A DNA stretch of 64,000 nucleotides from Candidatus Latescibacterota bacterium (lineage in GTDB: Bacteria; Latescibacterota; UBA2968; UBA8231), in contig OZ241867.1 in NCBI GenBank assembly GCA_965203175.1, positions 2,304,001 through 2,368,000 of the forward strand. Direction: 5' to 3'. Positions 1 through 64,000 of this stretch are shown here, in pieces (position 1 is the first letter of the stretch; each line of letters starts with the position of its first letter). The translations under genes and the position numbers were made by a program. The notes beneath the pieces are model-generated. The model was not told the DNA's origin and did no database searches. It was given only the letters and a program-made list of their open reading frames with translations.

Positions 1-98
1 TGATAGACTCCCAAACATCGTGGAATACCAGACGATGTTTTGACGGCTATATGTGGCACCTGCGCCCGCCATGCCGTGACGTAATCGCGTGGGATCAC
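1..98 (-). pseudogene. N-terminal stub of AbiEii-type nucleotidyltransferase toxin
   Basis: GTG at 98 overlaps the AbiEi stop (GTGA). Reads MIPRDYVTAWRAQVP, like AbiEii N-termini, then lacks the expected W..QVEQD continuation. The frame stays open to the window edge. Confidence 0.6.
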
Positions 99-904
99 GC
101 ATCCACCTCAATTTCGGTGTTGACGAGCAGCCGCCAGTCCTTGGCGCGCGTCCCGTGGTCGCTGGCACCGGCTGGCAGAAGCAGAGCAGTGTCGCGCGCC
201 CGCTGCCGCACGTGAGCCTTCAAGGGCAACGTCTTGTCCCCTGCGCCGACGAGTTCGAGAAGGTAGCCGAGACGCTGTGCCCAAGGGATGGGAGCCGTTT
301 GCGCTGCTGTTACCAGTAGATCTGGATCGATGCGCTCGGCGAGTTCGGAAAGGACGGTCGCGGCTCGATCTAGCCCTCCGATACGCTTTTCATAACCGAC
401 CAGATCGACCGCCGTTGCCTCAATGATTGAGGCGAGGATCGTTCCGCGCGGCGTATTGAAACTCTGAACCGGTACGTCAGCGATGCGCTTACGTGCTATA
501 AAAGAGACTTCGACGGTACCACAGGAGATTGACCGGCGATTCCCGGCAAGAGCGACTTGGAATGCTTGCGGGCGGTGATGTGCTGCGCCGTGATACTGGG
601 CGGCGGACAGGAGAGCAGCATAGTACGGGCGTTGCAGACGCTCCATGAGCGCCGGGATGAACTGATCGGCGGGCAGGCAGCCGATGCGCCGATATTCTGG
701 AGGCACGATGACATAGAAGCCGCGAGCGGGGCTTGCGACCACTCCTTTTTTTGCCAATCGGTGCAGGGCAAGTCTGGTCGCGGCGGTGGATACCCCAAGC
801 GCTGTACGCAATTCCGCTGTTGCGAAGTGGTATCGGCCATCGGCGGCAAACTCGGTGATGAGATCACCGGCTCGGGGTTTGGCTGTTTCCATTTTCATGT
901 GCAT
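95..904 (-). CDS. Type IV TA antitoxin, AbiEi family transcriptional regulator
   Basis: N-terminal wHTH (LHRLAKKG..SPARGFYVIVPPEY), YYAALLSAAQYHGAAH, EATAVDLV, QRLGYLLE. True start may be 898. Confidence 0.88.
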   Translation of the reverse strand: MHMKMETAKPRAGDLITEFAADGRYHFATAELRTALGVSTAATRLALHRLAKKGVVASPARGFYVIVPPEYRRIGCLPADQFIPALMERLQRPYYAALLSAAQYHGAAHHRPQAFQVALAGNRRSISCGTVEVSFIARKRIADVPVQSFNTPRGTILASIIEATAVDLVGYEKRIGGLDRAATVLSELAERIDPDLLVTAAQTAPIPWAQRLGYLLELVGAGDKTLPLKAHVRQRARDTALLLPAGASDHGTRAKDWRLLVNTEIEVDA

Positions 905-933
905 AAAGTATTATTATTCGATATATTAGGCAA
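905..933 (-). promoter_or_regulatory. sigma70-like promoter of abiEi (probably leaderless)
   Basis: TTGCCT(933-928)-17 nt-TACTTT(910-905); ATG at 898 lies 6 nt downstream. Confidence 0.5.
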
Positions 934-974
934 GTGATTCCGTGTTGATTTGCTAATTCAGAAAGGTAAAGCTC

Positions 975-1847
975 ATGGACCCAAGCTGCTTGCAGTACTG
1001 CATGACCGATGCACAGCGCGACCATTTTGAGCAGCAGGGATACCTGATTGTCGAGGATGCGCTCGACGATGGCATGCTGGGCCGGCTGCTGGAGGCCGGC
1101 GATCGCGTCGATGCCGAGGAAAGGGCGGCGCGCGGCTTGGCACCCAATGCCTTGCTGTCGAAATTCAGGACTATTGTCGAGGATGATGTTTTTCTCGAAC
1201 TGCTCGATTGGCCCAAGACGTTTCCGCTGATTTGGGATATTCTCGGCTGGAACGTCCAGCACTACATCTCGCATTTGATCTACTACCCGCCCGAATCCAA
1301 AAGTAGCGTCAATCTGAAGCCCGGAGGCTGGCACCAAGACGGCGGCCGGCCGGTCCCCGAAATGGAGCGTCCCCAACCGAGGTTGTCGCTAAAGGTCGGA
1401 TTCTGGCTGACCGACATCAGCGAGCCGGAGAGAGGAGGGATTAGGATTGTTCCCGAAAGCCACAAGGGGGACCATCCGCCCGATTTTGCCGATGCGATGC
1501 AGGTTCAGGTGAAGGCGGGAACGGCCGTGTTGTTCGACCGGCGGATGTGGCACGCGCGCGGGATTAATACTTCGGAGACGACCCGGAAAGTGCTGTTTTT
1601 GGGATATAGCTATCGCTGGCTGCGCGGCCTCGACTACAACCTGATGCCCGCTGAAATCCTCGCCAAGTGCAGTCCAATACGCCGGCAATTGCTCGGCGAT
1701 GGGGTGGACGTCAAAGGGTGGTGGCAGCCGACAGAGGAAGACGTTCCCCTCAAGGGCTGGCTGACCGAGCACAAGGGAGAGGAATACGTCGAGCGGATTG
1801 GGCAAAAGCAGTGGGAAAGGGAAAAGTGGGAAGTGCCGGTCAGCTAA
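975..1847 (+). CDS. Phytanoyl-CoA dioxygenase (PhyH) family Fe(II)/2OG enzyme
   Basis: FEQQGYLIVEDAL, WHQD (HxD), IVPESH, FDRRMWH, R-x-VLFLGY. Confidence 0.9.
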   Translation: MDPSCLQYCMTDAQRDHFEQQGYLIVEDALDDGMLGRLLEAGDRVDAEERAARGLAPNALLSKFRTIVEDDVFLELLDWPKTFPLIWDILGWNVQHYISHLIYYPPESKSSVNLKPGGWHQDGGRPVPEMERPQPRLSLKVGFWLTDISEPERGGIRIVPESHKGDHPPDFADAMQVQVKAGTAVLFDRRMWHARGINTSETTRKVLFLGYSYRWLRGLDYNLMPAEILAKCSPIRRQLLGDGVDVKGWWQPTEEDVPLKGWLTEHKGEEYVERIGQKQWEREKWEVPVS

Positions 1848-1889
1848 CTGTTGCATTGACGCGTAAGCGGCTCAATTGGAGTCAACCAC

Positions 1890-3449
1890 ATGGACATCGA
1901 ACTCGGCGTAAAAGCCCAAGTCGCGGCCCGGCGCAGCGGGCATCCGTGGCTAGAGGGCGACCACCTAGCGCTGGGGCCTGGATCGCAGTTGTTCACCGAC
2001 TGGCGCTACGTGCTGCCCGGCGAGGTCGGCGCGATGGGCCCCTATTGGGCCGAACCGGACGGCACCCCCATACCGCTGCGACTATGGGACGATGTGGATC
2101 GGCGGGATCGTCCCGTCCGCGCGCGCTTCGTGCCCAGCGACGTGCCCAGCGGTATCCGCATCGTCGCGACCACGGCCCAGCGGGAAGGACCATTACCAGT
2201 AGGTGAGCCACCCGGGCGAAGGATTATTTACCGCGATGGGCTGTACCAGACTTGGTTCGATCGCGGTACCGGCGAGGCCATCCGTCCCCTGTGGTACGCT
2301 GAATCCAACGACGGGTATGAGTACGGTGGCGAACGCGAATGCCAGTTCGATTGGAGCGCCGCACCCGAGGCCGCTGGCCACGAGCGCACGGAGATATTTT
2401 TCGATCCCTCTGCACCCGCTGAGGAAAGCTACAAAATGTTCTTCCGCTGTGGTGTCCCCACAGACGGCGAGGCCCGGCGACAAATCCTTGAACATTTCGC
2501 CCGCGAGCGTCCCGACGACATCCATCCCCTAGGCGGTGATTTCCGCTATCTGTCCGGCATGTGGGGAGCCACGTCGCCGGATGGCGTGCATTGGACGGTG
2601 CTGCCGGGGCCTTTAGTCATCCACTACTCCGACACGACCAACGTGGTTTACTACGACGAGCGGCTGCGGCGCTACGTCTGGTACGCCCGTTGCAGCGCGT
2701 ACGGCCGCCGCTGTATCGGCCGGGCTGAAACCGAGGATTTCCGTCGCTGGCCGCTGCCCGATCTGCTGGTGTGGCCCGGGCTCCACCACCATCCGGCCGA
2801 CGATTGGTACACCAACTCCAAAACTCTCTATCCCGGGACGGTCGATCAGCATCTGATGTTTCCCGCGCTCTATCACCACATGGACGACACCTCGGAATTG
2901 CGGCTTTTTTCGAGTTCCGACGGAATCGTCTGGTCGGAAGTGCCGGGGCCGCCGTCTTTGCCGTCTGGGGGTGCAGGTGCTTGGGACGAAGGATGCGTCT
3001 TTGGCGGTACGGACCTGATCCCGCTCGGTGCTGATCGAGTGGCGCTGCCCTATGGCGGCTATCGCTTTCCGCACAAATATCCGCGCAACCCGCATACTTT
3101 CAGCCACGACTGCGGCTATGCCGTGTGGCCGGCTGAGCGCTTGGCCGCGTTGGAGGCAGAACAGGATGGCAGCTTTACTACCCTGCCGATGGTCGCAACC
3201 GGTCGGCGCGTGCGGCTGAACGCCGCGGTCAAGGCCGCCGGTCACATTCTAGTGGAAGCTGCCGATCACAAAGGTCGCGCCCTGCCCGGTCACACCTTTG
3301 ACGATGCCGTGCCGATCTTGGGCGATTCCCCGCATCATCGGGTGGCGTGGCGCGGTGGGGACCGCATACAATTGGAGGAGAGGCGGTCCTTCATGCTGCG
3401 CTTGCGCCTGCGCTGTGCCAAGCTCTTTGCGTTTGAGGTAGAAGAATGA
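1890..3449 (+). CDS. Hypothetical beta-propeller glycoside hydrolase-like protein
   Basis: Repeated S-x-DG-x-x-W Asp-box-like motifs (SPDGVHW, SSDGIVW, TEDFRRW) and a C-terminal beta-sandwich. Confidence 0.6.
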   Translation: MDIELGVKAQVAARRSGHPWLEGDHLALGPGSQLFTDWRYVLPGEVGAMGPYWAEPDGTPIPLRLWDDVDRRDRPVRARFVPSDVPSGIRIVATTAQREGPLPVGEPPGRRIIYRDGLYQTWFDRGTGEAIRPLWYAESNDGYEYGGERECQFDWSAAPEAAGHERTEIFFDPSAPAEESYKMFFRCGVPTDGEARRQILEHFARERPDDIHPLGGDFRYLSGMWGATSPDGVHWTVLPGPLVIHYSDTTNVVYYDERLRRYVWYARCSAYGRRCIGRAETEDFRRWPLPDLLVWPGLHHHPADDWYTNSKTLYPGTVDQHLMFPALYHHMDDTSELRLFSSSDGIVWSEVPGPPSLPSGGAGAWDEGCVFGGTDLIPLGADRVALPYGGYRFPHKYPRNPHTFSHDCGYAVWPAERLAALEAEQDGSFTTLPMVATGRRVRLNAAVKAAGHILVEAADHKGRALPGHTFDDAVPILGDSPHHRVAWRGGDRIQLEERRSFMLRLRLRCAKLFAFEVEE

Positions 3450-4249
3450 CACCAAGCGAAATGCAGCGCCGCATCGCCGAAGAGGGTTGGTGCGTGATCG
3501 ACGCCGTGATCCCACCCGAGGCAGTGGCACAGGTGCGAGACAGCATCCTCGCCACGGTCGCCTCCCACAAGCTGCCCGATCCCCGCAGTCAGCTCGACAA
3601 GGTGTCGGGACTGGTCAACTTCGACCAATCCTTTGTTCCCTATCTGGCGGAGCCGCGGCTGTTGGGCCTGTGTAAAGCGCTTTTGGGTGAGCATTTGCGC
3701 GTCTCGTACACCACCTGCATGGTGACGCATCCGGGCAATGCGCGCGGCGCGTTGCACGCCGACTGGCCGTTCAATCAGCAAAATGCCGGGCACGTGCCGG
3801 CGCCGTATCCCGACGCGCTCATGCATGTGACGACGATCTGGATGCTGACGGACTTTACGGCTGAAACCGGAACGCGGATTGTCCCCGGGACGCACCGCCA
3901 GCGCAACAATCCCAGCGGTGACAATGGCGTACCACTCCTCGAACCGCACCCCGACGAAATAACCGTCTCCGGCGAGCCGGGGTCCGTGCTGGTGATGGAT
4001 AGCCGCCTGTGGCATGCGATTAGCCCCAACCGATCCACTCAGTCGCGGGTGGCGCTGCCCATTCGCTTTGCCCCTTGGTGGCTAAACTTGGACTCTCTGC
4101 GGCCGGATTCCGACGAGCGCAAGCGGCTCACTGCGGGCGGCCTCGCAGAGAATACTGTGCCCCTGGTACCGGAGCGGGTATTTGCAAACTTGCCCGACGA
4201 GGTCAAACCCTTGTTCAGGCACTGGATTGAAACTGGTAGTGACCATTGA
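3446..4249 (+). CDS. PhyH family dioxygenase
   Basis: EEGWCVIDAVI, LHADW, IWMLTDFT, IVPGTH, DSRLWH; ATGA overlap with the upstream gene. Confidence 0.9.
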   Translation: MTPSEMQRRIAEEGWCVIDAVIPPEAVAQVRDSILATVASHKLPDPRSQLDKVSGLVNFDQSFVPYLAEPRLLGLCKALLGEHLRVSYTTCMVTHPGNARGALHADWPFNQQNAGHVPAPYPDALMHVTTIWMLTDFTAETGTRIVPGTHRQRNNPSGDNGVPLLEPHPDEITVSGEPGSVLVMDSRLWHAISPNRSTQSRVALPIRFAPWWLNLDSLRPDSDERKRLTAGGLAENTVPLVPERVFANLPDEVKPLFRHWIETGSDH

Positions 4250-4363
4250 AAGACCCGGATACAGTCATTAATATATGCGATTGCGTTGGAGACTCTCCCG
4301 CTCTCCCCGCAAAGCTGGATGACGAGGGGTGCTTGACGGAAGACGGTCCGCCCCCGTGAGAAG

Positions 4364-6940
4364 GTGAAAAAGAAGGCAAACAAGATGACGGACGCGAAGA
4401 TACTGATTGTCGAGGACGATGAACCTAGCGCAACGCACCTCGAAGAATGTCTCAAAAACCTAGGGTACGCAGTATGTGCCTCGGTTTCGTGCGGGCACGA
4501 GGCTATTGAAAAAGCCGCGACCACACGCCCCGACCTCGCCCTAGTCGATCTCGGACTCGAAGGGAAGGTCTCCGGCTTGGAAACAGCCGAGCAGATCGGC
4601 AGCCGGTTCGATGTTCCCGTGATGTATCTGACCGATGGAGCTGAAGAAGACCTGTTGCAACGGGCGCAGGAGACCAACCCGTTTGGCTACGTGCTGAAGC
4701 CGTTTGAGGCGCACCAACTGCATCTGAACATCCAAACCGCCGTCTCTATGCACGAGAGGGAAACTAGCCACAAAAAGACGGAGATCCGGTTGAAACGAAT
4801 AATCAAAAAATTGAAAGATTTCACCCGGCTAATGAAAACCGTGTTCGATAGTATGAGCGAAGGCGTGGTCGCCGTCGATGAAAACAGGAAACTCGTGTTT
4901 CACAATTCGGTCGCGCGGGGGTTCGGCGGCGGTCTGCCGCTGGAGCAGGACATCGACAAATGGGCCGAGAAGTACGGTGTCTTTCAATCCCATGGGAAGG
5001 CGCTGGTCTCGAAGGAAGAAAGTCCGCTGGAGTTGGCATTGAACGGCAAGGCGACGGACGATTTCGAGGTAATGGTGCACAATGAGAAAATGCCGGAAGG
5101 CGTTCATGCTCACATCAGCATCAGCGGCAGGCCACTGCGGGGCAAAGCAGGGGCTCTGACGGGGGGTGTTCTCGTCTTCCGCGACATCACTAGGCTCCAG
5201 CATACAGAAGTCGCACTAGAACGGACGATCGCCGAGCAGAAGGACCAGGCCCTGCTCATGGAGACCATTCTCAGCAGTATCAGCGATGGCGTGTTGGTCG
5301 CCAACGACGAAGGAAAATTCACGTTTTTCAATCCCAGCGCCGAACAGATCACTGGCGGCATGCTGGATCTAAAGTCCGAACAATGGGCCGGGAACTATGG
5401 AGTTTTCTATTCCGACCAAAAAACCCGCATGACAGCGGCAGAGCTTCCCCTAGTGCGCGCTGTGCAGGGTGAGGCGACCGACGATGTTGAGATGTTTGTC
5501 CGCAATAAGAAAAAGCCGGACGGCTATCACGTCAGCGTCAGTGGACGGCCGCTAAAGACGGATGTAGAAGGACACGGAGGGGGCGTGATCGTTTTCCGCG
5601 ACATCACCAGACAAAAAGAGGCGGCCGCAGAATTGGACAAAACCATGGAGGAACTGCGCAAGCAGAGCGAACTGATGGAGACCATGTTCAATAGTATCAG
5701 CGACGGCATCATCGTCGCCGATGTAACGGGGCAGTCCTTCTACGTAAATCCCGCGGCCGAACAAATTATCGGCATGAATATAATAACGGACTGCCCTCCG
5801 GAGGAGTGGGTCGAGCGGTACGGCCTCTTCTATCCCGATCGGGAAACACCCATGAGAATGGAGGATCTGCCGTTCCTCCAAGTCATCGGCCAAGGTGAGT
5901 CGATGGATGACGTGGATATATGCATACGCAACCAAAACAGGCCGGATGGCGTGTTTATCCGGGTGAGTGGCCGGCCGCTGCTGGACAATCTCGGCGGGAT
6001 CAGGGGCGGCGTGATCATTTTCCGCGATGTTACCGAGCGCACGCTCGCCGAGGAGGCGCTGGCGCAGGCATTTGCACAAGGGCGGTTGGAGGTAGTCGAT
6101 ACCATTCTCCACAACATCGGCAATGCCATCAACAGCGTCACCACGGGAATCGAGACTGTGCGTCAGCACTTGGGGAATGATCGCGTCGGCCGCCGTCTCT
6201 TCGCATTGGCCACGGCGGTGCGAGAACACCAGGACGACTGGAGCGATTACATTGAGAACGATCCTCAAGGCCGCAGAGTGATGCCGTTCATCATTGAGCT
6301 ATCCGAAAGTTTTTCCAAGCGAAACGAAGAGCTGATAAAGACGGTCGGCCGCGTCCGGGACCGGGCCAATCACATCGCCGACATCGTCCGCACCCAAAAG
6401 GCGTTTGGCAGTCCCGCTATGGCTCGCAAGGACATTGATCTGCACGATGCGCTCTCGGCCGCCGTCAGGGTATTGCGGGATTCGCTCAACAAAAAGGGGA
6501 TCCATACCGACATCGACTGCGAAGACGCACCGCGGGAGATTCGCATCGAGGAGAGCCAGTTTCACCAGATGTTGGTCAATTTGGTCAAAAATTCGATTGA
6601 AGCCATCGACGATCTTACCCTAGCGCAGGGGCTTGACGAAACGCCCCGCATCCAGATCAGGGCCAGTGCCGAAGACAATTTTCTCAAGCTCGAAGTAAGC
6701 GACAACGGCATCGGCATCAAAAGTAAAGACACCAAGGCGATTTTTGCGCCCGGTTATACCACGAAAAGATTGGGGAGCGGGCTCGGTCTTCATTCGGCGG
6801 CCAATTTTGTCATTGCCTTCGGCGGCCGAATTCAGGCTTTGAGCAAGGGTATCGGCAAGGGCGCGACCATGCGCGTCAGGCTGCCGCTTTCCTCGGTCGC
6901 GCCCCACGCCAATGGCAGGGCAGGCGTATCAACCGACTGA
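4364..6940 (+). CDS. Soluble hybrid sensor histidine kinase (REC-PAS-PAS-PAS-HisKA-HATPase)
   Basis: KILIVEDD/LVDL/KPF receiver; three PAS repeats ending VFRDIT; ILHNIGN H-box; NLVKNS, DNGIG, GSGLGL. Start may be 4385. Confidence 0.9.
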   Translation: MKKKANKMTDAKILIVEDDEPSATHLEECLKNLGYAVCASVSCGHEAIEKAATTRPDLALVDLGLEGKVSGLETAEQIGSRFDVPVMYLTDGAEEDLLQRAQETNPFGYVLKPFEAHQLHLNIQTAVSMHERETSHKKTEIRLKRIIKKLKDFTRLMKTVFDSMSEGVVAVDENRKLVFHNSVARGFGGGLPLEQDIDKWAEKYGVFQSHGKALVSKEESPLELALNGKATDDFEVMVHNEKMPEGVHAHISISGRPLRGKAGALTGGVLVFRDITRLQHTEVALERTIAEQKDQALLMETILSSISDGVLVANDEGKFTFFNPSAEQITGGMLDLKSEQWAGNYGVFYSDQKTRMTAAELPLVRAVQGEATDDVEMFVRNKKKPDGYHVSVSGRPLKTDVEGHGGGVIVFRDITRQKEAAAELDKTMEELRKQSELMETMFNSISDGIIVADVTGQSFYVNPAAEQIIGMNIITDCPPEEWVERYGLFYPDRETPMRMEDLPFLQVIGQGESMDDVDICIRNQNRPDGVFIRVSGRPLLDNLGGIRGGVIIFRDVTERTLAEEALAQAFAQGRLEVVDTILHNIGNAINSVTTGIETVRQHLGNDRVGRRLFALATAVREHQDDWSDYIENDPQGRRVMPFIIELSESFSKRNEELIKTVGRVRDRANHIADIVRTQKAFGSPAMARKDIDLHDALSAAVRVLRDSLNKKGIHTDIDCEDAPREIRIEESQFHQMLVNLVKNSIEAIDDLTLAQGLDETPRIQIRASAEDNFLKLEVSDNGIGIKSKDTKAIFAPGYTTKRLGSGLGLHSAANFVIAFGGRIQALSKGIGKGATMRVRLPLSSVAPHANGRAGVSTD

Positions 6941-6954
6941 TAGAAAGGGTAGCG

Positions 6955-8844
6955 ATGAAATCCGTGAATCACGAGAACAATCGCGTCCTAATAGTCGACG
7001 ATCAGCACGAGATCCACGACGACTTTAAAGAGATGTTAAATCCCAGTTTTGCGCAGCCATCAACGGATGATCTTGCGACGGCCTTTGTGCGCGAGGAAGA
7101 GGAGGCTTGGCTCCCAGAATTTGAGTTGCTGCACGCAAATAATGGAGAGGAAGCATACGAAATCATTCGGGCGGGAAAGGAATCGAACCGCCCCGTCGCC
7201 GTCGCCTACATCGACATCAGAATGCCGCCGGGCATCGATGGTATCGAAACGATCCGCCGGGTGCGAAAAATTGATCGCGATGTCGAAATCGTCATCATGA
7301 CCGCGTACACCGATAAGGCACTGCCCGAGATCGTCCACGATATGGAATTGCTGCACAAGCTACTCTACATCAGAAAGCCTTTCGCGCACGAGGAGATCCA
7401 GCAAATCACCCTTTCCTTAGTCGGGAAGTGGAACATCGAACGGGAGCTGGCGGAGAAACGGCGGCAGCTCACCAACAGTCATCGAAGACTGGAAGCGGTG
7501 CTCAATGCTACCGGGGACGCCGTTGCGATGCACGACAGTGCCGGACATCTAGTTTTTGCCAATCAGGTATACGAAGAGCTACTAGGTCTGGAGGAAAGTG
7601 AGCTGAAGAAAATTCCGCCGCGCGGTCTCTCGGCGCGTTTCGAAGAGCGGTTCCGGGAACCGGACCTGCGCGACGTGGAGGGAAGGTTTCTCCTCGACAG
7701 CGGCAACGTGGTGGAAACGACCAGCGCTGGCCAAGAGCCGCAGCAGCGGCTGTTCTACCGCTCCACAGCGCCGGTGCGCGATGGTCGAGGAGAGGAAATC
7801 GGCAGCCTCGTCCTGTACCGGGACGTGTCCAAGGAGATCGAGGCCGAGCAGATGAGGGCTGAGGTCCTGCGGCTGCGCACCGAGCTGGAGGCGACCTCCT
7901 CCTTTGCTGGCATGGTCGGTACCAGCCCTAGAATGCAGCAGGTGTACGCGCTGATGCAGCAGGCCGCCGAAGGCGATATTGCGGTGCTCATTCGCGGCGA
8001 GAGCGGCACCGGTAAAGAGTTGGTAGCCAAGTCGGTTCACCTCAACGGCCCGCGCAAGCAGGGGCCGTTCGTGGCTCTCAATTGCGCCGCCATTCCCGAA
8101 ACGCTCATCGAAAGCGAGTTGTTCGGGCATGAACGGGGAGCTTTTACGGGGGCGACAGAGCAGAGACGCGGGGCTTTCGAGCGCGCCGCTGGGGGTACGA
8201 TCCTTCTCGACGAGATCGGCGATATGCCATATGCCCTGCAGGGTAAGCTATTGCGCGTTTTGCAGGAGCGGGAAATCCAGCGGGTGGGCGGTACCGCCTC
8301 CATTCCCGTCGACATCCGGGTGATGACGGCTACCAACAAGGATATAGAGCTCCTAGTGAGAATGGGCGAGTTCCGCCAAGATCTGTTCTATCGCGTAGCC
8401 GCCTTCCCCATTGAGATTCCGCCGCTGAGAGAGCGGCGCGAGGACATTCCCCTGCTGGCTAGACATTTTCTCGATAAACACGCCGAACGCGCCGACAAAT
8501 CTATCAGTGGCATCTCCACCGCTGCCCTGCGCCTGTTGCTCCAGTACGATTGGCCCGGCAACGTGCGCGAGCTGGAGAATGCCATCGAGCGCGCTGTGTT
8601 GTTGGAAACGGACGCGGTACTGCAAGCGAGCAATCTGCCTCTCCAGTTGTCGCCAGCCGTCGCTGCCGGGAGCGACCACTCGACGCTGGCAGCGGTCCTG
8701 CCGCTGGCCGAGGTCGAGCGGCAGGCCCTAGTCCACGCCCTTGAAGTCGCGGACAACAACGTTACGCAGGCAGCTCGGGCACTGGGTATCAATCGGTCAA
8801 CCCTGCACCGAAAATTGAAGAAATACAACCTCTCCAAGGATTGA
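6955..8844 (+). CDS. Sigma-54-dependent response regulator (REC-PAS-AAA-Fis HTH)
   Basis: GESGTGKE, ESELFGHERGAFTGA, LDEIG, WPGNVRELEN, AARALGINRSTL. Confidence 0.95.
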   Translation: MKSVNHENNRVLIVDDQHEIHDDFKEMLNPSFAQPSTDDLATAFVREEEEAWLPEFELLHANNGEEAYEIIRAGKESNRPVAVAYIDIRMPPGIDGIETIRRVRKIDRDVEIVIMTAYTDKALPEIVHDMELLHKLLYIRKPFAHEEIQQITLSLVGKWNIERELAEKRRQLTNSHRRLEAVLNATGDAVAMHDSAGHLVFANQVYEELLGLEESELKKIPPRGLSARFEERFREPDLRDVEGRFLLDSGNVVETTSAGQEPQQRLFYRSTAPVRDGRGEEIGSLVLYRDVSKEIEAEQMRAEVLRLRTELEATSSFAGMVGTSPRMQQVYALMQQAAEGDIAVLIRGESGTGKELVAKSVHLNGPRKQGPFVALNCAAIPETLIESELFGHERGAFTGATEQRRGAFERAAGGTILLDEIGDMPYALQGKLLRVLQEREIQRVGGTASIPVDIRVMTATNKDIELLVRMGEFRQDLFYRVAAFPIEIPPLRERREDIPLLARHFLDKHAERADKSISGISTAALRLLLQYDWPGNVRELENAIERAVLLETDAVLQASNLPLQLSPAVAAGSDHSTLAAVLPLAEVERQALVHALEVADNNVTQAARALGINRSTLHRKLKKYNLSKD

Positions 8845-8917
8845 AACGAGCGGTCGGTCCGGCTTACAATCGGGCTTTCCTTTGGCCTGTGATTCCTCTG
8901 TACTTTTGCAAACGATT

Positions 8918-8932
8918 GTTGCAAATTGCAAC
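8918..8932. promoter_or_regulatory. Candidate enhancer-binding-protein site
   Basis: Perfect palindrome GTTGCAA-A-TTGCAAC about 210 nt upstream of a -24/-12 promoter. Confidence 0.5.
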
Positions 8933-9142
8933 GTACCCTCTGCCTTTTCCCGTAAATTATTCCTATAAATCATTTATAAACATTTAGTTATAGACCTATA
9001 TGCCACTGGGAGAAAGGGGTCGCCGGAGCGGTTTACGACGAGCATTCTGCAACACCCGCAAAAATTTCCCCGTATTCCCGAACGTGCACTAACTCCTTCA
9101 CCTGCAAGGAGTTAGCAATTTATTACAATTTGGTTACAAAAG

Positions 9143-9160
9143 TTGGCACGGAATGTGCAT
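9143..9160 (+). promoter_or_regulatory. Sigma-54 (-24/-12) promoter
   Basis: TTGGCACGGAATGTGCAT with exact GG-N10-GC spacing, immediately downstream of a bEBP gene. Confidence 0.8.
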
Positions 9161-9242
9161 ATTGCGGCATGGTAAACGCGGAGCAAGGCACTCCGGACGC
9201 GGCGAAATCGATACCAATAGAAGAACGCGGAGGGAGATAATA

Positions 9243-9911
9243 ATGGGAGGACAGAAACGAGAGTCTAGGACGGGGATGTGGACGGTGATCGAAGGTCTAG
9301 TGCTAGTGCTTATCATAGCCGCTTCGGTACCTTCTCCCCAAGCAGATGAACTGGTCTCGAACTTGGACGAGGCGAATGGAAGAGTCGCCAAGGTATGGTC
9401 CGCACAGCATCATGCCCAGACGTTCGCCACTGGGGAGCACGAGCCTGGATACCTAGTGGAGAGCGTAGAGCTCGATGTGGCGGCGTGGACCGAGGATGCG
9501 AACGTCACAGTGAGCGTGCACGCCGCGTGGAGTAGTGGAGGTCCTGGAGACCATCTCTATACGCTTGAGAATCCAACGCGGGGGACGGGCCGCAAGGTAT
9601 TCACCGTGCGGAAGAGGGATCGGGTGCGACTCGTCGAGCGCCAACCACACGCCATCGTCATTCGCAACACAGGTGGGAAAGGTAGCTTCAATCTCAATAC
9701 GACGACGTCGATAAACCCGGCCGACGAATCGGACTGGCAAATCGAAAACGCGAGGTGGACGACGAACCCGAGCGACGACTTGGACAGGTGGGTTGGAACG
9801 ACTGGGGCTATCAAGATGCGGATCAATGATCGGGACGCGCCGACGCCGGTCTCAGTTGTACGGTCTCGCAGCAACGCCGAAAATGGGTCTCTTGGTCGAG
9901 TTATGGAGTAA
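9243..9911 (+). CDS. Exported protein with choice-of-anchor-R-like beta domain, possibly truncated
   Basis: GGAG RBS; hydrophobic signal; LVSNL...AQTFATG..GYLVESVEL motif. Confidence 0.6.
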   Translation: MGGQKRESRTGMWTVIEGLVLVLIIAASVPSPQADELVSNLDEANGRVAKVWSAQHHAQTFATGEHEPGYLVESVELDVAAWTEDANVTVSVHAAWSSGGPGDHLYTLENPTRGTGRKVFTVRKRDRVRLVERQPHAIVIRNTGGKGSFNLNTTTSINPADESDWQIENARWTTNPSDDLDRWVGTTGAIKMRINDRDAPTPVSVVRSRSNAENGSLGRVME

Positions 9912-10063
9912 CTGAGAAGACGACGGCACATCGTACGAAGCCGGCAGCTACAGGGTAGGCCGGAGAAAAATTCCTATACGGATATCAAAGGGAGGGCGCT
10001 GTGAATCACTTTCTGGTGTGGGAACGTCGGTGGCTATGCTTGGGGAGGGCTGGCCACTGACGC

Positions 10064-10160
10064 TGAGGGGCACCATTGCCGTCGAGACCGGTATCGATTT
10101 GGCGATGGTGCCCCTCAAAGGACGGGGTGAACCCGTGTCGGCGGCTGCGCCGCACGGGTT
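10064..10160. repeat. Two strong hairpins in convergent intergenic region
   Basis: TGAGGGGCACCATTGCC/GGCGATGGTGCCCCTCA (10064-10117) and AACCCGTG/CACGGGTT (10130-10160). Confidence 0.6.
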
Positions 10161-10179
10161 TGCTCTGGCGGTGGATACT

Positions 10180-11319
10180 TCAATCCCACCACACTTCACC
10201 GGGAACCAGATGGGCGCGCAGCAGCTCTTCGTTTAACTCCACCCCGATCCCCGGCCGGTCGGGCACAGTGATGTACCCGCGATCGACTACAGGGCCGCCC
10301 CAATCCAGCGCGATATCGTCCCACCAAGGACAGTCGAGACCGTGGTGTTCCAGCGCTAGGAAATTCGGCGCGTTGGCGCACACGTGCGCCGAAGCTACGG
10401 TACCCACGGGCGTGCAGATGTTGTGCGGGGCAAAGGCCAGCGAATGCAATTCGCACAACTCGGCCACCTTTTTGCCTTCCTGCACCCCGCCGAAACGAGG
10501 GATGTCGGGCGTGATAATATCCGCAGCCCGGTCTTCGATCATGGGTCTGAGCCCATGGCTCATCCAGTGATTTTCACCACAGGCAATGGGCACGGAGGTG
10601 TGGTCGGTCACGTACTTTAGGGCGTCGAGATTTTCCGGAGGGGTCGGATCTTCGAGCCACAGGATGTCGATGTCCTCCAGCCTCCGGGCCACCCTGAGCG
10701 CGTCCGCCGGTTGGTAACTCCAGTGCATATCTAGGCATAGCTCGACATCGGCGGGCAGAGCCTCGTAGGCTGCGTGGCTGACGGCGCTCATGTACTCGAC
10801 TTCGGTCCTGGACAGGGCGCGGTTGTGGTGATCCTTGCGGTACTCTTCTGGAGCGCTGTTGTCGATATCGACCTTGACGACGGTGTACCCGGCTTCGACC
10901 CGCTGGCGCACTCCGTCGGCATAGGCTTCGGGCGATTGGTCGCCGGGCCGGGCCGTGTCGGCGTAGATGCGCACCCGATCCCGGTACTTGCCGCCGAGCA
11001 ACTGCCACAAGGGCAGGCCCGTCATCTTGCCGTGCAGGTCCCACAGCGCCAGTTCAACCCCCGACAAGGCCAGCACAATACTTCCTCCCGAGGACCCGGC
11101 GCCGATCAGGCCGCGGTAGATCTTTTGCGCCAGCCGGACCGGGTGGCGGGGATCTTCGCCGACGAGCAGTTTTTCAATGGTCTTGAGGATGTCCCGCACG
11201 CCAATGGGCAACTGCGCTTCGCCAATGCCGCAGATTCCCTCATCCGTTTCCACCTTGACCAGCGTCCACGTCCAGGGAATGCCCTGTATCATGACAGATT
11301 TAATCCCTGTGATTTTCAC
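10180..11319 (-). CDS. Mandelate racemase/muconate lactonizing enzyme family (dehydratase-like)
   Basis: VETDEGICGIGE, ALWDLHGK, LLGGKYRD, KVD, LDMH, WLEDP, ACGEN. Confidence 0.92.
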   Translation of the reverse strand: MKITGIKSVMIQGIPWTWTLVKVETDEGICGIGEAQLPIGVRDILKTIEKLLVGEDPRHPVRLAQKIYRGLIGAGSSGGSIVLALSGVELALWDLHGKMTGLPLWQLLGGKYRDRVRIYADTARPGDQSPEAYADGVRQRVEAGYTVVKVDIDNSAPEEYRKDHHNRALSRTEVEYMSAVSHAAYEALPADVELCLDMHWSYQPADALRVARRLEDIDILWLEDPTPPENLDALKYVTDHTSVPIACGENHWMSHGLRPMIEDRAADIITPDIPRFGGVQEGKKVAELCELHSLAFAPHNICTPVGTVASAHVCANAPNFLALEHHGLDCPWWDDIALDWGGPVVDRGYITVPDRPGIGVELNEELLRAHLVPGEVWWD

Positions 11320-11362
11320 GTAGGCAGCGCTCCTCTGAGAGAGTTATTTTCCCTGACGGCTT

Positions 11363-12349
11363 CTAAGTGCGCAGTGCCCGTTCGAGGTCGAGACGACCGG
11401 ACTCTAGGGCGGTGCGGAAGACTTCGATTGTATCTCGGACTCCTTGGACCAGCGACCGGTACTGAAGAGGTCCGAGGGCTTGGTTCAGAGCGCTGTCATC
11501 GGCGCTCGAGGGATGTGGCAGCGGCGTTGGGTCGAATCCAATCTTGCCCGCCGACTCGGGGATAACCTCCTCGATTGCAGCGACGATTTGGGCCATGGAG
11601 ACCGTGCTGCCGCCTAGATTGTACACTGGGGCACCTTCCAGCTTGGTCCTGGCCGCGGCGATAAAGGCGGTGGCGACATCATCGGCGTGGTGATAGACGA
11701 GGGTGCCGCCGTAGGTGATTTCGTACTCGCGACCGAGCGCGGCGGCTAGCATAGCCTTGGTCGGGGTGGAGGTCCAGCCTTGGTCGCGACCCGGTCCGTA
11801 CACCACGCACGGACGCAGACCAATGCTGTGGACCGACTGCTCCCGCCAATAGACCTGAGCCGTGCCCTCGTTGCACTGCTTGAACACTCCGTAGAGAGTC
11901 GGAGGCAGCAACGGAGCGTCGTGGGCAATCGGCCCCGGAGGGTACGCTTCCGGATCGCCGTACACCCCAAACGAGCTTGCAAAGACCAAGTTCTGAATCT
12001 GGTCGCGATGACGCGCAGCCGTTTCTAAGACGACGGTGCTCCCCACAACGTTTACCTTGGCTCCGCGCACTGGATCGGCCCGAACTAAGGGCACCTGCAT
12101 GGCTGCCAAGTGCAGGATATGAGTAATACCGCATTCGACCACGACGCGCTCGAACTCGTCCAGATTCGCGATGTCGCCCTCGAGCAGTCGCACTTGGTCC
12201 AGTTCTTCGTCCGTCATGATCATCCGCAATCGATAGGGATCGCCGCCCAGATCGTAGGTCCACACCGGTATCTCCTCGCGGACTAACCGACGAACCGCCC
12301 ATGCACCCACGCAGCCGAGCGCACCTGTCACCAAATACCGCTCATTCAT
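11363..12349 (-). CDS. NAD-dependent epimerase/dehydratase
   Basis: LVTGALGCVG, ASS, YGVFK, VYGPG. Confidence 0.92.
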   Translation of the reverse strand: MNERYLVTGALGCVGAWAVRRLVREEIPVWTYDLGGDPYRLRMIMTDEELDQVRLLEGDIANLDEFERVVVECGITHILHLAAMQVPLVRADPVRGAKVNVVGSTVVLETAARHRDQIQNLVFASSFGVYGDPEAYPPGPIAHDAPLLPPTLYGVFKQCNEGTAQVYWREQSVHSIGLRPCVVYGPGRDQGWTSTPTKAMLAAALGREYEITYGGTLVYHHADDVATAFIAAARTKLEGAPVYNLGGSTVSMAQIVAAIEEVIPESAGKIGFDPTPLPHPSSADDSALNQALGPLQYRSLVQGVRDTIEVFRTALESGRLDLERALRT

Positions 12350-12490
12350 ATATCGCCTTCGTGTGAAAGATAAATACGATTTTTTATTGCCCTGCAGATA
12401 ACATATTGCGTTTCATCTAGCGGTCAATCCACGAGTAGCTGAACGAGTCGAGGAGTATGCCAAAGCAGAAGTCGCAGGACAATGCGGCTG

Positions 12491-13831
12491 TCACGTCGTT
12501 GTTGTCCGGCTCAGCCGGTCGAGGACATTGCGAGTGATTTGGGCGACGGTTCCGTCTCCTTTAAGCCCGTGCGACCAGTCGGTTGTCCCGGCCGTGAACA
12601 CCGTGCCGCCGCGAGTATAAAGGCCCATGACTGCGGCACCTTCCCGGTCTTTTTCCCAGCGCTCGTACCACTCGCTGTCGTCTGAGTGCCATCGCGCAGG
12701 GGCGGTGCACAAGATGGTGAAGTCCGCTGGAGTGCCATAGGTCCCCTTGGGTACCGGCAGTCCATCTTCCAGCGCGAACTCGCAGCCGTCGCACTCGTAG
12801 CCGACGATGGTGTGCTCGCCTCCGAAGGTGTCGTCGCGCTGCAAGTCCGTTCCTGCGAAAACCCAGTGTTCCGGGCGATGGACTGTAAACGCCCCAGACC
12901 CGTCCATGTATTGGCCGTGGCTTAAGTGATAACCCCCGTAGAGGAAGCCGACGCCGGTCAGCTCGTTTTCCGGTCGGCTCACGAGGTGGTGGCTCCACAA
13001 GGTCGAAAGGTCCGCGTAGTCGCCAGCGGCGTAGGCTGGGTCCATGTTGAACTGTTGCTTCCAGCACACTAACGCTCGGCCCTCGTCCTCGCTGCGCACC
13101 CGCCAGCACACAGAGTTGCCGCTGAAAAATGCGGCGTTGCCCCCGGCGGCGATGTAGGCTTCGAGATGGTCGCGCATGGGTGCCGACCAGTATTCATCAT
13201 GCCCCACGCTGAGTACGAGCTGGTAGTTGTCCAACAGTTCGGGATGCCATTCGAGGTCGGAATTGGCGCAGTAGTCGAGCGCGTATCCAGCGCCCTCCGC
13301 CCACTCGACAAAGTCGCGCTCCCAGTGGTCGAACAGCCCGGCCAGCGGACGGTCGAAGGAGACGCGATGCCCCTGCAAGCCGCCGCGGCCGTGGTAGCTG
13401 TAGAGGCTGTAGCCGCCCCAGTTGTTGTAGGCACTGTAGGTGTTGGTGGCTAGCTGGAGGAGGATGCGAGCGTCCGTGGGGCCAGCCGGGCGGACGATGA
13501 AAAAGCCCCGGCTCTCGGCCGTGCGCCGTCCCCGCCGCACGAACTTGCCACCTTGGTCCCCGACGCGCAGCGCAAACTCGTAATACCCACTGCGCCAGTC
13601 GTCCGGCACTTCCAAGGAGTGGGAAATCGGCCAGCCGCAGCCGTTAGACGAAGCGTCTTCGGGCACTGGATGAGACGATCCGGGGAGTTGGTCCTGTTGC
13701 CATACGACTTCGCGCTCGGCACCTATCCGCGTCACTTCCAGCGCGTACTCGTCCGCACTGGTGGACACGTAGAAGCGCACCTGTTCGCCGGCTTGGTAGC
13801 TGAGTTGGTCGGTGTAGCCTTCGACGAACAT
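12491..13831 (-). CDS. N,N-dimethylformamidase beta-subunit-like (DUF6605-type) protein
   Basis: EGYTDQLSY, TYSAYNNWGGYSLY, VSFDRP, VGHDEYWS, GYECDG. Confidence 0.8.
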   Translation of the reverse strand: MFVEGYTDQLSYQAGEQVRFYVSTSADEYALEVTRIGAEREVVWQQDQLPGSSHPVPEDASSNGCGWPISHSLEVPDDWRSGYYEFALRVGDQGGKFVRRGRRTAESRGFFIVRPAGPTDARILLQLATNTYSAYNNWGGYSLYSYHGRGGLQGHRVSFDRPLAGLFDHWERDFVEWAEGAGYALDYCANSDLEWHPELLDNYQLVLSVGHDEYWSAPMRDHLEAYIAAGGNAAFFSGNSVCWRVRSEDEGRALVCWKQQFNMDPAYAAGDYADLSTLWSHHLVSRPENELTGVGFLYGGYHLSHGQYMDGSGAFTVHRPEHWVFAGTDLQRDDTFGGEHTIVGYECDGCEFALEDGLPVPKGTYGTPADFTILCTAPARWHSDDSEWYERWEKDREGAAVMGLYTRGGTVFTAGTTDWSHGLKGDGTVAQITRNVLDRLSRTTTT

Positions 13832-15600
13832 TATCCTGGGTACTCCACTTCTACTACGCGTTCGTCTAACTCGCGTTGCAACTCCTCCACTTGTTCTACT
13901 ATGTACTCTACCGCCTGCTCTACTGGCGTTTCACGCCGCTCTTTTTCGCGCCGCAGTTTGACCTCGACAATCCCCTGCTGCAAACCGCGATCCCCCACCG
14001 TCACCCGCACCGGTATTCCTATCAGGTCGGCGTCGTTGAACTTGACCCCTGGGTTTTCTCGGCGGTCGTCGAGGAGGACTTCAATACCGCGCGCTGCGAG
14101 GCTGTCGTAGAGTTGCGCGCCCACGTCTTGTGCTGCGCCTGCGCCCTTGGCGAGGAGGACGATGTGGACCTGGTAGGGCGCGACGGCAATGGGCCACACC
14201 AAGCCGTCTTCGTCGTGGTACTCTTCGGCGATACAGGCCAGCAGCCGCCCTACGCCGATTCCGTAGGAACCCATGACGACTGGCTGTGCCTTGCCCTCGG
14301 CGTCGAGGAAATCACCGCCCAGTGCCTCGGTGAATTTGGTGCCGAGTTGGAAGATGTTGCCCACTTCCACTCCGCGCGATTCGCGCAGCGCCGCGCCGCA
14401 GTCAGGGCAGCAATCGCCTTGTCGGGCGGCGGCGATGTCGGCAACCACGTTGGCCGTGTAGTCGCGGCCGTGGTTTACATTGGCGAGGTGGTAGCCCGGC
14501 TCGTTGGCACCGGCTACTAGATTGGGCGAGGACGCCACGGAGTCATCGACGACGACTAGGGCTCCCTCGACGCCGATGGGCGATCCATAGCCCGGCTCGA
14601 CGCCGACGCCGCGTATTTCCTCGTCCCGCGCCGGCCACATTTCGAGTGCGCCGACCGCGTTGGCCAGCTTGGTCTCGTTGACTTCCATGTCGCCGCGTAT
14701 GACTGCCAGTACAAACGCATCCTCCTTGTCCCGACCGTCGCCGACCGTGGCCATCAGGAAGAGGGCTTTGGCAGTCTTATTCGCGGGGATGTCGAGCAGC
14801 GCAGTCAGTTCCTCGATGGTCGTGGTGTTGGGCGTGGCGATTTTCTCGGGCGCGGCGGGCTCTTCTTCCGGGTTGGCCTGTTTGGCGAAGGTGGCGATTT
14901 GGCGGTTGGCCGAGTACTCGCAGCCGTCGCACAACAGCAGGGTGTCTTCGCCAATCGGCGTCAGGTACATGTATTCGTGGGCTAGCTCGCCGCCCATCAT
15001 CCCAGTGTCTGAGCGCACCGCGAGGACGTCGAGGCCGCAGCGATGGAAGATGTTGAAATACTGCTGGTAATGGGCGCGGTATTGCTTTTCGAGGCCCTCC
15101 CAGTCGGCGTCGAGGCTGTAGGAATCCTTCATGGTGAACTCGCGCACCCGGATAAGGCCCGAGCGGGGGCGGGGATCGTCGCGCCACTTGGTCTGGATAT
15201 GATAGACTAACTGGGGCAGTTGCTTGTAGGATTTGATCTCGCGGCTGACTAGGTCGGCTACGACTTCCTCATGGGTCATGGCCAGCACCATGTCGCGCTC
15301 GTTTTTGTCTTGGAAGCGCCCCATCTCCGTGCCGACTGCGTACCAACGCCCCGTCTGCTGCCAGAGTTCGGCCGGATGCACCACCGGCATGGTGATTTCC
15401 TGGCCGCCGATGGCGTCTATCTCTTGGCGGATAATGTCCTCGATCTTGCGCATCGACCGCTGCGCTAGGGGCAAATAGCTGAAGATGCCGCTGGCCAGTG
15501 GGCGGATAAAGCCAGCCCGCAACAAGAGCTGGTGGCTGACCACCTCCACGTCGGCGGTGACGTCGCGCAAGGTCTGGCTGAAAAGCCGACTCATTCGCAT
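13831..15600 (-). CDS. proS: Proline--tRNA ligase
   Basis: MRMSRLFSQTLR, SHQLLLRAG, THEEV, RVREFTMKDSYS, EVGNIFQLG, GSYGIGVGR. Confidence 0.98.
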   Translation of the reverse strand: MRMSRLFSQTLRDVTADVEVVSHQLLLRAGFIRPLASGIFSYLPLAQRSMRKIEDIIRQEIDAIGGQEITMPVVHPAELWQQTGRWYAVGTEMGRFQDKNERDMVLAMTHEEVVADLVSREIKSYKQLPQLVYHIQTKWRDDPRPRSGLIRVREFTMKDSYSLDADWEGLEKQYRAHYQQYFNIFHRCGLDVLAVRSDTGMMGGELAHEYMYLTPIGEDTLLLCDGCEYSANRQIATFAKQANPEEEPAAPEKIATPNTTTIEELTALLDIPANKTAKALFLMATVGDGRDKEDAFVLAVIRGDMEVNETKLANAVGALEMWPARDEEIRGVGVEPGYGSPIGVEGALVVVDDSVASSPNLVAGANEPGYHLANVNHGRDYTANVVADIAAARQGDCCPDCGAALRESRGVEVGNIFQLGTKFTEALGGDFLDAEGKAQPVVMGSYGIGVGRLLACIAEEYHDEDGLVWPIAVAPYQVHIVLLAKGAGAAQDVGAQLYDSLAARGIEVLLDDRRENPGVKFNDADLIGIPVRVTVGDRGLQQGIVEVKLRREKERRETPVEQAVEYIVEQVEELQRELDERVVEVEYPG

Positions 15601-15740
15601 GTTGGGTTTCCTTTCTTCCTTGATTTTGTTTCGGTGCGTCGGCACATTCTCCATAAAATAACGCAGCACACAGATAATAAAAACCCATCAATCCCCAATG
15701 GAATGCTCTAGGCTATAATTTGAATCTTTGCCGAATTGTG

Positions 15741-15772
15741 GACTTGATTTGCATAGTCATATTGACTATAAT
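15741..15772 (+). promoter_or_regulatory. sigma70 promoter with C-box-like operator
   Basis: TTGATT(15744)-17-TATAAT(15767); palindrome ATAGTCA-TAT-TGACTAT (15753-15769) overlaps the spacer and -10. Confidence 0.75.
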
Positions 15773-15781
15773 ATATTCAAG

Positions 15782-16042
15782 ATGAAATACATGAATCTCA
15801 ATACCTTGGGCAAGCTCGCTAGAGAGGTCCGGGAAAAGGCCGGACTAAATCAAGCAGAAGCTGCCAAAAAAATTGGCTCAACCCAATCGAATGTAAGTGC
15901 CGCTGAACGGGGCAGTGGGACGCGATATATAAGTGTTGCCATTGGTATTATTGAGAAAATCGGCAACCAACCTCTGGAGGGACCGTTTTATGCTGTTCGT
16001 GAAGAGTCAGCAGAATATAACGCCCGAAAAGACAGTAGCTGA
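15782..16042 (+). CDS. Xre-family HTH controller protein of R-M system
   Basis: REVREKAGLNQAEAAKKIGSTQSNVSAAERG. Confidence 0.85.
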   Translation: MKYMNLNTLGKLAREVREKAGLNQAEAAKKIGSTQSNVSAAERGSGTRYISVAIGIIEKIGNQPLEGPFYAVREESAEYNARKDSS

Positions 16043-17162
16043 CTTTTTTGCCGGAATTGGCTTAGTAGAATTAGGGCTGGAAAAAGCTGGTTGGTCAACT
16101 ATTTACTCCGTTGACTACAGCGATGAAAAACGCCAGCTCTACGAAGGACATTTTGGCCAAGGGGCTTACCATCTGCGAGACATTAAAACAGTTGACGGAG
16201 AGGATATACCTTCTGTTACCCTTGCCCATGCTTCATTTCCTTGCACTGATGTATCCGTTGCGGGCGGCAGAGAAGGTTTATCTGGAAAAGAAACGTCTTC
16301 ATTTTGGGAATTTGTAAGAATTCTGGAAGAAATGAAAATAAAGCATCCTCCCCCATTTATCCTACTTGAGAACGTGGAGGGTATGCTTACATCTAAGGGA
16401 GGGCACGACCTTGAAATAGCCCTTTCTGCTTTGTGCGAACTAGGCTATGCGCTCGATATACTGCTTATCAATGCCTCTCACTTTGTGCCCCAGAGCAGAG
16501 TCAGGCTCTTTATTATCGGCAACCTTCTGGCTGGCCACCAAGATATTTTAGAGCAAGAGATCATTCTTCAGCAGAAAAATACTGCTCGTCCTCCAAGAAT
16601 TACTAATTTCATCCGTTCACATTCAGACTTAACGTGGCATCTGTATTCTTTGCCGCAACTGCCTAGGCGTTCCTCTGATCTCGCTGATATTGTAGATCCC
16701 AACGAAAAATGGTGGCCTGAAGATCGGTCGTCCTATTTGTACAATCAGATGTTTGAACGGCATCAAAAGAAGGTACACGAAATGATGGACAAACCATTTT
16801 GGTCTTACGGAACTGTATTCAGGCGCATGCGAATGCGCGATGGTAAGAAACAGTCCACCGCTGAACTGAGGACGGATGGTATTGCGGGATGTCTCCGCAC
16901 GCCCAAGGGAGGTAGTGCGCGACAAATTTTACTCAGAGCAGGAAAAGGTCGATTTGATGCCCGTCTACTAAGTGGTAGAGAGAATGCACGCTTGATGGGG
17001 GCTGATGATTATGTTCTTGGCCCACACCTTGAGTCTAATCAAATGCTGTTTGGATTCGGCGATGCTGTCTGCGTACCCGTGATTGAGTGGATAACAAAAG
17101 AAATCTTCAATCCAGCCTTTGATGAAGCATTCAACACTGCTACCATGCCTACTTACCAGTAG
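15990..17162 (+). CDS. DNA (cytosine-5)-methyltransferase
   Basis: FFAGIG (motif I), SFPC (IV), ENV (VI), QSRVR (VIII), GDAVCVPV (X); GGAGG RBS before ATG 15990. Confidence 0.95.
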   Translation: MLFVKSQQNITPEKTVADFFAGIGLVELGLEKAGWSTIYSVDYSDEKRQLYEGHFGQGAYHLRDIKTVDGEDIPSVTLAHASFPCTDVSVAGGREGLSGKETSSFWEFVRILEEMKIKHPPPFILLENVEGMLTSKGGHDLEIALSALCELGYALDILLINASHFVPQSRVRLFIIGNLLAGHQDILEQEIILQQKNTARPPRITNFIRSHSDLTWHLYSLPQLPRRSSDLADIVDPNEKWWPEDRSSYLYNQMFERHQKKVHEMMDKPFWSYGTVFRRMRMRDGKKQSTAELRTDGIAGCLRTPKGGSARQILLRAGKGRFDARLLSGRENARLMGADDYVLGPHLESNQMLFGFGDAVCVPVIEWITKEIFNPAFDEAFNTATMPTYQ

Positions 17163-17192
17163 TATGATAGACGAGTGAGCGATAATTTATTC

Positions 17193-17699
17193 TTATACCA
17201 ATACACCATCTTCGATCTGTACGATAACCTGCCCTAACTCTTCTATTAACCCAAAAGCAATGCTCTTGCGATACCGCTGCCGAGGAGTTTCTCCTGAATA
17301 GTTTTCAAGCAGACCTGCACGCCAGCTCTCAAATTCGGTAGCCAGAGCCTCGCCTGTTACAAGACGCACAGTCACATTTTTATAATCACTTGAGTATGAG
17401 ATGAAGATATGATCGACCCTCATATCTTCATCCAACTTTGAAGTGCCTGTATTAAGATGGTACTGGTACTCAAAGCTACTCCCTTCAGTTGCAGATTTGA
17501 CTTCATAATTTTCCAAGTCCGCACCGTAACCGGGTGTGCCTTTTGAGCCTGTTAGGATGGAGCCAAATAACTCCCAATCAATAGATGGGACGCTACCAGC
17601 AACAGGTAGTTGATGCTCCTCAAGTAGTTCAAACCGCTCAGTACGGTTGATATGCTCGAAGTAGTATTGGTAAGCGCCTTTGATATTTAGCTGTTGCAT
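17193..17699 (-). CDS. Putative small type II restriction endonuclease (PD-(D/E)xK)
   Basis: GADLENYEVKS motif; AT-rich; convergent with the C5 MTase. Confidence 0.65.
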   Translation of the reverse strand: MQQLNIKGAYQYYFEHINRTERFELLEEHQLPVAGSVPSIDWELFGSILTGSKGTPGYGADLENYEVKSATEGSSFEYQYHLNTGTSKLDEDMRVDHIFISYSSDYKNVTVRLVTGEALATEFESWRAGLLENYSGETPRQRYRKSIAFGLIEELGQVIVQIEDGVLV

Positions 17700-17780
17700 A
17701 ATAATCCGAAACGGCGTTGGTGCATGAATTTTTTAAAGGTGCGTCCAAGACGCCTTCGATTAGCCTCTAGCCATGTAGCG

Positions 17781-18491
17781 TCACGTTTTTTGGCGAGCCA
17801 CCGCGCGCATCGCCCGATACATGCACGACAGGGACACCAGCACCCAAATCAAGGCGATCAGATACGCCAGATAGGGCACCTGCAATGGATCTATTCCCCA
17901 ATAGGCCGACAATATCCCGGCGTCCGTCCGCTCAGGAAAATACCACAGGTCGGTGCGGAAGTCGTAGAGACTGTACAGGCACAGCATCACCCCCATCCAC
18001 ACCGCGCCGATGCTCGCCATCCGCCGCGACTTGCAGGCCATGATGCACAGGATCAGTCCGCCGCCGATCCCCAACACAAAATCAACGCTCCCCTCTTCCA
18101 GCGGCGTGTAGATCAGAGTCATCCCCGCGCAGGCCGCGCCAATGCACAGCAACACCAAACGCTGTGCCTGCGGATAAAGCGAGGTGTACATCAACAACGC
18201 CCCCCACAGCGCCGACCCTACGTAGCCTGCCGCGCTAATCAGCGGGAAGAAACCCCCCTTGGTCAGGGTGTGTCCGGACTCGTCCCAATGGGTGCGGATT
18301 TCGAGGACTTCTCCGCCGGTGATCAGGGCCGCTGCCGCGTGATTGACCTCGTGCACCAGCACCACGAAGAAGCGGAACGGCTTGATCAACGCGGTGTCCC
18401 AAAAGGTCAGTGCTAGCCCTGTGCAAAGGAGATAGTAGCGAAATTGCCAGAAGACCTCGGCGATGTAGCGGATGCGGCGGAACATGGCCAC
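17781..18491 (-). CDS. M50B family membrane metallopeptidase
   Basis: VHEVNHAAAA, AGYVGS, TDA; multiple TM segments. Confidence 0.88.
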   Translation of the reverse strand: MAMFRRIRYIAEVFWQFRYYLLCTGLALTFWDTALIKPFRFFVVLVHEVNHAAAALITGGEVLEIRTHWDESGHTLTKGGFFPLISAAGYVGSALWGALLMYTSLYPQAQRLVLLCIGAACAGMTLIYTPLEEGSVDFVLGIGGGLILCIMACKSRRMASIGAVWMGVMLCLYSLYDFRTDLWYFPERTDAGILSAYWGIDPLQVPYLAYLIALIWVLVSLSCMYRAMRAVARQKT

Positions 18492-20404
18492 TAGTCACTG
18501 ATCTCAGCGCTGATCAGCGCGACGACCTCGGCTAGCGGGAGCGGGTCGAGCTGTTCGCCGGATCGCTGCCGGATTGCCACCTTGCCCTCTTCGATTTCGC
18601 GGTCCCCGGCGATCAGCATGTAGGGCACCTTCTGCGTCTGCGCTTGGCGGATGCGCTTGTTGAGGGTCTCGCTGGCCGCGTCGAGTTCGGCGCGGATTCC
18701 AGCGGCGAGAAGCTGCTGGTGGAGTTGGCTCCCGTACTCGGCGTGGCGCTCGGCAATGGGCAAAACCACCGCTTGCACGGGTGCCAACCACACTGGGAAC
18801 GCGCCGGCGTAGTGTTCGATCAAGAAGCCGATAAAGCGCTCGTGCGTGCCCAGCGGCGCGCGGTGGATGCAGATGGGCGTCTCCTCTTCGCCCGCCGCAT
18901 TGGTGTACGTCAAGCCGAAGCGGCCGGGCACGGCAAAATCGACTTGATTGGTGGCGATTGTAAACTGCCGCCCGATGGCGCTCCAAACTTCGACGTCGAT
19001 CTTGGGGCCGTAGAAGGCGGCCTCGTCGGGCACCTCTTCGTAGTTGATCCCGCCCCGCGCCATGGCGCCGCGCACCATGTCCTCGGTGCGGAGCCACCGC
19101 TCGGAGTCATCGACGTACTTGGCCCCTAGGCCCGATGGTGCGTGGGTGCTCAAGCGCATCAGGTAATTCTCTAGGCCGAACAGCTCGAAATAGCGCAGGT
19201 ACATCTGACAGACGGCGAGGAATTCCTCCTCGAATTGGTCGAGCGTGCAGTATATGTGCGCGTCGTTCATCTGCAACGAGCGCACCCGCATCAAGCCGAA
19301 CAGTTCGCCCGATTGCTCGTAGCGATAGCACGTGCCATACTCAGCCAAACGCAAAGGTAAGTCGCGGTACGAGCGCGGGGAGGCGGCAAAAATTTTGTGG
19401 TGGTGGGGGCAGTTCATGGGCTTGAGGTAGTACTTGACCCCCTCCAACTCCATGGGTGGGAACATGGACTCGGCGTAGTACGGCAAGTGGCCGCTGCGCA
19501 GATATATGGACTCCTTGCAGATGTGCGGCGTGCGCACGCGCTGATAGCCGGCCTCTTGCTCGGTCTTGCGGGCCAAGTCCTCTAACTCGTCGATGAGCAC
19601 CGCTCCCTTGGGAAGCCACAGGGGCAATCCCGGTCCCACTTCGTCGTCAAAGGTGAACAGTTCCAGTTGTTTGCCCAGCGTGCGGTGGTCGCGCTTTTTG
19701 GCCTCTTTCAGCATTGCCAGATGGTGGTCGAGGGCCTCGCGAGTGGCAAAGGCCGTGCCGTAGATCCGCTGCAACATCTTGCGGCTCTCGTCGCCGCGCC
19801 AGTAGGCTCCAGCTACGCTCAGGAGCTTGAAGTGTTTGACTTGTCCGGTGCCGAGCATGTGCGGCCCCCGGCACAGGTCGACGAACTCGCCGTCTTTGTA
19901 AAAGGATAAGGTCTGATCTTCTTCCAAGTCGGCGAGGATTTCCTGTTTGTAGGGAGCGTTGGCGACCATCTCCTCCGCCTCTTGGCGCGCAACATCGATT
20001 CGCTCGAATTTGTGGTTTTGCTTGACGACCCGCTTCATCTCGCGCTCGATCTTTTGCAAGTCTTCGGGCGTAAAAGGCTCGGCCACGTCGAAGTCGTAGT
20101 AGAAGCCGTCGTCAATGGCTGGGCCGATGGCCAGTTGTGCGTCCGGGAAGAGGCGCAGCACGGCCTGCGCCAACACGTGCGACATGCTGTGGCGGTAGAT
20201 CCAGGCGGCCTCGTCTGCATCCCAGGCAATGAGTTCGACTTCCGCCTCGCTGGTGAGGTGGGTGTGGAAGTCCACGTGCTCGTCGCCGGCGCGGGCGGCA
20301 ATGTATTGCTTTAACAATTCCTTGTTCTCTTGGACGAGGATCTCCTTGAGCGTACCCTCGCCGGGGTATTCGATGGCTTGTCCTTGGGGGACTTTGATCA
20401 GCAT
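18491..20404 (-). CDS. thrS: Threonine--tRNA ligase
   Basis: RHSMSHVLA, DLCRGPH, RDHRTLG, KPMNCPHH, AAFYGPKID, IHRAPLGTHERF; AGGAG RBS. Confidence 0.98.
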   Translation of the reverse strand: MLIKVPQGQAIEYPGEGTLKEILVQENKELLKQYIAARAGDEHVDFHTHLTSEAEVELIAWDADEAAWIYRHSMSHVLAQAVLRLFPDAQLAIGPAIDDGFYYDFDVAEPFTPEDLQKIEREMKRVVKQNHKFERIDVARQEAEEMVANAPYKQEILADLEEDQTLSFYKDGEFVDLCRGPHMLGTGQVKHFKLLSVAGAYWRGDESRKMLQRIYGTAFATREALDHHLAMLKEAKKRDHRTLGKQLELFTFDDEVGPGLPLWLPKGAVLIDELEDLARKTEQEAGYQRVRTPHICKESIYLRSGHLPYYAESMFPPMELEGVKYYLKPMNCPHHHKIFAASPRSYRDLPLRLAEYGTCYRYEQSGELFGLMRVRSLQMNDAHIYCTLDQFEEEFLAVCQMYLRYFELFGLENYLMRLSTHAPSGLGAKYVDDSERWLRTEDMVRGAMARGGINYEEVPDEAAFYGPKIDVEVWSAIGRQFTIATNQVDFAVPGRFGLTYTNAAGEEETPICIHRAPLGTHERFIGFLIEHYAGAFPVWLAPVQAVVLPIAERHAEYGSQLHQQLLAAGIRAELDAASETLNKRIRQAQTQKVPYMLIAGDREIEEGKVAIRQRSGEQLDPLPLAEVVALISAEISD

Positions 20405-20422
20405 GACGCGCTCCTTGGCATG

Positions 20423-20456
20423 AAAAACCCCGCTGTCATTGTAGCCGACAGCGGGG
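20423..20456 (-). terminator. Intrinsic terminator of thrS attenuator
   Basis: CCCCGCTGTC-9 nt loop-GACAGCGGGG-TTTTT, about 20 nt before the thrS start. Confidence 0.85.
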
Positions 20457-20486
20457 AGGGGTTGCAAAATAAACTTTAGTCCGTCG

Positions 20487-20603
20487 CTATCCGGCGCACA
20501 TGGTCGTAGTCGTAGTCGTAGTGGTGGTAGTGGTAGCCGTCGGCCCCGACGGGAGACCGCTGAGGCACGGTGCGGAAGCGACTGTAAGCATAGCAGAAAT
20601 CAT
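20487..20603 (-). CDS. Thr-rich leader peptide of thrS (38 aa)
   Basis: MISAMLTVASAPCLSGLPSGPTATTTTTTTTTTTMCAG*; 11 consecutive Thr codons using ACC, ACT and ACG. Confidence 0.85.
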   Translation of the reverse strand: MISAMLTVASAPCLSGLPSGPTATTTTTTTTTTTMCAG

Positions 20604-20610
20604 GAGGTAT

Positions 20611-20639
20611 AAAATATCGGCAGAGTGTCGATTGTGCAA
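20611..20639 (-). promoter_or_regulatory. Promoter of leader/thrS transcript
   Basis: TTGCAC-17-TATTTT followed 7 nt later by the leader ATG (leaderless arrangement). Confidence 0.55.
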
Positions 20640-20645
20640 GCGCCT

Positions 20646-22136
20646 TCAGGTCAGTTCGTAGTGGGTGCGGTCGGGCAAGGGCACTGGCTGGCCATCCTCA
20701 GTGTTGATGCTCCAGTCGGCTAGCCGCAGGCGCATGGCGGCGAGGGCGTCGCGGTGTTGTTCCTCGTCGATCACATTGACCAACTCGTTTGGATCGGCGA
20801 CGAGGTCGTAGAGTTCGTCGCGGTCTCCCATGGGGTCGTGGACGTACTTCCATTCGCGGGTGCGGACCATCTTGCAGCGGCCAGCCGCCTCGCGCCACTG
20901 CAAGCTGTCGATCAGGGTTTTGCGGCCCCAAGGTTGAGGCAGTTTTTCCAAGTCGGCCATGGTAAAGAGCGGCCCTCCGCAGCCGTATTCGGAAAAGGTC
21001 GCGTCCCGGGGCGCGGCGTCGGTTGCGGTGGGCAGCGGCGTTCCGTGCATTGAGCGCGGCTGCTCTAACTCTTGCAAGTGCAACAGCGTCGGCACTACGT
21101 CGATCAGGTTGGCCATGCTTTGATCGCGCACTCCGGTGGCGACCTGTCCGGGCCAAGAGACGATCAGCGGGACGCGCGTCAGGCTGTCGTAGAAGACCCC
21201 GCCCTTGCACTGCATAGCGTGTTCGCCCATGAAGTCGCCGTGGTCCGAACAAAAGACCACAATCGTCTGTTCCCGCAGCCCTAGTTCGTCGAGCTTGTCG
21301 AGGATCTGACCGAGCGCGTCGTCAATAAAGCGCACCATGCCAAAGTACGAGGCCATGACGCCGTAGAGGTCTTCGGGCGGGTCGCGGCGCACTCCCAGCA
21401 TTTGATAGAGCACTCGGTTGCGCTCGGGCGCGCGCTCGTCGTCGAATTCGTCGTCGCGCCAAGGGGGCAGGTCAATGGCCGAGGGTGGGAACAGGTCCGC
21501 GTACTCGGCTGGGCACAGCCACGGCTCGTGTGGATCGGGGAAGGAAACCCACAGGGCAAAGGGCTGGTCTTGGTGCTTTTCGATAAAGCGCGTCGTCTGC
21601 CCGGCGATCAGGCCGGTGGAGTGATCCTCCAACGGCAGTTCGGAGGTACCGTAGCTAAAGCGGGGGTTCTGGTGGGCGAGTTGGCGATGCTCGGCGGCGA
21701 CCTTGCGGCGACCTTCTTCTGGCCGGAACCAGTCCATGCCCCGCGTCTGTGGCCCCTCGTTGCGCCCGCCGTGAGTAAAGGCGTTCCACACGTCGAAGAG
21801 CGCCAAATCCTCCTCCCGCTGGAAGCAGTGGTTTTTGCCGATCAGGCCGGTGGCGTAGCCAGCCTCTTTCCAGAGTTGCCAGGCGTGCGTGGCACCGGCG
21901 GGCATCAAGGTCTGGTTGCGCCGGCCGCCGTGCGAGTGGGGAAATTGCGAGGTCCAAAATGAGATGCGCGCTGGCACGCAGAGCGGGTGCGGGGTGATTG
22001 CGTTTTCAAAGAGCACGCCGTCGTCGGCTAGGCGTTCCATGGACGGGGTTTGGCAGAAGGTGTTGCCGTAGAGATGGCTGGCCGTGGCGCGCTGTTGGTC
22101 GGTCATTATGACGAGGATGTTGGGACGGTCGGTCAT
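20646..22136 (-). CDS. Sulfatase (Cys/FGly type)
   Basis: RPNILVIMTDQ, LCVPAR, GKNH, PHEP, SDHG, ELYDL. Confidence 0.93.
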   Translation of the reverse strand: MTDRPNILVIMTDQQRATASHLYGNTFCQTPSMERLADDGVLFENAITPHPLCVPARISFWTSQFPHSHGGRRNQTLMPAGATHAWQLWKEAGYATGLIGKNHCFQREEDLALFDVWNAFTHGGRNEGPQTRGMDWFRPEEGRRKVAAEHRQLAHQNPRFSYGTSELPLEDHSTGLIAGQTTRFIEKHQDQPFALWVSFPDPHEPWLCPAEYADLFPPSAIDLPPWRDDEFDDERAPERNRVLYQMLGVRRDPPEDLYGVMASYFGMVRFIDDALGQILDKLDELGLREQTIVVFCSDHGDFMGEHAMQCKGGVFYDSLTRVPLIVSWPGQVATGVRDQSMANLIDVVPTLLHLQELEQPRSMHGTPLPTATDAAPRDATFSEYGCGGPLFTMADLEKLPQPWGRKTLIDSLQWREAAGRCKMVRTREWKYVHDPMGDRDELYDLVADPNELVNVIDEEQHRDALAAMRLRLADWSINTEDGQPVPLPDRTHYELT

Positions 22137-22191
22137 GGGGGGTTCCTTTGGATGGATTGGAGGTAGTGGAGAGGGAGGGGATTTGCTTTCA

Positions 22192-22240
22192 GCGGCGTCC
22201 AATTGTCGATTAGAGTAGCGTCCGATTGTCTATTATACTA
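22192..22240. repeat. Two copies of 23-bp-period repeat
   Basis: GCGTCCAATTGTCGATTAGAGTA at 22195 and GCGTCCGATTGTC at 22218; same motif as 27226-27285. Confidence 0.85.
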
Positions 22241-22258
22241 GTGACTGTTTCATTGAAT

Positions 22259-23554
22259 TCAATCAAGTAAAGCCCGTTGTCGAGTCGCCCAGTCCTGATA
22301 GAACGGAATGACCTGCCAATGTGCTAACCCATCTCCGCGAATAGTGATCTCCTCGACATCATCCACACAATTCATAATAAAATCGAATCTATCGGTACGT
22401 TTCGCGCTACCCACGCAAGTAGTAAGATCAGCCGTAATCTCTGTCACGGCGGGAGCACGATCTCTAATGCGAATGATGGCCGCATCAATCAGTGTCAGAT
22501 CTTGCATCATCTCACGAATTTCTCCGGCACGTCGGTTGATTGCTCGCTTGTCAAAGTAAACCGTCAACTCACCCATACGTCCAAAGTTGTTCTTCTTCCA
22601 AGCCTGTAAGAATTCAACGAGTGCTGCTTCCGGCTCACCCGAGCCGAAGGAGGCGATCTCAGGCTCCGCAAACACATTGATCCGTCCCTCGAAAACCGGT
22701 CGAGGCGTCCATGCCTCAATACGCTCGCTTAGTTCTTTCGTCTGGACGTAGTTGGTGAGTGTTTCGGAAAGAGATGGATTAGATGGAGGATTCAGAGCCT
22801 TTTCCGCTTCACGAGCACGAATGACGTCGGCAATATTGCTCAAGAAAGACCAGCATTTCGCGGTGACCAGTCGGTTGCCATATCCAAGGTCTCGGCCATG
22901 GAGAATACCATTTCTATAGGGGAAGCTGATGTGTTCTATTGTCGTTTTGCGCCGAGTACGGCACATCTCGCGGATCAGTTTCGGTAAAGCCTCTGGCTGT
23001 CCAGCGAGGGAATGAAGTTCTTCGAGGTTTACGCCCTCGCTAAATATCGATTTTTGAAACACATCCTCTCCGACCCCATCCGCAATGATGAATAACAAAG
23101 GCGCTGTGGCAAGATAACGAGTCTCTTGGGTCAACGTAAGCGCTTCCTGAAGTTGCTCCCTGCGAAGCTCGAACCCTTTTGTCTGACAAAGACGCGTTAC
23201 AACAAAATGTAGCCTCTCACCTTCGTAATCAGTTGCTAATAGACCTTCGGCATCGTCAACGCGGCAGTCCTTGTGGGCGGCAAGTGCCGCCTTTGCCGTT
23301 TCAATATTTGTGGACTCAGAAATGAGCCAGCCGAGTGCAGAGAAGGCTTCATGGAATTCTTCAGTCAATTTGGCAAGCTCTATCGCTTGCTGTTTCGAAT
23401 CCTTCAAATCAGCAACGATAGTCTTTAGATGATCTCCGCCTATGCCAAATCGCGAAAGCAGTGCCAGAAATGGTTCGAGATGTCCGATTGCGCGGACTAG
23501 GTTGATCTGTTCTTGAAACGCTGGAGGGAGTGGAAGCGTACGATTTCGTGACAT
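22259..23554 (-). CDS. Hypothetical protein with HEPN-like RxxxxH motif
   Basis: YRNGILHG in a helical region; atypical codon usage; C-terminal alpha/beta domain. Confidence 0.55.
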   Translation of the reverse strand: MSRNRTLPLPPAFQEQINLVRAIGHLEPFLALLSRFGIGGDHLKTIVADLKDSKQQAIELAKLTEEFHEAFSALGWLISESTNIETAKAALAAHKDCRVDDAEGLLATDYEGERLHFVVTRLCQTKGFELRREQLQEALTLTQETRYLATAPLLFIIADGVGEDVFQKSIFSEGVNLEELHSLAGQPEALPKLIREMCRTRRKTTIEHISFPYRNGILHGRDLGYGNRLVTAKCWSFLSNIADVIRAREAEKALNPPSNPSLSETLTNYVQTKELSERIEAWTPRPVFEGRINVFAEPEIASFGSGEPEAALVEFLQAWKKNNFGRMGELTVYFDKRAINRRAGEIREMMQDLTLIDAAIIRIRDRAPAVTEITADLTTCVGSAKRTDRFDFIMNCVDDVEEITIRGDGLAHWQVIPFYQDWATRQRALLD

Positions 23555-23583
23555 CAATTCTCAGCAGAAAGTAATGTTGATAC

Positions 23584-23814
23584 TCATGCGCTAGGCAGTG
23601 GAACTTCCCGTTCTTCGACCCGCCATGCTGCGTAGGCTAGCGCCTGATCGATGTCTTCCTGTTCAAGATAAGGGTAGGCGCTCAGGATTTCCTCGGAGGA
23701 TCGACCGGCTGCCAAGAGACCCACGACAGTCCCAACCGTCACGCGTAGCCCCCGGATGCATGCCGTGCCGCCCATGACGGCAGGGTCGAGCGTGATTCTC
23801 GATAGGTCTTTCAC
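23584..23814 (-). CDS. DUF433 family antitoxin
   Basis: RITLDPAVMGGTACIRGLRVTV...EEILSAYPYLEQEDIDQALAYAA. Confidence 0.92.
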   Translation of the reverse strand: MKDLSRITLDPAVMGGTACIRGLRVTVGTVVGLLAAGRSSEEILSAYPYLEQEDIDQALAYAAWRVEEREVPLPSA

Positions 23815-23920
23815 AATCCATTTCTCCTATTCAATCGCGCTCCAATTAATCCAAACAGCATCGACCTTATTTAGTTACGCCTAGGGACTTTTCCTAGTCA
23901 ACAGTCTCTTTGGACATTCC

Positions 23921-24070
23921 CTACCGCTCCCATAATTCGCTCAGCGGCACGGCGAGTATGCGCTCGTCGGCCAACGGAAGCCGATCGCGGCCGGTTGTAG
24001 AGCAGGACCCCAGACTCGAAATCCTCGCCGCAGCGAGCGGCTAGCCCCACAAGCCCTTGCCCGTCTTGGA
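23921..24070 (-). pseudogene. Duplicated 3' end of the AAA/DUF4143 ATPase gene
   Basis: Near-identical to 25986-26135, with a 1-nt insertion (cggTtgtag). Confidence 0.9.
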
Positions 24071-24901
24071 TCAGAATAGGCGCTGCTGAGGGTCATCAGG
24101 GATTGGGAACACCCCGACAATGACCCATGGATTTGGGGCGACTTGGTGAAATTGCTGCGTCGTGCCGAGAAAAAAGTGAAGGTCGGTCTTCAGGAATGTG
24201 TCAAAGTACTTGTTCCTCACCTTGGCCAATGTCGCATCCTCGTCTCCTTCTGTCGATTTCAAGCAATTCCAGTAGAGCGCGCCAGCCTCCCAGTCCAACA
24301 CTTGGAGTTCGCTGCGTTTTCCGGTTGAATCCTCGAATCGGTACGAGAAACTATACGGTAGTTTGGGGATGAGTTGGAACGTCTGACGCCAGCTATTGTC
24401 CTCAAATAGGGCAAGCTGGCTGTACAATGCACGCATCTGGCGAAGTTTCTCTTGATTCCAATTCCGGTCCTCGTTCTCCCAAATGAAATCAATGACCTTC
24501 GTGGGTTTGAATACCGCCAAGGAGAGCGTATTACTTTTAGCTCCTTCGATAAGTCTGTCGAGCCGGTCATAAACCTGCGCGGTCTGGAGCAGTAGGCGGC
24601 GGCGTTCACGCCACTTGTCGGAAGTGTCGATATGTCCCACTGGAGTCAGTTCGTTTTGATCCGCCGGGCTAAAAGATTCAGGTCGGGGATCGGCGGTCCT
24701 ACGCCCTAGCCGGCATTCAATCCAGTCATATTTCCGATATTGCTCGCTTTCATTAAGACGACGGAAGGGCACAGGATAGATGCGCACCCAGGTTCCATCC
24801 TCTTTGATACCGGCCGTGCATACGGTTTCGCCGTATTTCCTAGATAAAGTCGGGTAGGTCTTTACAGTGACGAGGATGCGTTGCTTTTCCATGGTTGTCA
24901 T
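24071..24901 (-). CDS. Conserved hypothetical protein coupled to DUF488 (OB-fold-like)
   Basis: ILVTVKTYP..ETVCTAG..WVRIYPVPFR, DWE, HFFLGT; ATGA overlap with the DUF488 gene. Confidence 0.7.
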   Translation of the reverse strand: MTTMEKQRILVTVKTYPTLSRKYGETVCTAGIKEDGTWVRIYPVPFRRLNESEQYRKYDWIECRLGRRTADPRPESFSPADQNELTPVGHIDTSDKWRERRRLLLQTAQVYDRLDRLIEGAKSNTLSLAVFKPTKVIDFIWENEDRNWNQEKLRQMRALYSQLALFEDNSWRQTFQLIPKLPYSFSYRFEDSTGKRSELQVLDWEAGALYWNCLKSTEGDEDATLAKVRNKYFDTFLKTDLHFFLGTTQQFHQVAPNPWVIVGVFPIPDDPQQRLF

Positions 24902-25884
24902 AAATGTCTTACAGTACAACCCTGCTCCGCAGTATCGTGCGGTGCGGCTTGATCAAACAAATCTCTCTGATCAAGTATCTGGCGGAGTGCGTCGGCGACA
25001 CAGTGCCGATGGCATTGGTCGGCATCACGCTCGTAACAGGTGAGTGCGACCGATTCGCCCAATTGTAGCCAAGCGCGGATTTTTGCCAAAGCATCGCCCT
25101 GTCTGGGAAGGCTTTTCCGCTTGTATGTCCTGAAAAGGGCGTCGAAATCCGCTTGGGATTCTAAGCCCCGGCGTTGCCGTGATTCAATTCCGAGTTCGGG
25201 CAGGTGTTCGTAGCGGATACCGACTCTATCACATGCTCTAGCAAGTGTGCTCTTAGAAAAGCCGTATTTGCGGCTGATGGCATTCCGTCGAACATCGCAA
25301 AGGACAGTCACACTTGCTTGGAGTAACGCATTGAGATAGCTCTCTAAAGTTCTCCCCTCGTACCCGATAGTCAAAAGCCGAGATGGGGTTCCTTCTGGGC
25401 GTGCGGATTCAATCCGACTGAGCGCGGCTTCATCGTTTTTGAGCACCTGCTCGGCAATGTCACTGCGAATCGCGTAATAAGGATACTTGCGGTAGGTTTC
25501 TGCAATGAGCGCATCGCCTCGCAGCCTGTGGTAGCGCTGCGCAAATACGCGCGTCGAATCATCTTGGGTTTCGCGTGCGATGCGTTTGCCTTTCTCAGTG
25601 AGTACCCAATGCTGGCCATCGTCGATCAGCAGACCGCAATCAACGAGGCGGCGGCGATCTGCATAGCACGTGAATGAGAAGGCTCCATATCGGTAGGGCA
25701 CGAACTCGTAGGGACTTGATTGGTCGGTGGGGAACAGTTCCTTGCAAAAGAGGAACAGGAGTTTCTGGAAGTCTCGACTGCCTGCATTGCCTCCAAGTAC
25801 GTCAAGGAGTGCGAGAAGCTGGCGCTGGCGCACGTACAGTCGGAGGGATCCTTTTTTATTTGATACTTGAACAGGAGTTCTCAT
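24898..25884 (-). CDS. wHTH + DUF488 domain protein
   Basis: N-terminal FQKLLFL..YEFVPYRYGAFS; C-terminal TIGYEG, DVRR, PELG, CYE....CHR. Confidence 0.85.
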   Translation of the reverse strand: MRTPVQVSNKKGSLRLYVRQRQLLALLDVLGGNAGSRDFQKLLFLFCKELFPTDQSSPYEFVPYRYGAFSFTCYADRRRLVDCGLLIDDGQHWVLTEKGKRIARETQDDSTRVFAQRYHRLRGDALIAETYRKYPYYAIRSDIAEQVLKNDEAALSRIESARPEGTPSRLLTIGYEGRTLESYLNALLQASVTVLCDVRRNAISRKYGFSKSTLARACDRVGIRYEHLPELGIESRQRRGLESQADFDALFRTYKRKSLPRQGDALAKIRAWLQLGESVALTCYERDADQCHRHCVADALRQILDQRDLFDQAAPHDTAEQGCTVRHL

Positions 25885-25985
25885 GGTCAATTCGCTATCT
25901 GATCAGTCGATTCCATTTAGTTACGCCTAGAGATTTATCCGGGTCAATAGCCTCTTTGGTCAGGCTGTCACACCCGGCACACGCC

Positions 25986-27233
25986 CTACCGCTCCCACAA
26001 TTCGCTCAGCGGCACGGCGAGTATGCGCTCGTCGGCCAACGGAAGTCGGTCGCGGCCGGTGTAGAGCAGGACCCCAGACTCGAAATCCTCGCCGCAGCGA
26101 GCGGCCAGCCGAACAAGCCCTTGCCCGTCTTTGGAGGTGAGCGCACTGGCGGCTTTGACCTCAATACCCCAAGTCTTCTGGCCTCGCGTAAGGACTACAT
26201 CGACCTCTACCTGATCCTTGTCGCGATAGTGCCAGAAACGCAAATCTGGCTCTGTCCACGTGGCTTGGGCCATGAGTTGCTGCACTACGAAAGACTCCAA
26301 CAGATGCCCCATGCGGTCCCGATGGTTGAGCCAATCGGCCGCAGTCAGGTCGGCGAGGGTCGCTGCCAGCCCGCTGTCGAGCAGATGGATCTTCGGTGTT
26401 TTGACGAGCCGTTTGGCCGGGTTGCGGTGCCATGCGGGTAGGCGGCGCACCAGAAAGAGCCGTTCGAGCACGGCGATGTAGTGATCTACTGTCGCCCGGT
26501 GCAGACCGAGGCTGTTGGCCAGATTGCAGGTGTTCAGTAGTTCGGCACTGCGCAGAGCCCACAGCTCCAGCAAGCGCGCCAACTCCTGGGCATCCTTAAC
26601 CCGTGCCACGTCTTGCACATCCCGCTCGATGATGCTGCGTAGATACTGTCGGTGCCATTGCCGGGCGCGGCTGGGCGTGCGGGTCAGCGGCTCGGGATAG
26701 CCGCCCGCTACCAGTCGCTCCGGCAGCGACGGCCCAGCAGGCTCCGCCTTGGGCCGGATACCCAGTTTGAGCGCGCCGTTCAACAGGTCGTTGAGGAAAC
26801 GCCCAGGCTGGCGCTCTTTTTCCGCTTCGGTCAATGGGTGCAACTGCGCCATTTCCATCCGTCCCGCCAGAGATTCGGTAACGGTCGGCACCAGCAATAG
26901 ATTGGCCGAGCCGGTCAGCAGGAAACGTCCGGGACGGCGGTCTTGATCCACGGCGCGTTTGATGGCCGAGAGCAGCGCCGGCACCCGTTGCACTTCGTCC
27001 AAAGTCACCGCCTCCGGCAAGCTGGCGATGAAACCGTCTGGGTCGGCCCCGGCGGTCTGATAGTAGTTGTGCTCGTCTAAGCTGACGAACGTACGGTCAG
27101 GCGCGAGCTGCTGCGCGAGCGTAGTTTTCCCGCTTTGCCGCGGCCCAAGCAGACAGACCACCGGCGTGTCGGCCAAAGCTTCTCGGAGGACGGGTGTCAG
27201 CGAGCGGGGAAACAGGGAACGGTCGGCGTCCAT
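25986..27233 (-). CDS. AAA_14 ATPase with DUF4143 nuclease-like C-terminus
   Basis: GPRQSGKTT, LDEVQ, LTGS, ESLAGR, GGYPE, EVD..IEVK. Confidence 0.93.
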   Translation of the reverse strand: MDADRSLFPRSLTPVLREALADTPVVCLLGPRQSGKTTLAQQLAPDRTFVSLDEHNYYQTAGADPDGFIASLPEAVTLDEVQRVPALLSAIKRAVDQDRRPGRFLLTGSANLLLVPTVTESLAGRMEMAQLHPLTEAEKERQPGRFLNDLLNGALKLGIRPKAEPAGPSLPERLVAGGYPEPLTRTPSRARQWHRQYLRSIIERDVQDVARVKDAQELARLLELWALRSAELLNTCNLANSLGLHRATVDHYIAVLERLFLVRRLPAWHRNPAKRLVKTPKIHLLDSGLAATLADLTAADWLNHRDRMGHLLESFVVQQLMAQATWTEPDLRFWHYRDKDQVEVDVVLTRGQKTWGIEVKAASALTSKDGQGLVRLAARCGEDFESGVLLYTGRDRLPLADERILAVPLSELWER

Positions 27234-27285
27234 TTGTCGGTTAGAATAGCGTCCAATTGTCGATTAAGGGAGCGTCCAATTGTAC
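27226..27285. repeat. Three 23-bp-period direct repeats over ATPase start/promoter
   Basis: GCGTCCA(A/T)TTGT at 27226, 27249 and 27272. Confidence 0.9.
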
Positions 27286-27404
27286 AATAACAATCTAGGG
27301 CAGGGGGACGAGGAGATCAAGATGAGAAGCTGAAACCAGCACCAATAAAAGTGGGTGGGGTAGATGGCGATGGCCCAGACCGTGCGCGAAGCCGTCAGGT
27401 TCGT

Positions 27405-28079
27405 TTAGGAAGAGCCGATTGGAAAAATTGTGTTTTTGATGCGTCCCCACGAATCCTCTTCCTTGCCTGCACCACACGAACCAAGCAGGGGATCGCCAAG
27501 CCAGCGCACCATCCGCCAGTCCCCTTCCTCGTCCTGTCGCAGCTTGAAGGTCATCAACTGATCGACGCGAAACCCATCGCCGTTCTCGTCGAGCATCAGC
27601 ATTTGCACTCGGCCATAGAAAACCTCCCAGTCTTCGTCGGGATGGCCTTCGGGGTCGCCTTCGTATATTTCGGGGTACTCGGAGCCGAGTTCTTGCCAGC
27701 GTCTAATGAGTTCAAAGTCGTAGCTGAAGTCGGAAAAAATATCGAACAGGCCCTTAGTGTCCCCATCGCGGCTACCGATAATGATGTTCAGCTCTGTCTC
27801 TAGGTCGTTATCAAAGACAATGTAGCCTAGGCAATCGGTTTCGTTGAACCAGAAATCCTCGTTCAGCAGGGTCTCGTACAGAGCTTTGTCGCGGTCCTGC
27901 ATGGCACGTGCTAGGTTGTGCATGAGTTGTTCTGGAGTGGTAACCACGGCTGCTTCTGGCTCCGGAATGACGGGTTCTGGCTCCGGAATGACAGGCTCTG
28001 GCTCTATTGTTTTAGAACGCTCACGCTTACACGAACATACGGCAACCACAACGACGGCAACGACGGTCCAATAATACAT
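27405..28079 (-). CDS. Exported (lipo)protein with NTF2-like domain and C-terminal SWGRIK motif
   Basis: Hydrophobic signal ending CSC; EPEPVIP repeats; EEDSWGRIK tail. Confidence 0.65.
   Translation of the reverse strand: MYYWTVVAVVVVAVCSCKRERSKTIEPEPVIPEPEPVIPEPEAAVVTTPEQLMHNLARAMQDRDKALYETLLNEDFWFNETDCLGYIVFDNDLETELNIIIGSRDGDTKGLFDIFSDFSYDFELIRRWQELGSEYPEIYEGDPEGHPDEDWEVFYGRVQMLMLDENGDGFRVDQLMTFKLRQDEEGDWRMVRWLGDPLLGSCGAGKEEDSWGRIKNTIFPIGSS
27954..28004. repeat. 21-bp coding tandem repeat (about 2.4 copies)
   Basis: TTCTGGCTCCGGAATGAC(G/A)GG twice plus a partial copy, encoding an EPEPVIP linker. Confidence 0.9.
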
Positions 28080-28267
28080 TATTCTACTCCATCTAATACT
28101 CCGTTGCGAATTTTCTATATTATCGAATATATGAGAAAGCCCCGATGGATGTATCAATCCAGAGCGGCTTGAACGATCAGTCCCGACCACAGTGCTCTCT
28201 CGTGCAGATGCTTAGGTTTTCTCCGGTGCGTTGTGCCGGTACGCCAAGGCACACCAGATAACGACCT

Positions 28268-29479
28268 ATGAACCGATCGTCGCGTTTTGCGCGCACCACC
28301 GCTGACTTAGACCTCAGTGCCCTGCTCAACCCGCTGCGCAAATCTTTTTGGCTGTCGCTGGGAATCGCCGTCCTTCTGAACGCGGTCTTGGTTCTGCTCA
28401 ATCCCTTCCAGCAGCAGGCTGAAAAAGCGCCCCGGCCGCTAACCACCAAATTCGTCAAACGCCAGCCGCGCCTGACCAAGGCGCTGGAATTGCGCAAGAT
28501 TCCCCAACGCAAGCGCCCGATGATCCGCCGCCAAGTGCGCGCTGTCGCCGCCCGCATGGATCAGGTGCAAGCTACTGCGGCATTCTCCACGCGCGCGATC
28601 ATCGCTCGTTCGACTGGCATCGCGAATGTGCTCCAAGTTGGCCAGGGCAACCCACAGATGCTTCAGGCGGCGCTGGAACCAGTCGTGAGGGTAACCGCGA
28701 ATGTAGGGATCAGCCGCATGTCCGAGCACAAAATCGACATGGGCTTGGAGATGCTGGATGTCGATGCCATGGATACGGGCCGCTACCGCGCCTTGGTGAT
28801 ACAGGATCCCAACGACAAGCAGGGGCTCAAGGGCTTTGTCAAATTCGCCCGCGTGGTCTCAGCCACGTATATGGCCGAAACCCAGACCAATGTCGTCGAT
28901 GGCGGGCTCAACAATCGGGAAATCGACGTCCTGCGCGATATGCTCAACGAGTGGACCGGCTTGCGCACCGAGTTCGTCGGTAGCTTTACCTTTGATGACG
29001 ACCGCTTTCTAACGGTGCCGATCGTCATTCCCCAAGGCGAGCCCAATGAAAACGAGTTGGACAATCTGGCGCGCTACCTGCTGGCGGGGGGCTTTGTCAT
29101 GGCCGAGCAATTCGACTTTGAGGGATTTTGGACCGAGGCCCTGGAAAAGTACGGGGGGCTGATCAAGGGGCGCGATTTTTATACCGAACGCCTGCGGGAA
29201 GACCATCCGATATTCACGGCCTATTTTGACTTAGGGGACGGTGTCGCGCAGGGTGCCTCGCGGTTTGACGATCCGTACTACTGGAATGTGGTGAAGGGCT
29301 TGTACGTCAAGGGGCGGCTGGTGGCCGTACCTCGGGCCAACTCGGGTATTGGGGGGTATATGGGCTTTGCCGCCGAACGCGATGCGACCCGCATACTACA
29401 GTTTGCGGTCAATACCGTAATCTACGCACTGACTCAAGAGGGGTCCATGACACAGCGGTTGATGCAGATTGTCCACTGA
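28268..29479 (+). CDS. DUF4159 domain membrane-anchored protein
   Basis: N-terminal TM; NLARYLLAGGFV, HPIFTAYFD, GRLVA, VNTVIYALTQEG. Confidence 0.75.
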   Translation: MNRSSRFARTTADLDLSALLNPLRKSFWLSLGIAVLLNAVLVLLNPFQQQAEKAPRPLTTKFVKRQPRLTKALELRKIPQRKRPMIRRQVRAVAARMDQVQATAAFSTRAIIARSTGIANVLQVGQGNPQMLQAALEPVVRVTANVGISRMSEHKIDMGLEMLDVDAMDTGRYRALVIQDPNDKQGLKGFVKFARVVSATYMAETQTNVVDGGLNNREIDVLRDMLNEWTGLRTEFVGSFTFDDDRFLTVPIVIPQGEPNENELDNLARYLLAGGFVMAEQFDFEGFWTEALEKYGGLIKGRDFYTERLREDHPIFTAYFDLGDGVAQGASRFDDPYYWNVVKGLYVKGRLVAVPRANSGIGGYMGFAAERDATRILQFAVNTVIYALTQEGSMTQRLMQIVH

Positions 29480-29534
29480 GCAGAGAGCCGTTACTTTGGG
29501 CAGGCCTGTTTCTTTTCGATCACTAGGAGGTGAT

Positions 29535-30482
29535 ATGCCGACGATTCAGGACCACATCTCTCTCGACGCACTCACCGAAGGCACCTTGAGCACGCTGAAG
29601 GCGATCGGCGTCGACGACATTGCCGTCATGCATCCAACGCCGCCCGAGCCTAGAGAAGACCAATCCCCGCTGTGGCGCGATGTGCGCCGCACGGTGGAAG
29701 CCCACGGCATGCGGTTTTTCAACATTGGCCTGCGGCCGCACCCCTCGATCACGCTGGGCCGCGATGGCCGGGACGAGCACATCGAAAGGTGGTGCGCTCT
29801 CATCCGCAGCTTGGGCGCGGCGGGTGTGCCGAGCCTGACGTACAATTTTCGCGGCATTGGCAACTTCCGCACGGAATCGGCCGTGGGGCGCGGCGGTGCC
29901 CGCTACAGCACGTTCGACTTTGCCGAGTTCCAGGCCAATCCCCAGTTGCATCCCGATCAGCAGATTGCGGAGGGCGCCCTGCGCGCCAATTTGCGCTACT
30001 TCATGGAGCGCATCACACCGGTGGCCGAGGAGTGCGAGGTGCGTCTGATGATGCATCCCGACGACCCGCCGCGCCACGATCCATTGGGCGGGGCCGCGCG
30101 CGTGCTGTCGTCGCTGGATGACTTTGAGCGCCTCTTTGAACTGGTGCCGAGCAAGGCCAATGCGATGTTGTTCTGCCAGGGATGCGTGGCCGAGATGGGC
30201 GAGGACATCCCGACGGCCATCCGCCGCATGGCCGGCCTCGGCAAAATCGGCACCGTGCACTTCCGCAATATCCGCGGCGGACCCGCGCGCTTTGAAGAGG
30301 TATTCCTCGACGAGGGCGACGCGGATATGTACGCCATGATGCGGGTTTACGCCGAAGTCGGGTACGACGGGCCGTTCATGCTCGACCACACGCCGGGTTT
30401 GCAGGACGCGTCGGCGGCTTGGGCCGGCCGGGCCTACGCCATTGGTTTCATTCGGGCGACGATGCAGGCGGCGTACCGCTGA
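29535..30482 (+). CDS. uxuA: Mannonate dehydratase family
   Basis: YNF, HPDDPP, FCQG, VHFRN, DEGDADM, DHTP, YAIG. Confidence 0.85.
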   Translation: MPTIQDHISLDALTEGTLSTLKAIGVDDIAVMHPTPPEPREDQSPLWRDVRRTVEAHGMRFFNIGLRPHPSITLGRDGRDEHIERWCALIRSLGAAGVPSLTYNFRGIGNFRTESAVGRGGARYSTFDFAEFQANPQLHPDQQIAEGALRANLRYFMERITPVAEECEVRLMMHPDDPPRHDPLGGAARVLSSLDDFERLFELVPSKANAMLFCQGCVAEMGEDIPTAIRRMAGLGKIGTVHFRNIRGGPARFEEVFLDEGDADMYAMMRVYAEVGYDGPFMLDHTPGLQDASAAWAGRAYAIGFIRATMQAAYR

Positions 30483-30544
30483 GGTCGAGCAGCTAGGACT
30501 GGGGTACCCGCGTACATCCCCATTTGATCGCGGGCAGAGATTCT

Positions 30545-32509
30545 TCACATAATCGACACTTCGTTGCCCCGCACACCGGGATCTATTAGCGCGTAGATGA
30601 TGATCCACAGGCCGGCCACCGTCGCCTCACCGAGAATCAGGCCCAAAAAGAACGGCCGCAGCGTCTTGAACAGCGCAATCCCGCCATATTTCAAGATGAG
30701 GGACTTGAGCAGCCAGGTCAGAAACACCGCGAACCAGATGTGACTCGTCAGCCACCCGATGCTGATGACGTAGCCGACCGGGTGCAAGGGCCACCAGTAG
30801 AATCGATGCTGGCCGAGTACGAGGACGGCCTCGATCACGCCGCCGATGCCGGTAAATACCAAGCCGCGCACATCGGGCAAGGTCGGGTTGAGCAAGGGGC
30901 GCGCCATGTCCGTAAAGGTGCGCACCGCCTGCTTTGTCATGAAGAAGGAATTGAGATTGATGCCGCCGTGCTCGTAGCACAAGTAGAGGATGACCCATGT
31001 CGCGCCGGCGAGACTGCAAAGCAAGGCGACGATCATTCCCCAGAACAGGCGGCGCTTTGATCCAGGCACGATCTCGCTCAGCTTGAGGGCGTTGGCGCAG
31101 GCGATCATTGGAAACACCCGCATCTCCGACTGCCACACATAAGTGAAGGTCAAGGCCACCAGTCCCTGGGTGCCAATGGCGGACGTCCCAACCGTCGAGA
31201 TCGCAAAGAAAGCCGCCACCATCGGGGCTCTCGCCGTGGCCACGCCGGCGGTGGCCACCACCCGGGTGATCATGAGGTAAAAGATCAGACAGGCCGCCAG
31301 AAACAGCGGCAGAACGACGGGGGGAATACCTGAGTACCACAGCCAAGCACCGGCGAAGGTCAAGCTGCCGACGAACCCGAAGAAAGCGACGCGGTAGGAG
31401 AGCAACTCCTCGGTGTCGTCCACGCGCGGGTCGTTGTGCCACGCGCGGTGCCACACGTCCTTGAAATGACGGCGGCCGGCCCACAGCGCAAACAGCACAA
31501 AGACGATGCAGGCTCCCATTTGCTGGTGGGTCAAATCTGCGCTTTGCGACTGAGAGTAGAGGCTTAGCTGCTCGGTGCTGTCAATACCGACGGTGGTGAA
31601 CAATCCTTCCTGCACCTTGCCCAGCAGGTAGAAGAACCAGATGCTGAACAGGATCTCTAGGCTGACCAGATAGAAAAACCCCACCCAGGCGAAGTCGAAC
31701 CAGAACGGGACGTAGACCGAGTCGCGGAAGAAGTGGATCACCGAGAAGAAATAGGGCATCCGCGGGATGAAGGGGAAGTAGGTATTGAGTCCCGACAGAC
31801 TGAGCAAGGTAAAGGGCACGAAAAACCCCAGCCACATGACGCGGCTCCTGAAAAACGGACCGAGGAGTCGCCGCGCTCCGCTATTGCTTTCGATCAGCTG
31901 TAGGGGTAGCTGTACCATCGGATAGGCGAGCCGCTCGTTGACCGACCACTGGCGGTGCAGCATCGTACTCAGGCAGATCATCATGAAGCTGATCGCCATG
32001 AAGAACAAGTACCAGGCTCCGAGTGGCTCAATCCACGCCTCCCACGGAATCGGTGCCCCCGCAGGCAAGCCCTCGTGGAGATCCTTCACCATCTGGAAGT
32101 CCTTGGGTGCCACCCAGTCGGGGGTGTGAGTTGCGAAGAGTTCGACCCAGTTGTTCTCGGGCGTGGCGTAGTAGACCAGCCCGCTGATGACGGGGATCAG
32201 GTAGCCGACAAAGGCTTGGGTGGGTACGGTGGCGGCCAGCAGGGCCATGACGTAGGCCATGACGAGGTCGGCCTTGCTCAGCGCTAGTTGCCGCCCGATT
32301 GCGCCCAGCAGTGCATTGACAAAGATCGCCAAGATGAACAGCAGGAAGATGGCCGCTGGCAGAGAACTGTTGCGCGCTAGATCGGCACCACCGACGAGCA
32401 GTACGGCGTAGGGCACGCCGGTCCCCACCAAGAGCGACAGCAAGATGCCGGCCACCAGGCCCTTATAGGTGAACGGACTCGGGCTCTTGGGCGACGTGGA
32501 GTTAGACAT
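30545..32509 (-). CDS. Polytopic membrane protein (DUF6785/DUF6784, OPT-like transporter)
   Basis: YYATPENNW, QWSVNERLAYP, WWPLHPVGY, PFFLGLILGE. Confidence 0.8.
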   Translation of the reverse strand: MSNSTSPKSPSPFTYKGLVAGILLSLLVGTGVPYAVLLVGGADLARNSSLPAAIFLLFILAIFVNALLGAIGRQLALSKADLVMAYVMALLAATVPTQAFVGYLIPVISGLVYYATPENNWVELFATHTPDWVAPKDFQMVKDLHEGLPAGAPIPWEAWIEPLGAWYLFFMAISFMMICLSTMLHRQWSVNERLAYPMVQLPLQLIESNSGARRLLGPFFRSRVMWLGFFVPFTLLSLSGLNTYFPFIPRMPYFFSVIHFFRDSVYVPFWFDFAWVGFFYLVSLEILFSIWFFYLLGKVQEGLFTTVGIDSTEQLSLYSQSQSADLTHQQMGACIVFVLFALWAGRRHFKDVWHRAWHNDPRVDDTEELLSYRVAFFGFVGSLTFAGAWLWYSGIPPVVLPLFLAACLIFYLMITRVVATAGVATARAPMVAAFFAISTVGTSAIGTQGLVALTFTYVWQSEMRVFPMIACANALKLSEIVPGSKRRLFWGMIVALLCSLAGATWVILYLCYEHGGINLNSFFMTKQAVRTFTDMARPLLNPTLPDVRGLVFTGIGGVIEAVLVLGQHRFYWWPLHPVGYVISIGWLTSHIWFAVFLTWLLKSLILKYGGIALFKTLRPFFLGLILGEATVAGLWIIIYALIDPGVRGNEVSIM

Positions 32510-32581
32510 CCTTGTACGGACCTCAGTTGCCTAGCGCCTGAAGTGTTGGCCGTCAGGTCAAACAACCCATGCGCTACTCGC

Positions 32582-34216
<1,635 letters not shown>

Positions 34217-34234
34217 TAAATGGTGCTCCTTGTG

Positions 34235-35284
34235 CTAAACGCTTGGTAGGACGGCTCCGACCCGCTGAGCGCAATCTAGGATTTGCCGCCAAGTTTCTTC
34301 TTCGACCGTTACGCCGGCCTGCCGCCGCTGTCGCTCTTGCTTTTCCAGCTCTCCGGGCAGCAGGATGGCATCGACGCCCTCGGCTTTGGGCGAGGCCCGC
34401 AAATAGGTCGCGAACGCCCGCACTTGGGCCGCGTACTCGGCGAACGGCTGAAAGCGCCCAATGTCGATGACCAGCAAGAAGCAGCCGTTGCCGATCCGCG
34501 CCTTCCGGCCCCGCGCACAACCCGCCCCGCTCAGCGCCCCGCCCAACAGCTCCACTACTACCCCGAGCCCGTAGCCCTTGTAGCCCATGAGGCCGCCAAA
34601 GGGCAAGAGGTTGCCGCGCGGCTCGTCGTAAAAGTCCGCGGGATCCGTCGATGGCTGGCCAGCCGCGTCGATGATCCATCCCTCGGGGACCGGCTCGCCG
34701 CGATTGCGCTTGACCCGCACCTTGCCCTCGGCCACCACGCTGGTCGTGATGTCCAGCACGAGTGCGCCGCCTTCTCCGTCGGGCCAGCCACCTGCCAGCG
34801 GGTTGGTGCCCAAGCGCCCGGCGATGCCACCCCAAGGGGCCACGCCAGCGCCAGCGCCGTGCGAGTTGGCGCAGAGCAGGCCGATCATGTTGGCTTCGGC
34901 GATGTGCTCCACATAGCTGCCGAGGCGACCGATGTGGTTGGCGTTTTTGACGGTTATAGCTGCGACTCCGCAGTTGCCAGCGCGTTCCAAGCCCATTTCC
35001 ACCGCTTGGTTCATCACGACTTGGCCAAATCCCCAGTGCCCGTCGAGCACGGCCGCCGCGGTTGTCTGGCGCACGATTTCGACCTCGGCGTGGGGGACGA
35101 TCTCCCCCTTTTCAATGGTGCTTATGTACTGGGGAATGCGGATGACGCCGTGCGAATCGTGTCCCACGGCATTGGCGTCGGCCAGCAGCTTGGCGACGAC
35201 ATCGGCTGCCTTGGGTGGCGCGCCGGCTGCGCCGAAGATGGCTGCGCCGACTTGGCGCAGGTGTTCAATGGAAAATACGGGCAT
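34235..35284 (-). CDS. Ldh_2 (type 2 malate/lactate dehydrogenase) family oxidoreductase
   Basis: GHDSHGV, NHIGRLG, GTNP, DITTS, GYKGYGL. Confidence 0.92.
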   Translation of the reverse strand: MPVFSIEHLRQVGAAIFGAAGAPPKAADVVAKLLADANAVGHDSHGVIRIPQYISTIEKGEIVPHAEVEIVRQTTAAAVLDGHWGFGQVVMNQAVEMGLERAGNCGVAAITVKNANHIGRLGSYVEHIAEANMIGLLCANSHGAGAGVAPWGGIAGRLGTNPLAGGWPDGEGGALVLDITTSVVAEGKVRVKRNRGEPVPEGWIIDAAGQPSTDPADFYDEPRGNLLPFGGLMGYKGYGLGVVVELLGGALSGAGCARGRKARIGNGCFLLVIDIGRFQPFAEYAAQVRAFATYLRASPKAEGVDAILLPGELEKQERQRRQAGVTVEEETWRQILDCAQRVGAVLPSV

Positions 35285-35289
35285 GGAGT

Positions 35290-36750
35290 TTATCGGGGTA
35301 TAGACGCCGCCAGTACTGCCAGCAGGTCTTGCGCCTGCTCCTCGGAGAGTTTGGCCCGCCGTCGCGCTTTGTCAATTAGGGTTTCGGAACTAGCGACCTT
35401 GCCCTCGGTGTATATCTTTAGGGCCTCGCGGCAGAGCGATTGCACTAAGCGGATAGCTTTGTCGCCATCCACGCCGACCTCGGCGGCGGCATTGGCGATT
35501 TGCTCCTGCAGCCGCCCTTGCTCTAGGTCGGTGAGCGTCTTGGCCAGCAGTTTTTGCAAGAGATGTTGTGCCTGCGCCCGCCAAGTCCCCGCGTATTCGG
35601 CTAGGTCCATGACAATCCCGTCGGTGCGGGCATTAATGCGGTCCGCGGTCAGGCGCGCCAGCGAATGAGTCAATCTGTAATAGAGAGAATCTACTTGGCC
35701 CAGCGACACCTCGTCGTCGTCGTTGAGCGCACGCACCCAATCCGGCGCTGGCTTCCTCTTCGCCAACAACGACCAGTTCTTCCGCGACTTAAGGGCTGGT
35801 GCCGACGCAGTTTGCACGGCTTCTTGTGGCTTTCTCGCGGTCGTTATCGTGCCAGAATCTCTGCTAGCTGCCTTAGTTGGAATTTCTCGCTGTGCGACCG
35901 GACTTTTCTCAACGGCAACCGAGTCTTGCACATCCGGATCCTTCGCTTCATCTGGTTTCTGCTGGACCACCTTCGGCACGGTAATCTCCCGCTTCTTCTC
36001 CGCGATCTCCGCGATGACCTGCTGCTTGGGGGGTAGCAGGCGCAACCCCGAAGGCTGCCCCTTGAGCTGCACCTTGCCCTGCCACCAGATCCACTTGTTG
36101 CTCTGCCGCACTTTGTCGCGCAGTTCCTCGGTGGGATGGTCGGAATCCGGCAGCAGGAAGAGCGCGTCGAGCACCATGTCGGGCTGGGGATAGAAGCCCA
36201 GCCAGCGCCAGGGAATGCCCACTTCAAAGGTGTAGAGCTGATCGCGCAGTGCCCCTCCGGCTTTCACGGGCGCGAGCTCTGTGGGTTTTCTGCGCTGCAT
36301 GTTCCCCCACAGATAAGGTGTGCCGTTGGTCGGACTCAGCCAGATGGTATGTCCCAAGGGCTTCTCGGGGCCGCGCAAGAAAATTTTCAGGTGATCGTAG
36401 TAAAACATCGCGTCTTTGCGCTCCCCGGATGGGCCGCGCCATTCGCTTTCGTCGGGGGGAATCTGTTGGGCATCTACGATATCGTCAACTACTGCGGCTG
36501 CTACGTACACGTAGTCGGCGTCCCACATCAGATAGAGATCGGCCTCGTGATCCGACGAGCCAGTAAAGGCCCCGCGCACGCCCACGCGCTCGCTGCCGGG
36601 GACTAGGCCGATGCGCTCGGGTGCTCCCCACTCGACCAATATGCCGTCGAGGATAGGCTTGGAAGTCGCGGGTACCACGGCGACCGGCTCGGCACCGCCA
36701 GCTCCCACGGCCATCAGGCTCGCCCACGCGGCCCAAACAGCGCGCCGCAT
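35290..36750 (-). CDS. Exported protein with CBM9/DOMON-like domain and helical C-terminus
   Basis: Signal peptide; LDGILVEW, LMWDADYVYVAAAVVDD, YTFEVGIPW; TAATG overlap with the deaminase stop. Confidence 0.65.
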   Translation of the reverse strand: MRRAVWAAWASLMAVGAGGAEPVAVVPATSKPILDGILVEWGAPERIGLVPGSERVGVRGAFTGSSDHEADLYLMWDADYVYVAAAVVDDIVDAQQIPPDESEWRGPSGERKDAMFYYDHLKIFLRGPEKPLGHTIWLSPTNGTPYLWGNMQRRKPTELAPVKAGGALRDQLYTFEVGIPWRWLGFYPQPDMVLDALFLLPDSDHPTEELRDKVRQSNKWIWWQGKVQLKGQPSGLRLLPPKQQVIAEIAEKKREITVPKVVQQKPDEAKDPDVQDSVAVEKSPVAQREIPTKAASRDSGTITTARKPQEAVQTASAPALKSRKNWSLLAKRKPAPDWVRALNDDDEVSLGQVDSLYYRLTHSLARLTADRINARTDGIVMDLAEYAGTWRAQAQHLLQKLLAKTLTDLEQGRLQEQIANAAAEVGVDGDKAIRLVQSLCREALKIYTEGKVASSETLIDKARRRAKLSEEQAQDLLAVLAASIPR

Positions 36751-37292
36751 TACTCGTCTTGGCGCAAGGAGGAGACGGCCCAAGCAGCGTCTGGGTCGTC
36801 CATGGCCACGGCCCGCACGCCGCCCGGCACAAAGGACAACAGCTCGTCGTAGCTGGCCTGCCGCTCGGCGTCGGGATAGATCCAATCGTGTAGGTAATAC
36901 ACCGCGTGTATCTTGGCTTGGAGGATTTCTTTGGCACAGCCAAAACAAGGCCGCATCGTCGAATACAGCAGCGCTCCTTCGGTGGCGATCCCAAAGCGCG
37001 CCGCCGATAGCAGCGCGTTCTGCTCGGCGTGGACGCAGATGCACAAATCGTAGTCCTTGCCCGAAGCGTACTGGTCGCGGCGAGTGCAGCGGTCGCAGCC
37101 GCCGTCGAGGCAGTTGACCATGTTGTGCGGGGTGCCGTTGTAGCCGGTCGAAATGATCCGGTCGTTTTGCACCAAGATCGCCCCAATGCGGTTGCCCGTG
37201 CAGTTGGCGCGCGCCCGGACGGCCATGGCGATGCGCATGTAGTACTCGTCCCAATCGGGCCGCTCGAACACAGTGCTTCCCATCCTCGACAT
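36750..37292 (-). CDS. dCMP deaminase family
   Basis: RPDWDEYYM, STGYNG, HAEQNA, PCFGC. Confidence 0.93.
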   Translation of the reverse strand: MSRMGSTVFERPDWDEYYMRIAMAVRARANCTGNRIGAILVQNDRIISTGYNGTPHNMVNCLDGGCDRCTRRDQYASGKDYDLCICVHAEQNALLSAARFGIATEGALLYSTMRPCFGCAKEILQAKIHAVYYLHDWIYPDAERQASYDELLSFVPGGVRAVAMDDPDAAWAVSSLRQDE

Positions 37293-37401
37293 GATTGCTC
37301 AGTCACCTAAGCTATTTCGTGCAAATGGTGCGGAATGCGGGTTGGTCGGAGAATAGTACGACTGCTCTTGTAGCGGGTCAACCGCGACATAGTAGGGATG
37401 A

Positions 37402-39468
37402 TCAATAAGCCAACCCCACTGGGATGAGTCTCTTGATTACCTCGGCCTCCCCCTCGACTTCGAGCCCGAGCAGGTAGAGGCCCGTCGGCAAAAGTGTCCC
37501 GCTGTTGTCGCGGCCATCCCAACGAATGCGCTGTAGGCCCGACTTCTGGCTGCCTATCGCCAGCGTGGCGACTTTGCGGCCGTCGAGCGCGTGGATATTC
37601 AGCCGGGTGGCCACGGTACGGGGCAGCCCTAAGAGAGTATACTCGATTTTCAGCAGGTCGTTGATGCCGTCGCCGTTGGGCGTGACGACCGCGGTAGAGA
37701 GGCGCAGGTCGCGGATCTTTTCGGCCTGAGTGGTCGAGGAAGCAAGGACGCGCAGAGTACTAGTGGCAATGTCGTCGCCGACGTCGCCACCCCGCAGGGG
37801 CTGAGGTAGGCTCTGGCGCTGGCTGTCGAGAACTTCGCCGTCGAAGGTCCAGGCAAAGTCGAAGACCTCGGCGGCGAAAATGACGCGGATCAACTCGTTG
37901 CGCCCGGCGTTCAGGTGCTCCGGCAAGCGTATCGTCAATCCGTCTGCGCTTTCGACTACCTCGCTCGCTTCGACCTGTTGCAAAGGGATGCCCATTTCGA
38001 GGTGCTTGAACGCGGGCGGTCCGCCGGTGCGGATGTGCAGCGCGTCGAAGCCGGTGTCGCCAGCGGAAACTTCCGCTTTGACATCGTAGACGAACTCCGT
38101 CATCGCGCCCATTTCTACTTCGGCAACGCCGCGCAGAGGCTGCGGGTCGTCCAACCGGGCCACTTCGCCGATGACCGAAGTAGCCAAAGTTGGCGAGGTT
38201 TCAATCCACAGGGAATCGAGCCGCACGAAGGCAGCGAAATCCTCGCTGTTCAGCAAGATTTTTAGCTGTAGATGGGAGCCGGACCGCAAGCCGAGCGTTT
38301 GGCCCGACTCCAACGTCGGGACTGACCAGAAAGTCCAGTTGTCTTGGTCGTATTCGATTCCAGCGCGAATTCCCGGTTTGGGGCGCGTCGTCAGCGTCAA
38401 GGCTCCCCCTTGCCCATCGTTGACGTTGACCGCCCCCCTCGGGTTTTTGAGCACGTCCTGGTAGCGTTGCTGCGACACTGAGACGCGGGTGCCCATGTCG
38501 GTGAACTCGTAGTAGATGTCCGGCTTGGGGTCAATGCCAGTGCGCGCCTCGACTTGGATTGAGACGGGGGCATCGGCGGCCTCCACCGGCTCGCCATCCA
38601 CCATTCGCAGCGGGGTCGCCGACCAAGAGAAACGACCGAAGTTGACCTTCTGCCCTAAGTCGAATATCCGCGTCTTGTACACTGCACGCAGGGGAACACC
38701 CTCGCCGAAGATTTCGAAATCGCCGATGGTGCCTCGATAGGCTTGGCCCTTGGCCCAAATTTCCTGTGAGGATATTTGCAATGCCTCGATCTGTGCAGCT
38801 TCGAGCGAGCGCGAGAGCCGGCGGATATAGCGGGCGAAGCGCACGTACTGGCGGGGAAACTGGTGCCGCACGACGGGACGGAAATTCTCCTGCACGTCGG
38901 CGATCTGCCGCCATTCGTTCGGGTTGTGGGCGGCGATGTAGAGTTCGTAGGCGGGTACGACATCTTCGCGCAGACTGTTGCCGTCCGAGCGGTATCCCTG
39001 CGAGGGCGTGTAGAATCCGAAGGAGAAGACGGGCACTGGCACGGCTAGGTCGAAGGTAAAGGTGCGGCCGTCGGGACTGGCACCCGACGAGGGCGCGAGA
39101 TAGGACGTGCTGTCGCCGTCCACCAAGCGCAAATTGCCAGACACTCGCGGTCTTTCGCCGTCGACGTAGCCCAGTTCGCGGGGAGTCCAACTGCCCCAGT
39201 TAGTCAAATAGGAGAAGACGGAGCGGTCGGGCTGTATGTAGACGGGCTGTATCGCGCCAGGCGTGGTCGTCTCATCGATGAGAATGGCGACCGAGTCGTG
39301 TTCGGCCCACTCCAAGCCGCTACCGCCTATCTGCCACAAGTCAATGTCAGCTTCTGCCGTGGTGACCCAAGAGGCGACCAGCCACAGCAAGATGAGCGCA
39401 TAGGTCATATGATTCCTATGGCTGAGTGCCCGGCAGGTAGTCAGGCGTTGGGTTGGTTTCGTGTCCAT
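37402..39468 (-). CDS. Exported protein with C-terminal FlgD-Ig domain
   Basis: Signal peptide; TPNGDGIND, WDGRDNSG..GLY; start 39468 or 39408. Confidence 0.8.
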   Translation of the reverse strand: MDTKPTQRLTTCRALSHRNHMTYALILLWLVASWVTTAEADIDLWQIGGSGLEWAEHDSVAILIDETTTPGAIQPVYIQPDRSVFSYLTNWGSWTPRELGYVDGERPRVSGNLRLVDGDSTSYLAPSSGASPDGRTFTFDLAVPVPVFSFGFYTPSQGYRSDGNSLREDVVPAYELYIAAHNPNEWRQIADVQENFRPVVRHQFPRQYVRFARYIRRLSRSLEAAQIEALQISSQEIWAKGQAYRGTIGDFEIFGEGVPLRAVYKTRIFDLGQKVNFGRFSWSATPLRMVDGEPVEAADAPVSIQVEARTGIDPKPDIYYEFTDMGTRVSVSQQRYQDVLKNPRGAVNVNDGQGGALTLTTRPKPGIRAGIEYDQDNWTFWSVPTLESGQTLGLRSGSHLQLKILLNSEDFAAFVRLDSLWIETSPTLATSVIGEVARLDDPQPLRGVAEVEMGAMTEFVYDVKAEVSAGDTGFDALHIRTGGPPAFKHLEMGIPLQQVEASEVVESADGLTIRLPEHLNAGRNELIRVIFAAEVFDFAWTFDGEVLDSQRQSLPQPLRGGDVGDDIATSTLRVLASSTTQAEKIRDLRLSTAVVTPNGDGINDLLKIEYTLLGLPRTVATRLNIHALDGRKVATLAIGSQKSGLQRIRWDGRDNSGTLLPTGLYLLGLEVEGEAEVIKRLIPVGLAY

Positions 39469-41771
39469 TAGTAGACTACCGAAATCAGGTGGTTTTCGCT
39501 GCGGGTAAGCGCGTCGCCCTCGGCCGTGACGCGGAGGATGTAGATGCCCGGCGCGACGGTGCGGCCTTGGCTGTCGCGTCCGTCCCATTGATAGGTCTGG
39601 TGCCCGGCCGTGGTGGCTGCATCGCTGATGAGCGCAACCCGGCGGCCGGTCAAGGTATAGACATCGATGATAACCGGACGAGGAGCGAGCACTTTGAACA
39701 GGTTGAGGTCAATGTGCAACCGGTCTGAAATCCCGTCGCCATTGGGCGTTAGTACCCGGTTCGATAGCGACAGATCCGCAAAGAGTCGCCCGTCGGTGGG
39801 CAAGGAGACAAAGGTGCGGTCGCTGGCAATGGCGGTCTCGGCGTCGCCAGGGTCAACCTGTTGGCGCAAAGTGGTTGACAGGGCGCTGTTGAACAGAAAG
39901 GCTTCGAAGCGGGTCTGATTGAGATAGAGAATACTTTCAAAGTCGATTTCGAGTAAGGTCGAGCGTCGCACTGGCTCAGCGAGGCTGATTTTGAAGCCCT
40001 GTTCGGTTTCTTCGACCGTAGGGGCGACCGGCTCGCCAGCGAGGCGCAACGCGTGGAAGGTGGCCCCAGCGGTAGAGGTCAGTTGGATCTGATCAAAGCC
40101 ACGGCTCGACGAGACGAAGTCAGAGTGAAGATAGTACGTAAACTGGCTCCGTTCGCCGGGGACGACCTCAATGGGGAAAACTTCGGCGCGCGTCTCTTGG
40201 GCCAGTGGGTTGTCGTATTCGAGGACGATATCGTCTAAGGTCGCGGCGGCGAAAGGGTCTTCGGAGAGGAAGCGGATGTCCAACTGCACGTAGCGGCGGG
40301 GGCCGGGCGAGAGGAAGACCTGGCCGGAGGTGGCGTAGGCGCGGCTCCAATTGCTCCAGTCGGCTCCCGCGGTGCGAATGGTGTCGATGGGCCCTCGGAA
40401 GCTAGGGATCAGCTTGTCGTATTTCCGCTCGGTGACTTGCTTGCCGTTTTTGTCGTAAAAGACGTACTGACTGTCGAGGAGGTTGCCGGTGCGGCTGCGA
40501 ATTTCGACGCGCGTTTGTGGCGGCGCGTCGAGGTTCCAGCCTATGTCCGCAATGTGTTGTATGGAACCGAGGTCGTAGATGGGCGACCGCGCCATGACTT
40601 CGGCTGGATGGCCTTCGCCGAAGACCTGCCACTCGGCGGTGGTGCCGATGCGGCCATTAAAAGCTTCAAAGCCCTCGGACATGGGGAAGATCAGCCGCAC
40701 GTGGCGGACTTTGCGCAAGGGGAAGCGCTCTTGGAAGTGGCGGACTTTCGTTAGATTGCGTCGATCCGAGGGCAATTCGCCCAGCAACTCCCAGCTCAAC
40801 GAGCCATCCGGTGCCCGAGAGCCGTCGGAGACAAAAAACTGATACCACAGATAATTGAAGACACCAGACCGGTGGCGACCCGAGCCTTTGCCCGGGGCTA
40901 CGCCGCTGTCATCACCCAGCATCCGCACCCGATCCACCCAATACAGCGCGCCTAGGTCTATTTCGAACTGACCGATCTGCTGTTCAGGTTGGGTACCCGA
41001 ACCGCCGCGATGCACCGTGCCCCAATAGGTGGTGATATCGCCATCGACGAGAGTATTGCTGATCCCCTTCGACTCGATGAGGGTGCGACCCAACTTAGAG
41101 GTGGCCTCAGAGATGATTTCGACACTGCCGCCCCGGCCCCATATCCCCAGCGAAAGATTGTCGCCGATGCTTTCGACCACCACCTCGCTCAGGCGGATAT
41201 TCTCCGTGGGCAGATCGGCTTCAATGCGGATATTCTTGAGCGGCTTAAGCTCATAGTCAATCTCGATGACGTGGGCTTTGTTAAAGCTGTAGCGCCAGCG
41301 CTTGTTGTAGCGCAGCGTGCCGGGGAGTATGGAATTGGCATTGCTGAAGAAAGGCTCGCCATCGGAGGTAAGAAGCTTGAAAAACTCCAGCGGGGCGCTG
41401 TCGGCGGCGAAGTGGAGCTGGATTTTGCGCGCCGAGACCACGCGCCCCAGATCGACTTCAATCCACCAATCCTCGACGTTGGCGTTTGGCTCGGGAGCCC
41501 AATAGGTCGTCAGGTCGCCGTCGATGAAATGGCGGGCATCGCCGGGATTGGAGCCGACTTTGCGGATGCCGCCACTGGCAAAGTCTAAGGCGTTGGCCAC
41601 GGCGTTGATGTCGCGGCGGACAAAGGCGGGTTTGAGCGTACCGAGCGCGACTTCGACGGCGTCGCCGGGCAGTTGCCATTGGCGCCAGTCGTTGGAGGTG
41701 GCGATGCGGAGTTGGTCGCCAGCGAGGGGCGTGGCGAGCAGCAGGGCACTGACGAGGATGGCGTTGCGCAT
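39468..41771 (-). CDS. Exported protein with discoidin-like and C-terminal FlgD-Ig domains
   Basis: Signal peptide; DGDLTTYW..EVDLG twice; TPNGDGISD, WDGRDSQG..PGIY. Confidence 0.8.
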   Translation of the reverse strand: MRNAILVSALLLATPLAGDQLRIATSNDWRQWQLPGDAVEVALGTLKPAFVRRDINAVANALDFASGGIRKVGSNPGDARHFIDGDLTTYWAPEPNANVEDWWIEVDLGRVVSARKIQLHFAADSAPLEFFKLLTSDGEPFFSNANSILPGTLRYNKRWRYSFNKAHVIEIDYELKPLKNIRIEADLPTENIRLSEVVVESIGDNLSLGIWGRGGSVEIISEATSKLGRTLIESKGISNTLVDGDITTYWGTVHRGGSGTQPEQQIGQFEIDLGALYWVDRVRMLGDDSGVAPGKGSGRHRSGVFNYLWYQFFVSDGSRAPDGSLSWELLGELPSDRRNLTKVRHFQERFPLRKVRHVRLIFPMSEGFEAFNGRIGTTAEWQVFGEGHPAEVMARSPIYDLGSIQHIADIGWNLDAPPQTRVEIRSRTGNLLDSQYVFYDKNGKQVTERKYDKLIPSFRGPIDTIRTAGADWSNWSRAYATSGQVFLSPGPRRYVQLDIRFLSEDPFAAATLDDIVLEYDNPLAQETRAEVFPIEVVPGERSQFTYYLHSDFVSSSRGFDQIQLTSTAGATFHALRLAGEPVAPTVEETEQGFKISLAEPVRRSTLLEIDFESILYLNQTRFEAFLFNSALSTTLRQQVDPGDAETAIASDRTFVSLPTDGRLFADLSLSNRVLTPNGDGISDRLHIDLNLFKVLAPRPVIIDVYTLTGRRVALISDAATTAGHQTYQWDGRDSQGRTVAPGIYILRVTAEGDALTRSENHLISVVY

Positions 41772-41849
41772 GGGATATATCCGGTTGAGCCGAACAATAA
41801 TCCAATATAGGACGCGCAAAAGGGGACTAACAACAAATAATTCCCCGCG

Positions 41850-42227
41850 CTAGGTCACCCCTATGGAAGCGTGGATCTGAGCAAACTTCCATTCACCCGC
41901 GTCCCGCTCCAATACGCCCGTCAAACGCAGGGCCAGTTCCTCGTCCTGGCCTTGCCATTTGAGCCGCCACTGCTGCCGAGTGTAGAACCAAGCCACTGAA
42001 TCGCGCTCCTGCACGTCGAGGTGCTCTATGTCGATGGTGAAATCCCGGGTACTGGCGACGTGGTGGTGGTAGTACTGGGCAGCGCGTCCACCGCCCTCGA
42101 TGTATTCCCCCGGTTCAGTGCCGATCTTGACAAAGTGATCGGCTGGAGAGATGAGATCGATGAGCCGGTCGGCATCGCCTGTTGTCAACGCGGCGAAGTA
42201 AGCCTCGACCTTCTGGCGGGCGTTCAT
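41850..42227 (-). CDS. SnoaL/NTF2-like protein
   Basis: RLTGVLER..WKFAQIHAS. Confidence 0.85.
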   Translation of the reverse strand: MNARQKVEAYFAALTTGDADRLIDLISPADHFVKIGTEPGEYIEGGGRAAQYYHHHVASTRDFTIDIEHLDVQERDSVAWFYTRQQWRLKWQGQDEELALRLTGVLERDAGEWKFAQIHASIGVT

Positions 42228-42640
42228 GGCGCAGGCTCCTGTACCCGCTCGTAGGGGATGGCGGCCACCGCGTCTATTTCAATGAGGTACTCGGGCCGCA
42301 CCAGCCGGCTGACCTCGACGAGGGTACTGGCTGGATAGGGTGGCGCGAAGTACTCGGCCCGCACTCGGTGGATTTGGTCGAGATGGGCCATATCCGTGAC
42401 GAAGACCGTCACTTTGACAATATCGTCCAGACGGCCTCCCACATGGGCCAGCACTTGGGCTAGATTGTCTAGCACTTGGCGCGTCTGCGCCTCGATATCG
42501 CCGATACCTACCGCGTGGCCGTCGGCGACTTGGGCCACTTGGCCCGAAAGGTGGAGGACGCGGCCTTCGGCTTGCCAGGCGGCGCTGGAGAAAATGCCAA
42601 AGGGTTGGACGACGTCGGGGGGATTGAAGGCTTGGGGCAC
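42224..42640 (-). CDS. RidA family protein
   Basis: LSGQVA, QTRQVLDNL, PASTLVEV..L..IEIDAVA. Confidence 0.92.
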   Translation of the reverse strand: MPQAFNPPDVVQPFGIFSSAAWQAEGRVLHLSGQVAQVADGHAVGIGDIEAQTRQVLDNLAQVLAHVGGRLDDIVKVTVFVTDMAHLDQIHRVRAEYFAPPYPASTLVEVSRLVRPEYLIEIDAVAAIPYERVQEPAP

Positions 42641-42776
42641 AATGGAAATCTCCTCAGTGAATTTGCAGGTGACCGCGCAGAAGGTAGCGCAACTTCTTGC
42701 GGTCCGCAGCCATCCGCAAGTTTGACAGCCAACGGCTCTCTTGTATTATAATTAAATCTCCCGCATCGCTATCCTA

Positions 42777-43889
42777 GTGTCCGACGCCATGGTTCGCATT
42801 CTGCTCACTCTCTTCATCGCCGTTCCCCTCCACGCCGACATCTACAATCGCCTCGGCGAGTTGACCCACCACCTGCACTCGGGCGGAGTGCCCCGCGACG
42901 GCATCCCGGCCATGACCAATCCCCAAAGCGTTGCACCGGAGGATGCGCACTATCTCGCGGATACAGATCGAATCCTCGGCGTGGTCGCAAATGATGCAGC
43001 GCGGGCCTATCCGCATCGCCTCGGTTGGAAGCACGAAGTCATCAACGACCAGCTCGGCGGCCAGTACATCAGCGTCACGTTCTGTCCGCTGACCAGCACT
43101 GGACTAGTTTTTAACGCGACGGCCCCAGACTCAGCACAAATCGAATTCGGCGTCTCTGGCGTGGTGCTCAACAGCAACTTGGTGCTGTACGACCGCCGCG
43201 ACGAGAAAACTCTGTACCCGCAGATGATCTACGTTGGTATTAGCGGCGAATACAGAGGGCGGCGCCTCCAGCTCTTGCCCGTAGTCGAGACGACGTGGGG
43301 CCTGTGGCGCGCGCTGCATCCGCACACCACGGTCGTCCAAGCGGCGACCGGCCTCGACCGCTACCCGGATTATATCCGCGCACTGTATCCGCTTGAGGCG
43401 TACCGCCACTACCCTTATGGGAGCTATCGCGGCGACCACCGGATGATTATTTTTCCGCTTACCACCGCTCGGCCCAGCGATCGCTTGTCGGCCAAGGAAA
43501 TGGTCTTGGGGTTGCGAGCCGCTGGCGAGACCAAGGCTTATCCCTTTACTTGGATGCCCGACAAGGCCGTCATCAACGATCGCGTTGGCGACCGCGCCGT
43601 GCTCGTGCTCTACCACTTAGCGACTGCCACCGCCATCCCCTACAGCCGCGTCGTCGACGGCCAGCTTTTGACCTTTCGCATCCTCAGCCGCACCGACGAC
43701 CTGCCTTTGGCCTTTGCCGACGTGGAGACCGGCAGCGAGTGGAACATGCTCGGCGAGGCCCTTTCTGGCCCACTCAAGGGAGCGCAGTTAGAGCAGATCC
43801 CAGCCTATAATTCGATGTGGTTTGGGTGGTCGGCCTACTGGCCGGAGACCCGCTTGTGGAATGGCGAGGGCATTCTGTCTTCGCTCTAA
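42777..43889 (+). CDS. DUF3179 family exported protein
   Basis: GGVPRDGIPA, RAYP, HEVIND, FCPLT, NSNLVLYDR, WFGW. Confidence 0.85.
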   Translation: MSDAMVRILLTLFIAVPLHADIYNRLGELTHHLHSGGVPRDGIPAMTNPQSVAPEDAHYLADTDRILGVVANDAARAYPHRLGWKHEVINDQLGGQYISVTFCPLTSTGLVFNATAPDSAQIEFGVSGVVLNSNLVLYDRRDEKTLYPQMIYVGISGEYRGRRLQLLPVVETTWGLWRALHPHTTVVQAATGLDRYPDYIRALYPLEAYRHYPYGSYRGDHRMIIFPLTTARPSDRLSAKEMVLGLRAAGETKAYPFTWMPDKAVINDRVGDRAVLVLYHLATATAIPYSRVVDGQLLTFRILSRTDDLPLAFADVETGSEWNMLGEALSGPLKGAQLEQIPAYNSMWFGWSAYWPETRLWNGEGILSSL

Positions 43890-44008
43890 TTAAGAAGCTG
43901 AAAATCCCCTTCGCCGGCCTTGTCCGCCGCGCTTGCACCGCCTAAAGGCGGCGTATATGCGCTCGCGCTCGGGGCACACCCGGAATTTCCAGATAGCTTC
44001 TAAGGAGC

Positions 44009-45148
44009 TTGGCTATGCACGAAGTCCCCAAAGGGAAGATTACTTGTATTGAAAAATGCGTTCTGCGCGGCACTCGGCCGCGCTACATCGGCTTCAACGC
44101 CCGCATTCCCGCCCACGGCGCGCAGATCGCGGATCCGGTCGTCAGAATCCGCACGGACGGCGGGGCGTGGGGCTTGGGGTGGTCCCGGATTGGCGAGGAC
44201 GAGGCGCGCGCGCTGCTCGGCAAGGAGGTCAGCGATCTCTTCCAACTCCCCGATGGCTGTCTGCCCGCGGGCTGCAACCTCGACCTGCCGCTGTGGGATT
44301 TGGTGGCGCGGATGATGGATTTGCCGCTGTACCGCCTGCTCGGTGCCCGCGGCAAACGCGAGGTCGAAGTGTACGACGGCTCGGTCTATATCGACGATTT
44401 GGAAGCCGCAGATGAGGAACAGGTCAAAGATATCTTCCGCGGCGAAGTCGCCACCGGCCACGAGCACGGCTACTTGCACTTCAAGATCAAGGTCGGCCGC
44501 GGTGCGCGCTGGATGCCCACGGATGCGGGCCTCAAGCGCGACGAGTTGGTCATTCGCACGGTGCGCGAAGCCGCCGGCCCGCAGGCCAAGGTGCTCATCG
44601 ACGCCAACATGGGCAATACGCTCAATACAGCTATAGCCCTGTTGGACGCCTGCGCGGATGTGGGCATCTATTGGTTTGAGGAGCCTTTTGCCGAAGACGC
44701 CCCGCTCAATCAAGCGCTTAAGCAGCACATCGTCGAAAATGACTGGGACACGCTGGTTGCCGACGGGGAATTTTCGCCGCCGCCGTACTTTTTTGACTTG
44801 GTAGAACAGGGATTTATCGACGTGGTACAGCACGATTTTCGCGCCATGGGGCTGACGTGGTGGCGGAGCACATCGGCGCGTCTAGAGCAGTGGAACGCGC
44901 TCTGCGCACCCCACTGCTGGGGATCGTACATAGAGCGCTTTCACCACGCCCATTTTGCCGCTGCCATCCCGAACTTCTGCCTGCTCGAAGCCGCGCCGGC
45001 TGCCATGCCCGGGCTGATCACCGACGGCTGGCGGCTGGCCGACTCCATCCTACACGTGCCCGACACGCCCGGCGCGGGCCTCGACATCGATCCGCGCATC
45101 TTCGCGCAGGGCATGGAGGATCGAGAGGGATTTAGGGTGGCGATTTGA
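44009..45148 (+). CDS. Mandelate racemase/MLE family enzyme
   Basis: LWDL, KIKVGRG, IDAN, WFEEPF, ADGE, PHCWG. Confidence 0.9.
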   Translation: MAMHEVPKGKITCIEKCVLRGTRPRYIGFNARIPAHGAQIADPVVRIRTDGGAWGLGWSRIGEDEARALLGKEVSDLFQLPDGCLPAGCNLDLPLWDLVARMMDLPLYRLLGARGKREVEVYDGSVYIDDLEAADEEQVKDIFRGEVATGHEHGYLHFKIKVGRGARWMPTDAGLKRDELVIRTVREAAGPQAKVLIDANMGNTLNTAIALLDACADVGIYWFEEPFAEDAPLNQALKQHIVENDWDTLVADGEFSPPPYFFDLVEQGFIDVVQHDFRAMGLTWWRSTSARLEQWNALCAPHCWGSYIERFHHAHFAAAIPNFCLLEAAPAAMPGLITDGWRLADSILHVPDTPGAGLDIDPRIFAQGMEDREGFRVAI

Positions 45149-45266
45149 GGTGAAAAAATAAAGAATAGGGAGGCGAAAATCGCAGTTATGCATATCTTTG
45201 TACAATCCCCTTTATCCCCTGCCGTTTTTCTGTCCTAAATACGCTGTAAATGAGGAGGAGTGTGCG

Positions 45267-46676
45267 ATGACAGACGATCTTCACACCAACCCGTTTGAGA
45301 AGATCGACACCAATAAGGTCGCGGAAGATCTGCATATAGTAGAAGATAGCCAACGAAACGCGAGGCGGGGTCGGCCCGCACTAGACAGCGCGGAAGACGA
45401 TCTCGACCCCACCGAACGCAAGGTTATCGGGCTGATTGAGGGCGCTCAAGCACAGGCTCAGAATACGTGCGAGAGCGAGCTAAAGGCATACAGAGAGCGT
45501 CTGGTCGCGCTAGACTTCCGGGAACAACTAAGTTCCATTGATATTGAAACTGCCAAGCAACGCGCGGAGTTCGATCAGCACGTCGATAAGGCCATAGTGG
45601 AGTTGAGTAGAGAGCAGCAGGATCTGCGCAGAAAAAAAGAGGACATGCAGCAGTTTAAGGAACAAAATGGCCTCAGCCGCGAGCCGCAGCCTCGCAACTG
45701 GGACGATAAGATATTTAACATCGGCCTCATCGCCGTACTCTTTCTCATTGAGACATTTGGCAATGCCTCCTTTCTGGCAAAGGGCAACGAGTTTGGGCTG
45801 TTCGGCGCGTACACGGAGGCAGTTGTCATTTCGTTTGTCAATCTCGGTCTTGCCTTTTTGCTCGGCATCCTCGTCACCAATTTCAACCACATCCACTGGG
45901 GCAGACGGTCTGTGGGTATTATCAGCGCCGCGGTGTTTATAGTCTTTGCGTTATTTTTCAACCTAATGGTGGCGCATTATCGGGAAACAACGGGCACGGT
46001 ACTCGACGAAGGGGGCAAACTCGCCATTGCCGCTTTCGGCGAGAATCCATTGGGTCTAGGGGACTTCCAATCGTGGATTCTGTTCTTTATGGGATTCCTC
46101 TTTGCGATTATTAGCTTTATCGATGGCATCCTGTGGGATGATCGCTATCCGGGTTACGCAAAGTCCGCGCGCGTATTCGCGGAGGCCGACGACGCATACA
46201 ACGAATTCTATCAGGCCTGCCTAAAGGGATTGAAGAAAACGTCGGATGAGGCGGTGCAGGCGTTGGAGAATATCAAGCAAAACATTTTGCTCGCGGGGCG
46301 ACAACACGATTCTATCATCGACGACCACCGACGCCTTATCAAATCGTTCGACGACCATCTAGATCACCTAGAACACGCGGGAAACCACTTGCTCAAGCTC
46401 TACCGGGATACCAACCGGGCGATGCGAGACGGCGAAGCGCCAGCGCGCTTCAAGAAGCCCTGGAGCATAGTGAAAACGCCAATAGACACCAGCTTGCCGA
46501 AGGCCATGCTGACGCGCGAGGAGATCTTGAAGATCACCAGCGCGGCGGAGATAAAAATTGATAATGGCGTGAATGAACTGCACAATCACTACGATATGGG
46601 CAGCGAGGAATTGAGACCATTGGCCCCGCATCGGCGGCAGCCGGATAGCCCGAGGGACGATCAGGACGAAGATTAA
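45267..46676 (+). CDS. Coiled-coil membrane protein (about 4 TM)
   Basis: GGAGGAG RBS; helical N- and C-terminal regions around a central TM bundle; DDRYPGY. Confidence 0.75.
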   Translation: MTDDLHTNPFEKIDTNKVAEDLHIVEDSQRNARRGRPALDSAEDDLDPTERKVIGLIEGAQAQAQNTCESELKAYRERLVALDFREQLSSIDIETAKQRAEFDQHVDKAIVELSREQQDLRRKKEDMQQFKEQNGLSREPQPRNWDDKIFNIGLIAVLFLIETFGNASFLAKGNEFGLFGAYTEAVVISFVNLGLAFLLGILVTNFNHIHWGRRSVGIISAAVFIVFALFFNLMVAHYRETTGTVLDEGGKLAIAAFGENPLGLGDFQSWILFFMGFLFAIISFIDGILWDDRYPGYAKSARVFAEADDAYNEFYQACLKGLKKTSDEAVQALENIKQNILLAGRQHDSIIDDHRRLIKSFDDHLDHLEHAGNHLLKLYRDTNRAMRDGEAPARFKKPWSIVKTPIDTSLPKAMLTREEILKITSAAEIKIDNGVNELHNHYDMGSEELRPLAPHRRQPDSPRDDQDED

Positions 46677-47476
46677 TGAGTGTAGGTAAGCTATCGAATA
46701 AAACGATAGCAGGCGGTGCGATGATCGCGGGGGTCATCGCGATCTTGCTCGTTGTTGTGGTGCTGAAGCCGCCGTCGGTCGAGCGCGATCCTAAGACTCT
46801 GTGCCGCTCGGAGGGTCCCTCGGCGATTACGGCCATCTTGCTCGATCGCACGGATTCGTTCATGCCCACCACCAAATCCGATCTGGAGACCCGGATCTGG
46901 AACTTGCTCGATGAGATTGAGGAGAATCACGAGATTAGTCTTTTTGCGGTGGACCCTACGCATGGCGGGGCCCTCGACCCGATCATCAAGGTCTGTAGCC
47001 CCGGCGACCCGAAAAACGTCGATCATCTCACGCAATCCGAAGCGATCATTCGGCGCAACTGGCAGCAGAAATTTCGCACACCTTTAGAAGAGGAGCTTAG
47101 AAAGCTGCTCACCAACAAGGAGGCGAAATCGTCGCCGATCATGGAGTCGGTGCAGTCGGTTGCCATAAAGCATTTCCAGAGCACCAAGCGGCGCGATGTG
47201 CCGCGTCGTCTCATCGTTGTTTCAGATCTGCTGCAGAACAGCGACGCGATTTCGTTCTACAAGGATGAGCCGGATTTCCAGCGCTTCCACGGTAGTCCCC
47301 AAGCCCGAGGGCTAAATCCAGATTTGCGGGGCGTCGAGATTGAGCTATGGCTCATTCAGCGGAAGCAACGGCAGCAGGGAGACGGGGAAGCCGTGTTGCA
47401 ATTCTTCCGCTCTTGGCTCGCAGAACACGGAGGCCGGGTTCGCGCGTCTGTCCGAACTTCGGGCATAAACGACTGA
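46676..47476 (+). CDS. Membrane-anchored vWA-like protein
   Basis: N-terminal TM; ILLDRTDS (MIDAS-like), SPIME, LIVVSDLLQN; TAATG overlap. Confidence 0.7.
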   Translation: MSVGKLSNKTIAGGAMIAGVIAILLVVVVLKPPSVERDPKTLCRSEGPSAITAILLDRTDSFMPTTKSDLETRIWNLLDEIEENHEISLFAVDPTHGGALDPIIKVCSPGDPKNVDHLTQSEAIIRRNWQQKFRTPLEEELRKLLTNKEAKSSPIMESVQSVAIKHFQSTKRRDVPRRLIVVSDLLQNSDAISFYKDEPDFQRFHGSPQARGLNPDLRGVEIELWLIQRKQRQQGDGEAVLQFFRSWLAEHGGRVRASVRTSGIND

Positions 47477-47500
47477 CGAGAACCGCCCCGGCAACCCTGC

Positions 47501-48361
47501 TCAGCGCTCCAACCACCTCGGCAAGCGAATTTCAGCAGACTGCTGCCAAGCCGTCAGGTAAAGCGAGGCTGTAAAGCGCACGGAGGTGCGGGCTAAATCT
47601 AAGGTCAAGGCGCGCACGCGGGCGTCGTTCTCGTCTTCCCAATGGCCCCACAGCGCGTACACTTCTTCCACCCGCCAGTTGCTTTTTTTGATCTGGCCAG
47701 TGATGGCCTTCATCAGCGAATCAAAGGCTGCAACGTCCTGCTCGGCCGCCAAATCCTCGGGCGCAAAGCCGAGCCGCTCCACCGATGAATCCACCTGTTC
47801 GTGAATGCCCTTGCCTATAACCGTGCCGTCCGCTTGCTTCTTGCCGTCGAAGTCTAGGGTCGTGTGCAGGGGCTGACAGATGTCTTGGGCATAGTGGGCG
47901 AGCATGCCCGCATAGACGAGGCACTTTTGTTGAATCGCCTCGTTCTCCGGCCACTGGCGATGCTCGGCAAAGGCCACGGCTAGCCGCTCGGTCCACTCGG
48001 CGATGGCGTAGGGGGCCATCCCAACTCGCGGTGGGTCTAGCTGTAGCTCGAAGCACAAGGTGATGAAGTCAAAGCGCTTCGCCGGAATCGCTCGTCCCCC
48101 AAGGTACTCCAGATCGAAATAGTGCTCTCCGTGCTCGGCGTGGCTCAGCAAGGGGGTGCGGCGATTCTTGAACAGATCTGGATCGAAGACCACGTGGCTG
48201 GCGAGGTTGCCCCCTTGGGGAAAGAAAGCCGGCATTTCCTCCGGCAGGGCCAGCACCGCCCCCTTGGTCAGAATTCCGTGTCCATCTCCCCACCAAGCTT
48301 GGGACGGAATGGCTACCAAGCTGGCGACGACTGCAAGCCATGTTGCGCGGATTGTTCTCAT
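47501..48361 (-). CDS. S1/P1 nuclease / Zn phospholipase C-like exported enzyme
   Basis: Signal then WWGDGH; PD; HYFD; HYAQDICQPLH; IHE. Confidence 0.8.
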   Translation of the reverse strand: MRTIRATWLAVVASLVAIPSQAWWGDGHGILTKGAVLALPEEMPAFFPQGGNLASHVVFDPDLFKNRRTPLLSHAEHGEHYFDLEYLGGRAIPAKRFDFITLCFELQLDPPRVGMAPYAIAEWTERLAVAFAEHRQWPENEAIQQKCLVYAGMLAHYAQDICQPLHTTLDFDGKKQADGTVIGKGIHEQVDSSVERLGFAPEDLAAEQDVAAFDSLMKAITGQIKKSNWRVEEVYALWGHWEDENDARVRALTLDLARTSVRFTASLYLTAWQQSAEIRLPRWLER

Positions 48362-48441
48362 TAGGTTTGCGTCCTTTCTTTGTGCAAATTACACGAAGGT
48401 TCCTAAGTAAGCCTCCAATAACCCCCAACCGCGAGGATCTC

Positions 48442-49269
48442 ATGAAACTCTCGCTCTCGGTCCGCGTGGCCGAAAAATTTCACGCCAAGCGCGAAGCCAA
48501 TATGACGCTCGAGCAATTGGCCGCCCTCGCCACCGACCACGGGTACAGCGGGCTGTGTATGCGCGCCTCGCAAGTGGGCGTCCACAGCTCGCCAGAGACG
48601 GTTGCCGCTGCTCGCGCCCTGCTCGACCGCTACTCGCTGGCCGTCTCCATGCTCACCGGCGACTTCCCGATCCCCGAAAACTCCGACCAAGGGCCAGATG
48701 CCCTCCGCAATATAACGCCCTATCTCGATCTGGCCGAACAGCTCGGCGCTCCGCTGCTGCGCGTCTGCCTAAAGACGGACGAAGATATCGCTTGGGCGCG
48801 CCGAGCCGCGGACGAAGCTGCCGAGCGCGATTTGCGCCTAGCTCACCAGTGCCACACTCGCAGTCTCTTTGAGGAAATCGACCGCTCGCTGCAAGTTTTG
48901 GCGAGCATTGGCCGCGCCAATTTCGGCCTGATCTACGAACCGGCCAACCTAGAGCTATGCGGCCAGCCTTATGGGCTGAATGCCATCGGCCGCTTCGCGC
49001 CGTACCTATTCAATGTGTATCTGCAAAATCACGCCTTGACCGCCGATGGTCCAGACGCGCTCGAGACGTGGTGCCGCGGCGAGGTGCGGTTCCGTCAGAT
49101 CCCCCTGTGGGAGGAGGGGGGCATTGGCTTCCCGCCGCTGATGGATGCGCTGCACGCGGTCGGTTATGAGGGCTATGTGACGGTTCATCAGGCCTCAGCC
49201 GAACTGGGCACGGAAGCTGCGGTCCGCGAAAGCGCCCGCTATCTCAAGCGGCTGGTGGCGACCAATTGA
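48442..49269 (+). CDS. Sugar phosphate isomerase/epimerase (xylose isomerase-like TIM barrel)
   Basis: YEPANL, VYLQN, GYEGYVTVH. Confidence 0.8.
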   Translation: MKLSLSVRVAEKFHAKREANMTLEQLAALATDHGYSGLCMRASQVGVHSSPETVAAARALLDRYSLAVSMLTGDFPIPENSDQGPDALRNITPYLDLAEQLGAPLLRVCLKTDEDIAWARRAADEAAERDLRLAHQCHTRSLFEEIDRSLQVLASIGRANFGLIYEPANLELCGQPYGLNAIGRFAPYLFNVYLQNHALTADGPDALETWCRGEVRFRQIPLWEEGGIGFPPLMDALHAVGYEGYVTVHQASAELGTEAAVRESARYLKRLVATN

Positions 49270-49344
49270 CGATGGCTATGCGTACCTTGATATTTAAATG
49301 CTTGTTCGCAAACCCTTTCACAAGTAGGAAAAAGGAGAACCATC

Positions 49345-49980
49345 ATGGCTGTCCGACTCGGCGACGAAGCTCCGGATTTCAGCGCGGAAACCACCGCGGG
49401 CCCCATCAATTTTCACGAATGGCTCGGCGATTCTTGGGGGGTGCTTTTTTCCCACCCCGCCGACTTCACCCCGGTCTGCACTACGGAGTTAGGTGTAGTG
49501 GCCAATATCGAAGAGGAATTCAAAAAGCGCGGCGTCAAGATCATCGCCTTGAGCGTCAACTCGGTTGACGATCACGAGGGCTGGATCGACGACATCAACG
49601 AAACCCAAAACGCCAATCTCGCCTTCCCGATGATCGCCGATCCCGAGCGCAAGGTCTCCGAGCTCTACGACATGATCCACCCCAACGCGCTCGACAATAT
49701 GACCGTGCGCTCGGTGTTCGTCATCGGCCCGGACAAAAAGGTCAAGCTGACGCTGACCTACCCGGCCTCGACCGGCCGCAATTTCGACGAAATTTTGCGC
49801 GTGATTGACTCGCTGCAACTGACGGCCAATTACTCGGTCGCTACTCCGGCCAATTGGCAAGATGGCGACGACTGTATCGTAGTCCCGGCCCTTTCGGACG
49901 AGGAAGCCTCCGAGAAATTTCCCCAGGGCTTTACGGCGGTTAAGCCCTACCTGCGCGTCACGCCACAGCCCAATAAGTAA
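49345..49980 (+). CDS. 1-Cys peroxiredoxin (Prx6)
   Basis: FSHPADFTPVCTTE, YPASTGRNFDE, ATPANW. Confidence 0.95.
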   Translation: MAVRLGDEAPDFSAETTAGPINFHEWLGDSWGVLFSHPADFTPVCTTELGVVANIEEEFKKRGVKIIALSVNSVDDHEGWIDDINETQNANLAFPMIADPERKVSELYDMIHPNALDNMTVRSVFVIGPDKKVKLTLTYPASTGRNFDEILRVIDSLQLTANYSVATPANWQDGDDCIVVPALSDEEASEKFPQGFTAVKPYLRVTPQPNK

Positions 49981-49985
49981 GCGAT

Positions 49986-51065
49986 ATGAATTTAACTAGG
50001 CTGGTTGGGGCGGGTGCGTTGGCCATGCTGACGTGGTGCGCGGCGGCTAACGCGGAATCCCTGACCGTGGTGTCTTGGGGCGGCTCGTATGCGCGCGCCT
50101 GCGTAAAAGGCTATCACGAGGCGTTTACGGAAGAGACAGGCATTGAAGTTCGCTTGGAGGACTACAACGGCGGCCTCGCCCAATTGCGCGCCCAAGTGGA
50201 TGCAGGGGCCGTGCATTGGGACGTGATAGATATGGAACTCGCTGATGCCATGACCGGCTGCGACGAGGGCCTCCTCGAAGTGCTGGACCTCAAGCTGCCT
50301 CCTGGGGCGAATGGCGAATCGCCTGAGGACGACTTCTATCCGGAAGCTATGGGTGAATGCGGCATTGGCACGTTGTTCTACTCGACCGTCTATGCGTACC
50401 ACGCGGAGCATTTTAAAGAGCGCAAACCAGAGACCATTGCCGATTTTTTCGACCTTGAGGCGTTCCCGGGTCGGCGCGGGATGCGGCGCGTACCACTCGT
50501 AAACTTGGAGTTCGCCTTGATGGCCGACGGAGTACCCCGGGACGAGGTGTACGCCACGCTCGACACACCCGAAGGGGTCAATCGCGCCTTCCGCAAGCTC
50601 GACATTATCAAGGATCAGGTGGTTTGGTGGGAGGCCGGCGCGCAGCCGCCACAGATGCTCGCCGATGGCGAAGTGGTGATGACCACGGCGTACAACGGGC
50701 GCATATTCAACGCGCAGGTCTTGGAAAAGCAGCCGTTTACCATCGTCTGGGACGGCCAAGTGCTGGACACGGGCCAGCTCGTCATTGCGGCAGGTGCGCC
50801 GAATTTGGAGGCTGCGCGCAAGTTCCTCACCTTTGCGGCGCGGCCATCGTCCATGGCCGGCGTGGGCCGCCACATCTCCTATGCGCCGGCGCGTCGTTCG
50901 GGCATGGACCTGATCTCGGTCCACGCTGAGACCGGCGAGGAAATGGCTCCGCACATGCCTACGTACCCAGCCAACGCGGCGGGCGCGCTACGCAATGACT
51001 GGCGCTGGTGGAGCGACAACATGGATGAGATGAACGAGCGCTTCAGCGCTTGGCTGGCGCGCTAG
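49986..51065 (+). CDS. ABC transporter substrate-binding protein (PotD-like)
   Basis: LTVVSWGGSY, WDVID, DFFDLEAFPGRR, AYNGR. Confidence 0.9.
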   Translation: MNLTRLVGAGALAMLTWCAAANAESLTVVSWGGSYARACVKGYHEAFTEETGIEVRLEDYNGGLAQLRAQVDAGAVHWDVIDMELADAMTGCDEGLLEVLDLKLPPGANGESPEDDFYPEAMGECGIGTLFYSTVYAYHAEHFKERKPETIADFFDLEAFPGRRGMRRVPLVNLEFALMADGVPRDEVYATLDTPEGVNRAFRKLDIIKDQVVWWEAGAQPPQMLADGEVVMTTAYNGRIFNAQVLEKQPFTIVWDGQVLDTGQLVIAAGAPNLEAARKFLTFAARPSSMAGVGRHISYAPARRSGMDLISVHAETGEEMAPHMPTYPANAAGALRNDWRWWSDNMDEMNERFSAWLAR

Positions 51066-51088
51066 CAGCGGGAAAGGTTGTTCGACAG

Positions 51089-51126
51089 CGGGCCGAGGCA
51101 TCTGCATTTGCCTCGGCCCGTTTTTT
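51089..51126 (+). terminator. Intrinsic terminator
   Basis: CGGGCCGAGGCA/TGCCTCGGCCCG stem followed by T6. Confidence 0.9.
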
Positions 51127-51961
51127 ATAATTCGGCGAAAATCGCCTCTATGTCAGCCGTTTTCTTCCACTTGGCGAATTCTCTGTCCATCTTAGGCGAC
51201 CACTTGCGATCCACTTCCCCGGGCGTGTAGCGGCCGTCGGCAATGCTCTTCTTGCCCCAATAGTCGCGCAGGCGGGTGTTTTCGGAGGATTCCACGACCT
51301 CGCGGGCGTATTGCGGCGGCACGAAAATCACGCCCGTGGGGGTCGCCAGCACGATATCGCCCGGCATACAGGTCGCCTCACCCACTCGCACCGGGCCGTT
51401 GATCTCGGCCATGGTCACCTCGCCGATTGCCGAGGGATGCAGCCCTTTGCAGAGCACGTTGATTGGCAACTGGCGCACGCGGTGATCGTCGCGGATGCCG
51501 CCATCGACGATCAGGCCCGTACCGCCGGTGTTGGCCGCGATTGCCGTGCCGAGATTGTCGCCGATAAAGGTCCCGCGCAGCACCTTGCCGAACAGATCGA
51601 CGACCAATACGTCGTTGGCGACTAAAGTGTCGATGACCCAGCTATTCTGGCCGCCGATCCGACCGTGCCGCTCGCCTTCGGCATTCACGACGCCGTCGAA
51701 GTCGGGCCGGTGCGGGATATAGCGGGCCGTAACCGCGCGGCCGACTAGCACGCGGCTTGGGTGCAGGTTGATCCAGTCGCCTTCGAACTGAAACGCATGT
51801 CCCTTGCCCATCAGCACTCCCCAGGCTTCCTCGACGGTCACCCACTTCATTCGCTCGACGATATCGTCGTCGACTTTGGGCCGCCCGTTGCGAAAGCGCG
51901 GGCCTGTGTACGCGCTCGTTATACTCTTTATTTTGCTCGGTGCGTTGAGTTCAAACGCCAT
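51125..51961 (-). CDS. RraA/HMG aldolase family protein
   Basis: LVGRAVT, GDNL, DGGIRD, PGDIV; GGAG RBS before 51961. Confidence 0.85.
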   Translation of the reverse strand: MAFELNAPSKIKSITSAYTGPRFRNGRPKVDDDIVERMKWVTVEEAWGVLMGKGHAFQFEGDWINLHPSRVLVGRAVTARYIPHRPDFDGVVNAEGERHGRIGGQNSWVIDTLVANDVLVVDLFGKVLRGTFIGDNLGTAIAANTGGTGLIVDGGIRDDHRVRQLPINVLCKGLHPSAIGEVTMAEINGPVRVGEATCMPGDIVLATPTGVIFVPPQYAREVVESSENTRLRDYWGKKSIADGRYTPGEVDRKWSPKMDREFAKWKKTADIEAIFAEL

Positions 51962-51980
51962 GATCGCTCCTTGGAAAAAT

Positions 51981-52017
51981 AAAAAAATGGCCGCGCATCC
52001 TTTGCGGACCGCGACCA
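51981..52017 (-). terminator. Terminator downstream of ssb
   Basis: TGGTCGCG...CGCGGCCA stem followed by T7 on the minus strand. Confidence 0.6.
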
Positions 52018-52067
52018 AGCTAATACATCTCATCCGAGTGTCAACCCGGCGGAATGGTAGAATGGGG

Positions 52068-52490
52068 CTAAAAGGGCAGATCGTCGTGGTTGGGGCCGGC
52101 TGCGGGGGCAGCGGCGAGTTCATGGCCGTTGCCGTTGACCTCAGCGGCCTCGTCGGCCCGCTCTGCACCGAGCATTTTCATGGTGTTGGCGACGATTTCG
52201 GTGGTCTGGCGCTTTTGACCCTGCTGATCTTCCCAAGAGCGCGTTTGCAGCTTGCCCTCGATGTAGACTTTGCTGCCCTTTTTTAGGTACTGACCAGCGA
52301 TTTCGGCGAGGCGCCTCCACAAGACGATGCGGTGCCACTCGGTGCGCTCTTGGCGCTGCCCGTCCTTGTCGTTCCACGACTCGCTGGTGGCCATGCTGAA
52401 GTTGGCGACCTGAGCGCCGCTGGGGGTAAAGCGGGTCTCGGGATCAGACCCTAAGTTGCCGATGAGTAAAACCTTGTTGAGACTCGACAT
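52068..52490 (-). CDS. ssb: Single-stranded DNA-binding protein
   Basis: [36 protein letters not shown] tail. Confidence 0.97.
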
Positions 52491-52491
52491 A

Positions 52492-52701
52492 TTATTGCTC
52501 CTCTCGGTTGTGCAGGCTGCGATAATCCTGCGTCCACTCGCTGCGCTGACGGCGCTTGCGCGCTTGGGGCGTCTCAATGCCGTAGCGGCGACAGAGGCGG
52601 CTGAAGCTGCCCGGGGCAATGCCCAAGGCCGAGCCGGCGTCGTGGTTGCTGGCATAGATCCGCGCGGCGCGTTCGATGCGATCTTTGGCGATAGGCGGCA
52701 T
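52492..52701 (-). CDS. Small Fis-like HTH protein
   Basis: AGGAG RBS; [24 protein letters not shown]; basic tail. Confidence 0.7.
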
Positions 52702-52722
52702 GAGTTTCTCCTTTTGTGCCAG

Positions 52723-52866
52723 TTAGGTGAGATAGCGGAAAACGGGAAAGCTCCAGACGACGAAGATTGCTCCTGTACACATCGGCCCCAGTCGGCCAAT
52801 TTGGCGCTGGGCGCGCTTGTTTTTGCTCAACTCTCGTAAGGCGTGAAACGCAAAAATCGGGTTCAT
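52723..52866 (-). CDS. 47-aa small membrane protein
   Basis: AGGAG RBS; [47 protein letters not shown]. Confidence 0.55.
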
Positions 52867-52892
52867 TGCTCTGCTCTCCTATGGCCAGCGTA

Positions 52893-52976
52893 TCAGTTGA
52901 GAAGCGGTTTTACCGCGAATACGAAGAGGCTGACGAGGGCGTACATCAGGCCCTGGCTGATGATCTCGCGTCGCAT
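52893..52976 (-). CDS. 27-aa hydrophobic microprotein
   Basis: AAGGAG RBS; MRREIISQGLMYALVSLFVFAVKPLLN. Confidence 0.55.
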   Translation of the reverse strand: MRREIISQGLMYALVSLFVFAVKPLLN

Positions 52977-53062
52977 GTGGTTTTGCTCCTTGCGATGAGG
53001 TCCTGGGTGCTCGGTTTTCCAACGCAAAAAAGGCCCTTTTTTACTTCGATTACCTGCACAAA

Positions 53063-53091
53063 AAGATAGTAAACATTTGTGTATAAGTCAA
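53063..53091 (-). promoter_or_regulatory. sigma70 promoter with operator-like palindrome
   Basis: TTGACT-17-TATCTT; spacer holds the near-palindrome TAAACA-TT-TGTGTA. Confidence 0.6.
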
Positions 53092-53323
53092 GAAATTTGC
53101 CCCCTTTTTTCGACCCGTTTTACGGGGTTTTTCCCATCTGGCCAAAAAACAATAACTTATTGATATAAAAAAACTTTTTCAGTTTAATAAATTTCTATTA
53201 AAATACGGCTAAACAAGGATTGCCTCGGCCTGCAAACGCGGTAGTGCCCTGCAGTGCTTCGTTTGTTAGATTATGGGCACTAATGGCATAACGGCTATGA
53301 GCCTACGAGAAAGGAGAAAAGCC

Positions 53324-53737
53324 ATGAGTACGGTACTCGTCCACATTGGCGTCCGAGCCACGGACCTCGAAAAAACCATCCGCTTTTGGCGCGACGGCCT
53401 CGGCCTACCCGTGGTCTCGACCCACGGGAGCTGCTACGACCTCAGCGACGGTCACCACAACTTCCGAGTCTTCCAGCACAACGGCCCGGATCGCCCGGCC
53501 CACGTCAGCGGGATGCTCGACTACCTCCACATCGGCGTGCGGGTGCCCGACCTCGAAGAGACCGGCCGCCGCCTATTGGACATGGGCTATGAAATTTTTT
53601 CCGACGGCTTGGGCGGCAAAGAGCCGGTCGATGTCCACAACATCAGCGAAGGGGCCTTTAAGGTCGAAGACCCAGACGGCATTACTGTGGACGTGACGGC
53701 CAGCGACGATCAATGGCCTGGTGCGGTCCTCAAATAG
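53324..53737 (+). CDS. VOC/glyoxalase family protein
   Basis: HIGVRATDLE..FWRDGLGL, HIGVRVPD, EDPDG. Confidence 0.88.
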   Translation: MSTVLVHIGVRATDLEKTIRFWRDGLGLPVVSTHGSCYDLSDGHHNFRVFQHNGPDRPAHVSGMLDYLHIGVRVPDLEETGRRLLDMGYEIFSDGLGGKEPVDVHNISEGAFKVEDPDGITVDVTASDDQWPGAVLK

Positions 53738-53779
53738 CCCGACTACATCTCAATCCTTACCCTGAATCGAGAGGATCTA

Positions 53780-55177
53780 ATGCCAGCCAAAAAGACCAAC
53801 GTCATTCTCTTCGGCATCGACAGCCTGCGCGCCGATCACATGAGCTGCTACGGCTACCACCGCCAAACCACGCCCCATATTGACCGCTTTGCCGCCGATG
53901 CCGTGCTTTTTGAAAAGAACTATTCGGCCCACATTCCCACGACGTCGGCCTACGCCTCTATGCTCACCGGCCTCGATTGTTTCGGCACGAGCGTCGTGGC
54001 CTTGCGCCATCGCGGCGGCTTGCCCAAAAAGATCCGCACCCTGCCCGAGATCCTCCGCAGCAACGGCTACAACACTTCGTGCGTGGGATTCTCGGGCAAC
54101 CCCAGTTCGCGCGGCTTTAACCGCTATTTGGACTACCCAGGTTGGGGATCCTTTGCCGAAGGCCGCAGCCCCAAGGCCGAGAACCTCAATCAAGTCGCCA
54201 TTCCCGAGTTGGAGCGGTTGGCGCGCTCGAAGAAGCCCTTCTTCCTCTTCTTGCGCCACATGGATCCGCACGCCCCCTATCTGCCGCCGGCTCCCTTTGA
54301 GCGGATGTTTTACAGCGGCAACGAATTCGACCCCAAAAACAAGAGCATGGAGCCGGTGTTCAGCTTCAAGCCCTTCTGCGACTTTTTCGCCGATTGGATG
54401 CCGCCTGGGGTACGTGACCGCCACTACGTGGACGCCCAGTACGACGGTGCCGTCGCCTATATGGACGCCTGCATCCAGCGCATTCTCACTCGCGTCGAAG
54501 AGCTGGGCTTGGGCGACAATACCTTAATCGTCATCAACGGCGACCACGGCGAAACTCTGTACGAGCACGAGTGCTGGTACGACCACCACGGCATGTACGA
54601 AAACACGCTGCACGTGCCACTGATCATCCGCCTGCCCGGCAAGTTGCCCCTCGGCAAGCGCGTCGCGGGCACCGCACTACACCAAGATTTGGTGCCCACC
54701 GTGCTCAAGCTCCTCAACATCCGCACGGACATCGCATTCGACGGCCGGTCGCTGCTGCCGCTGATCGCGGGCCAAAAGGCCTCCAACTACTCGGATTTTT
54801 ACATCACGGAATGCACTTGGATGCGCAAGCACGGCTGGCGCACCCCGGAGTGGAAGCTGATGGTCGCGCTAGAGCCGGACTTCCACTTCAAGCCCGAAGT
54901 CGAGCTCTACAACTTGGTCGCCGATCCGCTGGAGTTGAAAAACTTGGCTAAAAAAGAGCCGGGGATTGTTGCTGCTCTGAAGGAGCGGATGGAGGCGTGG
55001 ATCGCCAAGCGCGAGCGGGAGACAGGCGAGATTAACCCGATGTACACCAATTTGCAATGGCACGGCGCGAAGACGCACGAGGGGCCGTTTGAGACTTCGC
55101 AACAGGCGTATGACACGCTGCACATTGGTTCGGTGGGTGCGGCAAACAGATTGCAGGCGGGTAACAAAAAGAAATAG
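53780..55177 (+). CDS. Sulfatase-like alkaline phosphatase superfamily hydrolase
   Basis: IDSLRADH, TTSAYASMLTG, DPHAPY, GDHGE, DHHG. Confidence 0.9.
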   Translation: MPAKKTNVILFGIDSLRADHMSCYGYHRQTTPHIDRFAADAVLFEKNYSAHIPTTSAYASMLTGLDCFGTSVVALRHRGGLPKKIRTLPEILRSNGYNTSCVGFSGNPSSRGFNRYLDYPGWGSFAEGRSPKAENLNQVAIPELERLARSKKPFFLFLRHMDPHAPYLPPAPFERMFYSGNEFDPKNKSMEPVFSFKPFCDFFADWMPPGVRDRHYVDAQYDGAVAYMDACIQRILTRVEELGLGDNTLIVINGDHGETLYEHECWYDHHGMYENTLHVPLIIRLPGKLPLGKRVAGTALHQDLVPTVLKLLNIRTDIAFDGRSLLPLIAGQKASNYSDFYITECTWMRKHGWRTPEWKLMVALEPDFHFKPEVELYNLVADPLELKNLAKKEPGIVAALKERMEAWIAKRERETGEINPMYTNLQWHGAKTHEGPFETSQQAYDTLHIGSVGAANRLQAGNKKK

Positions 55178-55203
55178 TGGCAGCGCCATGCGTTCTTGTG
55201 CAG

Positions 55204-55242
55204 GTTGCGCCCGCTCCCATATTGTCTAGGAGTGGGCGCAAC
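55204..55242. repeat. 14-bp inverted repeat upstream of Uma2 genes
   Basis: GTTGCGCCCGCTCC / GGAGTGGGCGCAAC. Confidence 0.7.
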
Positions 55243-55260
55243 TTATAGAGGAGAGTTACT

Positions 55261-55824
55261 ATGACCACACAACCACAAAACCGCGCCTTCACAGTCAGCG
55301 AATACTATCGCATGGCCGAGGCGGACATTCTCACCGAGGAGGACCGCGTTGAGCTTATCGCCGGGCAGATCGTCGCCATGAGTCCCATTGGTAGCCGCCA
55401 CGCCGCTTGCGTCGATCGGCTGAACAGTCTATTGCATAGCCAGCCAAGGCTAGCCGGTATCGTCCGCGTCCAAAGCCCCATCGCCCTCGACGCGTATTCT
55501 GAACCGGAGCCGGACCTAGTGCTGCTCCGTCCTCGCACCGACTTCTACGCAGAAGCCCATCCGTCGGCGGCCGATGTGCTGCTGGCCGTCGAAGTCGCCG
55601 ATACGTCGGCTGACTACGACCGCGAGGTCAAGCTGCCCCTCTACGCTCAAGCTGGTCTTCCCGAAGTGTGGCTGATCGACCTGCAAAAAGGCCACATCGA
55701 AGTGTACGCCCATCCCGCAGACGGCACTTACCAAGAGACCGTCGAAGTCGCTGCCGACGCTACTCTCACCTCGCCGACAGTAGCCGGCCTAGAACTGGCA
55801 GCCGCCGACGTGTTGGGAGAATAG
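55261..55824 (+). CDS. Uma2 (DUF820) family endonuclease
   Basis: FTVSEYYRM, VELIAG, PEPD, VEVADTS, KLPLYA. Confidence 0.93.
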   Translation: MTTQPQNRAFTVSEYYRMAEADILTEEDRVELIAGQIVAMSPIGSRHAACVDRLNSLLHSQPRLAGIVRVQSPIALDAYSEPEPDLVLLRPRTDFYAEAHPSAADVLLAVEVADTSADYDREVKLPLYAQAGLPEVWLIDLQKGHIEVYAHPADGTYQETVEVAADATLTSPTVAGLELAAADVLGE

Positions 55825-55826
55825 CT

Positions 55827-56387
55827 ATGACCACGCAGCCGCAGAAGCGTCCTTTCACGGTCGGCGAGTACTATCGCATGGCCGAGACTGACATTCTCAC
55901 CGAGGAGGACCGCGTTGAACTTATCGCCGGGCAGATCGTCGCCATGAGTCCCATTGGCAGCCACCACGCCGCTTGCGTAAAACGCCTCAATGTGTTGATG
56001 GGAAAAATGGTCGGGGATTCCATGTTGATCGGCGTCCAAGACCCCATCACCCTCGACGCGTACTCATCCCCCGAACCCGACCTAGTGCTGCTCCGTCCCC
56101 GCGCCGACTTCTACGCAGAAGCCCATCCGTCGGCAGTCGATGTGCTACTAGCCGTCGAAGTCTCCGACACGTCGGCCGACTACGACCGCGAGGTCAAGCT
56201 ACCCCTCTACGCTCAAGCTGGTCTTCCCGAAGTGTGGCTGATCGACCTGCAAAAAGGCCATATCGAAGTGTACGCCCGGCCCCACGGCGGTGCGTACCAA
56301 CAGCGCGTCGAAGTCACAGCCGACGCTACCCTCACCTCGCCGACGATCCCCCAGCTCGCATTGGCCGCCGCTGAGTTGTTAGGCTGA
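55827..56387 (+). CDS. Uma2 family endonuclease (tandem paralog)
   Basis: Same motifs; long near-identical DNA blocks shared with 55261-55824. Confidence 0.93.
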   Translation: MTTQPQKRPFTVGEYYRMAETDILTEEDRVELIAGQIVAMSPIGSHHAACVKRLNVLMGKMVGDSMLIGVQDPITLDAYSSPEPDLVLLRPRADFYAEAHPSAVDVLLAVEVSDTSADYDREVKLPLYAQAGLPEVWLIDLQKGHIEVYARPHGGAYQQRVEVTADATLTSPTIPQLALAAAELLG

Positions 56388-56389
56388 CG

Positions 56390-56446
56390 TTACGCTCCCT
56401 CTTTCCACGCCCAATCTAGCCACGGAACAAGCGCTTCGATGTCGCT
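56390..56446 (-). pseudogene. Displaced serC 3' end
   Basis: Encodes [18 protein letters not shown], matching ser[14 protein letters not shown] at about 58660-58699. Confidence 0.9.
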
Positions 56447-56460
56447 GTCTTGAAATACCT

Positions 56461-58572
56461 ATGATCAATACAGATCAAATCAAAACAGTACGAGCGGTTC
56501 GCGAACTACTTGAAGAAGTAGCTCGTTCTGACAGAAGACTTGTCTATTGGGTTGGCGCAGGAGCAAGTGCATGGGCTGGTTATCCGCTTTGGAATGATCT
56601 TTCTGAGATAGCCCATAAAACTTTCTCACGTTATGAATCGGGTTACGATGCCCAATATGGATTGGAGCTTCTCCAGTCTGGTAATTATCCAACCTTCTTT
56701 GAAAAAATAAAATCTGCTTCTCCTCAGAAATACAATCGACTAATCAAGGATCAATTTACAATACGGGAACCTACTCCTGTTTATAGTAGGTTTTTATCGG
56801 CCGTCTCTTCTATTCAACCAATCCGTCTTATTACCACAAATGTTGACGAGATGCTGGAGAAAGGTTTGGAAGGCGTACAGACAGTACAACGAGATGATAT
56901 TGAGCAAATCTTAGATCTTAATTCTTCAGATAAATCATATCTTCTTAAGCTGCATGGTAGTGTTTCAGACATTGAATCAGTAATTTTTACCAAGTCTGAT
57001 TACGATTCTTTTTGGTGCAGCTCTCGTATCTCCGATATCCTTTCTAAGATAGTCGTCGAGTCCTCGTTAGTATTTGTCGGGTACAGCTTGCAAGACCAGT
57101 CAGTAGTAGAGCTTCTTGAGTGGTCAGATCAACTCCGTAGTCTTCTTGGAGATGGCCCCCACTTCGCAATACTTCCTCAAGATAACACTCAGTTACCTCC
57201 AAGTGTAAGGATTATCGAATACAAACCGATACCTCACAAAGATCACCGAGCCTCGATAACCGTAATTGAGGAATTAGCTGCAGAACGAAAAGGCCAAGCT
57301 CCTGATAATAAACCACAAGAAACAGCTTCAAATTTAATAAGCGCACACCTACTCTTTGATATATTTCCTCCAGGAACTTGGAGTACTTCATCTACTGCGG
57401 AGGCGACCTCTGGCTCTGGTGATGAAATTTCTGTAATTAATGGACTAGGCTTTAAAAGCGATGAACTAGCTACTCGACAATCAACTGCTCTAAATGATTT
57501 GCTAGTTGGTCTCACTTGTTTTGATATTGTTTATGCTCCGTTCACCGCGGTCACAAGACTAATTAAATTACTTGGTGAGCCGCTCTTTATGCATCTCGTG
57601 AAGAAGGATGAACTTCGTTTTATTGATTGGGAACGAAAGTTGGTTCTAGTATTCAGATCTAAGGACACCTTGAGGCGAGGTGAACTCAATCTCATTACAG
57701 TATACGATCACAAAAATGGACCTCCTCTTCAAGCAATAGATCACCTAAAACGTTGGCTTAAACCTCAAACTGGAAAGGAATCTCAAGCAGAAGAAACCGT
57801 CGAAATTATAGCAAACCAAACTATAACTATTAAACAAGAACAAGAACAAGAAATTGTTGGTCGTACTAGAGCATTACTTCTAAGTCCACGTATTAGGGAT
57901 ATGCTTGGTGTGAGCGGAGGAGCTCCTTTAGATCAAATTACACAGTGGAACACATTTCCAGTTCTTCGCCTTGGTCATGTAGTTAAAATTGGCACTGCAT
58001 GTAATTTATTAGGCCTCGCTTCTGCTAAATTAGACTTTGGTTCTAATGGTTTAGCAGGACCAGCTTTTGCTACATCTTTTGGTCAAGAATGGTCTGATTC
58101 AGTTGCGAGTTATGTTTTGTGTGGCACTTTCTCAGAAGATCTCGGTAGGTTAGCAGAATCCGATCCAGCACTCATTGCAGCAGTGCTCAAATTCCGAGAA
58201 TCCGCTGCGGGCTTACGCCTACGCGAAGAGGTGATGAGGCAAATTGCGGCCTCTGAGGGGGCTGAGGTTCGCGCTTCCGTGAATGCAGGTCTTAGGCAAC
58301 TTTTGCCAAGTAGTGTAATGGATCAGGCACGGCGTCAGTTCGTTAATCTATATGTCAGTCCTACAAATTTTCAACAACCGAGAGCGATGTTTTGGAATGA
58401 TACACGTTCAGCGGACCAAGCATTGCGTTTATGGCGCGAACGAAGTCTACGCGAATTGAATGAAATATGCCGTAAAGCCAGTATTTCTCAATATGATCCA
58501 TGTCCTTGTGGTTCTGGAGAGAAGTTAAAATTCTGCTGCGAAGAGTCATTGAGATCTAATTTACAGAATTAA
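56461..58572 (+). CDS. SIR2-domain protein with C-terminal SEC-C motif (putative defence NADase)
   Basis: WVGAGAS..GYPLW, ITTNVD, LKLHGS, FVGYSLQD; YDPCPCGSGEKLKFCC; strongly AT-rich. Confidence 0.88.
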   Translation: MINTDQIKTVRAVRELLEEVARSDRRLVYWVGAGASAWAGYPLWNDLSEIAHKTFSRYESGYDAQYGLELLQSGNYPTFFEKIKSASPQKYNRLIKDQFTIREPTPVYSRFLSAVSSIQPIRLITTNVDEMLEKGLEGVQTVQRDDIEQILDLNSSDKSYLLKLHGSVSDIESVIFTKSDYDSFWCSSRISDILSKIVVESSLVFVGYSLQDQSVVELLEWSDQLRSLLGDGPHFAILPQDNTQLPPSVRIIEYKPIPHKDHRASITVIEELAAERKGQAPDNKPQETASNLISAHLLFDIFPPGTWSTSSTAEATSGSGDEISVINGLGFKSDELATRQSTALNDLLVGLTCFDIVYAPFTAVTRLIKLLGEPLFMHLVKKDELRFIDWERKLVLVFRSKDTLRRGELNLITVYDHKNGPPLQAIDHLKRWLKPQTGKESQAEETVEIIANQTITIKQEQEQEIVGRTRALLLSPRIRDMLGVSGGAPLDQITQWNTFPVLRLGHVVKIGTACNLLGLASAKLDFGSNGLAGPAFATSFGQEWSDSVASYVLCGTFSEDLGRLAESDPALIAAVLKFRESAAGLRLREEVMRQIAASEGAEVRASVNAGLRQLLPSSVMDQARRQFVNLYVSPTNFQQPRAMFWNDTRSADQALRLWRERSLRELNEICRKASISQYDPCPCGSGEKLKFCCEESLRSNLQN

Positions 58573-58610
58573 CAGCCTTCGAAGGCTACAAACGGCAGCC
58601 TTCGAAAGCT
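58573..58610. repeat. Tandem palindromes at 23-bp spacing
   Basis: AGCCTTCGAAGGCT then AGCCTTCGAAAGCT. Confidence 0.7.
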
Positions 58611-58633
58611 TTATTTATTCCAGTTGACAATTC

Positions 58634-59788
58634 TCATCCCTCGCCTTTTATCTCCGCAAACGCCCAATCCAGCCACGGGACTAGCGCTTCAATGTCACTG
58701 GTTTCCACGGTGCCTCCTCCCCAGATCCGCAGGCCGGGCGGTGCGGCGCGGTATCCGTTGATGTCATAGGCCACGCCCTCTTCCTCTAGCTTGGCGACGA
58801 GTGCTTTGACCTTTGCCCGCTGCGCATCCTCGGTTAAATCGGTAAACCACGTATCGGCGATCCGCAGGCAAATCGACGTGCTAGAGCGAATCGCTCGGCG
58901 CGCGGGCAAAAACGCGATCCATTCGCTTGCGGCTTCCCATTGCTCTAGCACTGCGAGGTTGGCCTGCGTGCGCCGCACGAGTTCGGGCAAGCCGCCGATG
59001 CTTTCGGCCCAGCGCAGCCCGTCGAGCGCGTCTTCCACGCACAGTAGGGAGGGCGTGTTGATGGTGTCGCCCTTGAACAGCGCCTCGTTGAGCTGGCCGC
59101 CTTGGGTCATGCGAAAGAGTTTGGGTACGGGCCAAGGTGGCGTGAAGCTGAGGAGCCGCTCGACCGCGCGCGGGCTGAGGCTGAGCATTCCGTGCGCGGC
59201 CTCGCCGCCCATGACCTTTTGCCAAGAGTAGGTTACTACGTCGAGCTTTTCCCAGGGCAGATCCACGGCGAAGACCGCAGACGTGGCGTCGCAGATGATT
59301 AGACCCGTGCGGTCGGCGTCGATCCAGTCGCCGTCGGGCACCTTCACTCCGGAGGTCGTGCCGTTCCATGCAAAAACCACGTCGCGGTCGCAGTCAACTT
59401 GAGACAAGTCGGGCAACTGTCCAAAGTCCGCGTCAAAGACCCGCACGTCCTCTAGCCGCAAGTGTTGGGTGATGTCCGTTGCCCACCCCTTGCTGAAGCT
59501 CTCCCAAGACAGGACATCGACGCCGCGGACGCCCAGCAGCGACCACAGGCACATCTCCACGGCACCCGTATCCGAACCCGGCACTACGGCCATGCGGTAA
59601 TCAGCCGGTACACCCAGTAGCGCACGCGACCGCTCGATGACTTCTTGCAGCTTGGCTCGCCCGACTGCGGCACGGTGCGAGCGTCCTATGACCGCGTCTT
59701 TTAGAGCCGCAAGATTCCACCCGGGGCGTTTGGCGCAAGGGCCGGAGGAAAAACAGGGATTTTGCGGTTTAACTGCTGGCTTGGTCAT
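58634..59788 (-). CDS. serC: Phosphoserine aminotransferase (Methanosarcina/alphaproteobacterial type)
   Basis: [41 protein letters not shown]. Confidence 0.95.
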
Positions 59789-60550
59789 CTACTCGGTCCG
59801 CGCCAGCATCCCGCCGTCCACGGTTAATGAAGTTCCGGTGATGAAGGACGCTTCGTCCGAAGCGAGAAACAGCACGGCGTTGGCGATGTCTTCGCCCGTG
59901 CCCAAGCGCTGAGCTGGTACCATCTTGGCGTAGCGCACTCGCTCCTCCTCCGGCACTTGTAGGTCGTCCCACAAGGGCGTCAGAATGGCACCGGGCAACA
60001 CCGCGCAGACGCGAATGTCTGGCCCGTAGTCAATGGCGAGGGTCCGCGTCAGGCCCAAGACTCCGGCCTTGGCCGCGTCGTAGGCCGTGGCCGTGGCAAA
60101 GCTGACCAGCGAATGCACTGAGCCGGTGTTGATGATCACGCCGCCTCCGGTTTTGCGCATGACTGGGATGCCGTATTTGGCGGCGAGGAAAATCGCCTTT
60201 AGGCCGATGTTTAAGGTGCCGTCCCAATCCTTTTCGTCGAGTTCGGTCGCCGGGCCGTGGCGAAACCATATCGCGTTGTTGTGGACGATATCTACGCGGC
60301 CAAAGGCTTCTTCGGTGCGCTCAAACATCTCGATGACTTGGGCGGACTTGCCCACGTCGGTGCGGACGAAAATGGCTTTGCCGCCGTCGGCCTTGATTTT
60401 ATCGACGACCCGCTGGCCGCCGTCGGCGTTGACATCCACTACGCAGACGGACGCGCCTTCGCGCGCCAGAACTTGCGCGGTGACTTCCCCAATTCCGGAT
60501 GCCGCACCCGTTACAATGGCCGCCTTACCGGCGACTCGATCTTTGTTCAT
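59789..60550 (-). CDS. Short-chain dehydrogenase/reductase
   Basis: TGAASGIG, NNA, YDAAK, VDGG. Confidence 0.93.
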   Translation of the reverse strand: MNKDRVAGKAAIVTGAASGIGEVTAQVLAREGASVCVVDVNADGGQRVVDKIKADGGKAIFVRTDVGKSAQVIEMFERTEEAFGRVDIVHNNAIWFRHGPATELDEKDWDGTLNIGLKAIFLAAKYGIPVMRKTGGGVIINTGSVHSLVSFATATAYDAAKAGVLGLTRTLAIDYGPDIRVCAVLPGAILTPLWDDLQVPEEERVRYAKMVPAQRLGTGEDIANAVLFLASDEASFITGTSLTVDGGMLARTE

Positions 60551-60591
60551 AGTTGATCTCCTGTGTCAGAAGTTGGGTATGCTGTCTTAAA

Positions 60592-60903
60592 TCACGTCCG
60601 CTCATACTGCACCTCCGCCGAACTAAGTATTTCCTCTCGACGCAGCCAGTTGCGGCTGCTTTCGACTCCCTTGAAAGTGTGCAAATCCACTTGCCGACCG
60701 AGTATCTTCGACAGCTCGTCCTGCATGGTGATGAACTCCAGTCCCGGTGTCTGATCCGGCTCGAACTCCACGAGTACATCTACGTCGCTTTCGGGCGTGA
60801 AGTCGTCGCGCAGGACCGAGCCGAATAGGGCCATGCGCCGGATGTGGTTGCGCTGGCAGAAGGCGGCGATCTCTTCTATGGGGATGTCGATTCTCGCGCT
60901 CAT
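60592..60903 (-). CDS. Minimal nucleotidyltransferase (MNT) antitoxin
   Basis: ALFGSVLRDDFTPESDVDVLVEF, GRQVDL. Confidence 0.92.
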   Translation of the reverse strand: MSARIDIPIEEIAAFCQRNHIRRMALFGSVLRDDFTPESDVDVLVEFEPDQTPGLEFITMQDELSKILGRQVDLHTFKGVESSRNWLRREEILSSAEVQYERT

Positions 60904-60909
60904 GGCTTG

Positions 60910-61254
60910 TCAGACGTGCAATTGCAAGTCAAACACGAGTTCCATATTGGCCCACCACTCGCCCTCTTTGGCTTCGGGCACCTGCTGCTGAAAAGTTCGC
61001 ATCAGCTCGTCCCACTCCTTCGCTTTGGGGTTTTGCTCGACGTAGCGCGGGAAGTCGCGGGCTGGATCGAACTCGTCGGTGGCAGTCATGTACATGAACA
61101 TCCGCTGGCCCAAGAGAAAAATTTTCATGTCGGTGATGCCGACCTCGCCAAGGCCCTGAAGTGGCTCGGGCCAAGGGTCGGCGTGGTATGCCTTGTACTG
61201 GGCGATCAGTTCGGGATCGTCTTTCAACTCAAGGGTTAGGCCAAAGTGCTGCAT
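60910..61254 (-). CDS. L-rhamnose mutarotase family
   Basis: LKDDPELIAQYKAYH..WPE, GI..MKIF, FMYM, WANMELVFDL. Confidence 0.85.
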   Translation of the reverse strand: MQHFGLTLELKDDPELIAQYKAYHADPWPEPLQGLGEVGITDMKIFLLGQRMFMYMTATDEFDPARDFPRYVEQNPKAKEWDELMRTFQQQVPEAKEGEWWANMELVFDLQLHV

Positions 61255-62576
61255 TGCGTTCCTCCTTGGTTTTCAGCGCGATAGGCTGCGGCCAAAAGCG
61301 ACACGGGATGGACGACGTCTACGGCGGCTTGGGCGCGGCGGACGCCGTACTGGAGTTGGATGGCGCAGCCCGTGTTGCCCGTGGCCACTGCGGTCGCGCC
61401 GGTCGCGCATACGTGCGCCATCTTGCGGTCGAGTAGCTGCATGGACAGTTCGGGCTGGGTGATGTTGTAGATGCCGGCGCTGCCGCAGCACCAGTCGGCT
61501 TCCACCAGTGGCACGAGTTCCAGATTGGGCACGGCTTGGAGTACCTCTTGCGGGGCTGTGGAAACCCGCTGTCCGTGCTTGAGGTGGCACGACTCGTGGT
61601 AGGCGACCTGTTGTGGGGGCATTGCGGCGCGGGGCTGGCGCAAGCCGATGTCAGCGAGCCACTCGTGGATGTCCTTTACTTTTGCGCTCCACACAGCGGC
61701 TCGCTCCGCATAGGTGGAGTCGTCGGCTAGCAAGCGGTCGTAGTGCTTGCAGTGCAAGCCGCAGCCGCCGGCATTGACGACGATTGCGTCCAGATTTTCA
61801 GCGTCAAAGGCGTCGATGTTGAGCCGCGCCTGCTGCTGCGCCTGTTCGACTGCGCCGTTGTGCGCGTGCAGCGAGCCGCAACACGCTTGGCCTTCCGGCA
61901 GCAGCACTTGGCAGCCGTTGTGCTGCAAGACGCATATTGTATCGGCGTTTACCTCGGCAAAGGAAATGTCTTGGACGCAACCGGCCAACAGCGCGACTCG
62001 GTAGCGCGGTGCGGGCGGATTGGACTGCTGCAAATCTCGACGGTACAACTGGTCGGTAAAGCACGGGGAAATCTGCGGTGCCAGCGGTTCTAAGTCTCCC
62101 AAGCCAAAGGGCAGTAGCCTGAGGAGGCCGCTGCGGCGCGCCAGGGTTTGCAGACCGCTGCGCTGGAATGCGCGCATTAAGCGCGCCACCGTCCGCAGGC
62201 GTGTCTGTTTGGCAAAGAGCCAGCCGAGGATCCAACGGCGCACAAAATTCCGCACTGTACCGTCGAGCAGGCCCTGCCGCTCCACTTCGGCGCGGGCGTT
62301 TTCAAATAGCGCGGCGTAATCCACGCCGGCCGGACATGCGGTCTGACAGGCGAGGCAGCCGAGGCAGAAGTACATCTCTTCGGCAAAGGTCGTACTGGCC
62401 TCTAGCTCGCCATCGGCGATGGCTCGCATCATGGCGATCCGTCCCCTTGGCGAAGAGCGCTCACTCAGGGTCGCGTCGTACGTCGGGCAGGTCGGCAGGC
62501 ACATACCGCAGTGCATGCACTGCTGGAGGACCGAGTAATCCAAGTCTCGGAGCAAGTTCAGGCCGTCGTCGCTCAA
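61236..62576 (-). CDS. glcF: Glycolate oxidase Fe-S subunit
   Basis: CMHCGMCLPTCPTY, SPRGRI, CLGCLACQTACP, two CCG domains. Confidence 0.9.
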   Translation of the reverse strand: MSDDGLNLLRDLDYSVLQQCMHCGMCLPTCPTYDATLSERSSPRGRIAMMRAIADGELEASTTFAEEMYFCLGCLACQTACPAGVDYAALFENARAEVERQGLLDGTVRNFVRRWILGWLFAKQTRLRTVARLMRAFQRSGLQTLARRSGLLRLLPFGLGDLEPLAPQISPCFTDQLYRRDLQQSNPPAPRYRVALLAGCVQDISFAEVNADTICVLQHNGCQVLLPEGQACCGSLHAHNGAVEQAQQQARLNIDAFDAENLDAIVVNAGGCGLHCKHYDRLLADDSTYAERAAVWSAKVKDIHEWLADIGLRQPRAAMPPQQVAYHESCHLKHGQRVSTAPQEVLQAVPNLELVPLVEADWCCGSAGIYNITQPELSMQLLDRKMAHVCATGATAVATGNTGCAIQLQYGVRRAQAAVDVVHPVSLLAAAYRAENQGGTQCSTLA

Positions 62577-63952
62577 TCGAACATGTTCCCTGGGTTTAAG
62601 ATGCCCTTGGGGTCGAAGGCGGTCTTGACCCGCTTGAGAATTTCCAGCCCCACCGGCCCGAGTTGCCCAGGCAAGTAGGGCTTTTTGGCCAAGCCGACTC
62701 CGTGCTCGCCTGTGATGGTTCCGCCCAATTCCACGGCGTGGTCAAAAACCTCGGCCATGGCCTTTTCGACGCGGGTCATTTCCTCGGCGTCGCGCTCGTC
62801 GCACAGGAAGGTGGGGTGCAGGTTGCCGTCGCCGAAGTGGCCGAAGGTTCCCACCCGCACTTGGTGCCGCTGGCCGACCTCCTGTACGTAGGCGACCATG
62901 GCGGCTAGCTCGCTGCGCGGCACGGTGACGTCTTCCAGCACGACCGTCGGTGCCAGTCGCGCCAGCGCGCTAAAGGCCGTGCGCCGGGCCGCGGCGAGTT
63001 GCTGGGCTTCTGCGTCTGAGGCGGCTAGCCGCACGGAACGGGCGCCGCCCTCGCGGGCAATGGCCTCAATCTGAGCGGCCTGCTCGGCGACCTGCGCTGG
63101 ATGCCCATCTACTTCCATCAGCAGCACGGCCTCGCAATCCGTCGGCAGGCCAATGTTGGCGTGGGCCTCCACGCACTCGATGGTAGTGCGGTCGAGGAAT
63201 TCGAGGGTGCAGGGGATGATTTTGTGCGCGATAATCGCCGAGACCGTGGCCGCTGCCTGCGTCATCTCGTCGTAGAGGCCGAGTAGGGTCTTTTTGCTCG
63301 CGGGTGCTGGGACTAGTTTCAGTGTGATCTTGGTAATGACGCCGAGCATCCCCTCGGAGCCGATGAAGAGGTCTTTGAGCGTGAGGCCGGCTACGTCTTT
63401 GACGCATTTGTTGCCGGTCTCTAAAACCTGTCCATCGGCTAGGACCACCTCCAGCCCCATCACGTAGTCGCGCGTCACGCCGTATTTTAACCCGCGCAGC
63501 CCCCCGGAATTATTGGCCACATTGCCGCCGATAGTCGAGATTTTGATAGAGCCGGGATCTGGGGGGTAAAACAGGCCGGCGGCTTGGGCCGCGTCGGCGA
63601 TCTGCTGCGTGAGAACCCCCGGCTGGACGACCATGACTAGGTTGGCCGCGTCTAGCTCTAGGATTTGGTTGAGACGGACCAAGCAAAGCGCCACCCCTCC
63701 TTGCGAGGGAACCGATCCTCCGGCCAACCCAGTGCCTGAGCCGCGCGGCACTACGGGTACTCCGCGCTGGTTGCACAGGGCCAAGAGTTGGGCGACCTCC
63801 TCCCGACTTTCCGGCAGGGCCACGCAGGCGGGTCGGTGGTGCAGTAGGGCAGTCCCGTCGAAGGCATAGACGCTGCAATCCTCGTCCGAGGTCAACAGTT
63901 GGTCTGGACGTAGGAAGGTGCCGAGATCGCTAATCAGGGCGGCGTGATCCAT
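62573..63952 (-). CDS. glcD: Glycolate oxidase FAD subunit
   Basis: PRGSGTGLAGG, PPDPGS, TIGGN, KYGVTRDYV, GSEG, HFGDGNLH, GEHGVG. Confidence 0.9.
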   Translation of the reverse strand: MDHAALISDLGTFLRPDQLLTSDEDCSVYAFDGTALLHHRPACVALPESREEVAQLLALCNQRGVPVVPRGSGTGLAGGSVPSQGGVALCLVRLNQILELDAANLVMVVQPGVLTQQIADAAQAAGLFYPPDPGSIKISTIGGNVANNSGGLRGLKYGVTRDYVMGLEVVLADGQVLETGNKCVKDVAGLTLKDLFIGSEGMLGVITKITLKLVPAPASKKTLLGLYDEMTQAAATVSAIIAHKIIPCTLEFLDRTTIECVEAHANIGLPTDCEAVLLMEVDGHPAQVAEQAAQIEAIAREGGARSVRLAASDAEAQQLAAARRTAFSALARLAPTVVLEDVTVPRSELAAMVAYVQEVGQRHQVRVGTFGHFGDGNLHPTFLCDERDAEEMTRVEKAMAEVFDHAVELGGTITGEHGVGLAKKPYLPGQLGPVGLEILKRVKTAFDPKGILNPGNMFD

Positions 63953-64000
63953 CGCAGGCCTAGACGCGGTAGCTACAATTGGTCGGACAGGTGCTCGGTG

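Follow-up and report, generated by a model that had tools for sequence, protein, structure and literature searches.

The thrS gene of this Candidatus Latescibacterota bacterium is likely to be controlled by a ribosome-mediated (leader-peptide) transcription attenuator, as predicted from a short upstream open reading frame (ORF) with a run of Thr codons and from the intrinsic terminator that separates it from the gene. The kind of attenuation is classical; the lineage in which it is found is what is new. The original prediction, made on the window (the whole stretch of 64,000 nucleotides of DNA that was analysed), was that the synthetase is regulated by attenuation sensing its own product, Thr-tRNA, and this is supported by every sequence-comparison test, whether on the Thr frame, the terminator, the position of the antiterminator or the promoter. 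The features of the locus are collected in Table 1.

The identity of the regulated enzyme is documented by the Pfam domains tRNA-synt_2b, HGTP_anticodon and tRNA_SAD and by a score of 687 bits against NCBIfam TIGR00418 (cut-off 384). Upstream of thrS, on the same strand, lies a sulfatase gene (22202-20646). The Thr run of the leader ORF uses three synonymous codons (ACC, ACT and ACG) and, with the preceding ACG GCT, makes up an extended Thr span (20540-20502). The run had been described as standing just before the stop codon: the 11 Thr codons, their three forms and the 38-codon ORF are as described, but the run is near the stop and not directly at it, because four codons (MCAG) intervene. In the 6.58-Mb genome, searched in all frames and on both strands, it is the sole case of at least 8 consecutive ACN triplets. 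Thr makes up 5.15% of the codons genome-wide (1224 long ORFs), and ACT accounts for 36% of the Thr codons in the run vs 14% genome-wide.

Table 1. Features of the predicted thrS attenuator, in window coordinates and in order of transcription
Feature	Position	Strand	Remarks
-35 hexamer TTGCAC	20634..20639	minus	Putative leader promoter, read from the sequence
-10 hexamer TATTTT	20611..20616	minus	17 nt after the -35 hexamer; 7 nt to the leader ATG
Leader ORF	20487..20603	minus	38 codons and TAG stop (20489-20487); translation MISAMLTVASAPCLSGLPSGPTATTTTTTTTTTTMCAG
Segment GUCGCUUCCG	20573..20582	minus	Pairs with the stop-spanning segment in the MFE fold; possible protector helix, weak
Second segment GGGGCCGACGGCU	20535..20547	minus	Just before the Thr run; complementary to terminator 5' arm and loop
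Thr run	20502..20534	minus	11 consecutive Thr codons; proposed regulatory codons
Antiterminator 5' strand GCCGGAUAGCGACGG	20481..20495	minus	Spans the leader stop codon
Intrinsic terminator	20423..20456	minus	Stem-loop 20456..20428; 11 pairs (8 G-C), loop of 7 nt
Terminator parts		minus	5' arm 20456-20447; loop 20446-20438; 3' arm 20437-20428; T-tract TTTTT 20427-20423
thrS Shine-Dalgarno AAGGAG	20411..20416	minus	Outside the hairpin, 7 nt 3' of the T-tract
thrS	18491..20404	minus	Threonine--tRNA ligase, 637 aa, predicted regulated gene; ATG 20404-20402

In the mechanism that we propose, transcription would start at or beside the leader AUG, giving an mRNA that is probably leaderless, and a ribosome would translate the 38-codon ORF while closely trailing the polymerase. 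With ample Thr-tRNA(Thr), the ribosome would pass the 11 Thr codons and reach the UAG, where its footprint would lie on GCCGGAUAGCGACGG; the two arms of the terminator would then pair, and transcription would stop at the T-tract, short of thrS. Under a shortage of charged tRNA(Thr), the ribosome would stall early in the Thr run and leave the stop-spanning segment exposed, and this segment would capture the emerging 5' arm of the terminator, with the result that the terminator would be blocked and thrS transcribed. Of this scheme, the sequences show the parts, their conservation, the covariation of the terminator and where the alternative strand lies with respect to the stop codon; the start site, the translation of the ORF, the competition in time between the two folds and a response to Thr-tRNA are what we infer.

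The -35/-10 pair expected at the leader ATG is present, and in the main-clade relatives of the genus its distance to this ATG is fixed. The -35 element is found in 26 of 26 main-clade relatives as TTGCAC (18) or TTGACA (8), with a spacer of 17 or 18 nt, and the -10 element is TATTTT (19) or TATCTT (7). From there the ATG follows after 7 nt in 25 sequences and after 6 nt in one, and the bases in between vary, are not purine-rich and contain no Shine-Dalgarno (SD) sequence in any of the 26. L017 and L145 are without the first four codons, yet the -10-to-ATG spacing is kept. The fixed distance and the missing SD fit a leader mRNA that is probably leaderless, with its predicted start at or next to the ATG. 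The attenuator might also operate as described on an mRNA that is not leaderless, if transcription started further upstream or read through from the sulfatase gene. The promoter was not listed by a consensus scan, because its -35 hexamer agrees with the consensus at only 3 of 6 positions, and a UTR of about 40 nt with a GGAGG SD is in fact used by divergent members of the genus (L021-L023, L149 and L150); the spacing kept in all 26 main-clade sequences, the perfect TTGACA of eight relatives and the use of SDs elsewhere in the organism (AAGGAG for thrS, GGAG for the tyrS leader) make such a start unlikely, although by no means negligible.

The leader unit is found in all of the 31 relatives examined in the genus, where a window of 10 codons contains 4-10 for Thr and, again in 31 of 31, the leader stop lies 29-38 nt before the terminator. 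As anticipated, the Thr frame is kept in these relatives and synonymous change within it is free: in the ORFs of 26 distinct main-clade relatives, 228 of the 266 codons of the span are ACN, in all four synonymous forms (ACT 82, ACG 71, ACC 70, ACA 5), and in the alternative frames over the run each such third-base change would alter the residue. In the first 21 codons the variable columns number 10, 11 and 14 by codon position, and because a third-position bias is absent there, substitutions outside the run carry no signal of translation. A Thr-blind rule taking the longest ORF recovered the Thr frame for only 19 of the 30 genus sequences to which it was applied; it was given up as an ORF definition because its choice often fell on the +2 frame (residues Y/H/D).

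The unit also occurs in other genera of this Latescibacterota family, there with a different, unrelated leader peptide that is still Thr-rich and with the same terminator arm. Outside the genus, at least 5 Thr in 10 codons occur in 15 of the 37 terminator-bearing sequences, where 100 dinucleotide shuffles give an expectation of 0.3 +/- 0.5 sequences and a maximum of 2, and at the levels of at least 5 and at least 6 Thr is the top four-codon box in this set. Counted by genus, at least 5 Thr are reached in 5 genera, close to the counts for Ala (5) and Arg (7). The 17 of these 37 sequences in which no 10-codon window reaches 4 Thr, and the sister family f2, whose conserved leader has a terminator without a Thr ORF (and no Rfam match was found for it), would suit a switch that is real but set by something other than a translating ribosome, such as the binding of ThrRS to the leader, as at the E. 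coli thrS operator, or uncharged tRNA, the Thr-rich ORF being incidental. Across 16 genera the terminator 5' arm CCCRCUGYCG keeps both its sequence and its pairing, which points the same way. Such a switch is nonetheless quite improbable in view of the Thr enrichment far above shuffles and of the ACN third bases, which vary freely, and since cognate-codon leaders also stand before tyrS and aspS_2, the codons themselves are the likely signal.

Known RNA elements were looked for as well. When positions 20300-20750 were searched by cmscan against all 4227 Rfam families at E up to 10, neither the T-box riboswitch (RF00230) nor Thr_leader (RF00506), the family of the E. coli thr operon attenuator thrL, was matched; the only hits, Atu_C7 (17.6 bits) and DUF2693-FD (15.1 bits), fell well short of their gathering scores. 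Across the whole genome, 44 T-box candidates were scored with 0 matches. On reading the sequence by eye, no E. coli-type thrS operator, that is, a mimic of the tRNA(Thr) anticodon arm near the ribosome-binding site, was found. The sole hairpin near the thrS SD is the terminator, which ends 11 nt before the SD and leaves it uncovered, and the terminator loop, GCUACAA, has no GGU, CGU or UGU triplet, i.e., no Thr anticodon.

The G+C-rich terminator with its U-tract, placed by the original prediction before the ribosome-binding site of thrS, was found there and is conserved, since it precedes the gene in 68 of the 74 sequences of the family, from 16 of 18 genera, and its hairpin has an energy of -20.9 kcal/mol in the window. 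Covariation of the stem was found in relatives: in a set of 20 sequences that represents 8 genera, pairing holds in 97.5% of cells, and compensatory changes occur at three pairs, values that 0 of 500 shuffles reach. A covarying hairpin followed by a T-tract is hard to reconcile with an upstream ORF that acts on the translation of thrS, through coupling, re-initiation or mRNA stability, and not through premature termination; even with a conserved leader ORF, and with some Streptomyces leaders described in the accessible passages of PMC8079986 as having no clear terminators, we hold this to be very improbable, as the leader stop is 82 nt from the thrS ATG and the SD of thrS is a separate one, not included in the hairpin. 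Least probable of all is that the ACN run, which TRF reports as a period-6 array and whose number of Thr codons differs among relatives, is a slippage-prone microsatellite or a poly-Thr gene and that the hairpin merely ends the sulfatase gene on the same strand, whereas the unit has its own conserved promoter, stays with thrS beside a different upstream gene in L014, L018 and L019, recurs as Thr-rich ORFs without repetitive DNA in other genera, and has the only such run of the genome placed before thrS.

As for the antiterminator, the proposed pairing of GCCGGAUAGCG (20495-20485) with CGCUGUCGGC (20452-20444), with 10 pairs and one bulge, was confirmed by hand and recovered by folding. The motif GGATAG CGACGGACTAA is almost invariant in the 26 main-clade sequences, and a homologous CGAYGG(U)GG segment adjoins the leader stop in other genera. 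In pre-terminator transcripts, the preferred partner of the terminator 5' arm lies at -3..+8 from the stop within the genus and at -18..-11 in other genera. Across 8 genera, 89.9% of the antiterminator cells are paired, vs 28-73% when the segment is slid. Covariation of the antiterminator is weak, with one compensatory pair (A-U to G-C, in g16) and 3 cells changed on both sides, values matched by 38, 45 and 64 of 500 shuffles.

The effect of the ribosome was examined by masked folding, with the terminator 3' arm left untranscribed and the ribosome placed either at the first Thr codon or at the stop. The probability that the 5' arm is paired upstream has a median of 0.85 in the former case and 0.66 in the latter, and of the 51 sequences, 39 have a higher value on stalling than at the stop (by more than 0.1) and 1 shows the reverse. 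The idea that a ribosome at the stop masks the antiterminator thus fits in position and in the direction of these differences, but the antiterminator covaries only weakly. Within the genus the contrast is modest (median difference 0.19), because in these simulations the second complementary segment, immediately 5' of the Thr run, is able to take over from the masked one. Its duplex reaches -20 to -22 kcal/mol, as do only 1-7 of 200 shuffles, and it is not universal in the genus, because it is weakened in L012-L016 and L019; in the same relatives, the stop-spanning duplex alone is no better than shuffles (15-140 of 200). Folding of the two alternative structures bore out the expectation in part: the antiterminator is the preferred partner of the 5' arm before the terminator is complete, but in the full transcript at equilibrium the terminator folds in every ribosome state (P of 0.96 or more). 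Because the terminator dominates at equilibrium whatever the position of the ribosome, the attenuator model rests on kinetics. The equilibrium stability of the whole leader is not above that of shuffles (z = -1.0). The candidate protector helix at 20582-20573 has one pair on a freely varying third codon position, and the fold with no ribosome prefers the antiterminator over it.

Logan contigs of RNA libraries hold relatives that are 90-99% alike, and such contigs show neither ends nor strand. Two of them, X1 record 7 (20259-20510) and X6 record 25 (18491-20621), extend across the terminator, from the leader to thrS; the libraries may contain DNA, and the contigs are neither for nor against the attenuator model. 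A spike in depth up to about 1900 on the ACN repeat in X12 is read as cross-matching of the repeat.

Cognate-codon leaders are found before other synthetase genes of the same genome, with Tyr codons before tyrS and Asn/Asp codons before the second aspS (aspS_2). A search of the genome for residue runs with a terminator behind them gave 153 matches, mostly noise, and only thrS, tyrS and aspS_2 survived inspection. No Rfam families were found at the tyrS and aspS loci. Several hairpins near synthetase genes were rejected as leader elements: the one near a LysRS-like gene belongs to the upstream clpX-like gene, that of AspRS_1 lies inside the AspRS_1 coding sequence, and the terminator preceding pheS, where there is no Phe ORF, is that of an rplT-like gene. 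It is tempting, with odds that we put a little short of even, to see in this Latescibacterota family without T-boxes a general use of cognate-codon leaders as sensors for synthetase genes, covering thrS in much of the family, tyrS genus-wide and, with tandem Asn/Asp codons, aspS_2, together with a leaderless thrS leader and tuning by ACN slippage. If this were true, the first ribosome at the 5' end of the thrS leader would be the sensor, since the mRNA would be leaderless; slippage of the ACN repeat would tune sensitivity between species; and the leaders of aspS_2 would mark its product as an enzyme that is induced by starvation and supplies the indirect route to Asn-tRNA.

A conserved thrS attenuator with sisters at tyrS and aspS would extend the attenuation of synthetase genes well beyond Proteobacteria, Actinobacteria and bacilli, and the thrS leader would offer a compact Thr-tRNA sensor open to in vitro testing. 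The family series, in which the same terminator arm goes with rebuilt peptides and a varying Thr count, is a natural data set for the evolution of such sensors. The Latescibacterota are uncultured and, to our knowledge, nothing is known of gene regulation there; among the titles and abstract openings searched, none was found that links this phylum to transcription attenuation.

Leader-peptide attenuators of other synthetase genes are already known. The E. coli thrL leader, whose targets are the biosynthetic genes thrABC, contains Ile codons as well; it shares with the present leader a run of Thr as regulatory codons and the terminator/antiterminator alternative, and it differs in that the target here is the synthetase and in that the Rfam scan of the region gave no Thr_leader match. 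The thrS gene itself is controlled by a translational operator in E. coli and by T-box riboswitches in Firmicutes, systems in which RNA mimicry or binding serves to detect the ThrRS protein or uncharged tRNA. Feedback on thrS by the state of Thr-tRNA is common to these systems and to the one proposed here, in which, by contrast, the sensor would be the translating ribosome, with no T-box in the region or the genome. Autoregulation of ThrRS is mentioned in the accessible part of PMC2965389. With the E. coli pheST attenuator and its leader pheM, mentioned in the accessible part of PMC1262725, the thrS leader shares a cognate-codon ORF followed by an intrinsic terminator before an aminoacyl-tRNA synthetase gene, and a ribosome that senses the charged tRNA made by the regulated enzyme; the amino acid, the gene and the phylum are different, there is no sequence similarity, the mRNA of the thrS leader is probably a leaderless one, and no clear 1:2 protector helix is seen.

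In the literature search, a thrS leader peptide was found only in Streptomyces lividans, where, in the accessible passages of PMC8079986, a leaderless short ORF before thrS, named 'thrL', is proposed as a Thr-dependent attenuator. The original prediction could not confirm that such a case is unreported, and for thrS leaders as such this has to be qualified; no earlier report was found for the Latescibacterota. By the same passages, the 18-aa S. lividans peptide contains just two Thr, and the authors of that work saw no clear rho-independent terminator; leaderless leuL and trpL leaders of leuS and trpS are likewise described for Streptomyces in the accessible parts of PMC8079986 and PMC1262725. 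As far as these passages go, the two systems have in common the leaderless ORF before thrS (here a probable one) and the presence in one genome of several synthetase genes with cognate leaders, and the Latescibacterota leader stands apart by its 11 consecutive Thr codons, its covarying canonical terminator and its family-wide occurrence in another phylum.

The thrS gene is very probably controlled by a Thr-codon attenuator, as the original prediction proposed, and this reading is supported by the conservation of the Thr codons within the genus, by the covariation of the terminator and by the position of its pairing partner at the leader stop. The predicted poly-Thr leader ORF and the terminator that follows it (hairpin energy of –20.9 kcal/mol in the computed fold) are borne out by the sequence, except that the Thr run is separated from the stop by four codons. 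In the 6.58-Mb genome this is the only run of at least 8 consecutive ACN triplets in any frame of both strands (13 other ACN runs have 6 or 7); Thr represents 5.15% of the codons in 1224 long ORFs, and ACT accounts for 36% of the Thr codons in the run vs. 14% genome-wide. An Rfam search of the leader region gave no match.

Leader units of synthetase genes and flanking features (window coordinates unless a contig is named; G000:C1 is the contig of the same genome, L111 and L112 are fetched loci)
Feature	Position	Strand	Remarks
Sulfatase gene	22202–20646	–	Pfam Sulfatase; upstream of the leader promoter
–35 hexamer TTGCAC	20639–20634	–	Promoter-like pair, 17-nt spacer to –10
–10 hexamer TATTTT	20616–20611	–	7 bases before leader ATG
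Leader ORF MISAMLTVASAPCLSGLPSGPTATTTTTTTTTTTMCAG, then stop	ATG at 20603; TAG 20489–20487	–	38 codons
Run of 11 consecutive Thr codons	20534–20502	–	ACC, ACT and ACG used
Intrinsic terminator	Stem-loop 20456–20428, T5 to 20423	–	11 pairs; starts 33 bases past leader stop
thrS SD AAGGAG	20416–20411	–	Between terminator and thrS ATG
thrS ATG	20404	–	Identity by Pfam and NCBIfam TIGR00418, 687 bits
Tyr leader MMQNLRAERYYYYYTSLHRQG, then stop	L111:346–490 = G000:C1:5271245–5271389	+	SD GGAG; terminator GCCCCTGATTACAGGGGC and T8; directly before tyrS
Tandem Asn/Asp-rich units MITRQNDRTQNNNPLAPLRVF then MTFRYNHTAYAFANNNDNNPAIRARWRWP, each with stop	L112:1820–2150 = G000:C1:2041819–2042149	–	Terminator after each; before second aspS

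Within the genus, the thrS upstream regions of 31 genomes were compared (L001–L023 and L143–L150); public records of almost identical loci are labelled as Candidatus Latescibacterota MAGs and, in one case, as Gemmatimonadetes. The Thr frame is kept in these relatives as anticipated, since all 31 have a Thr-rich ORF before the terminator, with 4 to 10 Thr codons per 10-codon window and a stop located 29–38 nt before the terminator. The 26 leader ORFs of the main clade all differ from one another, and of the 266 codons up to and including the outermost Thr codons, 228 are ACN (ACT 82, ACG 71, ACC 70, ACA 5), the others being mostly Ala, Pro or Ser. Because the third base of these codons changes freely, and each such change would be non-synonymous in either alternative frame, it is the Thr codon that is kept and not the nucleotide repeat as such. 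TRF detects a period-6 array at the run, and the codon number differing between relatives suggests that slippage may occur there. No bias towards the third position is seen among the variable columns of the first 21 codons (10, 11 and 14), so that the remaining peptide is without visible protein-level selection, as expected of a leader, while the sequence GGATAG CGACGGACTAA surrounding the stop is almost invariant in the main clade. The leader unit and its own promoter accompany thrS even in L014, L018 and L019, which have another gene upstream. In the five divergent members (L021–L023, L149, L150) the 5′ UTR is longer and carries a GGAGG SD, and the peptide differs but is still Thr-rich.

All 26 main-clade sequences have a –35 element (TTGCAC in 18, TTGACA in 8) at 17 or 18 nt from the –10 (TATTTT in 19, TATCTT in 7), which in turn lies 7 nt from the ATG in 25 sequences and 6 nt in one. 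The intervening bases are variable and without SD, and in L017 and L145, in which the first four codons are lost, the –10 spacing to the next ATG is kept. The fixed spacing and the lack of an SD fit transcription initiating on the A of the AUG or on an adjacent base, and a leaderless leader mRNA, as originally proposed, is therefore the somewhat more probable arrangement. On the same strand, a promoter-like TTGCAA-18-TACAAT site (20438–20467; 1 found vs. 0.2 expected in the scan) overlaps the terminator, with its –10 in the terminator loop; it is probably due to chance, since the loop and TTGCAA differ among relatives, but if real it could supply basal thrS transcription.

By the criteria adopted, thrS has a terminator ahead of it in 68 of 74 sequences and 16 of 18 genera of the family (76 genomes, for which 43 more thrS 5′ regions were fetched), and it was not found by the same criteria in L165, L180, L181, L185, L186 and L187. 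Its 5′ arm reads CCCRCUGYCG across the family. In a MAFFT alignment of natural stretches (20 sequences, 8 genera other than this one), 97.5% of the terminator cells are paired vs. 30–50% for slid partners, and three pairs (12 cells) carry changes in both partners; its pairing, cell count and covariation score were each unmatched in 500 shuffles, so that the covariation looked for in the stem is present in the terminator.

The segments adjoining the leader stop are complementary to the terminator 5′ arm (CGACGGUGG, GGCGGUGGG, CGAUGGUGG), and in the same alignment, in which two misaligned g21 rows (g-numbers are genera of the family, this one being g1) were left as they were, 89.9% of the antiterminator cells are paired vs. 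28–73% for slid partners. The only compensatory change is an A-U to G-C pair (3 cells), and the covariation support is weak, because 38, 45 and 64 of 500 shuffles attain the observed values in the three main measures. In duplex tests of the terminator 5′ arm, with 200 shuffles of the 96 nt upstream as control, the top-scoring partner was significant in g8, g11 and g18 (1, 0 and 0 shuffles as good) and in four of six g16 sequences (0–7, the remaining two giving 20 and 29), the two g21 values were 0 and 23, and in some other genera it was not significant. A second segment with a CGACGG core, GGGGCCGACGGCU (20547–20535), lies immediately upstream of the Thr run and pairs with the terminator 5′ arm and loop. 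It is often the strongest partner in the genus (–20 to –22 kcal/mol, 1–7 of 200 shuffles as strong), exceeding the stop-spanning segment, and is weakened or missing in L012–L016 and L019, in which the arm pairs best with the stop-spanning segment, yet not above shuffles (15–140 of 200). The exact antiterminator helix is favored by a little better than an even chance.

In folding of the whole leader the terminator forms in every ribosome state (P ≥ 0.96), so the decision must be kinetic, as in classical attenuators. For transcripts from the predicted 5′ end to before the terminator 3′ arm, modelled without ribosome bulk, upstream pairing of the 5′ arm has a median probability of 0.86 when no ribosome is bound; with a ribosome placed at the first, a middle or the last Thr codon it is 0.85, 0.88 or 0.74, and with one at the stop it is 0.66. 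In 39 of 51 sequences the value for the first Thr is higher than that for the stop by more than 0.1 (the reverse in one), with a median difference of 0.19 in this genus, 0.29–0.61 in g8, g16, g21 and g22 and about 0 in g11 and g19. The preferred partner in the main clade, at –3 to +8 relative to the stop, is the stop-spanning GCCGGAUAGCG singled out originally; in other genera it lies at –18 to –11. In either position the segment would be covered by a terminating ribosome, and stalling early in the Thr cluster would leave it free; “backup” pairing across the ribosome is probably excluded by the bulk of the latter. A protector helix of the MFE fold, 20582–20573 with the stop region, is not convincing.

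Outside the genus, an ORF ending near the terminator with at least 4 Thr in a 10-codon window occurs in 20 of 37 terminator-bearing sequences, and with at least 5 in 15, vs. 2.7 ± 1.6 and 0.3 ± 0.5 (maximum 2 in 100) expected from dinucleotide shuffles. Among these 37 sequences, which are non-independent relatives, Thr is the top four-codon box at ≥5 (15 vs. Arg 11 and Ala 7) and at ≥6 (7 vs. Arg 4); by genus, at least 5 Thr are found in five (g11, g16, g19, g21, g22), about as many as for Ala (5) and Arg (7). A Thr-rich ORF was not found in 17 of the 37, including g7, g10, g12, g13, g17, g18 and g20. The peptides are unrelated between genera (e.g., ..RRETTTTPGTTTPVTGT.., ..LSLTTTPATT.., MAFPTTTTTTRTT..). 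Leaders of several genera that end in Gly-stop share CCGG(R)(R)UAR (20487–20495 and homologous places in L153–L193) in otherwise unrelated peptides (g1 GCCGGAUAG, g22 CCGGGAUAA or CCGGGGUAA, g16 CCGGUUUAA, g7 CCGGGAUAG), which may point to a constraint on the RNA or to a context of slow termination. In the sister family f2 (L025–L030), thrS has a conserved promoter and a different conserved leader of about 130 nt, with a terminator abutting the ATG; no Thr-rich ORF, SD or matching Rfam family was found in these leaders. In a Verrucomicrobiota MAG (L068:90–140), a short ORF, MVMAEFTMTTTTGWR and stop, about 150 nt before the thrS match looks like an independent Thr leader.

Two assembled contigs from relatives' RNA libraries span leader, terminator and thrS, although contigs cannot show transcript ends. 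In one library (X12), summed contig depth over 20435–20596 is about 240–470 per bin and climbs to about 1900 at individual places; the corresponding depth is about 30 across thrS and 0 across 20273–20434. The peak coincides with the ACN repeat and is probably due to cross-matching; less probably, it could represent abundant attenuated leader RNA.

When the genome was searched for residue runs with a terminator behind them, and 21 synthetase-family genes were surveyed by Pfam, two further leader units emerged, before tyrS (TIGR00234, 394 bits) and a second aspS (NF001750, 809 bits), sister elements of the thrS leader; by these criteria there was none at the other 18 synthetase genes, and a T-box search of the genome found none. 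At least 2 adjacent Tyr codons occur in 22 of 23 genus tyrS loci (the exception being L133), and the Tyr leader is absent before tyrS in f2. The second aspS is present in 17 of 25 genus genomes searched, with an Asn/Asp-rich leader in all 16 loci with enough upstream sequence; the genome also has AspRS_1, without such units, and an AsnRS-like gene, and the second aspS may be a regulated non-discriminating AspRS. Three kb downstream of thrS, a ProRS-like gene (618-aa open frame, 14218–15315, minus strand; G000:C1:2318218–2319315) has no Pro-codon leader or terminator seen upstream.

Leader-peptide attenuation is a textbook mechanism. Among synthetases it is described for pheST in γ-proteobacteria and for trpS and leuS in Streptomyces, thrS not being mentioned in that source (PMC1262725), and for hisS paralogs in bacilli, in a paper that likewise does not mention thrS and gives leader peptides as known, as of 2010, from Proteobacteria and Actinobacteria only (PMC2965389). 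For S. lividans thrS, an 18-codon leaderless “thrL” that contains two Thr and lacks a clear terminator has been proposed (PMC8079986); a literature search covering non-subscription journals brought up, in the text covered, no further leader of thrS and no work on attenuation in Latescibacterota. The thrS leader is a clear, well-conserved example of a known mechanism in an unstudied phylum and, since the antiterminator forms in silico without a ribosome, its default state may be ON, unlike that of the trp attenuator.
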